DNA of 62,921 bases, counting the filler, from Dugesia japonica (Eukaryota), in NCBI GenBank assembly GCA_001938525.1. It is 6 parts of 6 records of this genome, joined end to end, with 100 filler letters (N's around TTAATTAATTAA, not from the genome) between each part and the next. Parts side by side here need not be neighbours in the genome. Positions count along the whole stretch, not along the records: positions 35,963 to 44,323 come from MQRL01608324.1; 5 more parts are not named here. The stretch is one strand, 5' to 3'. Below, piece by piece: positions 1 to 62,921 of the stretch. Below the pieces are notes generated by a model. The model did no database searches, was not told the DNA's origin, and was given only the letters and a program-made list of their open reading frames with translations. The number at the start of each line of letters is the position of its first letter. Positions within the stretch are counted from its first letter, which is position 1. The position numbers and the translations under genes are program-made.

Positions 1-33
1 TGTGCAGAGGTTTACTCCCACTATCTATCTACT
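1..33 (-). mobile_element. Probable Polinton/Maverick terminus (AGTAGATAGATAGT on - strand) inserted in a gypsy LTR
   Basis: actatctatctact at 20-33 is identical to 53913-53926, which ends a TIR-like repeat array. Polinton ends are 5'-AG...CT-3' built from short tandem motifs. Confidence 0.5.
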
Positions 34-245
34 TAATTAAATTAAATTATGCAAACAAACAAATCTAACATGGCGACCAACGTATCAATGGATCTACTTA
101 AAGAAGCAATATTTCCTGGAATTTTCAAGAGAGATTACGATTTGAAATGTTTTTTTTAAGAAGATTACAAAATATTTTGAATTTTCCGGAATAATGACAA
201 GTTGTAGAAACTTATGGGTAATTGTACTTGAATTACTTTTGTTAT
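34..245 (+). pseudogene. gag: Gypsy LTR end, PBS and gag N-terminal remnant
   Basis: ctaaca|tggcgacc LTR-end/PBS junction. From 70 it reads MATNVSMDLLKEAIFPGIF..., with a frameshift in a T-run, then KITKYFEFSG...RNLWV. Homologous to ORF 24990-25277 (MATNTSLKLLKEAMNPEIF...RNLFV). Confidence 0.65.
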
Positions 246-1244
246 AATATCCCTTGATTATACATCTACTTTTATAACTGTTAGTTGGGTTTTGAAAACT
301 CATGGAATCATTAACATCCGAATTCAAATTCATATCAACCATTTATTCATATATAAAAAACTATAACATCATTATTATAACATTATAACTTTATATCATT
401 GTAAGTTAAAATTGCTATCCTTACTAAATAATCTCTCCCTTTTCTCATGCCACTAACTGAACAATACGGGTTTCATATATTTAAAAAGTAATTCATTTTA
501 ATATCCAAACTTTAAATAATGGATTAAATATTTTTTTTGAAGAATATCTACTTTTAACATGTTAAGTTTTAATTTGATTTTTGAATTCATTGTTCATTAT
601 ATATTGTAAGAAAAGATTAATGGCATAGGTAAATATTTTGAGACTTCAGCTTTGATTTTTTTTGGAAAATTTAAAATTAATTGAATTTTACAAAATAATT
701 AATTTTAAAAAATATTTTTGAATTTTAAAATGAACGAGATAAAATTTTTAGAATCAAATTTAAAGAAAAAAATTTAAAATAATAAATAAAATTAATAAAT
801 TGAACGTCATAAAATTAATTATAAAAGAACTGGGATTTAATTTTATATTTTTTAAAATCAGAATAATTCATCAAGTTAAAGTTGAATCTCAAATTGTTTA
901 GCTTATTTAATTTGTTTGAAAAAAACAACTTTAAATCTTTTATTTCATTTTTTAATATGGATTCAAAAACTCTTTTAAATTCAACGATTAGCGTCTTAGA
1001 CTCACCTAACAAATGTAATAGTTTTAAAGATTTTTTTATAATACACAAGTTGAATAATAACATATAAGAATTATCCTATCATAGTTTTGTAAAAAAANNN
1101 NNNNNNNNNNNNNNNNNNNNNNNNNNNNNNNNNNNNNNNNNNNNNNNNNAATATCCCAAATAATAATTTTCACTAGCAAATATTTTGAAAAACAAAATTT
1201 CAAAATTTATTTTCAAATGCAAATATCAAAACGATGTTCTTCTA

Positions 1245-1650
1245 TTTTCATAGATTGTTCAATATTTCGGTTATGCCTTCTTCAGAAAATATTGTTCAAT
1301 TCATTCTGTTTATAAACGTTTAAATAGTAACACAATTTACATTAATCTAATTAAAATTAATCACTAATTATAGCATTAAATTTTAAATTTATTGAACATA
1401 TTCTCAGTTATTTGGTGAAAACCATAATATAAATTTCAAATTAAAAATTTTCTTTTTTTATGAATATCGAATTTTGATCTTTGCATTTGTAAATGAATTT
1501 TAAAAAAAACAAAATTTATTTTTCAAAATATTTGTTTAATATAACAGTTCAATGGTAAATTGTGTTACTATTTAAACGTTTATAAACAGAATAAATTGAG
1601 CAATATTTTCTGAAGAAGGCATAACCGAAATATTGAACAATCTATGAAAA
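1245..1650. repeat. 96-bp inverted repeat pair (1245-1340 / 1555-1650)
   Basis: The arms are reverse complements with 2 mismatches by eye. An older inverted pair (~1177-1233 / ~1466-1534) is interleaved with it. Confidence 0.9.
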
Positions 1651-3479
1651 GAATTGCTTTTGTTGAAAAGAACTTTTTTAAAAGAAAAAGTTTTAAAAAG
1701 AAATTTAACAAAATAATCTTTATTATTTATTTCTTTTTGTTTAAATCAATCATACTAAAACATATTTGTAGGTATTCTTGTACTTTTATAACACATAATT
1801 TCTTATTTAAATAACTTTGGATAATTTAAACAAGTTTTGTTGGTAAAATGCAAAATCTTTGATATTACACTCTATCGATATAAATATTTGTTAAATACAG
1901 TCTTTTTATAAAAATCTCAATAAAAGATTGTAATGGGCTCTTATGTAGAATTTCCCCCAAAAGGGCCATAAAGCAATTTAAAATTTGTAACTTTAAAATT
2001 AAATTAAAGTAATTTTAAATTTAAAATAGAATCTTAAAAATCAATTTTAAATTTNNNNNNNNNNNNNNNNNNNNNNNNNNNNNNNNNNNNNNNNNNNNNN
2101 NNNNNNNNNNNNNNNNNNNNNNNNNNNNNNNNNNNNNNNNNNNNNNNNNNNNNNNNNNNNNNNNNNNNNNNNNNNNNNNNNNNNNNNNNNNNNNNNNNNN
2201 NNNNNNNNNATTTTATATAATTAAATTTAATTAACAAAAATATTTTCAGTATTTAAAAATGAGTTGAAAATAAATTTAAATAAATTAAAAATATAATAAA
2301 TTTCAATGAAATCTAGAATTAATAATACTCATTTTATTAGCTACTTTAAAATTCAAAGTAACACAAAATAGAATGAAATTTAAAATGAAAATTGTACATT
2401 AATTAGGTCTTACTCTGAGGTTTTACAATTATTTAACCTGTCAATTTTTAAATACAATTGTTATTTTTATCATAATGTCATTATTTAATTTATCAAAGAA
2501 ATCTCCTGAGTATTTAATTGTAATAAATACTTAATGAAACTCATATTTACAAAAGATTGGACAATTTATATAGATAATCTTAGAAAGTTGGTCAATGATA
2601 TCCCAAAAAAATTAAATTGTTACTGTTAATTTTATTTTCTTTTCATTTAAATCAACTAAAATAAGACTTTATTCAATACTTTAAAATGAGACTTCAAAAG
2701 TACTGAATATGTATACCTATTTTGCAAAAGTATTGTACTTGTTAGTTTTATTTGTTTTCATTTAAATCAACTAAAATAAGACTTTTGATTCAATACTTTA
2801 TTTAAAATACAAANNNNNNTTCTTTGAAATTGTTCTTGCTTTTTGAATGCTTCTTCCAACACTTGCCTTTCCCAATTTATGTTTTCAAAATAATACTAAA
2901 TTTAAACCAATTATTTTAAAACATGTTATTAAATTATTTAAATTACATAAAATACAAATTTATTTAAAAATAAAACAATTCAAATTTATTAATAATTTTC
3001 CAAATTTTCAATTAAATTTTNNNNNNNNNNNNNNNNNNNNNNNNNNNNNNNNNNNNNNNNNNNNNNNNNNNNNNNNNTATTTATATCTAAAATTCATTTA
3101 ATAAATTTTAAAAATTTAGACTACTAATATCTAAATTAATATTTAAAATTTCAATTTCATAATTAGCAATTTTACATTTAAAAACAATTAAAAATTTTAA
3201 CTATGAATTTTTACTATGAATTAAGACTTGCAATACCGGATAACAATTTTAAAACCCGTATTTCGGTATTTATTTATATTAATAGTTGTATTTAAAATCA
3301 CGGAAAAAGAGAAACGAAACTGCAAAAAATCTATTAAAAAAACAATACTATCTGTCCTGCTTTTTTTTAGGGGGGGGGGTATTTAGAATCTTGAAAATAA
3401 AAAAGATTATACTAAAAAAAAAAGACAAAATCTGAAAAACAATCTTACAATTTAGCAAAAGAACTGAGATTTGTACAAA

Positions 3480-3900
3480 TATAATACTTTCTTTATCCGG
3501 TGTGCGACTGCTCCCTTTGTAATGCAAGTACTTTTACTGGGAGAATATTTCTTTGGGTCCTTATACTTCTTTCAAAATGTTTTCGCGCTACGTACTATCC
3601 TTCTTTGGATATTCCTAGTGCAGAAATTTTACGGAAACTTGCCATCAAAATAGGATGTTTGGTAGTGTCTTCGAAAAACTAGACACTACTATTTTGGAAG
3701 AAATATACCCTAAACTAAGGGATTTAGGTTATACTGTAGAAGTTGATGAAACTCATAGTTACTAGACATAAATCACCTTATACATACGCAAAATATATAA
3801 GAAGGTGGGTATCCTTAAAGAAATATCTACCACAAGTTAATACATTAGAACTAATGGCGAAGTATGTTAATAGGTCTGTTGTTCAACACAACACAATTTT
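3480..3900 (+). pseudogene. Merlin/ISXO2-like transposase remnant
   Basis: ~3700-3755 reads YPKLRDLGYTVEVDETH (cf. Merlin 'IGG.G..VEIDES'). Downstream YAKYIRRWVSLKKYLP resembles 'HTQ.IE..W..LK'. Confidence 0.5.
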
Positions 3901-4498
3901 CATTTATATGTACATTTATCTAATAAATAATTTTTTTTATTTTTCTCAAATTTTTTGTTATAATTTATTTTATTTTCTGGATTCGAACCTGCCCTCCAAA
4001 ATCAGACACATATCAAACAATTCAATAAGATTAGCGTTTTTTATAGTTACATTAAATAGAAGAAAACAAGAAAAATAAAAATAAAATAAGCAAAATAATT
4101 AATAATATAAGAATAAGTAAGTCCTATTTTTCTGATTTGCCTTTGAAATATGCATTCAAAAATGTTAAATTATCAAGAAATTTCTCTCTTAAGATCGAAT
4201 TATAATTTTCCATGTCTTGAAAAACAGCATTTTAACTTTAAGTAAATTACAGAAACATTTTTAATATTAGTACCTACTTATTAAAACAGAAGAAATGTTG
4301 TTATTATTTATCATTAAAAATAGAAGAAATATTAATATTATTATTTAAAAACTCCCAGCGCTATCAATTATATAAATATATAGTGTAGAATTATTATTAA
4401 TAATTCTACATTAAAATTAAAATTAAAATGAAATGATATTTGTTTAAATATCATGTTTGTGTTAATAATACATATTTCAAAAAGTAATACTTGATTTA

Positions 4499-5186
4499 AT
4501 GTTGAACACAACACCTGGTGTCAGAAACAACAGTGACAGCTGTAATCACTTCACGTTAAAAATTCCACCTTTTATGCGCAATGTCAAACTCTGGTTTCTG
4601 TTAGTGGAGAACTCTTTCAAACTCGCCAGGATATCTTCAGAATCCATTAAAATCCAACATCTTATATGCAATTTGCCAGTGAAAATTCTCGAAGAACATG
4701 AAACATCTCTTGAATATTCCAGTGATCCCAGTTACACCGATTTAAAAAAATGCTCTTTTGGAGAAATNNNNNNNNNNNNNNNNNNNNNNNNNNNNNNNNN
4801 NNNNNNNNNNNNNNNNNNNNNNNNNNNNNNNNNNNNNNNNNNNNNNNNNAGAACTCCAAGCCCTAGTCAAATGCTTCGACAAGAATGCTGATTTGGAAAC
4901 AAATGTTCTTCTAAAAAACCAATTTGAATTCATGATGCCGGCGGATATTCGGATTTCGCTACTTTGCAAGAATTTTCTGACATCAGAAATGGCGAAATTT
5001 TCTGATAAGCTCATCAAGATTTCAAATAAAAGGGCGTCGAGCTTGTTTAAAGTGCAAGATAATTTCATTCAAAAATCAAATAACAGCAACAATTATGAAT
5101 TGAAATCGAGATCATCCGATCAATTATTCTTTTATCACCAAAAATTTGGAAATAGAGCCATCAAATGTCAACACTCGTGCAACTGA
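4499..5186 (+). pseudogene. gag: gag of gypsy A
   Basis: KIPPF...WF.LVE..F N-terminus, PSQMLR motif and C-terminal FYHQKFG.RA.KC..SC. Interrupted by an N gap and a frameshift. Confidence 0.85.
4516..4526 (+). promoter_or_regulatory. Primer-binding site (tRNA-Leu type)
   Basis: TGGTGTCAGAA lies 2 nt after the putative LTR end ACA and is complementary to the ...TTCTGACACCA 3' end of tRNA-Leu(CAA). Confidence 0.65.
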
Positions 5187-8100
5187 AAACAACTCAATTC
5201 GGAAAACGATCAAAGGAGACAGTAGAACCGAGCACTGTCTCATTAACAAGTGTTTATACAACACTAGACTCGGACAGACGTAAATCTTTTTTTGTTGATC
5301 TTTATATAGAAAAAACAGCAGTAGCATTCCTTGTTGACAGTGGAGCTGATAAAAGTATTCATCCAAAGAAAATGTTTAAACCGGGTAGTAGCAGTTCAAA
5401 TCACTCATTGGTGTCTGCAACCAACGAACCAATATCAAGTTATGGTCTCAGAACACTTTCTTTCAGAATCAGTAACCACAGCACCCCCATGACTTGGGAA
5501 TTCATTGTTGCAGATGTATCCACACCTATATTGGGTGCTGATTTCTTTGAATATCACGATGTTAATATTAACTTCAACAGTAAATGCATAACATTGTCCA
5601 CTTCCGGCTGCACTATACCTGTACTTTCTAGATAATATGATATGAGGATTGCAAATCAAGTGCTACAAAATGATCATTTTAACATACAGATAAATATTAA
5701 TACTAAAGGTAATTCAGTTGCACAGAAATCTCGACGATTATTTGGAGACAAATTTGATGCAGTAAAAACAGAATTCGATCGTCTTCTGAGAGCTGGAATA
5801 ATTCTCCCTAGCAACAGCGAGTGGGCCGCACTACTTGTTGTCGTTAAAAAACAAGATGAATCATGGAGACCCTGTGGCGACTACAGACAACTAAATGAGC
5901 TTACCATACCAGACAAATACCCTTTACCTAGAATCCAAGATCTATTGGATAAACCTTGGGGCTCTACCATTTTCAGCAAATTAGACGTTAAAAAAGCATT
6001 TCATCAAATACCGATAGAAAAACTCTTACAAAAAATGCTAAAAATTTGTGCAGATGGTAAAAATGTAGAAGAGATAATCATATGAAAATTGGAGAAAATA
6101 AAAGATATAATAGAAACACTAAAAAATAGAATGAAAAGAACCCATTAGCGTAGTAAAGAGTTACGCGGGTGTAACACGTAGAGAACGTACTAAAAAGACA
6201 AAATATTGAAACAGTAACTAAAGAAACAGAACCACAATGTTAGACATGCTAAAGTTATGGGCATACAAAAAGAGAGTGTCCAAAAAATTATCAAGTGGAA
6301 TGTTGAACTTCCCACAAGAAAAGGCATTTATGTAGAAATTGTCCAGACAAGAAAACCCCAAAATGTTTTGGGTGTGGTTAAGATTCGTCATATCAGAATA
6401 ATGTGCACAGAAATTGTATGCGATAGATGTAAAAGACCAGATCGCAAAGCGGAAGAATGTTATTCGAACATTAATAAACCAAGACTAGAAGAGAGTAGAT
6501 ACAATTTTAAAACTGGACAACAAACCAAATATTGGAGTCGGACCAATCAAGTCCGTGCCATTCAAGAAGAGGATGATGATGAGAATGAAGAGATATTTTC
6601 TCGGAGCATAATTAAAAATGAAGATCCAAGAAGATAATACCCAAAAGACATTGCTCCATCGGTAGAGGAGTTGGTCGGAGCCATTCATTAAACAAGATGC
6701 TGTTTGATTATCTTCAGGAGTCCGAGAAATGGAATGAGATGATCAAAGTTGGAGAATAGGTTTACAGATTCATAAAAAGATAAAGTTGCAATGATGCGGA
6801 AATTAACAAAGCAGAAATAATATGAATAATAGAAAAGAAACTGAATTTAGAAATTTCGTATGATAAAATGCAAGGAATAAACTTGGACCTTAAAAAAGCA
6901 TTTCATCAAATACCGATAGCAAAATACCGACATTCACAAAACTACGGTTATCACACCATTTGGTTTATATGAATACTGTAAAATGCCATTTGGGTTGAAG
7001 AATTGCTCAGCTATTTTTCAAAGATTCATTGATACAATTCTGAGAGAGCATCAAGACTTCGGGATATCATACGTCAATGATATTCTTATATTTTCAAAAA
7101 ATGAAGCAGACCATGAAGATCATGTACAAAAAGTAACCAACACCATTTATTATATTGAGTTAGAGATCAATGCGGATAAGTGTATTTTTCAATGGCATCA
7201 AGTAGAATTTATTGGATTGAAGATATCAGAGAATGGAATCCTTCCTAAAACTGAGACAATTGAAAGCTTGAGAGAATTGAGCCTTCCAGCCAACTTAAAG
7301 AGCTTGCAAAGATTTGTAAGCCACGTTGCCTTTTATCATTGGCTCATTCCAAATTTATCTGAAAAGATTGCACCACATCACAAGCTAATTATCGAAAAGA
7401 AAAAATCGAAAGAAAGTATACTTGAATGGACCAGTGATCAAGTAAATGCGTTCAATACCATTAGAGATGCACTATTGAATTTACAGCAATTGAATTATCC
7501 AGGCCAGTCAAAACAATTTGTGTTAAGAACTGATGCATCATTAGAAACAGTTAGAGCTGCATTGGAGTAAGTCGAATCAGAAGGAAAACATACTCCAATT
7601 GCATTTTTTCAAGAAACTTGTCTTCTGCAGAGAGAAATTACTCAACCTTCAACAGAGAACTGCTAGCAGTATTACTTGAAGTTAACAATTTCAAGCACTA
7701 TTTAGATTCTTCATCATTTGCAATACAGACTGACCACCAGCCTTTATTAAAGATTGCAACTTTGAAAGACCCAAATCCCAGACAATGAAGATGGCTTGAA
7801 TTCCTCTCTCGATTTTCCTTCAATTTAGAATATTTAAAGGGATCGGAGAACACAGTAGCAAATTTTCATTTTAGAATTAACGCCCTAAGCAAGCAAGTTG
7901 AACACATAACAGTTGATGAAATAATCAAACAGCAAACAATCGAGAACCTTCAAACAACACTAAAAACATCTTCCTTGAAATAAGGCGTCTCTGAGAAAGG
8001 AATAGTTATGGACATATCGCAACCAAAATCGCGAATAATTCTACCAAAATCCCTCCAATTCAGAGAATTCAAAAGGATTCACGATGGCTGTCACGATGGA

Positions 8101-8750
8101 GTAAAACCAACAACAACACTGATAGCTGAGAGGTATGTTTGGCTGAGAATGCGATCAGATATTCGTGAATGGTGCAGCAGATGTAAGAATAGTCAACGTT
8201 AAAAAATTTTGAGGCATCCTAAATCTCCACTAGCGACATTTCCTGATGCTGTAGATTCAAATATCTACATGTTGATATATACCAGCAATAANNNNNNNNN
8301 NNNNNNNNNNNNNNNNNNNNNNNNNNNNNNNNNNNNNNNNNNNNNNNNNNNNNNNTTGAAGCAGTGCCATGTCTAGAAATAACATCCGATTACGTGATTA
8401 ACATATTATTAAATACTTGAATCAGTCGATTTGGAGTTTCAGAAATCATTATAGTAAATCAAGGATGGCAATTCGTGTCAAAAGCTTTCAAAGAATTTTG
8501 TAAAAATATTGGCATTGAACATAGAAGAACGACAGCATACCACCCACAATCAAATGATAAGATTGAAAGATGGCACAGAACCTTAAAAAATGCACTTCAG
8601 GCCGCATCGACAAATGCAAACAGGGAGTGGATCCAAAGACTACCGAAGACACTTCTATTTTTAAGAAACTGTAGGGTTCAGACAACAAAGCATCACCATC
8701 TCAACTGACTCTAGGTATGAACACTAGATTACCAGGTGATATCATAACTT
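5165..8750 (+). pseudogene. pol: pol (PR-RT-RH-IN) of gypsy A, multiple stops and frameshifts, insertion at 6018-6889
   Basis: ORFs at 5165, 5642, 6983, 8008 and 8475 carry successive PR, RT, RH and IN motifs. Confidence 0.92.
6018..6889 (+). pseudogene. gag: Foreign gag fragment with ~4 degenerate CCHC zinc knuckles, inserted into the RT of gypsy A
   Basis: Reads C*TC*SYGHTKREC..., CFGCG..HIRIMC..CDRCKRPDRKAEECYS. Flanked by an exact 30-bp direct repeat (5988-6017 / 6890-6919). Confidence 0.8.
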
Positions 8751-8889
8751 CAGTTGACATTTCTGACGACTATAAACCATCCGTTGAACAAATCAAAGGC
8801 AACATCAAAAATTTAGATGTGCTGAAAACCAATCGGAGCTTAAATAGAAATTCGAAAGTCAACCAAGGAATCTTTATCATACAAACTAC

Positions 8890-10284
8890 GCACAATATAT
8901 TTCCTTTTTGGAAGATGTTTAGAATAATATGAAGCTTCCTCAATCTAACTAGCCGATCCAGTAAGTATTGATGTTGAAGGGTATCCAATTAAATCAAATT
9001 GGCTTTGTCTTGATTTGTTTTAATAGTGGCTGCTTTAATGGAAGCGATCAGTAAGACAACATTTCCAAAATAAGCACGCACCTTCATTGCACAATTATGC
9101 ATTAAATGAGCTACTCAGGTAACATGATATAAACGTGAATATAATATATGTAAATTCTTTGCCACAGAAACCATATATAAAGCAGAATCTGTTAATAATA
9201 AACATAAATCATATCAATGAAATCGCAGAAAAGTTGTTTATATTTAAAACTTAGAACCAAAACTTTCTGATTCATCAACAACCATAAATAAAAGCTTACC
9301 AGTGACAAGGGATTTTATACGACACTATTTATCTTCGAACAATTCAGGAATTCTTGATCGAAATGTTTGTTCAGATGGTAGGGGATGTTCAATTGTGGCA
9401 AAGAGATTGCAAAGTTCTGTATTCCTTAACTTCCATAAAGGAATATCTGCTGAGAAGAAGGCTCTCGCCACATGCTTTGTAAAGTCATTTGGTGGAGGAT
9501 TAATGAACTGTTGAATTGCTGAGGATGGATGTTGGGACAGATGTTTGTGCTTGCCAGTATCACGATGTTTCTCAACAAAGACGTTGTTTCACAATGGTGC
9601 TGCATAACTTGCAAAAAAGTTCGTTCCTAGGTGTTGTAGTGGACGATTTCGTACGATGGTAACTATCTTTGAACTATTGCACATAGCAAATTTATATGAC
9701 GTCTCAAATGAAAAGTGAGTAAAAAATGTAGGGTCAGTGAAATACGTTAGGATATGTTATCACGAGTATCACACAATTACCTGTCATACAGGACCAATAA
9801 ACTGTGGTATGCCACTAAAAAAAGTGGAGAATGCATATGTGGTGTGAAATAACGGGCAGTTGACACGAGCATATTCACTTACTAAAATTTGTATATATTT
9901 ATCTTACAGTATCTAAATAGTCATATGGATAAAAATACACATCATAATCACTCGATACCTGCTGATATTTAACATTTAAATATTTATAACTCGCCCACCT
10001 TTTGTATACAACATATTTGTATGATGTATAAATTGTTAAGCTCAATCATGCATTCCGAAACATGTCCATACGCACTACACAAACATATATCATCATTAAG
10101 TTACTTAAATTGACATTAAAATCCAGTTATTAACTTTTTTGACCTTATATGGAAAAATTGATTTTTTTTGACCTAATAACTTTTATAAAGGTGACGTAAA
10201 TAGTTAGAAACCACATATTTGAGTTTTTCTTAAAAAAATAAATCTGAAATTTCAAGTTGACTTTATTGACTTTTTGTTGCCCTA
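8890..10284 (-). mobile_element. hAT DNA transposon remnant (CGGBP1/DUF659-like transposase)
   Basis: The - strand reads ELFCKLCST...EKHRDTGKH (Zn finger), AFFSADIPLWKLRN, VVDES, LLLTDSALYM...HVT*VAHLMHNCA. Candidate TAGGGC terminus at 10279-10284. Confidence 0.75.
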
Positions 10285-10759
10285 ATTATGGTTGTTATAT
10301 TTTTGATAGTTTTAAATTAAAAAACTTTCTTCAATATTGAAACTTTGAGACAAAAACAAAATAATAATTATTAATTTTCTACATTGCTATGTGTGCCTTC
10401 TACTGACGGATATGAAGAAACGATGGATATGCATAAATTTTGTAAATAATCTTTTCGTCAGATTGAGTTCTTTCAATTTATTAAATTTTTAATAATGTTG
10501 AGTTTTCTTGAGAATTTAAATTATACTGAGAATCGTCTTCATTGTACATTATTTAAACTTTCGTACTTCATCATTCTTGTATATCTTCCAAGACATTTGA
10601 AGCTGCATTTTTAAGGTTTGATTTTTGGTTTTCATTTTTTAAACACATTGACTCATTTATTCTTTTGAGTATAAAATAGCTGCTAGTACCGGTTTGGTAA
10701 ATTCAGAATTAGTGGTGTAATCAAAGATTTTGCCACCCGGGACCAAGTGTTAAAATTTT

Positions 10760-13590
10760 ACTATTTGTTTGGATGAAAATTTGAATAATTCAAATACATT
10801 GCAGTATTGCGTTTGGCGGGCAGCATTGGAAGTTTGTGAAATGAAGATGGTTTTTAGAAAGGGCAAAGATCATATCTATGCTGATGCATTGTCATGATTG
10901 CCCACTTGTAAATAATGCACACTGAAAAATTCTGATTCAAAAAAGAAACGCAACACCAAAGTTTATAATGAATATTTGATAAATACTGCAAAACAGAACT
11001 CAGAACTGGCTCTATCCGACGACACTGTAAAAGTTTTATTTAGTGTTATTCAAAGGAATACACCAAAGAACGAGTTCAGCATCATTACTAAATTACTAAA
11101 GGAAGACAGAAGTACAGAAGAAGACACAAGTTAAATAATTAATTACGTTGAATATTTAAAGTAATGGAAACTAAGATCAGAATTACGACCTAAAGGAGAT
11201 ATCCTTTATTTGTATAAAGAGGATAGATATCGCATGATTATTCAACCATCTAAAAGAGAATTAATAATAATAAATCCATCTCATTCGGCTTTCGATCATA
11301 TTGTAATTGGAAAATGTGCAGAAGTTATTACGCTTGATTAATTTTGGCCAAATATGAAAGCCAACTTTAAGAACTACATTGAAAAATGTAAATTTCGCCA
11401 AAGAAATAAATATTGGGTTGTCGAATAATCTTTTTTTTTCCACAAAAATATTGACCACTGTTGTATATTATTTGTTGCCAACGCTGTGGTAAGCTCATTA
11501 TGCTAGCTTCATAAAATCTTTAAGGCAAAATAATTCTCCAAACATTTCTTGACATCCTCCATTGAATGAAATTGTGTGTTCAGATTATTTTAAAGTGATT
11601 GGAATAGATAAAAATCCAAAAGCGCTAGATCTTACGAGTACGATGGGTGCTCCACTGCTTCCCAACTGAAATCCTTTAGTTTGCGTTTGGTTGCCAAAGC
11701 AGTATGTGAAATAAAAATATCTGGTGAAATACCACATTCTAACTGTTTGCAATTCTGGGCGTTTTTTCAGCATCGTCTCCTTCAGTTTTTCATGCTGATC
11801 ACAGTACTTCTCTGCATTGATAGTCTGACCACTTCAAAGCAGCTTGTAACAAATAATCCCTTTATAATCCCATTAAATGCATAACCTCATATTCTACGAA
11901 TGTAAATCTTGTTTTAATGTTGTTTGCAATGATCCACTTAGACCGCACCATAACTACCGATGCTTAATGTTGTTGAAGACAACGCATTTTTCGTACCCGG
12001 TTATCATCCGCTTCAGAAATGTGTCCGGTGACTCACAAAATACAATCCGATCAGAAATGTTCTTTTCGGTCAATTCATGCAAGACCAAAATATCCATCTT
12101 TGTCCCAAGTATTTTTAAGCACTTCGCAACTGTGGATTGTTCAATACCTAGTCTCTGCGATATTTTGTGTGTTAAGATATGCTGGTCTGCTTTGATTGCG
12201 GCCAAGATTTTGACATCATCAATGGTGATAGGACGACCTGTTTGAGAACTATCCTGGAGACTGAAATCCCCAGAACAGAAACTTGCAAACCATTTATGGC
12301 AGGTAACAGAGTTAATGACTGAGTTACTATATACACTGCGAATTTCACGTTGCGTTTATGCCTCATTTACTTTTTTTTGAATAAAAAAAGTAAAACATGC
12401 CTAAAATGCTGCTTTAAATCTTCAATTTGATTTGCTTCATTCAATCTGAAATTACGAATATTATAAAAAAATTTGTTAAACAATTAAATTATCTACAAAC
12501 ATATCCGGATATTATTTAAACGATTTGGGATAATTAATTATTTCAATAAAATTTGTATTTGAATTTAGCAATTGAAAATAATACAGAGCTTATTCCCCAA
12601 CCCAATACTTAAACGGCGGAATTAGAGCTCCGCTACAGATTGTAGTCACAAATAAATCTGTCAAATGATAGGAATAGATATAAGCGGACCTTATTGATGA
12701 GTTTAAGTATATTCTGGGAGTGATTGATTATGTTTGCCTTACACCGCTAAAAAGAATAGATTCGATACAAATTATAGAAGATCTATGGTTATATTGGTTT
12801 AGAATACTTGGAATAATAAAGCAAATTCACTCTGATTGTGGAACAAAACTTACATTTTATGTGTTTACGCAATTATTTACTTTATTACAAATAAAAAAAC
12901 ATTAACTTTACCTTATTATCAGCAATCAGAGGACTTAATAGAGAGGACATTCATAACAGCGAAATGCAAGATAAGTGCAGTAATGAAAGAACGGAATATA
13001 CAGAATTGAAGCAAAGTATTAACAACAGTTAAATATGGTTTGAGAACTACTGCTCATAAAACAACAAAGTATTCGCTATATGAAATTATTTTAGGTCATA
13101 AACCAAGGCTACAATTTTGAGATATTTTGAGAAACAATGATGCTGAGACAATAAGTTATGGTCAGTTTATATTTAATCTACAAGCCAAATTAAAATTGAT
13201 ATACGGAATAGTTTTGAAGAATACGTAAAAAGTAAACCATTGAAAATCAGAAAAGTATGATAGAACAAGATGGAATAAGAAACTAAATGTGGAAGATCGA
13301 GTAATGGTTAAAACAAACATAGAGAAGGATTCAGCCAAAGATTTATCGGACCCTTCCTTTTTATCTCAAATTTAAAGAGTAAAATATGTCCACAAGTAAT
13401 TCAGAGAAATTATAGTCAGATCAAACAATTTCCGCAGGTAAACAAGAATGACAAGATGACTACATCTCAAAGTATAAGTATTCAAAGCAGGAAAAAAAAC
13501 AGAAAAACCGGTAAGTATGAAAAGATATCCAACTCATGCTACTAGAAATTCAAATCTCAAATAAAATTAGTCATTGAAGATGCGAATGTG
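10760..13590 (+). mobile_element. pol: Ty3/gypsy retrotransposon B remnant (RNase H end and integrase), split by a mariner
   Basis: FRKGKDHIYADALS, ...WPNMK...EKCKFRQRNK, then after the mariner RAPLQ...GIDISGP, IHSDCG, PYYQQSEDLIER, LRTTAHKTTKYS.YE. Confidence 0.88.
11413..12605 (-). mobile_element. Full-length decayed mariner transposon (mellifera-like), 1193 bp, TA TSD
   Basis: TIRs ttgggttgtcgaataa / ttattccccaacccaa flanked by TA (11411-12, 12606-07). Transposase remnants KQHFRHVLLF, WFASFCSGDFSL, LHELTEKN, FLKRMITGYEKCVVFNNIK. Confidence 0.93.
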
Positions 13591-13799
13591 ATATATTCAT
13601 TTATTATAATTAAAAATGAATATATGTAAAACAATTAATTAAAATTAGTTCTTTTTAAAATATTAAAAAATAAAGAATTCAGTTTTTGATTTTAATAAAT
13701 ATTGAAATTATTAGCCTTCTTTAACAGGCATGAACCAATATTTGATATAAATATAAATCACAATGATATTTTATACCATTATCATTTTTTTTCAAGTAA

Positions 13800-14505
13800 A
13801 AAGTATAGGTGTTATTTTATAACCCTTAATTGTTTCATTTTTGTGTCTCTCACGCTTTTTGAGTGCATATACACAATGGAAAATCTGACGAAGTTCTACT
13901 TTTCTATGAAAGCCTTTGATGTCATCCAATACTGACTCATTTTCAGTTTATTCAGAGTTCGTATATTTTCAAAACCCAATTGATGATTCATCAGTATTTC
14001 CGTATCTTCTCCGTTTCCTGATAACTTTTCAGTTTTTGATTGTTANNNNNNNNNNNNNNNNNNNNNNNNNNNNNNNNNNNNNNNNNNNNNNNNNNNNNNN
14101 NNNNNNNNNNNNNNNNNNNNNNNNNNNNNNNNNNNNNNNNNNNNNNNNNNNNNNNNNNNNNNNNNTGTTTCAAGCTTAATTTTTCGTTTTAGTTATTGTT
14201 TTACAGCTTTTTCTCTAGTGTGTTATCCATTTTATTATTTTTTTTTCTTAAATTTGTTATTTTCTTCAGATTTAATCTCTTTTTTCTCTTATTTTACTAT
14301 TAATTATCCCTTTTAAATTCTGAAGACAAAATAATAGCGGCCTCATATTTTCTTTGATGTTTAGGCGCTTTTCAGCTTCTGTTTTTCAAGACAGCCATGT
14401 ACTATTTTATTTGATCAAGAGTTTTGAATTTCTGTTTCTTAATGATCACTGGTTTTGGTAATGTTTTACAACTTTTGCTTTCATTTCCTTATATTTGCGC
14501 CATTT
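13800..14505 (-). pseudogene. Possible retrotransposon gag N-terminal remnant
   Basis: PBS-like tggcgca at ~14500. SGNGEDTEI...FENIRTLNK resembles the gag 'F.G..D...W..FE....N' pattern. Weak. Confidence 0.3.
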
Positions 14506-14526
14506 TTTCTTTTTAATGTTTTAATC

Positions 14527-14626
14527 NNNNNNNNNNNNNNNNNNNNNNNNNNNNNNNNNNNNNNNNNNNNTTAATTAATTAANNNNNNNNNNNNNNNNNN
14601 NNNNNNNNNNNNNNNNNNNNNNNNNN
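14527..14626. other. Artificial contig linker N44-TTAATTAATTAA-N44
   Basis: The same 100-nt six-frame-stop spacer recurs five times in the window. Confidence 0.97.
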
Positions 14627-14704
14627 GGTGATACTCGATCTTTTCAAATCGACTTTGGATCGACTATTATCTTATTTTGCAAAATTTAAATTTCAAGTTA
14701 AAAA

Positions 14705-14737
<33 letters not shown>

Positions 14738-14935
14738 TGCATGGTAATTTAAAATGTTAGTATATCATTGACATTTAAAATGTTATTTTGTTTCCATAAA
14801 AAACATCGTGCTGAATTAGTTGCTATATATTATATTGGAAGGTGAGATTAGATACAGAAAGCATTCTTAGTTTTTAAAAATTATATTTGTATATTTAATG
14901 TAGTATTTATGATAATATTGACGAATTTTACCCAC

Positions 14936-15257
14936 CTGAAAATACAGAAACAATTATCATTGAAAATAACCACCAAAATGCCAACACAAAACGAGCTGAA
15001 ATTGGATATGCGTAAAAGTCTTGACCTAATTTATTTTGGTAATAAAAATCTTTATTTCTCATTAATAAAAACCTTGAATTAAAAAAGATCCAATAATTGT
15101 CCAATAATGCTCTGTAAATTGAACTTCATCTAATATTGAAAATGGTAACTTTAAATTCCATGCTGATAAAGGACTGTATCGACAGAACAATGTGGTGAAC
15201 ACACCTACAATGATTGTTGCTCCGAATATAATTAGCCATATATTCATTTTCAATGAT
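14936..15257 (-). CDS. Two exons (15073-15257, 14936-15025) of an ionotropic glutamate receptor / IR-like gene, M1-M2-M3 region; possibly a pseudogene
   Basis: Spliced across a 47-nt GT-AG intron, in frame: SLKMNIWLIIFGATIIVGVFTTLFCRYSPLSAW...YWTIIGSFLIQG|QDFYAYPISARFVLAFWWLFSMIIVSVFS. This matches iGluR 'SP..W', 'W..GS..QG' and 'S.R....WW.F' motifs. Confidence 0.85.
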
Positions 15258-15499
15258 CTTAATAAATAATTTTAATATTTATTTAAATAATAATCAAATT
15301 TTAATAAATATAGAAAATTTGAGAATTTTTTACAAAAATGATGTTTTATGTGGAACAAACGATCAAATGTTATTTAAATTATGATTTTTCTTTTTGGCAA
15401 TATCTGATATTTCTTCAAACTTTTGTTTGGAATAAATTTTTTGCTGAATATCTTTATTTTTTTCCTACTAATTTTAATGTTCACGTTATTGAATAGATG

Positions 15500-16300
15500 G
15501 TANAGCACCATTTTGTGAAAATACTAGATTTTAGTAGAATATGAGATGTTGGAAATGGCATATTTTTTCATCAATTTATTTAAGAAATCTTTCTTTATAT
15601 CAAATATTTATTAAAATTTTATTAATTTCTTCTGAAATAGATTCAATAGTTTCAAATATACACGTGAATAAGTTAACATAGTAATCTGACTTTGCTGCTT
15701 ATATCTTATTTTTTGAATTCTCATAATTTATTATTCATGTTTTCATTAATCAATTGAAGCTTCTTTTCCAAATCTAATGGACGATAAAATTGAATTAATT
15801 TAAGTAATTAAATTAATTAAAGTAATTGACGAATAAGCAAGATTTATCAATTTCAATCATCAAGCCTGGAGATCTTAAGTAATCAACTGTCTTTTTGAAG
15901 TATACACTATGTATTTCAATTCCTAAATTTTGATTAAATTTACAACTTTGCAAAACGTGAAACATAGTTTCCTCTACATCATGATTACGGCGACAAAGAA
16001 GATTGTTCCGTCTATTGATAAATGAATGAGTAAATTTGTTCAAGCTATTTGGACTAGCCCTATGTATTAAGTGCCATTCAAAGTCATTGAATTTGCCTCT
16101 GTATATCAGTTTATTGGTAGTTGGATAAAACTAAAATGTTGATTTGAATATATTACTATGACTGCTCATTTTTCATTTATAAAGATAAGCGTTCTCAAAA
16201 GCCAAAAGTTAAATATCTCCTATGTTTCTTTCATCACTTTACAGTTCAAAGAACGTTTAATATACAGTTTAAATCTCCAAGACAATTGGTTTTGATACAT
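15500..16300 (-). mobile_element. R2/NeSL/Utopia-type non-LTR retrotransposon 3' remnant (zinc knuckle and RLE region)
   Basis: ...WHLIHRASPNSL, then LCRRNHDVEETMFHVLQSC...IHS (cf. W.FIHRARLN.L / CRRC...ET..HVL..C...RHN). Confidence 0.75.
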
Positions 16301-16780
16301 GTCAAGCATTCTTCAAAATATCGAAAAGAAAAACAATTTTCTAATAATTGTTTTCTAATAATATTTTTCTAATAACATAGTATTAAGTGCAATCAAGGCA
16401 CTAAATCAATCAATAATACCGTGTACTAATATATGTAGCTTGCATACATAATCCGTGAACCTTATCTAAAATTAGATAAACGCTTTTAAATTGTACCTAG
16501 ATACATAAAATGAAAGAAATATTTAAGAAATCAAATCTTTTTAAACAGCTTCAATTTTTGCACTATTTGATTGCCTTTATGACTTTATTTAATATAAAAG
16601 CTTTGATTCAAATTTTGGTTTTTTTATTGATATTAGATAACAATACGATATCAATAAAAAAAACCAAAATTTTGATCAAAGCTTTAATATTAAATGAATT
16701 CTATAAAACAATCAATGGTTATGTCCAACAATTATTCTCGTACTAATGGCAATTGTAAAATGCTTTTATGACATTTATAT

Positions 16781-16971
16781 TATAAAGAAATAATTATAGT
16801 TTAATAATTTTAGCACATAGAAAGTGATAAAATTCCATTTTAAAATGTAATCAGCTCTATTTCAATTATAATTATCTTACTCAAAATGAGTTGTAGTAGT
16901 GAAATTAATGATGTCTAAAAATATTAATTGTGATTTAAAAAATGAATTACAAATTGAAAATTTACATAACA
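16781..16971 (+). repeat. 5' LTR of gypsy C
   Basis: Ungapped match to 20826-21016 with about 24 mismatches by eye; ends TAACA. Confidence 0.93.
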
Positions 16972-19900
16972 CAGTGGAAGCGTTAAATATCGATTCTATT
17001 ACAAAGCGATAATTGCCAAACGTTTTCTGCAGAGGAGATGATAATGAGAAATTCATCAAACGGTGTGAATTTTGTTTTGAAGCTAAAAACATCACCCAGA
17101 TGAAACAACAGACAAGATTAGTCTCTTTGTTTGCTAGATGATGAATATATAAAGACGTTAAAAAAANTTGAAGGTTTTTAGGCTCGTTTACGTATGACAT
17201 TTGAGAAAAAAAGATGTTATCAAAGAATGTCAAAGTTTGATTAACTACAGGCATGGAAATGAAGAGATTCAAATTTATTTTAAAAATTTAAAAGATTTAG
17301 TATAAGGATTATTTACAAAGAAGAAGAAAATTTGCAGATACGAGAGAATATTGAAGAAATTGAAGAAACAGTGACGTTGGTAGATCAAGTAGAGAAAAAT
17401 AGAGATCAAGGTTATGTAGTTAGAAGTTACGCAAGAGTTACAAGTTGAAATAATCAGAAACACGTAATTCATACTGTGAATAGACATGTAGATCAAAGGA
17501 AGGAAAACCAAAATATTGAATGTTGGTTATGTCATAAAATCGGTCATACTTAAGCTAATTGTCCAACAAAAAAGTAGTAGAGTGTTGGAGTTGTCATAAA
17601 ACAGGATATGTAAGTCNAGATTGTTCTAATAAAAAACTAAAAAAATTTTTGGTTGTGAAAAGGTTGGTCATATTAGACGGTTATGTCAAGAGGTGAGGTG
17701 AAAACGATGTGGTAATTGTCAAGATAGAGAAGAAAAAAGCTTCACAAAAGAGTTGGTTAGAGCCATCAATTGTTAAATGAAGTGATTATCTTCAAAGAGT
17801 TGATAAAGGGGATTATATCGGGAAAGTTACAGAAAAAGTATACAGGTTCTTAAAGAGGTAAAGTTTTGCGGACGATAGAAAAGTAAAATGGGTTAAAACA
17901 GTTGAAACTAAACAGAAAAAAAATATTTTGTACCATAAATTGCAAAGCAGACCAAGTGTGCGGTATGAATTCAAGGAAATAATGTAGAATGTCTATTAGA
18001 TATAGGGGCTCGAATTAACGTGATAAGTTTGAGTTGTTGTAATAAATTACGAGAAATATATTTAAAAATGAGTGATGCAAGATTGTGTTGTGCAAATAAT
18101 AGTACACTTNAAATTGTTGGAAAAGTTAGAACTGGAGTGATAATTGATGAAGTTTGTAAAAAGAATACTTTCTTAGTTGCTGAAAGAGTGACAAGAAATC
18201 TGATAGATGGAATAGATATACAGAGAAATCTTGGATACCAGCTTATGCAAAAGGTCAATAGCAAAACGGATGAAAAAATTGAAAATTACAATTGTAATAT
18301 TGAAGCAAAATTCGGAAGACAAATTAAAAAAGAGAGCGATTGACAAGAGCCTTAAATATTTTGAAGATTAACGAGGATCAAAAGTTATTGAAAATAATTG
18401 AAAGTAAAGTAGATGCTTTTATAGCATATACATGGGATGTAGGATATACGCATTTGACAAGACACAAAATAATCACAAGTGGTGAACCAATAAGTGTCAA
18501 ACCGTAGAGGCAAACAATGAACTTCGAATCTAAAATTGAAGAAGCTATCCAAAACCTTTTCGAGAATAATATTATGCAACCTTTCGTGGAATACCTTAGT
18601 GATATGTATTTGGAAAAAAGAAACTATGGACATATATTTGAAACATATGGAATATATTTGGATTATAGAAAATTCAATGTAGGAAAGCGAAAATTCCAGA
18701 TGCCTAATGTCGATGAAATGTTGGAAAGGTTAGATATCAAAATATTGCAGTTCAATAGATTTGGAAAATGCGTACTATTNNNNNNNNNNNGAAGAAGAAT
18801 CTCAATTAAAAACGGAGTTTTCAACGAAGTATGGACAATATTGTTTTAATAGAATGCCATTTGGCATCGCAGTGGCACCAGGGACATTATCAGAAGATGA
18901 TGACAAAAGTAGTAGGCGGAATCAATGGAGCCGTGGTTTATCTTAATGAAATTCTGATATTTACGAACAATAACGATCAACACTATGACGTCATTGAAAA
19001 AATATTGACGAAAATAGTGAAGGCTGGTCTAAGAATTAATCCAGAAAAATGTCAATTTCTTCTAAGCAAAAAAAGATATAAACAAATAATTGGTAGATAT
19101 GGTGTCAGAACTGATTCGTCTAAAATAAAAGCAATAAAAACTTTTGGCAAAGCTTACTGTGTAAAGAAGTTACAAAGTTTCTTATGAATATGTAATTATT
19201 ACAGATAATGTATAGAAAACTATGCAAGAAAAAAAAGAATCTTAGAGCAGTTGTGTAGTACACCAAGCAAAAAGAAATTAGAATGGACATATAAAATAAG
19301 CAATATATTTGAGGGTCTAAAAAATCTCTAATGACTGCACCAATATTGTGTTTTCCAGACATAAACAGAGAATTTATATTAGATTCAGATGCCAGTTTTG
19401 ATTTAATTGGAGCAGTATTGTCACAAAAAGATAAAGAAGGAAGTGAAAGAGTTGTTTCCTATAAACAAGTCATGAAAAATGATATTGCATTACACGAAAG
19501 GAGTTACTTGCTGTTTATTATTTCTGTTTGCATTTCAAACATTACTTGTGTGGTAGAAGATTTACTCTTAAAACAGGTCATATAACTCTAACTTTCATGA
19601 TGACGACAAAGAAACCAATTACGTCACAATTCNNNNNNNNNATTAATTATCTGAGTAGTTTAGACATGATTTTGGAATATAAAAACGGTAATCAACATGT
19701 TAACACAGATATGTTATCTAAACCAAGATGCGAGGTATGTGTACAATGTCAAATGTCCCATGAAGATGCCAAGAAATGGAAGATTAAAACGAGAATACTT
19801 AACATAATAGAAAATAAAAAAAGAAGATCATTTAAACATTTCTGAGGAAACAGATTTGATCAAAAAAATGAAAATTACGGATGAAAAAATACATGAGACA

Positions 19901-20825
19901 ATTGAAGAAATACATAAATTATTATGTTATGCAGGAGTTGATAAGGTGTACGAATAAATGAGAAACAAATACATTGCGAAGAATTTTTGGAGCCAAATAC
20001 AGAAAATAGTTCGTAGTTGTGAAGTTTATGAGAAGATCAAAGTAATGACGACAGTAACTAAAGAGAAGACAAAGAGATTAGAAGCTATCAATTTGTTTAA
20101 AGTCATATTCACAGATATATGTAGACCAATGCGGGAAACAAGTGGCCTTAAAAATCACATTCTTGGAATAGTCGACCAGTACAGTAAATATCTGGTTTTT
20201 ATGCCATTACCTAGACAAGACGAGGAAACAATAAGAAAAGCAATTTTTGAAAAATGGATATTGAGATTTGGATGTTCAAGAGATATAAAACTAGATTGTG
20301 GAAAAGCTTTTGAATACAGAGTTTTAAGTGAGTTTGCATTGAAGATAGAGATTAAACTTTGCTTTTCGAATCCCTATCATCATAATGCATACGGAAAAAT
20401 TGAAAAACAGTTCAGGACAATTCGAGATTTGATAAATGTAACACTTTAAGAAAGAAAGACAACAAATTAGGCAGATCTTTGACTGGAAATAGAATTTACA
20501 CTGAACGCAACAAAGCAAAAGACGACTGAAAAGAGCGTAGCTGAGATCGTATTTGGATAGAAAATTAGCAGAAAAAATGGTATTAATCTGACATTTCAGA
20601 TAGAACTAAAGAAAACACTTCGAACGTGATTACTCAAAGAGAATTACAAGTCGGNGTTTTTGTACTCATCAAGTTAGAAACAAGAAATAAAAGTCAAGGC
20701 AGATTTGAAAGACTTTATCAAATAATTGAGAAAATTCATGAAAGACGGTATGCGGTACAAATGAGAAAATGGACAACGATTGGAAAGAAATGTGGAAAAC
20801 CTTAGAAGTTTCTTAAAAAGAGGGA

Positions 20826-21016
20826 TGTAAGGAAATAATTATTATTTAATAATTTTAGCCCATAGAAACTGATCGAATTCGATTTTAAAATGTAATCAGC
20901 TCTATTTTACTTGTAATTATCTTACTAAGAATGTGTTGAAGTAGTGAAATAAATGATGTCTAAAAATATTAATTGTGATTTGAAAAAAGAATTATCAATT
21001 GAAGATTTATCTAACA
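20826..21016 (+). repeat. 3' LTR of gypsy C
   Basis: TGT...ACA, directly preceded by a polypurine tract. Confidence 0.93.
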
Positions 21017-21397
21017 TCTATATTATTGCATTTTTAGTTTGTTAATGTCAGTTCAAATAATTTTATAACTATATACTAATTTTGATATCTTTACAATTCA
21101 ATAAAGTTTTCGCCGTTTAATGACTTGTACGATGGAGTTGGTATTTACATTATTATATAAATTTGCATCAAGTGTCACACTTTTCAAATACATTTACTTT
21201 GATATGTTTGTATTTGAGCATAATATTTTACACTAATTAAAATTAATACGATATGAAATTATCTTAAAAAGTTATTTTACAATTTCTATTTTCTATTTGC
21301 TTTGTTTAATTTTATTTATTTACTGGTTTATTTTATTTACAAATTTTTTAGTTATTACATCTATAATAATTCAAATACTACTAGTACTATTACTTAC

Positions 21398-21398
<1 letters not shown>

Positions 21399-21451
<53 letters not shown>
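21399..21451. repeat. (AAT)n microsatellite running into a gap
   Basis: Direct reading. Similar tracts at 22149-22207, ~26100-26196 and ~62860-62921. Confidence 0.97.
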
Positions 21452-22148
21452 NNNNNNNNNNNNNNNNNNNNNNNNNNNNNNNNNNNNNNNNNNNNNNNNN
21501 NNNNNNNNNNNNNNNNNNNNNNNNNNNNNNNNNNNNNNNNNNNNNNNNNNNNNNNNNNNNNNNNNNNNNNNNNNNNNNNNNNNNNNNNNNNNNNNNNNNN
21601 NNNNNNNNNNNNNNNNNNNNNNNNNNNNNNNNNNNNNNNNNNNNNNNNNNNNNNNNNNNNNNNNNNNNNNNNNNNAACTGGAATGGATTCCACCACTTTG
21701 GATTCATTTGTGGAATATGGAATATTATTACAGTAGGATCAGAATTAATAGGATAAGTGTATTCGACCACTTCATTTCTCTCAAATGTAAATGTAAAAAC
21801 GCCTGCTGCTAGTCCAGCTTTCTAAAATATAGAAAATGTAATGAGTAAAATGTTTTCGTAATTTAATTATTATATTCTACATTTTCCAAATGATGTTAAA
21901 ATTCCTTAATTTAACAAAAATATTTTTTAAAAGAATAAACAAGAATGAATATAAAAATAAAAAAGTTATTATTATAAATATGTTNNNNNNNNNNNNNNNN
22001 NNNNNNNNNNNNNNNNNNNNNNNNNNNNNNNNNNNNNNNNNNNNNNNNNNNNNNNNNNNNNNNNNNNNNNNNNNNNNNNNNNNNNNNNNNNNNNNNNNNN
22101 NNNNNNNNNNNNNNNNNNNNNNNNNNNNNNNNNNNNNNNNNNNNNNNN

Positions 22149-22207
<59 letters not shown>

Positions 22208-24279
22208 GTTATTATTTTAAATATAACTAAATGTTTTAATTATATTTTTTAAATGAAAGTAAAAAATAAAAAATAATTAATTAAAACGAATAATGCAACT
22301 ATTTTCTAAGTGAGAATTTTGTAAGTTAATGGTACACCTAATGCTATTTGTATAAGAGAAATAAATTAAAGCCAACATTGTAAAGTAGTTTTGTAAAAAA
22401 TCTTCAACCGAAAGTATATTTATTCTAAAATATACATTAAAATATAAAGACTTTAATGTGTAAATTTTCAAAATCAAGTCACCTATTATGTCATCTATAG
22501 TATATTGAAAAATGGATAATATTAATAATATTAATTATAAGGAATACAATACAAGATTATTAAAATTTTAATTCAGTTAAAATTTTAATTATTTTTCCAT
22601 AATATTTGTAAAATATTACATTAAAAATAAACTAATTTAAAAATTATTTTAAAGAAAAAAACAGTTATTCTGATTATATATAGTTATAGTTCTTACAATA
22701 TAAAACTAAATTAGGCGTTTTCGGATTATATTTAAGTGTTATTAAAAAAGGTTATGAATTTTAAGTTGCATATTCAAAACTTTTAAAATTTTAAATGCCA
22801 AATCTTATTTTTTGTATATTTTAAGTTTTATGCTGAAAGTTATATTCTCAATGCTGAATGTTGTATAATCTAGGATGAATCTATTTTCTATGTTGAAGTG
22901 GGAGTTTTCTATGACTATAATACTTTCTTTAATAATTAATTTCATATTTTACATGTTGACTTAGAAAATTTATGTGTTGACTTAAAATTTCTATGATGAA
23001 ATATTAAAATGTTATATTAAGAATCAAAGAATAAAACTTTCTCCGCCAACAATTTTGATCGGATCAAGTCGAGCTTGGAACCATTTTAATCAAAATTTTA
23101 TAGTATCTAAACATTGCTTTAANNNNNNNNNNNNNNNNNNNNNNNNNNNNNNNNNNNNNNNNNNNNNNNNNNNNNNNNNNNNNNNNNNNNNNNNNNNATA
23201 TAAAAACATATTAGCACCATTGGAATCAACATAAAAAATTACCTATACATTTTTTCATCGAAAATGTGTTTCGTTATGTACCATACTCCCCTAGCCGATG
23301 AAGTGATATAGAAATTTGGTTTTCACATTTACATAAAAAATTAAAAAGTAAGATAGAAACACATCCATACAAAATTTATGAAAATAACTATTTTCTATAC
23401 AAAATGGCGGCTAAAAGTACACATTGATTTTATAGGTCAAAGTTCATTTAAAGTATTACTTTCTGGTCCACGTGATATTGTTGTATGAGCATTAAAATGA
23501 TATACACAATAGATTTATTTTAGTCTGATGTAAGAGTAAAATGTAATTATAGATTTAAAATTTTAAAAATATTAAAAAATCAGTAACCATCAAAATTTTC
23601 CCCTTATACCCATCAATGTTTTGATACCGTTTAATAGAGAAATAAAGGGAAAATATATTTCACTTATAAAGCTTTGAATAGAAATGTTTTCCCAACCGAA
23701 ATACCAATAAAAACATATTTGGGTCTTTGGTGGGGGCTTTCAATTTTTTGAGTTTAAACCATCATCATTCAGATAAAAATCGAAAACGATCTATAGATTG
23801 CCCACACGACTTATAGCAAAAAATCCTTCCTTCATATAAAAAAATGAAGAAAAATCTAGTAGGTAGATGTAAAAGCATCAAATCGCTTAAATTCATCAAT
23901 TTTAAAATTACTATTAAAACGTTTAAATGAATGCTATAATGATAAACTAGATATCGTTGGATTTGAAAAATCCTGAGGAACAAAACTGCTATTTCAGAAT
24001 TTTTATATGACATATTAATGGTTAGTTATTCAAGATTTAAAATTTTAAAGTTTAAAAAGCATGCGCAGACTCCAATTTCTATCACCTAGACTTGAATTTG
24101 ATACTATCGGATAGATAATTAAAAACTACTTATAAATTATATAAAAACTAAATACGAGAAAATGATTACATTATGAGAAAATCGCAAAACAAAAAACAAA
24201 AGACTTTTAAAAATATTTTAAAAATGGATTTTTGACATAATTTCTTAATCAAAATGCATCAAATTGATATTTGTCACAG

Positions 24280-35862: not shown

Positions 35863-35962
35863 NNNNNNNNNNNNNNNNNNNNNNNNNNNNNNNNNNNNNN
35901 NNNNNNTTAATTAATTAANNNNNNNNNNNNNNNNNNNNNNNNNNNNNNNNNNNNNNNNNNNN
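35863..35962. other. Artificial contig linker
   Basis: N44-TTAATTAATTAA-N44. Confidence 0.97.
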
Positions 35963-36493
35963 GAGAATAAATACTTATGGGGAATAACTGAGGTGTGTCA
36001 ACATATGTCAAATCTTTTGAAGTCTCAGGTGCAACTGGTTTATAAAATTGATAAGATAAATATCGAGAAAATTGTTAGCGAAATGCAAAAAAATGGTTAA
36101 GATGAAAACCGGTGTAAGTCCAAGGAAATATACTATCTCATGGAAAAGTATAACTATGATAATATAGATTATGGTATCCGAGAGGTGATGGAAAATTTTA
36201 ACTTGATAAAAACATTTATAACCATTTTATTAAATTTTAGGACTACAATTGAGAACTTATTAAAATTGAATTGACATAAAATGATTATTTTCAGGAGAAA
36301 TCGCTTTATTATTAGTTAGTTTGCAGGGGTGCTGATGACTCAAATTCAAGAGGAAAAATTGATTTAAATTGTAGCCCACCGTTTAAATTTCTTTTTTATA
36401 TTTAAACTCCTCCCACCACTTCTTCGAGGTAAATACTGGAGTTAATTAAATCTGAGACAAAATAGACTGGGGGGAATTGTTATAAATTAAAGC

Positions 36494-36667
36494 TTGAACC
36501 CAAATATAACGGTTTGTGGGCGTGCACCTCCCATTATGAGTGAGGTCAACCACCATGAACTGAATACCTACCCTAGGGACGGTAGGTTAAATTCTTGAAC
36601 GGGTTCCCCTGAGGGCTGTTTTTCCCCAGCCACGATATTTTTCTCTCGACTCAGGTGGGACCCCAAC
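36494..36667 (+). repeat. Dispersed structured motif, copy 1 (candidate cis-acting RNA)
   Basis: Homologous to 44063-44234(-) and 61425-61595(+); stems show compensatory changes. Confidence 0.85.
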
Positions 36668-38139
36668 AATATTAATAATAATAACGATGATAATACTAAA
36701 TGGTGATAATATTAGTAATAATAATAACAATAACAATAACATTGGCAAGAATCAACATTATTAGTAATGATAACAACCATTATGGTGAAATTAAAAAATG
36801 TTAAATTAAAGTTAAGATGTGATCGTCCCGAGAAACCTTATGGGTTATAAATATTCACTCACAACCATGATAACAGCCGGGTACCCTCGAAAGGTCCCTG
36901 TTATCGTTGGTAAAATAATAGGATAAAAACGGTAATCTTAATGACACGAATAATATTAGACGTTAATATGTAGTAGGAAGCTGATATAAAAGAAAAATAT
37001 CGGACAACAGCAATTCACCTGGTTATAAAAACCACCGTAATAATAGCGAATATCAATACTNNNNNNNNNNNNNNNNNNNNNNNNNNNNNNNNNNNNNNNN
37101 NNNNNNNNNNNNNNNNNNNNNNNNNNNNNNNNNNNNCACAACGAAATTTATAACATTCAACTGATGGAATTTATAGTACAAACACTAATCAAAACGATTT
37201 AATCGACGATAATTTTACTCATTTCAGGAATCACTAATTATATTTAATCATCATTATATTTACGTGTGTGGAGACATATTGAGTAATTACTGATAAACTG
37301 CCCCGTCGATGATTTGTAGATAGAGTTAACCGTACTATCTTTAATCTATACATATCTAATGCAGGCAAGCCCCTTGGAATAAAACAGTGTGTTACGATCT
37401 CATTCCGTTAGTCACAACATTATCTAGGTGACTAATAAAATTTTATTAGAATGAAAGGTCTCTGTTTCTCTACAATGATAATTCTGTCATCACCACAAGT
37501 GATTAGCTAAAACAACAAACACACACCGTTGTGATGGAGTTTCTGTATTCATCAGCTATAAGTTATATAAGTTAGCCTATAACTCAATTTCTAGCCATAT
37601 GACAAATAGCAATTCCGTATTTACTGGAACAGAAATTTCTTATGAAATCATCGATTCATCGTTATAATATCACTGGGAAATTGGATTCATAATTTACGTC
37701 ACAGAAATATCTTGGATTTTATTGCAAGGAGATCAGTTTATTTGCCGATTAATTTATCGATTTATATGAAAATTCTGTTTATGATAAAAATTAAAAGGTT
37801 AATGAGTGTAATTATTTATATAATGAAATACTTCTCATGATAAGAATGTATAAATAACAATGCTTACTATTTTCTTAGAACTGATTCTGAAAAAGGGATA
37901 AATCAATGAATTGCCAATTCGTTTTGACCGAAAATAGTGAGTAGATTTTTCCTTGTTTTCGAATATTGTTCTCAGCTAATAACTATATCGTGGAATCCCT
38001 CTTTTATTGTTTATTCAACTATATATGAAAATTTCCGTTAAATAAATACGATAATGCTTGAATCCAAATTAGATTTTTTATAGAAATAAGTCACGCTTTC
38101 TTAATAACACTTTTATACAAAATTAAATGGTAAAAGGCT

Positions 38140-38480
38140 TTAAGTTTTCGGGGGCCTTTTAGAGGATTTTCCCTGCACCCCTACTTTCTTTACATTGGAT
38201 ATTATTTTTAGTTTCTGGTTTGCCGCTTCTTATTGGCAGCAGATCTGAATTTTCTAAAATTTTTATGATTTCTAGCTTTTCGATTGGTGCCTATTTTTAG
38301 TACACCTTGTGATTTTTAGGCTTTATTCTTCGTATAATTTCTGGCCCCTCATTGCCCCATTCTTCAAAACATTTTCTAGACCTTTCTGATGATGGTAAAG
38401 CTTTCTTGTTGAAAAATCCAATTGCCCCGTAAGTTTTTCTCTTCAATTTTTCTTGTTTCCATATTCTGTAACCTTCCAGA
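38140..38480 (-). promoter_or_regulatory. Repeat-borne multi-CCAAT + TATA promoter module, copy 1
   Basis: ATTGG at ~38194, 38233 and 38283; shares attggtgcctatttttag.caccttgtga with the 55540-55800 copy. Confidence 0.6.
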
Positions 38481-40639
38481 GTGAAGATATACACCAAAAA
38501 CAGACTTTTCTTAATTTAATTCTTTTTCAAAACAAAATTAATTAATTTTTTCTCATATTTTCTTATTTTTATTAATACATATTTTCTCGTTTTTATATGA
38601 GAAAATATAATTTTTTTAATTAATTTTATTACCTCTTTATTAAGTTGTGACAGCGTATTCATCCGTTTAATACTTTAACGATTTCAGCTATTTCCCATTA
38701 TTTAATATTAATTTATCTTTGACATGTACTTTCTATTAATCAATATGTTTCGAATAGTTTTTCCTTTCCTCTTTTTGCCTATGTTTGAAACCCTTTTAAG
38801 TTATTATTTTCATGATCGGGTTTTTCACCCCAACAATAGTTACACGACAAAAAAGCTACTGTGTTGGCAAACATCTGTAATCTTTGGCAAGAGCACTAGA
38901 AGAATCCGTAATTCTGAATGAAATTTGAATAAATGTATACTGGAACATTTGTCGTTCGTAATCGAAGAGTCAGTGATTTGATCAAATAGCATCAAAATGA
39001 TTTTTCCAAAGACGATTTACCACAAGGACCTAGGATAGATGATAACAGTTTAGGAGAACACTATCAAATTTCTAAGGGCATCGGGGTATCTACCCCTAGA
39101 ATAGAAAAAAAGAATTACTGGAAATCAAGCTAAATGAATGTGGTACTATGGAGAAAGAAGATTAACACAACCCTGAAGCCCAATAAATCTCTTAAAATTA
39201 TTATCTATTATTTATTTATCACTTTTATTTAGCATTGTTGACTTTAAAAAGTTGACATTTTAAAATCTAATCTAATTATCAAATTAAAATTATTCAATAA
39301 TAATAAATCACTTGAAATATTTATTTATTATGTTGAGATGATTTTGGGATTATTGGAAACCCAAATCAATTTGAGAAAATTCTTTAAAGATTATAAAATA
39401 ATTCAGGTATTGATAAATTTATTGGTCTTAATGTCGTTAATATATCAAATAATATGAATGTACATAAACTATATAGTCTGCTATTAAATAAAATTCACAA
39501 AATTTACTTTTAAAATGTTTATAATTGTATCAAATTTTTACAATAGAAATTCAGGCGTTACTATTTTGATTGCTAGTCGTTTTTTTGCAATTTGAAAGAG
39601 GGTAATAATTCTAATTTCACTTCGTTTTTTATACTAGCGATTTACATGTGACCTTAATAGAATTCACCTAATTTTTTTTTGTAAAAGCATGTTGAAAATT
39701 TAAAAAATCTAATAAAAATAAAAATTTACATTTGGAAAATTAAAACCATAAATATTTTTTCAAAAATTAGTATTATCATAAAAATATTTACCATAATTAG
39801 ATTTATTTATAAATTCTAATAATCGAATCGAATCTGCAAATCATTAATAATTACATTAATATAATAACAGTTTGGAAATTGAAGTGCTAATTTGCATTCG
39901 AATCTAATAATGATTAAAAATTACATTTAAAATCAAATAATTACATAATCAGTTTGGAAAATAAAGTACTAATTTACATAACTAAAGACATAAAAAGTGA
40001 TGGGGATCACAAAGTGAATAAATCAATTAGTAAAAATATCGGACTACCTGGATCTTCTGATTTATTGAACTTGATATTGTTTTCTGTTTTGATGTGTATG
40101 TTGTGGGATTATGTTTGATGTTATTCATTATGGGATCGCATGCTTGTGTATTAGGTGTTATTTTCCCCAAAAATTATTTATTTATCGCTATAATTTATCG
40201 TTTTTGACTTAAAAATGAGAATCACCTGTCCCGGGGAATTAGCTGTCCAAGTAATCAAATGTCGGAGTATCAAAAGTCACATCACCATTTTTAATATTAA
40301 ATTTTATCAAATTTCAAATTTTACTAAATTCGAAATTTAATTATGTTCAACAAAATATTCTTTGCAATTCATAAATTTTTATTAATGTTGTTGGGCTTCT
40401 AGGTTTTTGGTGTTATTTATCTATTCACTTTTATTTCTTTCTCGAGTATCTTTGCTATGGGTAGTTACTCAGAAACCGGCAGAAATTTGGTCAACACCGT
40501 CAGTGTTGAGACCATCTACCCCGGATTTCAGACGAGACTTTGCGGTATTCCGTCATTTAAAAAGTCTTGAATGTTAACGCTCATAATTAATTTGTGTATT
40601 TAGAGAACAAAGAGAAACTCTTGAAATATAAATTTATTC

Positions 40640-42514
40640 ATGGCGAACCGAAAATCGTTTCTTCTGTAATGATGCAGCTAGGTTCGATAATATATTTCCC
40701 TTCATACTCGTGTCACAACACAACACATAAGAAATTTATGTCCATTGTGCTGCCCAGAGCTTGAATTTAGCAATTTCAAATGCCTGTGAAGTTCAATCTG
40801 TTCGAAATTGCATGAGCACAGTTGGAATATTGTACAACGTCTTTAATACTCTAAAAAGGCAACTTGTTTTATCATCTGCCATATCACAGATATGCCCGAA
40901 ATCCCATATAACAAAATTGACGCAGATGTGTGCAACATGATGGGTAGAAAGGTACAACTCTGTATCTGCATTCTTGGAAATTCAAGATGCTGTTTTTTCT
41001 GCCTCGGATGATATAAAAGAGTGGACTGATAGAGATTCGTCATCACAAGCCACGCAGCTTCTCTGAACCATTAAGCAAACAGATTTCAACACTGCTCTGC
41101 ATCGCACAGCTCAAGTGCTTAACTATAGAAAACAATTGTGTAAAGAACTTCAAAAGATAGACCTTGATCTTGTAGAAGATATCATGGCAGAGGTGCAACG
41201 ATTGAGAATAGAAGCAGATTCTGAATTTAAGAAGTTGTATGGTGCTGTATCTGAAGTTGCAGAAAAACATGATTTTTCATTAAAGCAACCAAGAATAACT
41301 AGCCAACAAACTAAACGATGTAGCATTTCAATTACATCTGATGAAGAATATTACAAGATTGCAATTTACATTACATTCTTGGACTCGTTCATAAGTCAAC
41401 TTCAATCGAGATTCTCGAATCACAAGAGAATTCTTCGAGGTTTTCAGTGTCTTCCTAAAGATCTGAATAATTCACCATCTTGCAAACAGTTGGAGGACAT
41501 TAAGCATCTTATTGATTTTTATTTTGAAGATCTAGATTGCGATGTAGATTCGGCTATTACAGAAATGAAACTATGGTATCGTCGTCTGTCACGTGTGAGC
41601 CGAAATGGATTTCCAAGAAATGCTCTAGAGGCTCTAGCAGTCTGTAATGTTACATTGCAAGCAAATATCAGAAAGCTTCTGCAAATATTAGCCACACTAC
41701 CAGTATCGACATGTACCAGTCAGCGTTCATTTTTAACTCTCCCACGTTTGAAAACGTATCTACGAAACACTACTAGCGAAACACGACTCAATGTACTGGC
41801 CCTTTTTAAATATCCATCGCGAACATACCCCAACTACCGATGAAATAATCAATGAATTTATCAAACAGAAAGGGCGTTTGGACTTTACATTATGGCCTAA
41901 AATGATATAACTGTTGCTGGTTGATGACTGTGGTTTACTTGAAAGTTGAACTTAAAAGTATTTAATAAATAAATTTGAAGATTTTAATTAATTTGGAATC
42001 TGCCTATTTGTTTGTAAAATACCTGTATTTTAGACATCAGATGTTTTTATACTTTCTTATACATTTTAAGTTTTGCGCTATCATAAAACTATACATTGTT
42101 TTCACTGTGTAGGATATCCAGTTCCTCGAAATAGGGTTGCTTAGGAATAGCGTCGGCGTAAAACTTTGCTTCGCATTCCCTAGTATAGCTGATTGACCGT
42201 TCAGCTTTCCAAGCCAAGTATATGGTTGTTTAAAAAGTTGTAGTTAAAGATTTAATTGGCTATCTGTCTTGCTGTTGGGGAGCAGCCGACCACCCAAGCT
42301 TGCTTGGACGTTTGTCAGATGGTCGCAAAAAGGCGATGATGATGAATAGGTACAGTGTCATAATATCAGTAAAATAATAATTATAAAATTTTGCAGACCC
42401 CCTAATCGCGTGCGCTCACACCTTTGACGTCTTTGTTGTTTTATAATGTAAGTAAAAACAAAAATTTTGACAAAAATTTAAACCCCCCTTCATATATTCC
42501 CGGCTACACAACTG
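40640..42514 (+). mobile_element. hAT transposon 3' part (PRKRIR/ZMYM1-like transposase)
   Basis: HCAAQSLNLAIS, CAT*WVER, LDSFISQLQSRF, and the hAT-C dimerisation motif LATLPVSTCTSQRSF..L.RLKTYLRNTTSETRLN. Candidate end ...ggctacacaactg. Confidence 0.88.
42112..42345 (+). mobile_element. Possible SINE / RTE-derived insertion with a (GAT)n tail inside the hAT 3' region
   Basis: GC-richer island ending ...aaaaaggcgatgatgatga, with an internal hairpin cgacca...ccaagc-ttgcttgg...tggtcg. Confidence 0.4.
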
Positions 42515-44062
42515 GTGGCAACAATACAATTAAAATATTCAATCTGTTTTTCCCCTTATCCCGAATTTTTTTTTCAAAGTTAACCATATTCGAGTTTTAA
42601 CGAAAAAATTATAATTTTTCCTAATTGTTCTTTTCTATCAATATTTCATTTTGATATACTTATATAAAGATAATTTTTATGCGGGCGACCATTTTGTTAG
42701 ATATAAATGTCCCAAAATTAAAATAATTTGTATAATTGAAGAAATTTGTGATATGCCTTTTAGTTGTATTATAGTTTCTTTTTTTGTAAAAATTAAATTT
42801 CAATCATTTTCAATTTATAATTTTGTCTATAAAATGTATTCATTGTTTATTTTAATATTTTGTATAACTGAACCATTATTTTCCTTTAAACACTACACAA
42901 ATTAAATAATTATTTTATTAAATATAATAAAAATTCCAGTATTGATCAAAATAAAGTTTACATTAATAATAAATTATAAGTCTTTTTGATAACTCAAAAG
43001 CTCTGAAATATTTACTGTCTAAAATCTACTAAAACTTTTCATACTTTGGTCATTGAATTATACTCCATTTTGTAAAACTTTATGGTAATTTTTTGTTTAG
43101 ACAATTCACAATAATTTCAGCATGAAAAGCTCTGAAACGGAAAATCTTAAATCGCATTTACAGCTCATAATATTACCAAAAATTAATAATAAAAATTCTT
43201 ATTTTTATGTTTGCTTAATTGCTAATGCGAAACTTGACCATAATTGTTTTAATGATTCTGGTCCTACTTATTCCATTAAGAAAATTGAATTATAACGAAT
43301 ATTCTGAAAATTTTAAAAGTAATGCTGTTATAAGCTAAAATAAGAAATATTTTAAATATTAATTTTAATATTAAGTTATTCTTAAAGTCATTAAAAATTC
43401 AGTGCAATATCGAAACAGCATTCAATGATTTCATTGACTCCGCAAATTGCGATTTTATTTAAATGGGAAACAATAAACTTCGTCACGATGGCAAAAATGC
43501 ATATATTCCGGTGGTGCTTAGTTTAATAAAATTTTTGTAATGGACTTAGTTATTACAGTTTAAAGTTTGGCTTCAAAAGCCGCAATTACTTTTATAATGT
43601 TCGACTGGGTCGACTATTTAAGAGTTGTGGGTTTTGAGGAATTTCTTGTGCGTTTTCGTTCATCTCTGTATAGATCCAATAAATGCATGTTTAATATATT
43701 TTCCATATTCGGTAATGAAAATTACTATCACTTTTCATGCTAAGATGGTATTACTCCGTGTGGTAAATGGATTTCTTGACGCTATTAATTGGTATAGTGA
43801 CATTAAGGTTAGATACTCTAATTTATGATGCGAGGGAGCATGTTAATTAAGTATGACTCTTATTGCGGTAACTTTATTCTAAATTTCAACTCCATAGTTG
43901 ATCAGAAAAAGCAACTGTAAAATTGTTATCGAGCTCATGTTTGGAACAACAATAAAATGGACTCGTGATATTAATTCTAATCTTGCCGATAATAATTACA
44001 GTAACCATGCATACAAAATTTTAGAACGACACAGTCATAATCATTTGTTCAGTGTTACAAGT

Positions 44063-44234
44063 GTTGGGGTTCCACCGGAGTTGGGAAAAATTGTGACTGG
44101 GGAAAAAACAGTCCTCAGGGGAACCCTTTCAAGAATTTAATACCCTACCGTCCCTATGGTAGGTTTTCAGTTTATCGTGGTTGACCTTACCCTTGATGGA
44201 AGGTGCTTGCCAATAAACCTTTGGTTCGGGTTCT
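44063..44234 (-). repeat. Dispersed structured motif, copy 2
   Basis: Its reverse complement aligns with 36494-36667. Confidence 0.85.
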
Positions 44235-44323
44235 CTATTTTCCCAGTACCGTTTAGACAACTTAAACCAATTTTATTAATTAACTTTCTTTTATTTATAC
44301 GGGAAATTAAGTCAGTTTTATTA

Positions 44324-44423
44324 NNNNNNNNNNNNNNNNNNNNNNNNNNNNNNNNNNNNNNNNNNNNTTAATTAATTAANNNNNNNNNNNNNNNNNNNNN
44401 NNNNNNNNNNNNNNNNNNNNNNN
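44324..44423. other. Artificial contig linker
   Basis: N44-TTAATTAATTAA-N44. Confidence 0.97.
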
Positions 44424-45480
44424 AACGTAAAAGAAATGCAACTTAACACAAAAGATCTCCTAAATTCCACATTCCCTACATCCCCTTTTTATTGAATTTT
44501 TTAAGCTTGTCCACATTCCTTTCTAAACATTTCCCGTTCTACCTTACAAAAATATATTGTCTATCATAAGCCTTTTCAAGAATTTTAAGTTCCTTGAAAG
44601 ATTTCTTGATTGTATATACCTCTTGTTGTGCTAACACTTGTTCTCCAACTTTAAATTTTCTCCTTGATAGCGCTTGTTGTAACTGTTGTCTACATTTTGT
44701 CTTTTTGCTTCTTTATAATTCTAATAAAAACAACGTTCTCTACTCAATTGCCCATCAAAAACTATTTCTGAGAGAAATTTTGTGAAAGATTTCTTAATTG
44801 TCACTTTTAATGGAAATTCCACTTCAGTCAAAATATCTCACCAATCAGTACATCTTTTATGCCGAAAAGAAGCATTAGTACTAAATTGCATTGTAATTAT
44901 CCTATTCGTCTTATGATTCTAAGAAAAGATGTACAAAGTTTAATATTTAACTATTGTGCAAAATCTTTCATCGCTTTTAATTCAAAGTTTCTATCACAAT
45001 TTTGACCGTATCTCCCACTTGCATCCAAACTTTAAAATTCAATATTTAAATATCGCTTGAAGAAAAGTAATTTCATAATGTCTGATTAAAGCTACTAATA
45101 CCACATATCTTGTACATTTATCGATAATTCTCAAAATATACTTTTTTCTACATTTAGTTTCCTTAAATGGTTCACAAATATCTATAGACATAATTTCAAA
45201 ACAACCTAGAAGCTCAGAAATACCCTCTTTCATCTTATGAGTGATTTATTTAACCTTCCAATGAATTTCACAGCTCCTTACAATCTCTCTAAGGTGATTT
45301 ATTAATTGATTTCCTTAATAATTGTTTTCATGTACTCAAGTGTTCTCTTCATTTCCGTGTGATATAATTATCTATGAATATCTCTTTATAATTTTTCACT
45401 TGATCTACTTGAATCCACATTTTCCATGTACCTATTTCTTCTTCAAAAATCTCATGGTTTAATTTCTCTTCCACAGCAAT
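44424..45480 (-). mobile_element. pol: Gypsy remnant: integrase, PPT and start of 3' LTR (related to gypsy C)
   Basis: FEIMSIDICEPF...KYILRIIDKCTRY. PPT aaaaagggga (44481-44490) followed by TGTAGGG. Confidence 0.82.
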
Positions 45481-46928
45481 TTCCTATAAAGTATACATAT
45501 CATTGTAAGTCAATAACTGAATGGGATCACTCAAAGACATTAAAATGCACATGACATGCCAGGAATACAAAAGAAGATAAGTGGTTCAAGTCTATTGTGA
45601 GTTAAAGATTTTTGTTGAAATTGCTTATAGAAATCAGCTAAAAGAAAAACGTCAAACTTTAAATGACCATAATAAAATTAAAAGAATTCTTACTTTCATG
45701 GTAGCTTTAATAGCTTACATTTTAATAGCTTTACCTTAAGTTTCATCAGTTAAACCATTCTATTTAGGAAACATAGAATACTTGTAAGCTTGAAGCAAAT
45801 TCGTACAAGAAAATCTCCTTATACTTAACAATTCTATTAGCGCCAAACTCTATAGACGTTAACGGTGTAGAATTTATAGTTTTTATAGTAGCATGAAGTT
45901 TTAATAAACTGATAATTATCGATGAACCTAATAGTATTTTAAAAATTGGTATCGTTGAACTCAGAATTAAATTTTCTATATAGATTTTACGTGTTTTTGT
46001 CGAAACAATTTTGGTGCTTAAGATAAAGGTACTATCACACTAAGCTACTCTGATATTGGTCTAGAAATGTCTTAGTCAATAATGGTCATACGTCTTTGAA
46101 TTTTGTACAATTAGACTCTGAATAATAGGTTACTTACACCTTGTCTTAAGAACTTATAGTGACAATTCCTGGTTGAGGAGATAATATATAATTACGTAAT
46201 TAATTATAAATTAAAATCATAATTAAAATACTATTAAAGATTAAGATATTTTTAAACCATTGAACTCAGAATTAAAAACTGCATAGGGATATAATTTTAC
46301 TATTTTCAAACCATGATTGGTTCTCAGAATAAAGTGTATGAGTTTTCTGAAACACTCATCCCCTTTGGTTTCATTATTTTGGATCGTAACCGAAACCATT
46401 TGATAGAAAATTAAAAGGTTTGTCAGGAATGTATGATTCCTTCGATATAAATATTTAATTTCTCAGTCAACACTGACTGTATGATGTTTAATTTTGTGCC
46501 ATTATTCCTAGAATTAAAAATTGATTATAATTTATTTAGGATTTGTTATATAAATATGCTTAGTTTCCAAGATAAAAACACTTTGTCTTTGATTAAGAAA
46601 TTTCTCAGTTAATATTAATCATATGGTGTCATTAAATTCAGAAATTAAAACTATCAATAAATTGTCTAAATGACTTATAACTAAAAATTCTTGATTCTCG
46701 AAATAAAATATAATTATTGATTATATTTATAATTGTTTTTATTTTTAAACCATAATAATCAGAGTAATGAAATACAATAAACTCTTTCTTCTTGATGAAA
46801 AGGTAGTAGAAAATTTCTACATGTTTTATGTTGTTTAAGTTTTATAATTAATGAAATAATTAAAATTTTTCAATTTGAAAGTATTTTAAATTGAACCTAT
46901 TTACACTGGAAAAGTTAACATAATAATA

Positions 46929-48628
46929 AACACATACCTCCCTATACAACCGCTCTTTATACGGCATTTCGCTATAACGTTTTCGATTTACGGCCTAAAA
47001 TGTTTCGCTATAACAGTAAAAAAACTTTTTTTCAATGTCGATATATCTACTCGTTGCCAATCTTGCGCAAGCACAATCTTGCTGCACACTCTTTTTTATT
47101 TCCTCTTGTTTACGAGCGTTATTCAGTGTGTGCTTATAAAGGGGCAGGTTTAGACTTGTCAGTGAGAGTTTTATTTACATATTTATTACTGATTGTTACA
47201 CATTAACTGGAAAAAGGGCAATAACAAACGGAGAATGCCAATGAGTCAAAGAACTATCCAGAAAAAAAGCTTTAAGTATTTTCAAAAATTTAAAGAATGG
47301 AGATACCGATGAATCTACTGAAGACGTCACAAGCCGAGAATGGTTTGAAAAATTCAAAAATAGATAATTTGAAAATGAAAGGTGAAGAAGCTAGCGCCGA
47401 TGAGGCCGCATCTAAGGAATGTCCCAACATTTTATAGGGAATTATAGAAAGAAGTGGTTATAAACCTGAACAAGTGTTTAACGTAGACGAAACAGGATTT
47501 TATTTGTAGCGAATGCCTGATGGCACGTACATTTAAAAAAACAAAAACTCTGCGCCTGGTTATAAGGTCGAAAGAACGATTGACTTTGCTACTTGGTGCA
47601 AATACCACGGGTAATTTTAAGCTAAAACTACTTTTAAAATATTTGTCCGAAAATCCAAGGCCTCTTAAAGGACTTAATAAAAATCAATCACCCGTCATAT
47701 GGAGATCCTATTTAATTTATCCGAACTATCTGAAGATGTCATGATTAAGTACCTTCCAAAAAATACAACAGTTCTGATCCAACTAGTGGATCAGGGTGCA
47801 ATAGGCACTTTTAAGGCATATTACCTACGCCAAACATTCCGACAACTTATAAAGGAAACCAATGGCAAATCTTCAATTAAAACATTTTATGGAAAGACTA
47901 TAACATCAAGGATGCTGTTGACAGCATCAGTGAATCATGGAAAAAATTAAAATTAACACCAATGAACCATGACTAGAAAAATATAGGGCCAGATTGTGTA
48001 AAAGTACTGACACAGAAGTAAATTTAGTTCCGGAAAATAAGCAAAACATTTTGGATCTAACACATCATCTCGGCTTTGAAGGTTTGAACGAACGTGATGT
48101 GCTTGATCTACTTGAAGCTGGTAGGGAACCCCTTTCTTATGAGGAAATCATTCAGTTGCAAGCAGAACCGGCATTTGATGAAAAGACAGAGCCTGTTAGA
48201 TCCAAACAGCTAACATCAAAACATTTGTCGAAAGCTTTTTCCTATTTTGAACAAGGAATAAACATCCTGCTTGAAAACGATCCTGACGTCAAATGTAGCG
48301 CTAAAGTTCTTTAAATCAGGTCTATCCTTACCAGCGAAAAATGATGACGACAGTGATCTGCAGGTAAACATTTATTCATCGTCTTCAGATTAAAGCCATT
48401 TTAAAAATAATTATTTCTGTTATTATTTTATGTACAAATGTATGTAATTGTAATAAAAAGATAAAATGCATTTTGAATGATAAACCATGTTACATATTTA
48501 ACAAATTTGGAACCGATCCAATTGAAATTTTATAAATTTGTATTAGAATAATTGATTTCTTATACGGCTTTTCGCTTTGCAGCCAAGTTTCATGGAACGT
48601 ATCTAAGCCGTAAAGCGAGGTATGGGTG
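46929..48628 (+). mobile_element. Tigger/pogo DNA transposon, internally deleted, TA TSD
   Basis: Imperfect ~22-bp TIRs (..catacctc.ct.tac..) flanked by TA. Transposase remnants WFEKFKNR, GEEASAD, QVFNVDETG, KERLTLLLGANTTG, LPKNTTVLIQLVDQGAI.TFKAYY. Confidence 0.9.
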
Positions 48629-50499
48629 TATTATAAATAAGTAATAGTAAATTTTTCAACAAAAACCAGAAAAATTTAACCAAAGTCAAATTTATAATTT
48701 TTACCTAATAAAATTCAAAATTAACAAATACGAAAATAAAATAAAATATGAAAATAACCTAACTACTAAAATTGAAAATATTCAATACACGTTTTTAATT
48801 TTTGATAATTTATTGAACTATTCTGATCTGGTTTGCACTGACACACTAAAAATAAATGCATTACATTATTGTAATAATGTTGGTTTTTCTAAAACTTAAG
48901 CTTATCTTCTAACTTTAATTTAAAACTGCTCCATGCTCAGGTAAAGGTCCGCCTTCGGTTTAAAACTTTCAAAATCTCATAATAGCGCAAAAAACCAAAA
49001 TTAAATTACTGGCCAATAACTTTACTTTTATCTCACATGGTTATAGTGTATCGGCATTCTAACCGAATTTTATGATCATTTACAATTTTTTAAATAATAA
49101 TACAAACACACGCACAATCTACTCTTTAAATAATAACCAATAAAATGTTTATCAAATAAAATGTAATCAAGAATAAAAATTACAATAAGAATGAGTTGGT
49201 CTAAATGATCTCTCATAAGTCGCACACTAACTTCTTAATTTTCAATCCTATAATTAGGTACGTGTTTAAACCCCTCAGAATTTTTAAACTCAAATTGTTA
49301 ACATTTGTCTATAACCTCCACTAAACTAACTAGATACATTATTTAATTATTTCTTTTAAGTTTTGTCGCTCCAATTCCGTTAATGCTTAACCACAAAATT
49401 ATCCACGAGAATAACTTCTGGTTATTTTATAACGATTTATGGGTTTCTTATAATTAATCTCGAATCAAGTCTCTTACTTTTTATTTATTTTACTCTCTTT
49501 ATTTTACTTCGACCATTGTTTGTGTTTATTTGTAGTTTTGTTAAGATACCAATTCTATGTAAATTAAAATGTTCATTATAATAATACTAAAATCTTTTCG
49601 ATATGTTTAGCATTCATTTTGAGCATAAATTATAATTAATTACTACTTTTAATTTTTAGGTGAATTTGTGAAATTATTATTTAATCTAATTTTTTATTAT
49701 TTCATCCTTATTAGTATTATGATTTAGTATTCTACACTTTTTATATTAATTGATCTATAAACATCTTATATGTTCATAGTCATTTTTATTACATAATATT
49801 TCATATATAATTAATATTTTTACTTAATTAACTATTTGTCATAACATAAAATATTTAATTTTAATTCTCAACTACTTTTTTATTGTTTACTCTAAGTAAA
49901 CTAGAAGGAGATTCTTTTGTTTATTATATCAATTGAAGATTGATGATTTTTCTCATTTTCCATTATGTCCCCTTTGAAAGTCAATAATGAGCAAATAAAT
50001 GTGCTTTCCCTGTTAACTTGATATTTTCTGAATAGTATAAATAACTGTTAATTTTTCACTTAAATTAATATTATGCAGATTTTTAAAATTCTACTTCAAC
50101 ATTTTCCATTATTAATACTTTAATATCCATTTGATTATATACATCCATACAATTTCAAGGTTAATACATTCATATTTCTATTATTTCCATTCATTAAACT
50201 ACTTAACCACTGAATAAGTAATGGCGGCGTTCTTTACAATCACTATAATTTTGTTCATTTTATTATTCTTTTATTTTAAAATTCATTGAAAAATTTGTTA
50301 TTATTTTTCCTGATTCCTAGTTATTATTTCACGTTTATTTCTAGCTTCTCCCATCATGAGTAATCAATTTGTATTTAAAGGTTTATTTTGTTAATGTTAT
50401 GAAAATAATAATAAATCAAATAATTTACATTAATTGACTTATTTGAGCATATACGAAGACAAAATACTAGCTGTCATATAATATATGATTTTCATTGAT

Positions 50500-52470
50500 T
50501 TATGATGTCCAGTTGTTTACTATACCAATTGGTTTACTGTATCACATTGTTTTTCTACACCTATTGACGTTACTGTATCCACTTGTTTACTATGTCACAG
50601 TGATTTTCTGTACCCATTTGTTAACTTTATGAAATTGACTTTATCATGTTCACTAGTTTACTATACCCATTAGTTTATTGTAATATATTATCTTTCAGTA
50701 TTTACTGGCTTTCTGTATCTAATGGCATAATACGTCCATCAGCCTCATGTATTCATAGACATATATAATATTAACTCATAACTTTCCACTATTTTATTAT
50801 AGTAATTGGCTGTGTAAATATAACTACCAAACTTGAAAAAACAAATACAACAAAACAAATCTGATAAACACTATACACATATTAAACTTATTAGATTCTA
50901 TGAACTTTAAAGAAACTTAATTGACTCCAGAGAAATTGATAAAATTTATCAAACGTAGGGAAATTTAATAAATCTTAATAAAATTAGTATATTATTTAAT
51001 TGAGAGTTTTTATATTTTAATGAAATTACTAATGAACTTAGTATATATTCTGTGAAAATCTATAAATGTCTTATAAAATCATGTTATCCAAATAAAAATT
51101 AGACATAAAAAAATGTCAAACTAATGTACAATAGGTGACTATAATTTTTACATAGCTTACTAGAATTTACACATAGGTGGTTACAATTTCCGTATAGCAT
51201 ACTATAATTTATACATAGTTGGTTACAAGTTGCATATAGCTTACTTCAATTTTTGCATAAGTAGTTACAATTTATACATATATGTTTATAATTTGTACAT
51301 AGTTGGTTGCAATTTACATATAGGTAGTTATAATTTGTACATAGATAGTGGCAATTTGCACATAGTTGGTTACAATTTGCATATAGTTAACTATAATTTA
51401 TATATAGTTGGCTACAATTAACCCAAAGCTTGTAACAATTTGTACATAATTTACTACAATTTACACATAGGTGGTTACAATTTGTACATGACTTAATGAA
51501 ATTAGTGTATCGATGATTTGACTTGTTTGCATGTTTGATTGATAATTATATATGAATAATTGATTTGATTGTGAACTATGATAAAATACTAATTGTTATG
51601 TAATATGTAGTGTTCACTAATTTATTATGTCAATTAGCTTACCATAACCATTAGCTTTCTGGTCGCATTGACTTATTGTAATATTGATTTACTGTATCAC
51701 ATTAGTTTTATTTAAGTAAATTGGTTTACTATGCCCAGTGGTTAATTGATTAAATTAGTATTTTTCTTGATGAAATTGTTATGACTTAATAAGTAACTAT
51801 GTAAATTGATTTTATTGGATAAAGTTAACGGTTGTTTTTTATACAAATATAACATTTTGAAAATTTGAAAAATTTACATTTATTTCAAAAATGAATTAAA
51901 ACAAGATATATGCAAACTGTTGATACAAAATGACTAAACGATATTCAGGTTTTAAATAATTTATTTTTAAAGTCTCCATTTTATTTTGATATCATGGTTT
52001 TATAGGAGTTTTATAGATTTACACAAAATATATACAAATTCCAGAAGTAATTTCATTAAAATACACAAATCTCTGATTAAAATAGATTAATTTTATTAAG
52101 ATTTATTTAATTTCCCAAAGTTTCACAAGTGTAATCAATTTCTCTAAAGTTCATCGAATATAATAGGTTTAATAAATTCATTGTGTTCAACAAGTGTATT
52201 TTGTTGTATTTGTTTAATCAAGTTTTGCAGTTTCATTTACACATTAGGTCAATGGTTACAGTAAGATAATGTAAAACAATGAGTTAATGAAGACTATAAG
52301 TCAATGTATACATAAAGCTGATGGACGTATGATGGCAATGGATACAGAAAGCCAATGTGACACAGTAAAGTAAATAGATGAAAAATTCAAATGGATACGG
52401 AAAATCAATGTGATAAAACTAAAACGTGGACATAGTAAAATCAATGAATGCTGAAAACCAATGTGATACA
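50500..52470. repeat. Foldback-like structure: diverged ~500-600-bp inverted arms around an ~850-bp spacer
   Basis: ~50500-51115 is the reverse complement of ~51962-52470 (e.g. tggctttctgtatc...atacgtccatcagc vs gctgatggacgtat...gatacagaaagcca). The outer arms are ~20-bp tandem units. Confidence 0.75.
51128..51490 (+). repeat. 21-bp minisatellite (~17 units, consensus ~ACATAGKTGGTTACAATTTRY)
   Basis: Direct reading; it explains the repetitive ORF 51230-51421. Confidence 0.9.
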
Positions 52471-52912
52471 TTAAAATTTGGGTTCCCAAAGATTTTCTTA
52501 TGCGGGCCAATTNNNNNNNNNNNNNNNNNNNNNNNNNNNNNNNNNNNNNNNNNNNNNNNNNNNNNNNNNNNNNNNNNNNNNNNNNNNNNNNNNNNNNNNN
52601 NNNNNNNNNNNNNNNNNNNNNNNNNNNNNNNNNNNNNNNNNNNNNNNNNNNNNNNNNNNNNNNNNNNNNNNNNNNNNNNNNNNNNNNNNNNNTTATTATA
52701 TAATAATATAAATCTTTAACTGTAACAACAGTTATTATAAAATCACACAATTTATTAAAACGAAAGTAAAATTGCTCTTATTGTAAATACAAAATTATAA
52801 CTATAGCAACAAGTATTACAAACTAATAATCTATTATTTATTAACAAAACAAAATGTAATTGGAACTAAATTTTTAATTATAAATATAAATTTTTAATCA
52901 TTGCTACAATAA

Positions 52913-53012
52913 NNNNNNNNNNNNNNNNNNNNNNNNNNNNNNNNNNNNNNNNNNNNTTAATTAATTAANNNNNNNNNNNNNNNNNNNNNNNNNNNNNNNN
53001 NNNNNNNNNNNN
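52913..53012. other. Artificial contig linker
   Basis: N44-TTAATTAATTAA-N44. Confidence 0.97.
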
Positions 53013-53926
53013 TCAGAAACCAAGCATTTTTCGCTAGTAGTACTTTAGGTAATGTATAGGCAGTTTTTAATTTCCGGAAGATAACAATTAATTTCAAGTC
53101 GAAAAAATAAAAATTGCGGCTTGTACGATTATTTTGTCGTTTATTTTCTTTGTTCTTTGTTACCATCCCACCCAACAAACTTTTAAACGCTATATTCGTG
53201 TACGCTATCACATTGCGCGTCCAATCATATAACTTTTTCTACCATTCAAATTTAAATTCGCGCACAAAATAAAAATTTTANNNNNNNNNNNNNNNNNNNN
53301 NNNNNNNNNNNNNNNNNNNNNNNNNNNNNNNNNNNNNNNNNNNNNNNNNNNNNNNNNNNNNNNNNNNNNNNNNNNNNNNNNNNNNNNNNNNNNNNNNNNN
53401 NNNNNNNNNNNNNNNNNNNNNNNNNNNNNNNNNNNNNNNNNNNNNNNNNNNNNNNNNNNNNNNNNNNNNNNNNATCTGCGCGGGAAATTTAAATATGAAG
53501 TCTGCCTTGACGATAGTTGCTATGGATATTACCTTGACCTACATTCATTCGACCTTGAAAAATTTCACCAATTAGAATATAGTATACTGTAACCAATCAG
53601 AATCGAGTATAAAAAGCCACTTTGACCTTGAAAATTCAACCTTGAAATGTTTCAGCCAATCATAATCGACTATAATGAGCCACTTTGACCTTGAAAATTC
53701 AACCTAGAAATAGATCAGCCAATCAGAATCGAGAAAAAATGAGCCACTTTGACCTTGGAAAATTTTTAATCAATCAGAATTGAGTATAATGAGCCACTTT
53801 GACCTTGAAAAACAACCTTGAAATGGATCAGCCAATTAGAATCGAGAAAAAATGAGCCACTTTGACCTTGAAAATTTTGACCTTGAGGGGGGGAGGGGTG
53901 GCTATGTGCGCTACTATCTATCTACT
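53013..53926. mobile_element. Polinton-type terminal inverted repeat (one end), inserted into a gypsy integrase
   Basis: Ends ...gggaggggtggctatgtgcgctactatctatctact exactly where the gypsy ORF breaks (KNTKQ|VDR*); contains a subterminal tandem array. Confidence 0.7.
53592..53886 (+). repeat. Five ~63-bp tandem units (CCAATCAGAATCGAG...GCCACTTTGACCTTG)
   Basis: gccactttgaccttg starts at 53616, 53679, 53743, 53793 and 53856. Confidence 0.93.
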
Positions 53927-55085
53927 TGTTTAGTATTTTTATCATATTGATCATTATAGTTTTCCTGTTGATGTTTGATATTCAAACTTTCTCTATTCCA
54001 TGGTTCCCGCATTTGTTCGATTAACACTGTTTTATAGTCAGGTGTATCCATGTAGTGAGATGTAACTGGTGGTAAATACAAAATCACAGGCATATTATTC
54101 TGGCGCAAATACATTAGATAAAATGGTGTTTCCCCCGTACTTACATGTACGCAATTTCGATAGGCATAAAGACAAGGAATAATAAATACATCCCAATCTT
54201 TTTGTTGACGATTTGTATTAGAAGCTAACATATTGATTAAGGTTCCGTTAAATTTTTCAATTAATCCATCTGTTTGGGGATGATAAGGTGACGTTGTTAA
54301 TTTTAAAATATCGAATAATTCTGATAGCTTTAAGTAAATCACTCATGAAATTAGTTCCTCTATCAGTTAATAATTTTCGTGGTGTTCCATAGCGAAATAC
54401 AATGTTTTCAACAAAAACTTGTGCTTCCGATTCTGCCTTTTTATCTGGTAGGGCGAAAGACTCAGGCCATTTAGTAATGTAGTCGCAAAATACTAAAATA
54501 TATTTATTTTCNTTTGTTGTTTCTGGTAATGGACCTATGATGTCCATTGCTGTCATTTCCATAGGTGCTAATGGTACTGACATAGGTTTTGAAGGTACTT
54601 TAATTTTTGTTCAAGTATTTTTCCTGGTTAAGAAGGTTTCGCATGTCTTACACCACTCTTATATCTTGTCCCATCGTTCTCCAATAATATTTCATTTTAA
54701 TTCTAGACATAATCTTGCGATATGACAGATGACCTCCTAAGGTACCGTCATGATACTGTAACATGATTGCATCTTTAAATGTTCCGGTAATACTGTGACG
54801 ATATTTGTACCACAGATAAATTTTANNNNNNNNNNNNNNNNNNNNNNNNNNNNNNNNNNNNNNNNNNNNNNNNNNNNNNNNNNNNNNNNNNNNNNNNNNA
54901 ACTGTGGCTTTTTTAAATAATTTCTTTAACTCGTTATCACCTTGTTGTCTTTTAAACTCATTTACATCTTTGGATTGCCTGATTACCGCTAACACTGCAT
55001 TTTATTGTTCAATTTTATATTCAGATAATGCATCTGCAATTTGCATTTGCTTTGCCTTTTCTATAGCAAATTTCAATATCAAACC
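53927..55085 (-). mobile_element. pol: Gypsy remnant (RNase H end and integrase)
   Basis: YRKGKANA..ADALS, HDGTLGGHL...YYWRTM, AMDIIGPLP...DYITKWPE, LLTDRGTNF, TSPYHPQTDGLIEKFN. Confidence 0.93.
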
Positions 55086-55539
55086 TTTTTTTTAAATATA
55101 ATTTTGCTATCAATTTGACGACGACAGAACATGGAATTACACTGCACAACTAAAAGTATCAGGATTGCTGTCATATCATAAAAATAAATGAAATCCTCAT
55201 TCTGAAATTATAGATTAACACAAAAAGTTCATTTCATTGCTAAAAACCATTTATTAACAGCCAAAACTATAATGGTACATAAAAACAAACGTAGCAACAA
55301 TATTTACTTACTAAGTTTAATATTTGATTTCTGCAACGGGATGTTTTTACGAAAATTCCGATGGTGCCGATAGAATCAGGTAAGTAATAGTTGGTTAGGA
55401 TTTGAATTGATATCCACCTTTGTTATATCGAAACAAATAGATGCTGGATAATCCTTTCTCTTCTGTTTTCGTAGAAATAATAAGTTAATGGTGTTTTAAT
55501 GTCTCAAATAGACCTCAATGAATATATATTTTTTGAAAA

Positions 55540-55800
55540 TCGGGGGGTTTATATACCTTTTCAGCGTGCACCACCGCTTCTGTCTGATTGGTGCCTATTT
55601 TTAATTTCGATTTTTAGACTTTTCATTGGTATCATTCTGCATTTTCTGATTTTTTCTATGATTTCTACTTATTCCATTGGCACCTATTTTTAGGGCACCT
55701 TGTGAATTCGTTCTTTATTCTTATAACTTTTCTTGTCGTGCCATTGGCCTAATCTTCAAAGCCTTTTACTAGTCTTTTTATAGTGCAAACATCTTTTCCA
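55540..55800 (-). promoter_or_regulatory. Multi-CCAAT + TATA module, copy 2
   Basis: Four ATTGG (~55588, 55626, 55676, 55743) and ggggggtttata (TATAAACCCCCC on the - strand). Confidence 0.65.
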
Positions 55801-57379
55801 CCACAAAATCCAGTTCATCTTTTTCAGAACTTCCCAGTTTTTCTTATCCTGACGATTTTGGATAATCCGATCAAATGTTATTCGTCTTTTTCCATTTTTT
55901 GATTAATTATTTCTCCTTTTCAGTAATAATTAATTAGTTTTCATTTCGTTGTTTTTTAAATATAATTAATAATAATTCTTCTTAATTCCGATTATAAATT
56001 AAGACAATCAATTGAAGATAATCAATAATTAGAAAGCTAAGGTAAAATAGTGCTCAGAAAATAAATCAAATTGTTTAAGGAATCGAAAAGGAGGATGTAA
56101 ATAAGATAAGGAATATATATCATTATCTATAATTTATATAAATGTGCTAAAAGTATTCATATAATAAAATAAATATTTATTTATGAGAAAAGGAAAGATT
56201 AAAACAAATTATTATATTAAAATATTTTGATATTTTAAAGAGAAATGATAGGTAAAGAAAAGCAAAATGAATCATCATCATTATAAATAATAAATATTAG
56301 ATTATTCTTCAGATATAAGTAATAGAATTGTAATATTATAATTTTATAAAAATTTGAAATTACTATTATTATTGATAATATAATTAAAATTATTATTTAA
56401 TAAATATTATTATTTATAATGAACAAAAAGTAATTATAACAGGTATTTTCATTCAATATGATCAATATTATTCCTAAATCATTTATTATTTATTTTCCGT
56501 ATTTTTCTTCATTTCCCATTATCATTCATCTTACCGATTATCCGATTATCATTTACTTTATCAGAATTACTGTTCCAGTCTTTTATTATTTCTTTTNNNN
56601 NNNNNNNNNNNNNNNNNNNNNNNNNNNNNNNNNNNNNNNNNNNNNNNNNNNNNNNNNNATGACAAATATATCTTTCATTTTTCACTTTTGTTTAATTTAA
56701 TTCAGTTTTATTTTCATATTCTCTTAGTTTTTATTATTTAGTTCTAATCACATAATTAAAATTAACTTTTCCCTACTTTTCTTTAAATCATTAGTCCCAT
56801 CATTTTATACTCTTTTTCAGCTGTTCCAGCCCAACATTAATATTGTGTGGTTTAGTTTTAACTTGAATTATATAAATTGATAATAATAACTAAAAACAAA
56901 TTCCAATTAAAAACATTTATTAATAAAACAATTCTACATAATATGATGACTTTATTTCATCAATATCAAAGCCAGTGTTGGGGTAAAACACTCGGTTAAT
57001 AAAGAAAAGTGAGAGCCAAGGGCCCAAATTATAAAATAATGTAGAAATGGCTTGAAAAGAAAATTGATTAGGAATACGGATCAATCTATACTAGGAAAAT
57101 GAAAATCAGAAAGAAAGTTAAACGGCAGAAAGAAAACATCAGACGAATAAATTCGACCTTGATCAATTACAATAATTAAAGAAAATTAGAATTTATTAAG
57201 GAAAAACAAGAAAATTATTATTGGAAAAATAATTAATTAACAAGAAAATATTAATTATTTTTAGGCAAAAAAGAATTAAAATTGGGCAAAAAATCAGTTT
57301 TGGTCGAATATCTCCACTCAGAATAGTCACAGAAAATAATAAGAAAAATTGGAAGAAGAAAGCTACTGTGCAATTAAAT

Positions 57380-57650
57380 CTCACCATCGGAAAATTCTCT
57401 CACCATCAGGAGGACCTCTACAAGGGTTTGAAGAATGGGTTAATAAGGAATCAGAAAAGAAAAATTAAACAAAGACAGAAAAATCGCAAGGTGCTCCGTA
57501 AATAGGCACCAATGATAGATGAAAAATGCTAAGAAAAAATCTGAAGATTGGCACCAGTACCAATGAAAAACAAGAAATTCAAAATAAAAATAGAGGGCCA
57601 ATGGCAATTGTGCCGAGTTGTATCAGAAATGGTATAAACCCCCCAAAANT
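57380..57650 (+). promoter_or_regulatory. Multi-CCAAT + TATA module, copy 3
   Basis: CCAAT at 57509, 57560 and 57598; TATAAACCCCCC at 57633. Confidence 0.65.
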
Positions 57651-58650
57651 TTAGACGTAATTACCCTCAAATTGTAAGAATTGTTAGTTATTACAACAGC
57701 GTAATATTTATTTTCTTGAAAACTTTGTGAGAAAACTCTCGATAATTCACTATCACGATACAAGGCGTAAGGCAGAAATCTCTATCAATTGTTTTCATTT
57801 TGAACTTACTCTGTAATTGTAGAAGAAAATACCTTGTTGGTAAAACAGAAAAACTAATTGAAAAGCAGAAATCTCCAGTGAAATTTAGTTGGAATCGATT
57901 CGTATTTTGTTGAAGCCTGTAGCAGAAAGAATTAAAGAAAAGTGAGTACCAGTTTATTTCTGATTATGTTATGTAATTATTGTATCAATTAATAAAATTT
58001 GTGCAATATAAAATTATCTATTATATTTTATTTACAGGAAATTAGTGCTGTAATTTCAGTGAATCGATACCCAGTTAATTTTCTCAACTTTACCGATGAT
58101 TTTTTATCATGAATCAGCCCATAATAATTGACATGCCTTTATGCTCAGAAACCATTCACCGTTCTTATAAGAAAATACCCTCTTTAATCAATGCTGAAAT
58201 ACAACTATAGCAAAACCATATTTTTAAGCAGTGACNNNNNNNNNNNNNNNNNNNNNNNNNNNNNNNNNNNNNNNNNNNNNNNNNNNNNNNGGGTTGCTAG
58301 GCTTTTGATGTTATTTTAATCTTTTTATATTGTGATCTTTTATTTTTATCTCATCATCATAATCGAACTTCTCTCAAATATCTATTCTGTCTGGGGGATG
58401 ACACCTAGCAATCACAGAAATTTGTGTAACTCCTTCTGGTAACACCATTCCCCTTTATCCCGGATCCAGCGGGAATCCGCTGTATCCCGTCTTGATGATT
58501 CAATTTTCCTTTGGCTAGTAATTTTAAAATTTAAAACATCTTATTCAAGATTGTGTAAAGGTAAACTCAAAACTCAATTTTCTGTGTACAACTCATTATT
58601 TTACTCAAAGTTTATCATTCGTCAAGCTCAATAATATCCTTTGGCTTCTC

Positions 58651-59494
58651 TTAGGTTCTATCGGACACTGTTGTTGATGCTTGCGTTAATATGCGCACTG
58701 TGGCAATCATTACGCTCTCCTGATCCGCATAGGCTTTGATGATGTCGGTCATTGCTCGACATGTTTGCGATAGTGCGAGATCTCGCTCCTGAAGTTTGAC
58801 ATTCTTTGCTCGCATCGTGGAATTCTTTTGCTGCAATTCTGTGTTCTCACTTGGCATCCTCCATTGTAGGTTCACCCATTTCTTGCGGAAATCNNNNNNN
58901 NNNNNNNNNNNNNNNNNNNNNNNNNNNNTCACTAAAATATTAAAATATAAGAATCTGTAAATTTTATTGTCTTTATCATATTATAATACTCGATTCATAG
59001 TTTAATCATTCCATTTTATCAACATTACTAAACTCAATTTATCAATTTATATTATCTATGGTTAATTTCATCAATTTGCCGAAACAACACTCATTATTTT
59101 GAAAGGTCACATTTTTGAGAATAATTTATATTGACGTTTAACACAATTGTTAGACAGTAGTCATATAGGCATCGAATGTATCGTCTAATGGGATTATTAT
59201 TTGTTGTAAACAAGCTTCGATCTTCTTCATTAAGTGTCCGGACAATTTTACGTAGTCATCCGCCTCGGTTTTTACCCCCTGTATAGAATGAAGTAAATGT
59301 TGCCTTGCTCCTGTGAGTTCCTTTGTGCGAATTAGAAGTGATACGAACTCCTTCTCTCGCTGTTCTTGTCCGATGATCACCGCTGCAATTCGCTGCTCCT
59401 GTTGATCGACACGAACCAGCTGATCGGCTTGATGTTCCTCTCGTCGGAGTATGACTACCTGTAATCGTTCTATCTCCTCATTCTTGGCACGCAT
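58651..59494 (-). pseudogene. Two orphan coiled-coil ORFs (59150-59494, 58651-58932)
   Basis: GC-richer coding-like islands with E/Q/R heptad character; both contain MRAKN. Confidence 0.45.
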
Positions 59495-59879
59495 TTGTGC
59501 CTGCGTGATCTACTAATGATCCACGTCAGTCCTATATTCTCCGATCGAATACCATAGGTCTGGCATGGAATTCGCCTCATTTTTCTGGATATAACATCCT
59601 TCCGGCTCTAGAGATTTTGCTAGCTGTTGCCTTGGTGATGGGTTGTAGGCGAATACTTAAAATGTTTTGAAAATCGCTGAATCGAGCGGTGCTCACTCTC
59701 CGATTCTTCTACGCTATCTAAATTTGTAGGTGCTTTTATTTTCATCTAGCTCTCATATTTTCATTAAGAAATTTTATTTTCATATGAATCCCGGTGCTCA
59801 GGCGGCATCATAGATTGATTAATTGACTAATTTATTTGTGATTGTTTTATTTCTTAACTATGATATTCATCTTTTTACA

Positions 59880-61350
59880 GTGGAATATAAATGGGAGGTC
59901 TTGTTCGATTAAAGAACCGTTCGAACAGTGTTTAAAAAGTATAAGAACCCTCATAGTCGAGATGCGGGGTGTTTGTTGACTATTCTAACTTGCCGGCTGA
60001 GAAAGTCGAGGAAGAAAGACAATGGGAAGACCGAACACGGAAAGTTTACCATACTTCTACAGCTTTCCCACCGATTAACAACGAGGAAATTCGAACCACT
60101 AGCAAATGGCGTGACGGCCTCTCTTTTATACCAATTTCTGTTGCTCACCTGCCTTCCCCAGGCTTGAGAGGATACATAAATATTACTCTATGGAATCTGA
60201 GAAACAAAGTAAATGTTGGTACTTCTGAAAATGCGGTTTCGGTTGATTATAATGAGTCTTAATTGCTACGGATTTTCTTTTTAATAATTGATTGTTTCAT
60301 GGTAGTAATAAATTACACATTTGTTTCAGTAATTACTCATTTAACTCGTTATTTCTCAGTGGTTGAGCCTAGTTTAATGGTTGTTAGTTTTATATTTATG
60401 TTGAGTGTTTGCTACTAGTCTGGTGAAATTCTTCGGAGTTTTTAATCGCTTTTATTACTAATTGTAAACCACCTTAACGTTTCTTTTTCTAGTGCATTCT
60501 TCGTTAAATCGTTCCATTGCACCAACTAAAAAGGTGCGCAAAACTAGTGAAGACCAGAAAATGACCTGAGATTTATACCGTCCGGCCAAGCGTCGATGGG
60601 AGGCCGATACTGCGTCTGCAGAAGGTAAGGTGAAGAGATATAAGAACAAATGCGTAGCCTTTAGAAAGAAAGCCAAGGCTTCTCACACGCAAGAGAGACT
60701 ATGGAAAACACAACTCAAATCTTTTGCTGAAGTTATCCGGTCCCTCCATGACTGAGAAAATATACTGGTAAACGATATCCTACTCCTCAGAAAGGCCATG
60801 CCACTCGAGTTATTAATGGTCGACAAGGACACGCAAACATCCCGACCGTGATCTCGTAGTTTCTTTTAAATATTTTAAATAAAAGCATTCTTGATTTATA
60901 GTGACGTGTTTTGTTCCTTTATGTATATTTGAAGAAATTTTCTTTTAATAAAGTTAACAGTAATCGGACTGTCTTCTAAATCTAATTTGTTTTTAGTGCC
61001 ACGAATTCGTCTCCCCACCAGTCTTCGTAGGTGTCACCATCTCATTCAAAAGTTGTTAATAGATCGCCATATTAAGAGGCAGAATGAGAGGCTTTCCTAA
61101 GACACCTGACCCAGCGAAACAGATTAATTAAAAAACTGGATGTTATATTGAAAGAACAAGGCGAGTTAACCGAACAGTCAAAGCAAATATTACAACATAA
61201 AATTGACTTCTTGCAACGCTACATAGCAGACCTACCTAGACAACTAGGAAATGAAGCGTGTATCCGTTGGAACGACAGCGAAGCCGTCTTCAACCATTTG
61301 GTAGACTAGCCTACCCAGTGGTTAGAACAGGGGGCTCTTGATTTGATGTA
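59880..61350 (+). pseudogene. Cluster of three decayed orphan ORF islands
   Basis: Coding-like GC islands at ~59880-60210 (AG/GT-bounded), ~60500-60860 and ~61080-61350, separated by AT-rich spacers. Confidence 0.35.
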
Positions 61351-61424
61351 GAATGTCATCAAAAAAATCTTAGTTTTTAACAATTTATTAATTGATTTTG
61401 GTTAATTTTAAATAAGGGAAAATG

Positions 61425-61595
61425 TTGAACCTAAACCAAAGGTATACGTGTGTGCACCTCAAATAAGTGGTGGAGGTCAACCGCTCTATACCGAGAATCT
61501 AAATAGAGACATTAGATTAAATTCTTCAACGGATCCCCTGATGGCTGCTTTTTCCCACAGCCATATTCTACCACAAATTCAGGTGGGACCCCACC
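61425..61595 (+). repeat. Dispersed structured motif, copy 3
   Basis: Most diverged copy; its stems are kept by compensatory changes. Confidence 0.8.
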
Positions 61596-61808
61596 ACCAG
61601 TAAACTCTTTGAGTTTTGTTAAGTAGACTTCAGGTGCCCAGTATCATGTTTCCTGTTGAAGTTTCAGATAAATAATATTCAGTATTCGAATTATTTGTTC
61701 TTAAACATAGATGAATACATATAATTTAATTAATCAAAATAAAACGTTATATTGGAATCATACCATTGTTGGTTGCAATTTCTTACTTTTGTTTAATAAT
61801 TTTTTTTG

Positions 61809-62192
61809 TTACATAATTTTTTCTTTTTGATTAATAAAATCTTCTTTTTCATAAATCAAATCTTCGTATCGTTCAAGCATTTCTTCTAAAGGTTCATCAA
61901 CATTTCCCATTTCATCTTCATGTATAATAATTTCTTTTTGTTTAATAATTTCTTCTTGCTCAATCATTTCGTCATTTTGCTCATATATTCCTTCGTTTTG
62001 ATTAAAAATATCTTCTTTTTGTTTAATAATTTCTTCTTTTTTGTTGTGGTGAAACTCCCGATTATCAGAAATAAAATAAGTAGGGGCCCAAAACCAAGAA
62101 TATGAATCAATTAAAAGATAAGAAGTAAGAAATAATACAAAGAGGACCTCCAACAAATAGACAATTCGCAATTTAATATTAATTTTAATCAA
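61809..62192 (-). CDS. Putative membrane-anchored acidic heptad-repeat protein
   Basis: Hydrophobic N-terminus (IVYLLEVLFVLFLTSYLLI) followed by EEIIKQK/EDIFNQN-type 7-aa repeats; non-ATG start in the ORF track. Confidence 0.35.
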   Translation of the reverse strand: MIKINIKLRIVYLLEVLFVLFLTSYLLIDSYSWFWAPTYFISDNREFHHNKKEEIIKQKEDIFNQNEGIYEQNDEMIEQEEIIKQKEIIIHEDEMGNVDEPLEEMLERYEDLIYEKEDFINQKEKIM

Positions 62193-62559
62193 TAAATAAG
62201 ACGGAAATAATTACAAATAATTAATTGAGAATATTTGGAAAGAAAATTGAAAAAATAATGAAAATAATACGAAAATAATTGAAGGCAGTAAGAAGAATAA
62301 TAATTAATCACCTGTAATCAAGAAAATATTCCAAAATGGATTTAATAAATTAAATTTAATAGAAATAAAATTAAAAAAATAATAAAGAAAAATTAATTAA
62401 CAATTACAAATAAAAGAGGGTCATTAAGGCATAAAAGTATAAAGACGAATAACTTTTCTCCTGATAACACAAATTCAAGGGATGAGAAAAACTGAACAGC
62501 TCTAGTCAAAAGCAATTCAGTTTCGCCAGGAAATAATCAATAATTTTCAGGGGAGTTAG

Positions 62560-62790
62560 GAAATGGTCAACAAGATTGGGCCAATAGAGTATCACAAAAA
62601 AGAGTTGAAACAAAGATCAAGAAATCATGTGGTTACCCTAAATAACCACCAATAAACACAAATGAATTAAAATAAAATCTCTAAGATAGCAGAAAGGAAC
62701 CAATAAGAAGTCTCTAAAAAATTCTAAAAATATTGTTCCAATAGGAACCAAGATGGGGTGTAATAAAAACGCTATAAACCCCCCAAAATA
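62560..62790 (+). promoter_or_regulatory. Multi-CCAAT + TATA module, copy 4
   Basis: CCAAT at ~62581, 62649, 62700 and 62738; TATAAACCCCCC at ~62773. Confidence 0.65.
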
Positions 62791-62873
62791 GCTGACAGTA
62801 TTAGTATTAGGACCCTAATTAATAATTTCATTAATAATTTCATCATTAATAATGATTTTCATTATTATTATTA

Positions 62874-62921
<48 letters not shown>

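What the first reader, a model, noticed from the sequence alone, without database searches (positions are those of the whole stretch)
36494..36667. Undescribed ~170-nt structured motif in three dispersed copies, with compensatory base-pair changes
Seen: copies at 36494-36667(+), 44063-44234(-) and 61425-61595(+) diverge in sequence but keep the same stems. P1: GGTTTGT/ATGAACT, GGTTTAT/ATAAACT, GGTATA/TATACC. P2: ACCTC/GAGGT vs ACCTT/AAGGT. P3: ACCTACC/GGTAGGT vs AATCTAA/TTAGATT around a conserved TAGRGAC loop. P4: GGGTTCC paired with GGGACCC or GGAACCC, plus CTGAG/CTCAG. P5: GGCTG/CAGCC vs GACTG/CAGTC around a pyrimidine loop. Inference: covariation and G-U pairs suggest selection on an RNA fold, such as a retroelement packaging/dimerisation/export signal, an IRES-like element or a new ribozyme. 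I do not recognise a hammerhead, twister, pistol or HDV core in it.
Basis: partly seen in the sequence, partly recalled or inferred. Interest (0 to 1): 0.78.

Follow-up and report, generated by a model that had tools for sequence, protein, structure and literature searches.

The report
Short structured interspersed repeat, two copies
Two diverged copies of a roughly 172-base non-coding repeat in an AT-rich, probably arthropod, genome keep the same three RNA hairpins, which most likely marks an ordinary short retroposon family; no evidence points to a new ribozyme.

Summary
The piece holds two of the three claimed copies: A at 36496-36668 (+) and B at 44062-44233 (-). They are 84.5% identical without gaps, and their flanks are unrelated. 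The third copy lies outside the piece and could not be checked.

RNAalifold gives 38 pairs in five helices forming three hairpin domains. Three pairs changed on both sides and stayed paired, three changed between G-U and A-U, and none broke. In my own null, the same 27 substitutions were re-placed at random. The observed alignment-fold energy was -47.75 kcal/mol against about -27 to -30 (sd 4.2), reached by 0 of 1000 trials. The sense strand carries the stronger signal.

No Rfam family, tRNA, ribozyme core or A/B box matches.

Copy A is followed directly by about 24 degenerate AAT units and has a candidate 10-bp target duplication. Copy B has neither. Both copies carry two T5-T6 runs on the sense strand.

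Best reading (about 0.5): a SINE-like non-autonomous retroposon whose RNA fold is kept for recognition by a partner element's reverse transcriptase. No eukaryotic genome or repeat library was available, so only two copies could be compared and membership stays open.

The parts
36496..36668 (+). Repeat copy A, body (173 nt)
   Evidence: Aligned to copy B over its whole length. Flanks are unrelated. Covariance model score 212 bits.
36511..36561 (+). Copy A, hairpin domain 1: P1 (36511-36519 with 36553-36561), internal loop, P2 (36526-36531 with 36540-36546)
   Evidence: Minimum-free-energy fold and RNAalifold. P1 has one two-sided and two one-sided changes against copy B. P2 has one two-sided change.
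36567..36586 (+). Copy A, hairpin domain 2: P3 (36567-36572 with 36581-36586), 8-nt loop
   Evidence: The stem is invariant between the two copies, so it says nothing for or against the fold.
36601..36663 (+). Copy A, hairpin domain 3: P4 (36601-36613 with 36650-36663) and P5 (36614-36618 with 36627-36631) around a pyrimidine loop
   Evidence: P5 has one two-sided change and P4 one one-sided change. This domain contains both T5 runs.
36668..36739 (+). Degenerate (AAT)n tail directly after copy A; AT-rich sequence continues to about 36801
   Evidence: Tandem Repeats Finder: period 3, 23.7 copies, 70% matches. It is the only period-3 array in the piece.
36483..36492 (+). Candidate target-site duplication, upstream copy (10 nt)
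   Evidence: The same 10-nt word recurs at 36802-36811. 74 of 2000 shuffles reach it. Weak evidence.
36802..36811 (+). Candidate target-site duplication, downstream copy (10 nt)
44062..44233 (-). Repeat copy B, body (172 nt), inverted relative to A. It has no repeat tail and no target duplication.
   Evidence: Covariance model score 215 bits.
44169..44219 (-). Copy B, hairpin domain 1 (P1 and P2)
44144..44163 (-). Copy B, hairpin domain 2 (P3)
   Evidence: In copy B's own minimum-free-energy fold this hairpin is replaced by a weaker alternative.
44067..44126 (-). Copy B, hairpin domain 3 (P4 and P5)

Best explanation
The unit is a short, non-coding interspersed repeat. It is most likely a SINE-like non-autonomous retroposon of an AT-rich, probably arthropod, genome.

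Its sense-strand RNA folds into three hairpin domains. The two copies descend from source elements that diverged while selection kept those hairpins. I infer that the fold, together with an AAT/TAA-type repeat tail, is what the reverse transcriptase of a partner non-LTR retrotransposon recognises and primes on. This is the pattern seen in 'stringent-type' LINE/SINE pairs.

Shown here:
- a repeat with unrelated flanks;
- a shared fold with pair-preserving substitutions;
- a tail after copy A.

Inferred, not shown:
- an RNA intermediate;
- a partner element;
- the role of the hairpins;
- how the unit is transcribed, probably not by RNA polymerase III reading through the sense strand.
For: The two copies lie in opposite orientation 7.4 kb apart, and their flanks are unrelated.

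The unit has no coding constraint. The pseudo-peptides are only 60-64% identical and are interrupted by a stop.

The fold is shared. There are 38 pairs with 3 two-sided and 3 one-sided changes and none broken. The pattern is far from random placement and stronger on the sense strand. Indels and most differences lie in unpaired columns.

A degenerate (AAT) array of about 24 units starts at the last base of copy A. A 10-nt word is repeated on either side of body plus tail.

From the literature: stem-loops with compensatory changes are usual in the 3' ends of stringent-type LINEs and SINEs, the I element ends in TAA repeats (PMC3747384), and a LINE ORF2 protein binds its cognate 3' stem-loop (PMC4176376).
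Against: There are only two copies, so there is no proper covariation statistic. The shared 5' boundary could simply be where the shorter copy ends.

There is no tRNA, 5S or 7SL similarity. No A/B box is conserved at the same place in both copies.

Both copies carry two T5-T6 runs on the sense strand, one of them inside the P5 loop. These would stop RNA polymerase III.

Copy B has no tail and no target duplication. Its fold is no more stable than shuffles (z -0.64).

No partner LINE is in the piece. No further copy was found in any collection I could search.
Confidence: 0.5

Rival explanations
1. The unit is a small multi-copy gene family for a structured non-coding RNA of an undescribed class, or retropseudogenes of such an RNA. 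The fold is kept because the RNA itself works in the cell.
For: The substitutions preserve the fold and the signal is sense-specific. Copy B has no insertion hallmarks. A shared 10-nt word lies 52-56 nt upstream of both copies in otherwise unrelated flanks, reached by 0.7% of shuffles in a post hoc test.
Against: There is no Rfam match of any kind. Copy A has an AAT tail. The internal T-runs do not suit a polymerase III gene. Copy B's stability is weak. The reported third copy is much more diverged in its stems, which is usual for repeats and less so for genes; this was not checkable.
Confidence: 0.12
2. The pair-preserving pattern does not come from selection on an RNA. It would be chance plus mutational processes in DNA hairpins, namely template switching during replication, acting on an ordinary decaying repeat.
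For: Only three two-sided changes carry the argument, and the tool's own control cannot separate them from chance (67/500). Template switching is documented to create and maintain apparently compensatory changes in hairpins (PMC8794818). The antisense alignment also folds better than its null (P 0.01-0.02).
Against: The three compensations are single pairs in three different helices. No stem pair of the consensus fold is broken, whereas random placement on a structure from one copy alone breaks about 8-12 pairs against 3-8 observed. Five pairs work only on the sense strand through G-U.
Confidence: 0.15
3. The unit is a solo long terminal repeat, or the terminal repeat of a miniature LTR element (TRIM).
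For: Copy A reads TG...CA if one more base is counted at its 5' end. The size is within the range of TRIM terminal repeats (from my own knowledge).
Against: Copy B starts AG rather than TG. Neither copy has a 4-6 bp flanking duplication. The two copies are inverted, not direct. Nothing retroviral-like lies between them; only a hAT remnant does. An AAT tail is not an LTR feature.
Confidence: 0.07
4. Copies A and B are the terminal inverted repeats of one 7.7-kb DNA transposon that carries the hAT transposase remnant.
For: The orientation is inverted, with the hAT remnant in between.
Against: The 8 bases outside the two outer ends do not match, so there is no 8-bp duplication. The interior flanks are unrelated. 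A 90.7% identical hAT copy on another contig has no such repeat next to it. The unit has no terminal inverted repeat of its own.
Confidence: 0.05
5. The unit is a self-cleaving ribozyme-bearing repeat, like retrozyme or Penelope-type hammerhead repeats, or carries a new catalytic fold.
For: The size and the structured, dispersed nature resemble known ribozyme-bearing repeats. A seven-base word fitting the first half of the hammerhead core occurs in copy B only.
Against: No hammerhead, twister, twister-sister, pistol, hatchet, hairpin or HDV-type match appears at E up to 10 on 231-base stretches. The second half of the hammerhead core is absent in both copies. The copies are not tandem.
Confidence: 0.03

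Closest known systems
3' tails of stringent-type LINE/SINE pairs (eel UnaL2/UnaSINE1, zebrafish ZfL2; PMC4176376, PMC3747384)
   Same: A stem-loop RNA is followed by short tandem repeats. Stems are kept through compensatory changes while loops and linkers are partly conserved. The sequence is non-coding and dispersed.
   Different: No partner LINE is seen here. The fold spans the whole 172-nt unit in three hairpins, rather than one terminal stem-loop. Only one of the two copies has the repeat tail.
Drosophila I factor and I-clade non-LTR retrotransposons (TAA-repeat 3' ends; cited in PMC3747384)
   Same: The trinucleotide 3' tail has the same repeat unit (AAT = TAA).
   Different: Those are autonomous elements several kilobases long with open reading frames. 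Here there is no reverse transcriptase coding sequence upstream of either copy.
tRNA-derived insect SINEs (e.g. the lepidopteran SINEs of PMC8010984)
   Same: Length class, dispersion in both orientations, simple-repeat tail.
   Different: No tRNA-like head and no A/B boxes. The body carries T5-T6 runs.
Hammerhead-bearing SINE-like repeats and retrozymes of metazoans
   Same: Short, structured, repeated non-coding units.
   Different: No ribozyme core was detected. The copies are not in tandem.

Membership tests
SINE (non-autonomous non-LTR retroposon) | Short dispersed unit with its own fixed 5' and 3' ends and unrelated flanks | tested here: met
   The two copies share both ends, and their flanks fall within shuffles. 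With two copies, the 5' end is only as sure as the shorter copy.
SINE (non-autonomous non-LTR retroposon) | Head derived from tRNA, 5S or 7SL RNA with an internal polymerase III promoter (A and B boxes) | tested here: not met
   ARAGORN finds none. Rfam finds nothing at E up to 10. Box-like words occur at chance level and not at matching positions. The sense strand has T5-T6 runs.
SINE (non-autonomous non-LTR retroposon) | A-rich or simple-repeat 3' tail | tested here: inconclusive
   Copy A has an (AAT) array of about 24 units starting at its last base. Copy B has none.
SINE (non-autonomous non-LTR retroposon) | Target-site duplications | tested here: inconclusive
   Copy A has a 10-nt word on both sides, P about 0.04. 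Copy B has none of 7 nt or more.
SINE (non-autonomous non-LTR retroposon) | 3' part shared with a partner LINE of the same genome | not testable with these tools
   No eukaryotic genome or repeat library is on hand, and there is no LINE in the piece.
Rfam families, including self-cleaving ribozymes (hammerhead, twister, twister-sister, pistol, hatchet, hairpin, HDV-like) | Covariance-model match at or near the family's gathering score | tested here: not met
   The best matches on either copy score 8-17 bits with E 0.8-9. They are to unrelated families, and none is a ribozyme.
LTR / TRIM terminal repeat | TG...CA ends, 4-6 bp flanking duplication, direct pairing with a second repeat | tested here: not met
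   Only copy A fits TG...CA. There are no flanking duplications, and the copies are inverted.
hAT or other DNA transposon (terminal inverted repeats) | Inverted ends flanked by a duplication (8 bp for hAT); or inverted ends within the unit (MITE) | tested here: not met
   The outer flanks do not match. The unit's own ends are not inverted copies of each other. The similarity of the upstream flank to the antisense 3' domain is not significant.
Structured RNA under selection (covariation standard) | Statistically significant covarying pairs across many independent sequences | tested here: inconclusive
   Only two sequences are available. My placement null is strongly exceeded, but the tool's shuffle control is not (67/500). 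R-scape needs many more copies.

The most novel reading that the evidence does not exclude
The unit is an undescribed class of structured non-coding RNA whose fold is under selection in its own right. It would be either a cellular RNA gene family with an upstream control word, or a retroposon built on such an RNA, possibly with catalytic or protein-scaffolding activity.
Probability: 0.1. Interest if true: 0.65.

Novelty: new member of a known kind. Interest (0 to 1): 0.3.

Why it matters
If the reading is right, this is one more short retroposon family whose RNA fold is visible from its copies. That is useful for repeat annotation of this genome. It also offers a candidate recognition structure for an I-clade-like retrotransposon.

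It is somewhat unusual in lacking any polymerase III head and in carrying T-runs. That raises the modest question of how such a unit is transcribed.

It also shows how far two copies can and cannot carry a covariation claim.

Tried and rejected
**Searches for more copies (all negative)**
- A protein word search with a pseudo-open-reading-frame of copy B found nothing.
- An exact DNA pattern in the metagenome and viral collections found nothing.
- Back-translated peptide patterns in the metagenome and viral collections found nothing.
- A pattern in the bacterial/archaeal genome collection gave one match in a Clostridiaceae MAG. It covers only the 22-26 bases of the pattern.
- Three more viral scans gave one match, which the model does not support.
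- A profile search of 1.84 billion proteins with the pseudo-peptide returned only a bacterial repeat protein, by chance likeness.
- Contigs carrying relatives of the neighbouring hAT gene hold no copy of the repeat (L001, L003-L005).
- A full-text search for four motif words returned only primer matches to the shortest one.

**Attempts to name the organism**
- The best named hAT relatives are from an aphid and beetles, at 37-52% identity.
- The sample accession numbers are in no paper.
- A 45-residue reading frame cut by the left edge has only a sub-threshold Pfam HMA hit and no homologue.

**Ideas rejected**
- H/ACA snoRNA: there is an ACA near the 3' end, but I saw no H box by eye in either hinge.
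- Box C/D snoRNA: only a 10-bit Rfam chance hit.
- A 5' extension forming an inverted copy of the 3' domain: the duplex energy is notable for copy A only (P 0.01, against 0.49 for copy B), and the sequence similarity is not significant.
- An alternative closing helix between the first six bases of the unit and the 5' strand of P4: it is possible in both copies but invariant, so it cannot be tested.

To search, I built an nhmmer profile in /scratch and the covariance model R1 from the two natural copies. nhmmer printed its own consensus line, and I used that line for nothing. I did not touch the N run at 37062-37136.

Full report
**What is there**

The piece (35963-44323) has about 29% G+C and is mostly non-coding. 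It holds two copies of a repeat in opposite orientation. Copy A is at 36496-36668 (+) and copy B at 44062-44233 (-). Over the body they differ by 26 substitutions and 9 gap columns, which is 84.5% ungapped identity.

Local and global alignments of the upstream and downstream flanks score no better than shuffles. So the unit is about 172 nt and is not part of a longer duplicated block. nhmmer, blastn and a covariance model with filters off found no third copy in the piece. The best other match, 38785-38835, scores 8.3 bits at E 0.16.

**The fold**

Copy B keeps domains 1 and 3 in its own minimum-free-energy fold, but overall it is no more stable than shuffles (z -0.64).

RNAalifold on the pair gives 38 pairs in five helices:
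- 32 pairs are unchanged.
- 3 changed on one side, all between G-U and A-U.
- 3 changed on both sides and stayed paired, one each in P1, P2 and P5.
- None is broken.

One pair of copy A's own fold, next to P4, is a U-C mismatch in copy B and is left out of the consensus. All nine gap columns of the body and 17 of its 26 substitutions lie in unpaired columns.

**Is it more than chance?**

The tool's own shuffle control has no power with two rows (67/500). So I kept one copy fixed and re-placed the observed substitutions at random on the same base types, 1000 times in each direction.

| Measure | Observed | Null |
|---|---|---|
| Two-sided compensations, on a structure predicted from the fixed copy alone | 3 | mean 0.4-0.5 (P 0.004-0.005) |
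| Broken pairs, A fixed | 8 | 11.6 (P 0.06) |
| Broken pairs, B fixed | 3 | 7.9 (P 0.001) |
| RNAalifold energy (kcal/mol) | -47.75 | -27.3 and -30.0, sd 4.2 (0/1000) |

The antisense alignment is also better than its null, but less so: -43.6 against about -35, sd 3.7 (P 0.01-0.02). Five pairs of the sense structure fail when mirrored, because they are G-U.

This is still not covariation in the R-scape sense. Three two-sided changes carry the argument, and template switching in DNA hairpins can mimic compensation (PMC8794818).

**What it is not**

- Rfam 15 gives only chance-level hits to unrelated families. This holds for the whole piece and for each copy alone with permissive filters. There is no tRNA, 5S, 7SL or snRNA match, and no hammerhead, twister, twister-sister, pistol, hatchet, hairpin or HDV-like match.
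- ARAGORN finds no tRNA.
- A-box and B-box words occur at chance frequency and not at matching places in the two copies.
- Both copies carry two T5-T6 runs on the sense strand, one in the P5 loop. This argues against polymerase III reading through the unit. The antisense strand has no such run.
- The unit does not code. The longest shared frame has a stop, and its peptides are only 60-64% identical at 84.5% ungapped DNA identity.

**Signs of how it spread**

A degenerate (AAT)n array starts at the last base of copy A. It has 23.7 units at 70% matches and is the only period-3 array in the piece. A 10-nt word lies just before the body (36483-36492) and again after the tail (36802-36811), a coincidence reached by 3.7% of shuffles. 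Copy B has neither a tail nor a duplication.

There is no reverse transcriptase or other retroelement coding sequence next to either copy.

The inverted pair is not the two ends of one DNA transposon. The outer flanks carry no duplication and the inner flanks are unrelated. A 90.7% identical copy of the hAT remnant lying between them sits on another contig without the repeat.

**Best explanation and rivals**

I commit, at about 0.5, to a SINE-like non-autonomous retroposon. Its RNA fold was kept by selection in the active lineages, most likely as the recognition structure for the reverse transcriptase of a partner non-LTR element with TAA-type tails.

This is a known kind of arrangement. Stem-loops with compensatory changes are usual in stringent-type LINE and SINE 3' ends, and I-clade elements end in TAA repeats (PMC3747384). 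[quoted passage not shown]

The membership test is mixed. Dispersion and discrete ends are met. Tail and duplications are met in one copy only. A polymerase III head was tested and not met. A partner LINE could not be tested. So I say it works like a SINE or LINE-tail element, without filing it as a classical SINE.

| Rival | Confidence |
|---|---|
| Mutational or chance origin of the pattern | 0.15 |
| Structured RNA gene family | 0.12 |
| Solo LTR / TRIM repeat | 0.07 |
| Inverted ends of one DNA element | 0.05 |
| Ribozyme-bearing repeat | 0.03 |

**Limits**

No eukaryotic genome collection or repeat library was available. Every route to more copies came back empty. The organism could not be named. 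The neighbouring hAT remnant's best named relatives are from an aphid and beetles, at 37-52% identity.

'Undescribed' therefore means only 'not in Rfam 15'.

**Verdict**

Interest 0.3. Novelty: new member of a known kind, which would become 'already known' if a repeat library holds it.

Noticed in passing
window 40734-41892 (+): This is a remnant of a hAT-family transposase gene, C-terminal part with the hAT dimerisation domain (Pfam PF05699, E 8.6e-07). It is broken: 2 in-frame stops and at least 1 change of frame, and the N-terminal part is missing. The longest intact stretch is the 242-residue frame at 41115-41843. The best named relatives are '52 kDa repressor of the inhibitor of the protein kinase-like' proteins of an aphid and beetles.
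   Followed up: partly
L001:340-909 versus window 41351-41927: An ENA metagenome contig (ERZ27284375, 1445 nt) carries a hAT copy 90.7% identical in DNA over 580 nt. So the same or a closely related species occurs as a minor component of that sample.
   Followed up: partly
window 36440-36449 (+) and 44276-44285 (-): The same 10-nt word lies 56 and 52 nt upstream of the two repeat bodies, in flanks that are otherwise unrelated. It is reached by 0.7% of shuffles in a post hoc test. It could be chance, a target preference or an upstream control element.
   Followed up: partly
window 38785-38835 (+): This is the best sub-threshold covariance-model match (8.3 bits, E 0.16). It begins like the 5' end of the unit and ends with the same 12-nt word as the 3' end of copy A. 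It may be an internally deleted copy or chance.
   Followed up: partly
window 35963-36097 (+): A 45-codon open frame is cut by the left edge of the piece and ends about 400 nt before copy A. It has a sub-threshold Pfam hit to the heavy-metal-associated domain (18.9 bits, cut-off 24.8) and no homologue of similar length. It may be the last exon of a host gene.
   Followed up: partly
window 36410-36495 (+): The 86 nt upstream of copy A can form an extended duplex with the 3' half of the body (-47.6 kcal/mol, P 0.01). Copy B shows no such duplex (P 0.49), and the sequence similarity to the antisense body is not significant.
   Followed up: yes
window 39842-39979 (+): Two copies of a 56-nt AT-rich unit, 75% alike, lie 82 nt apart, with further short repeats around them. 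Not examined.
   Followed up: no
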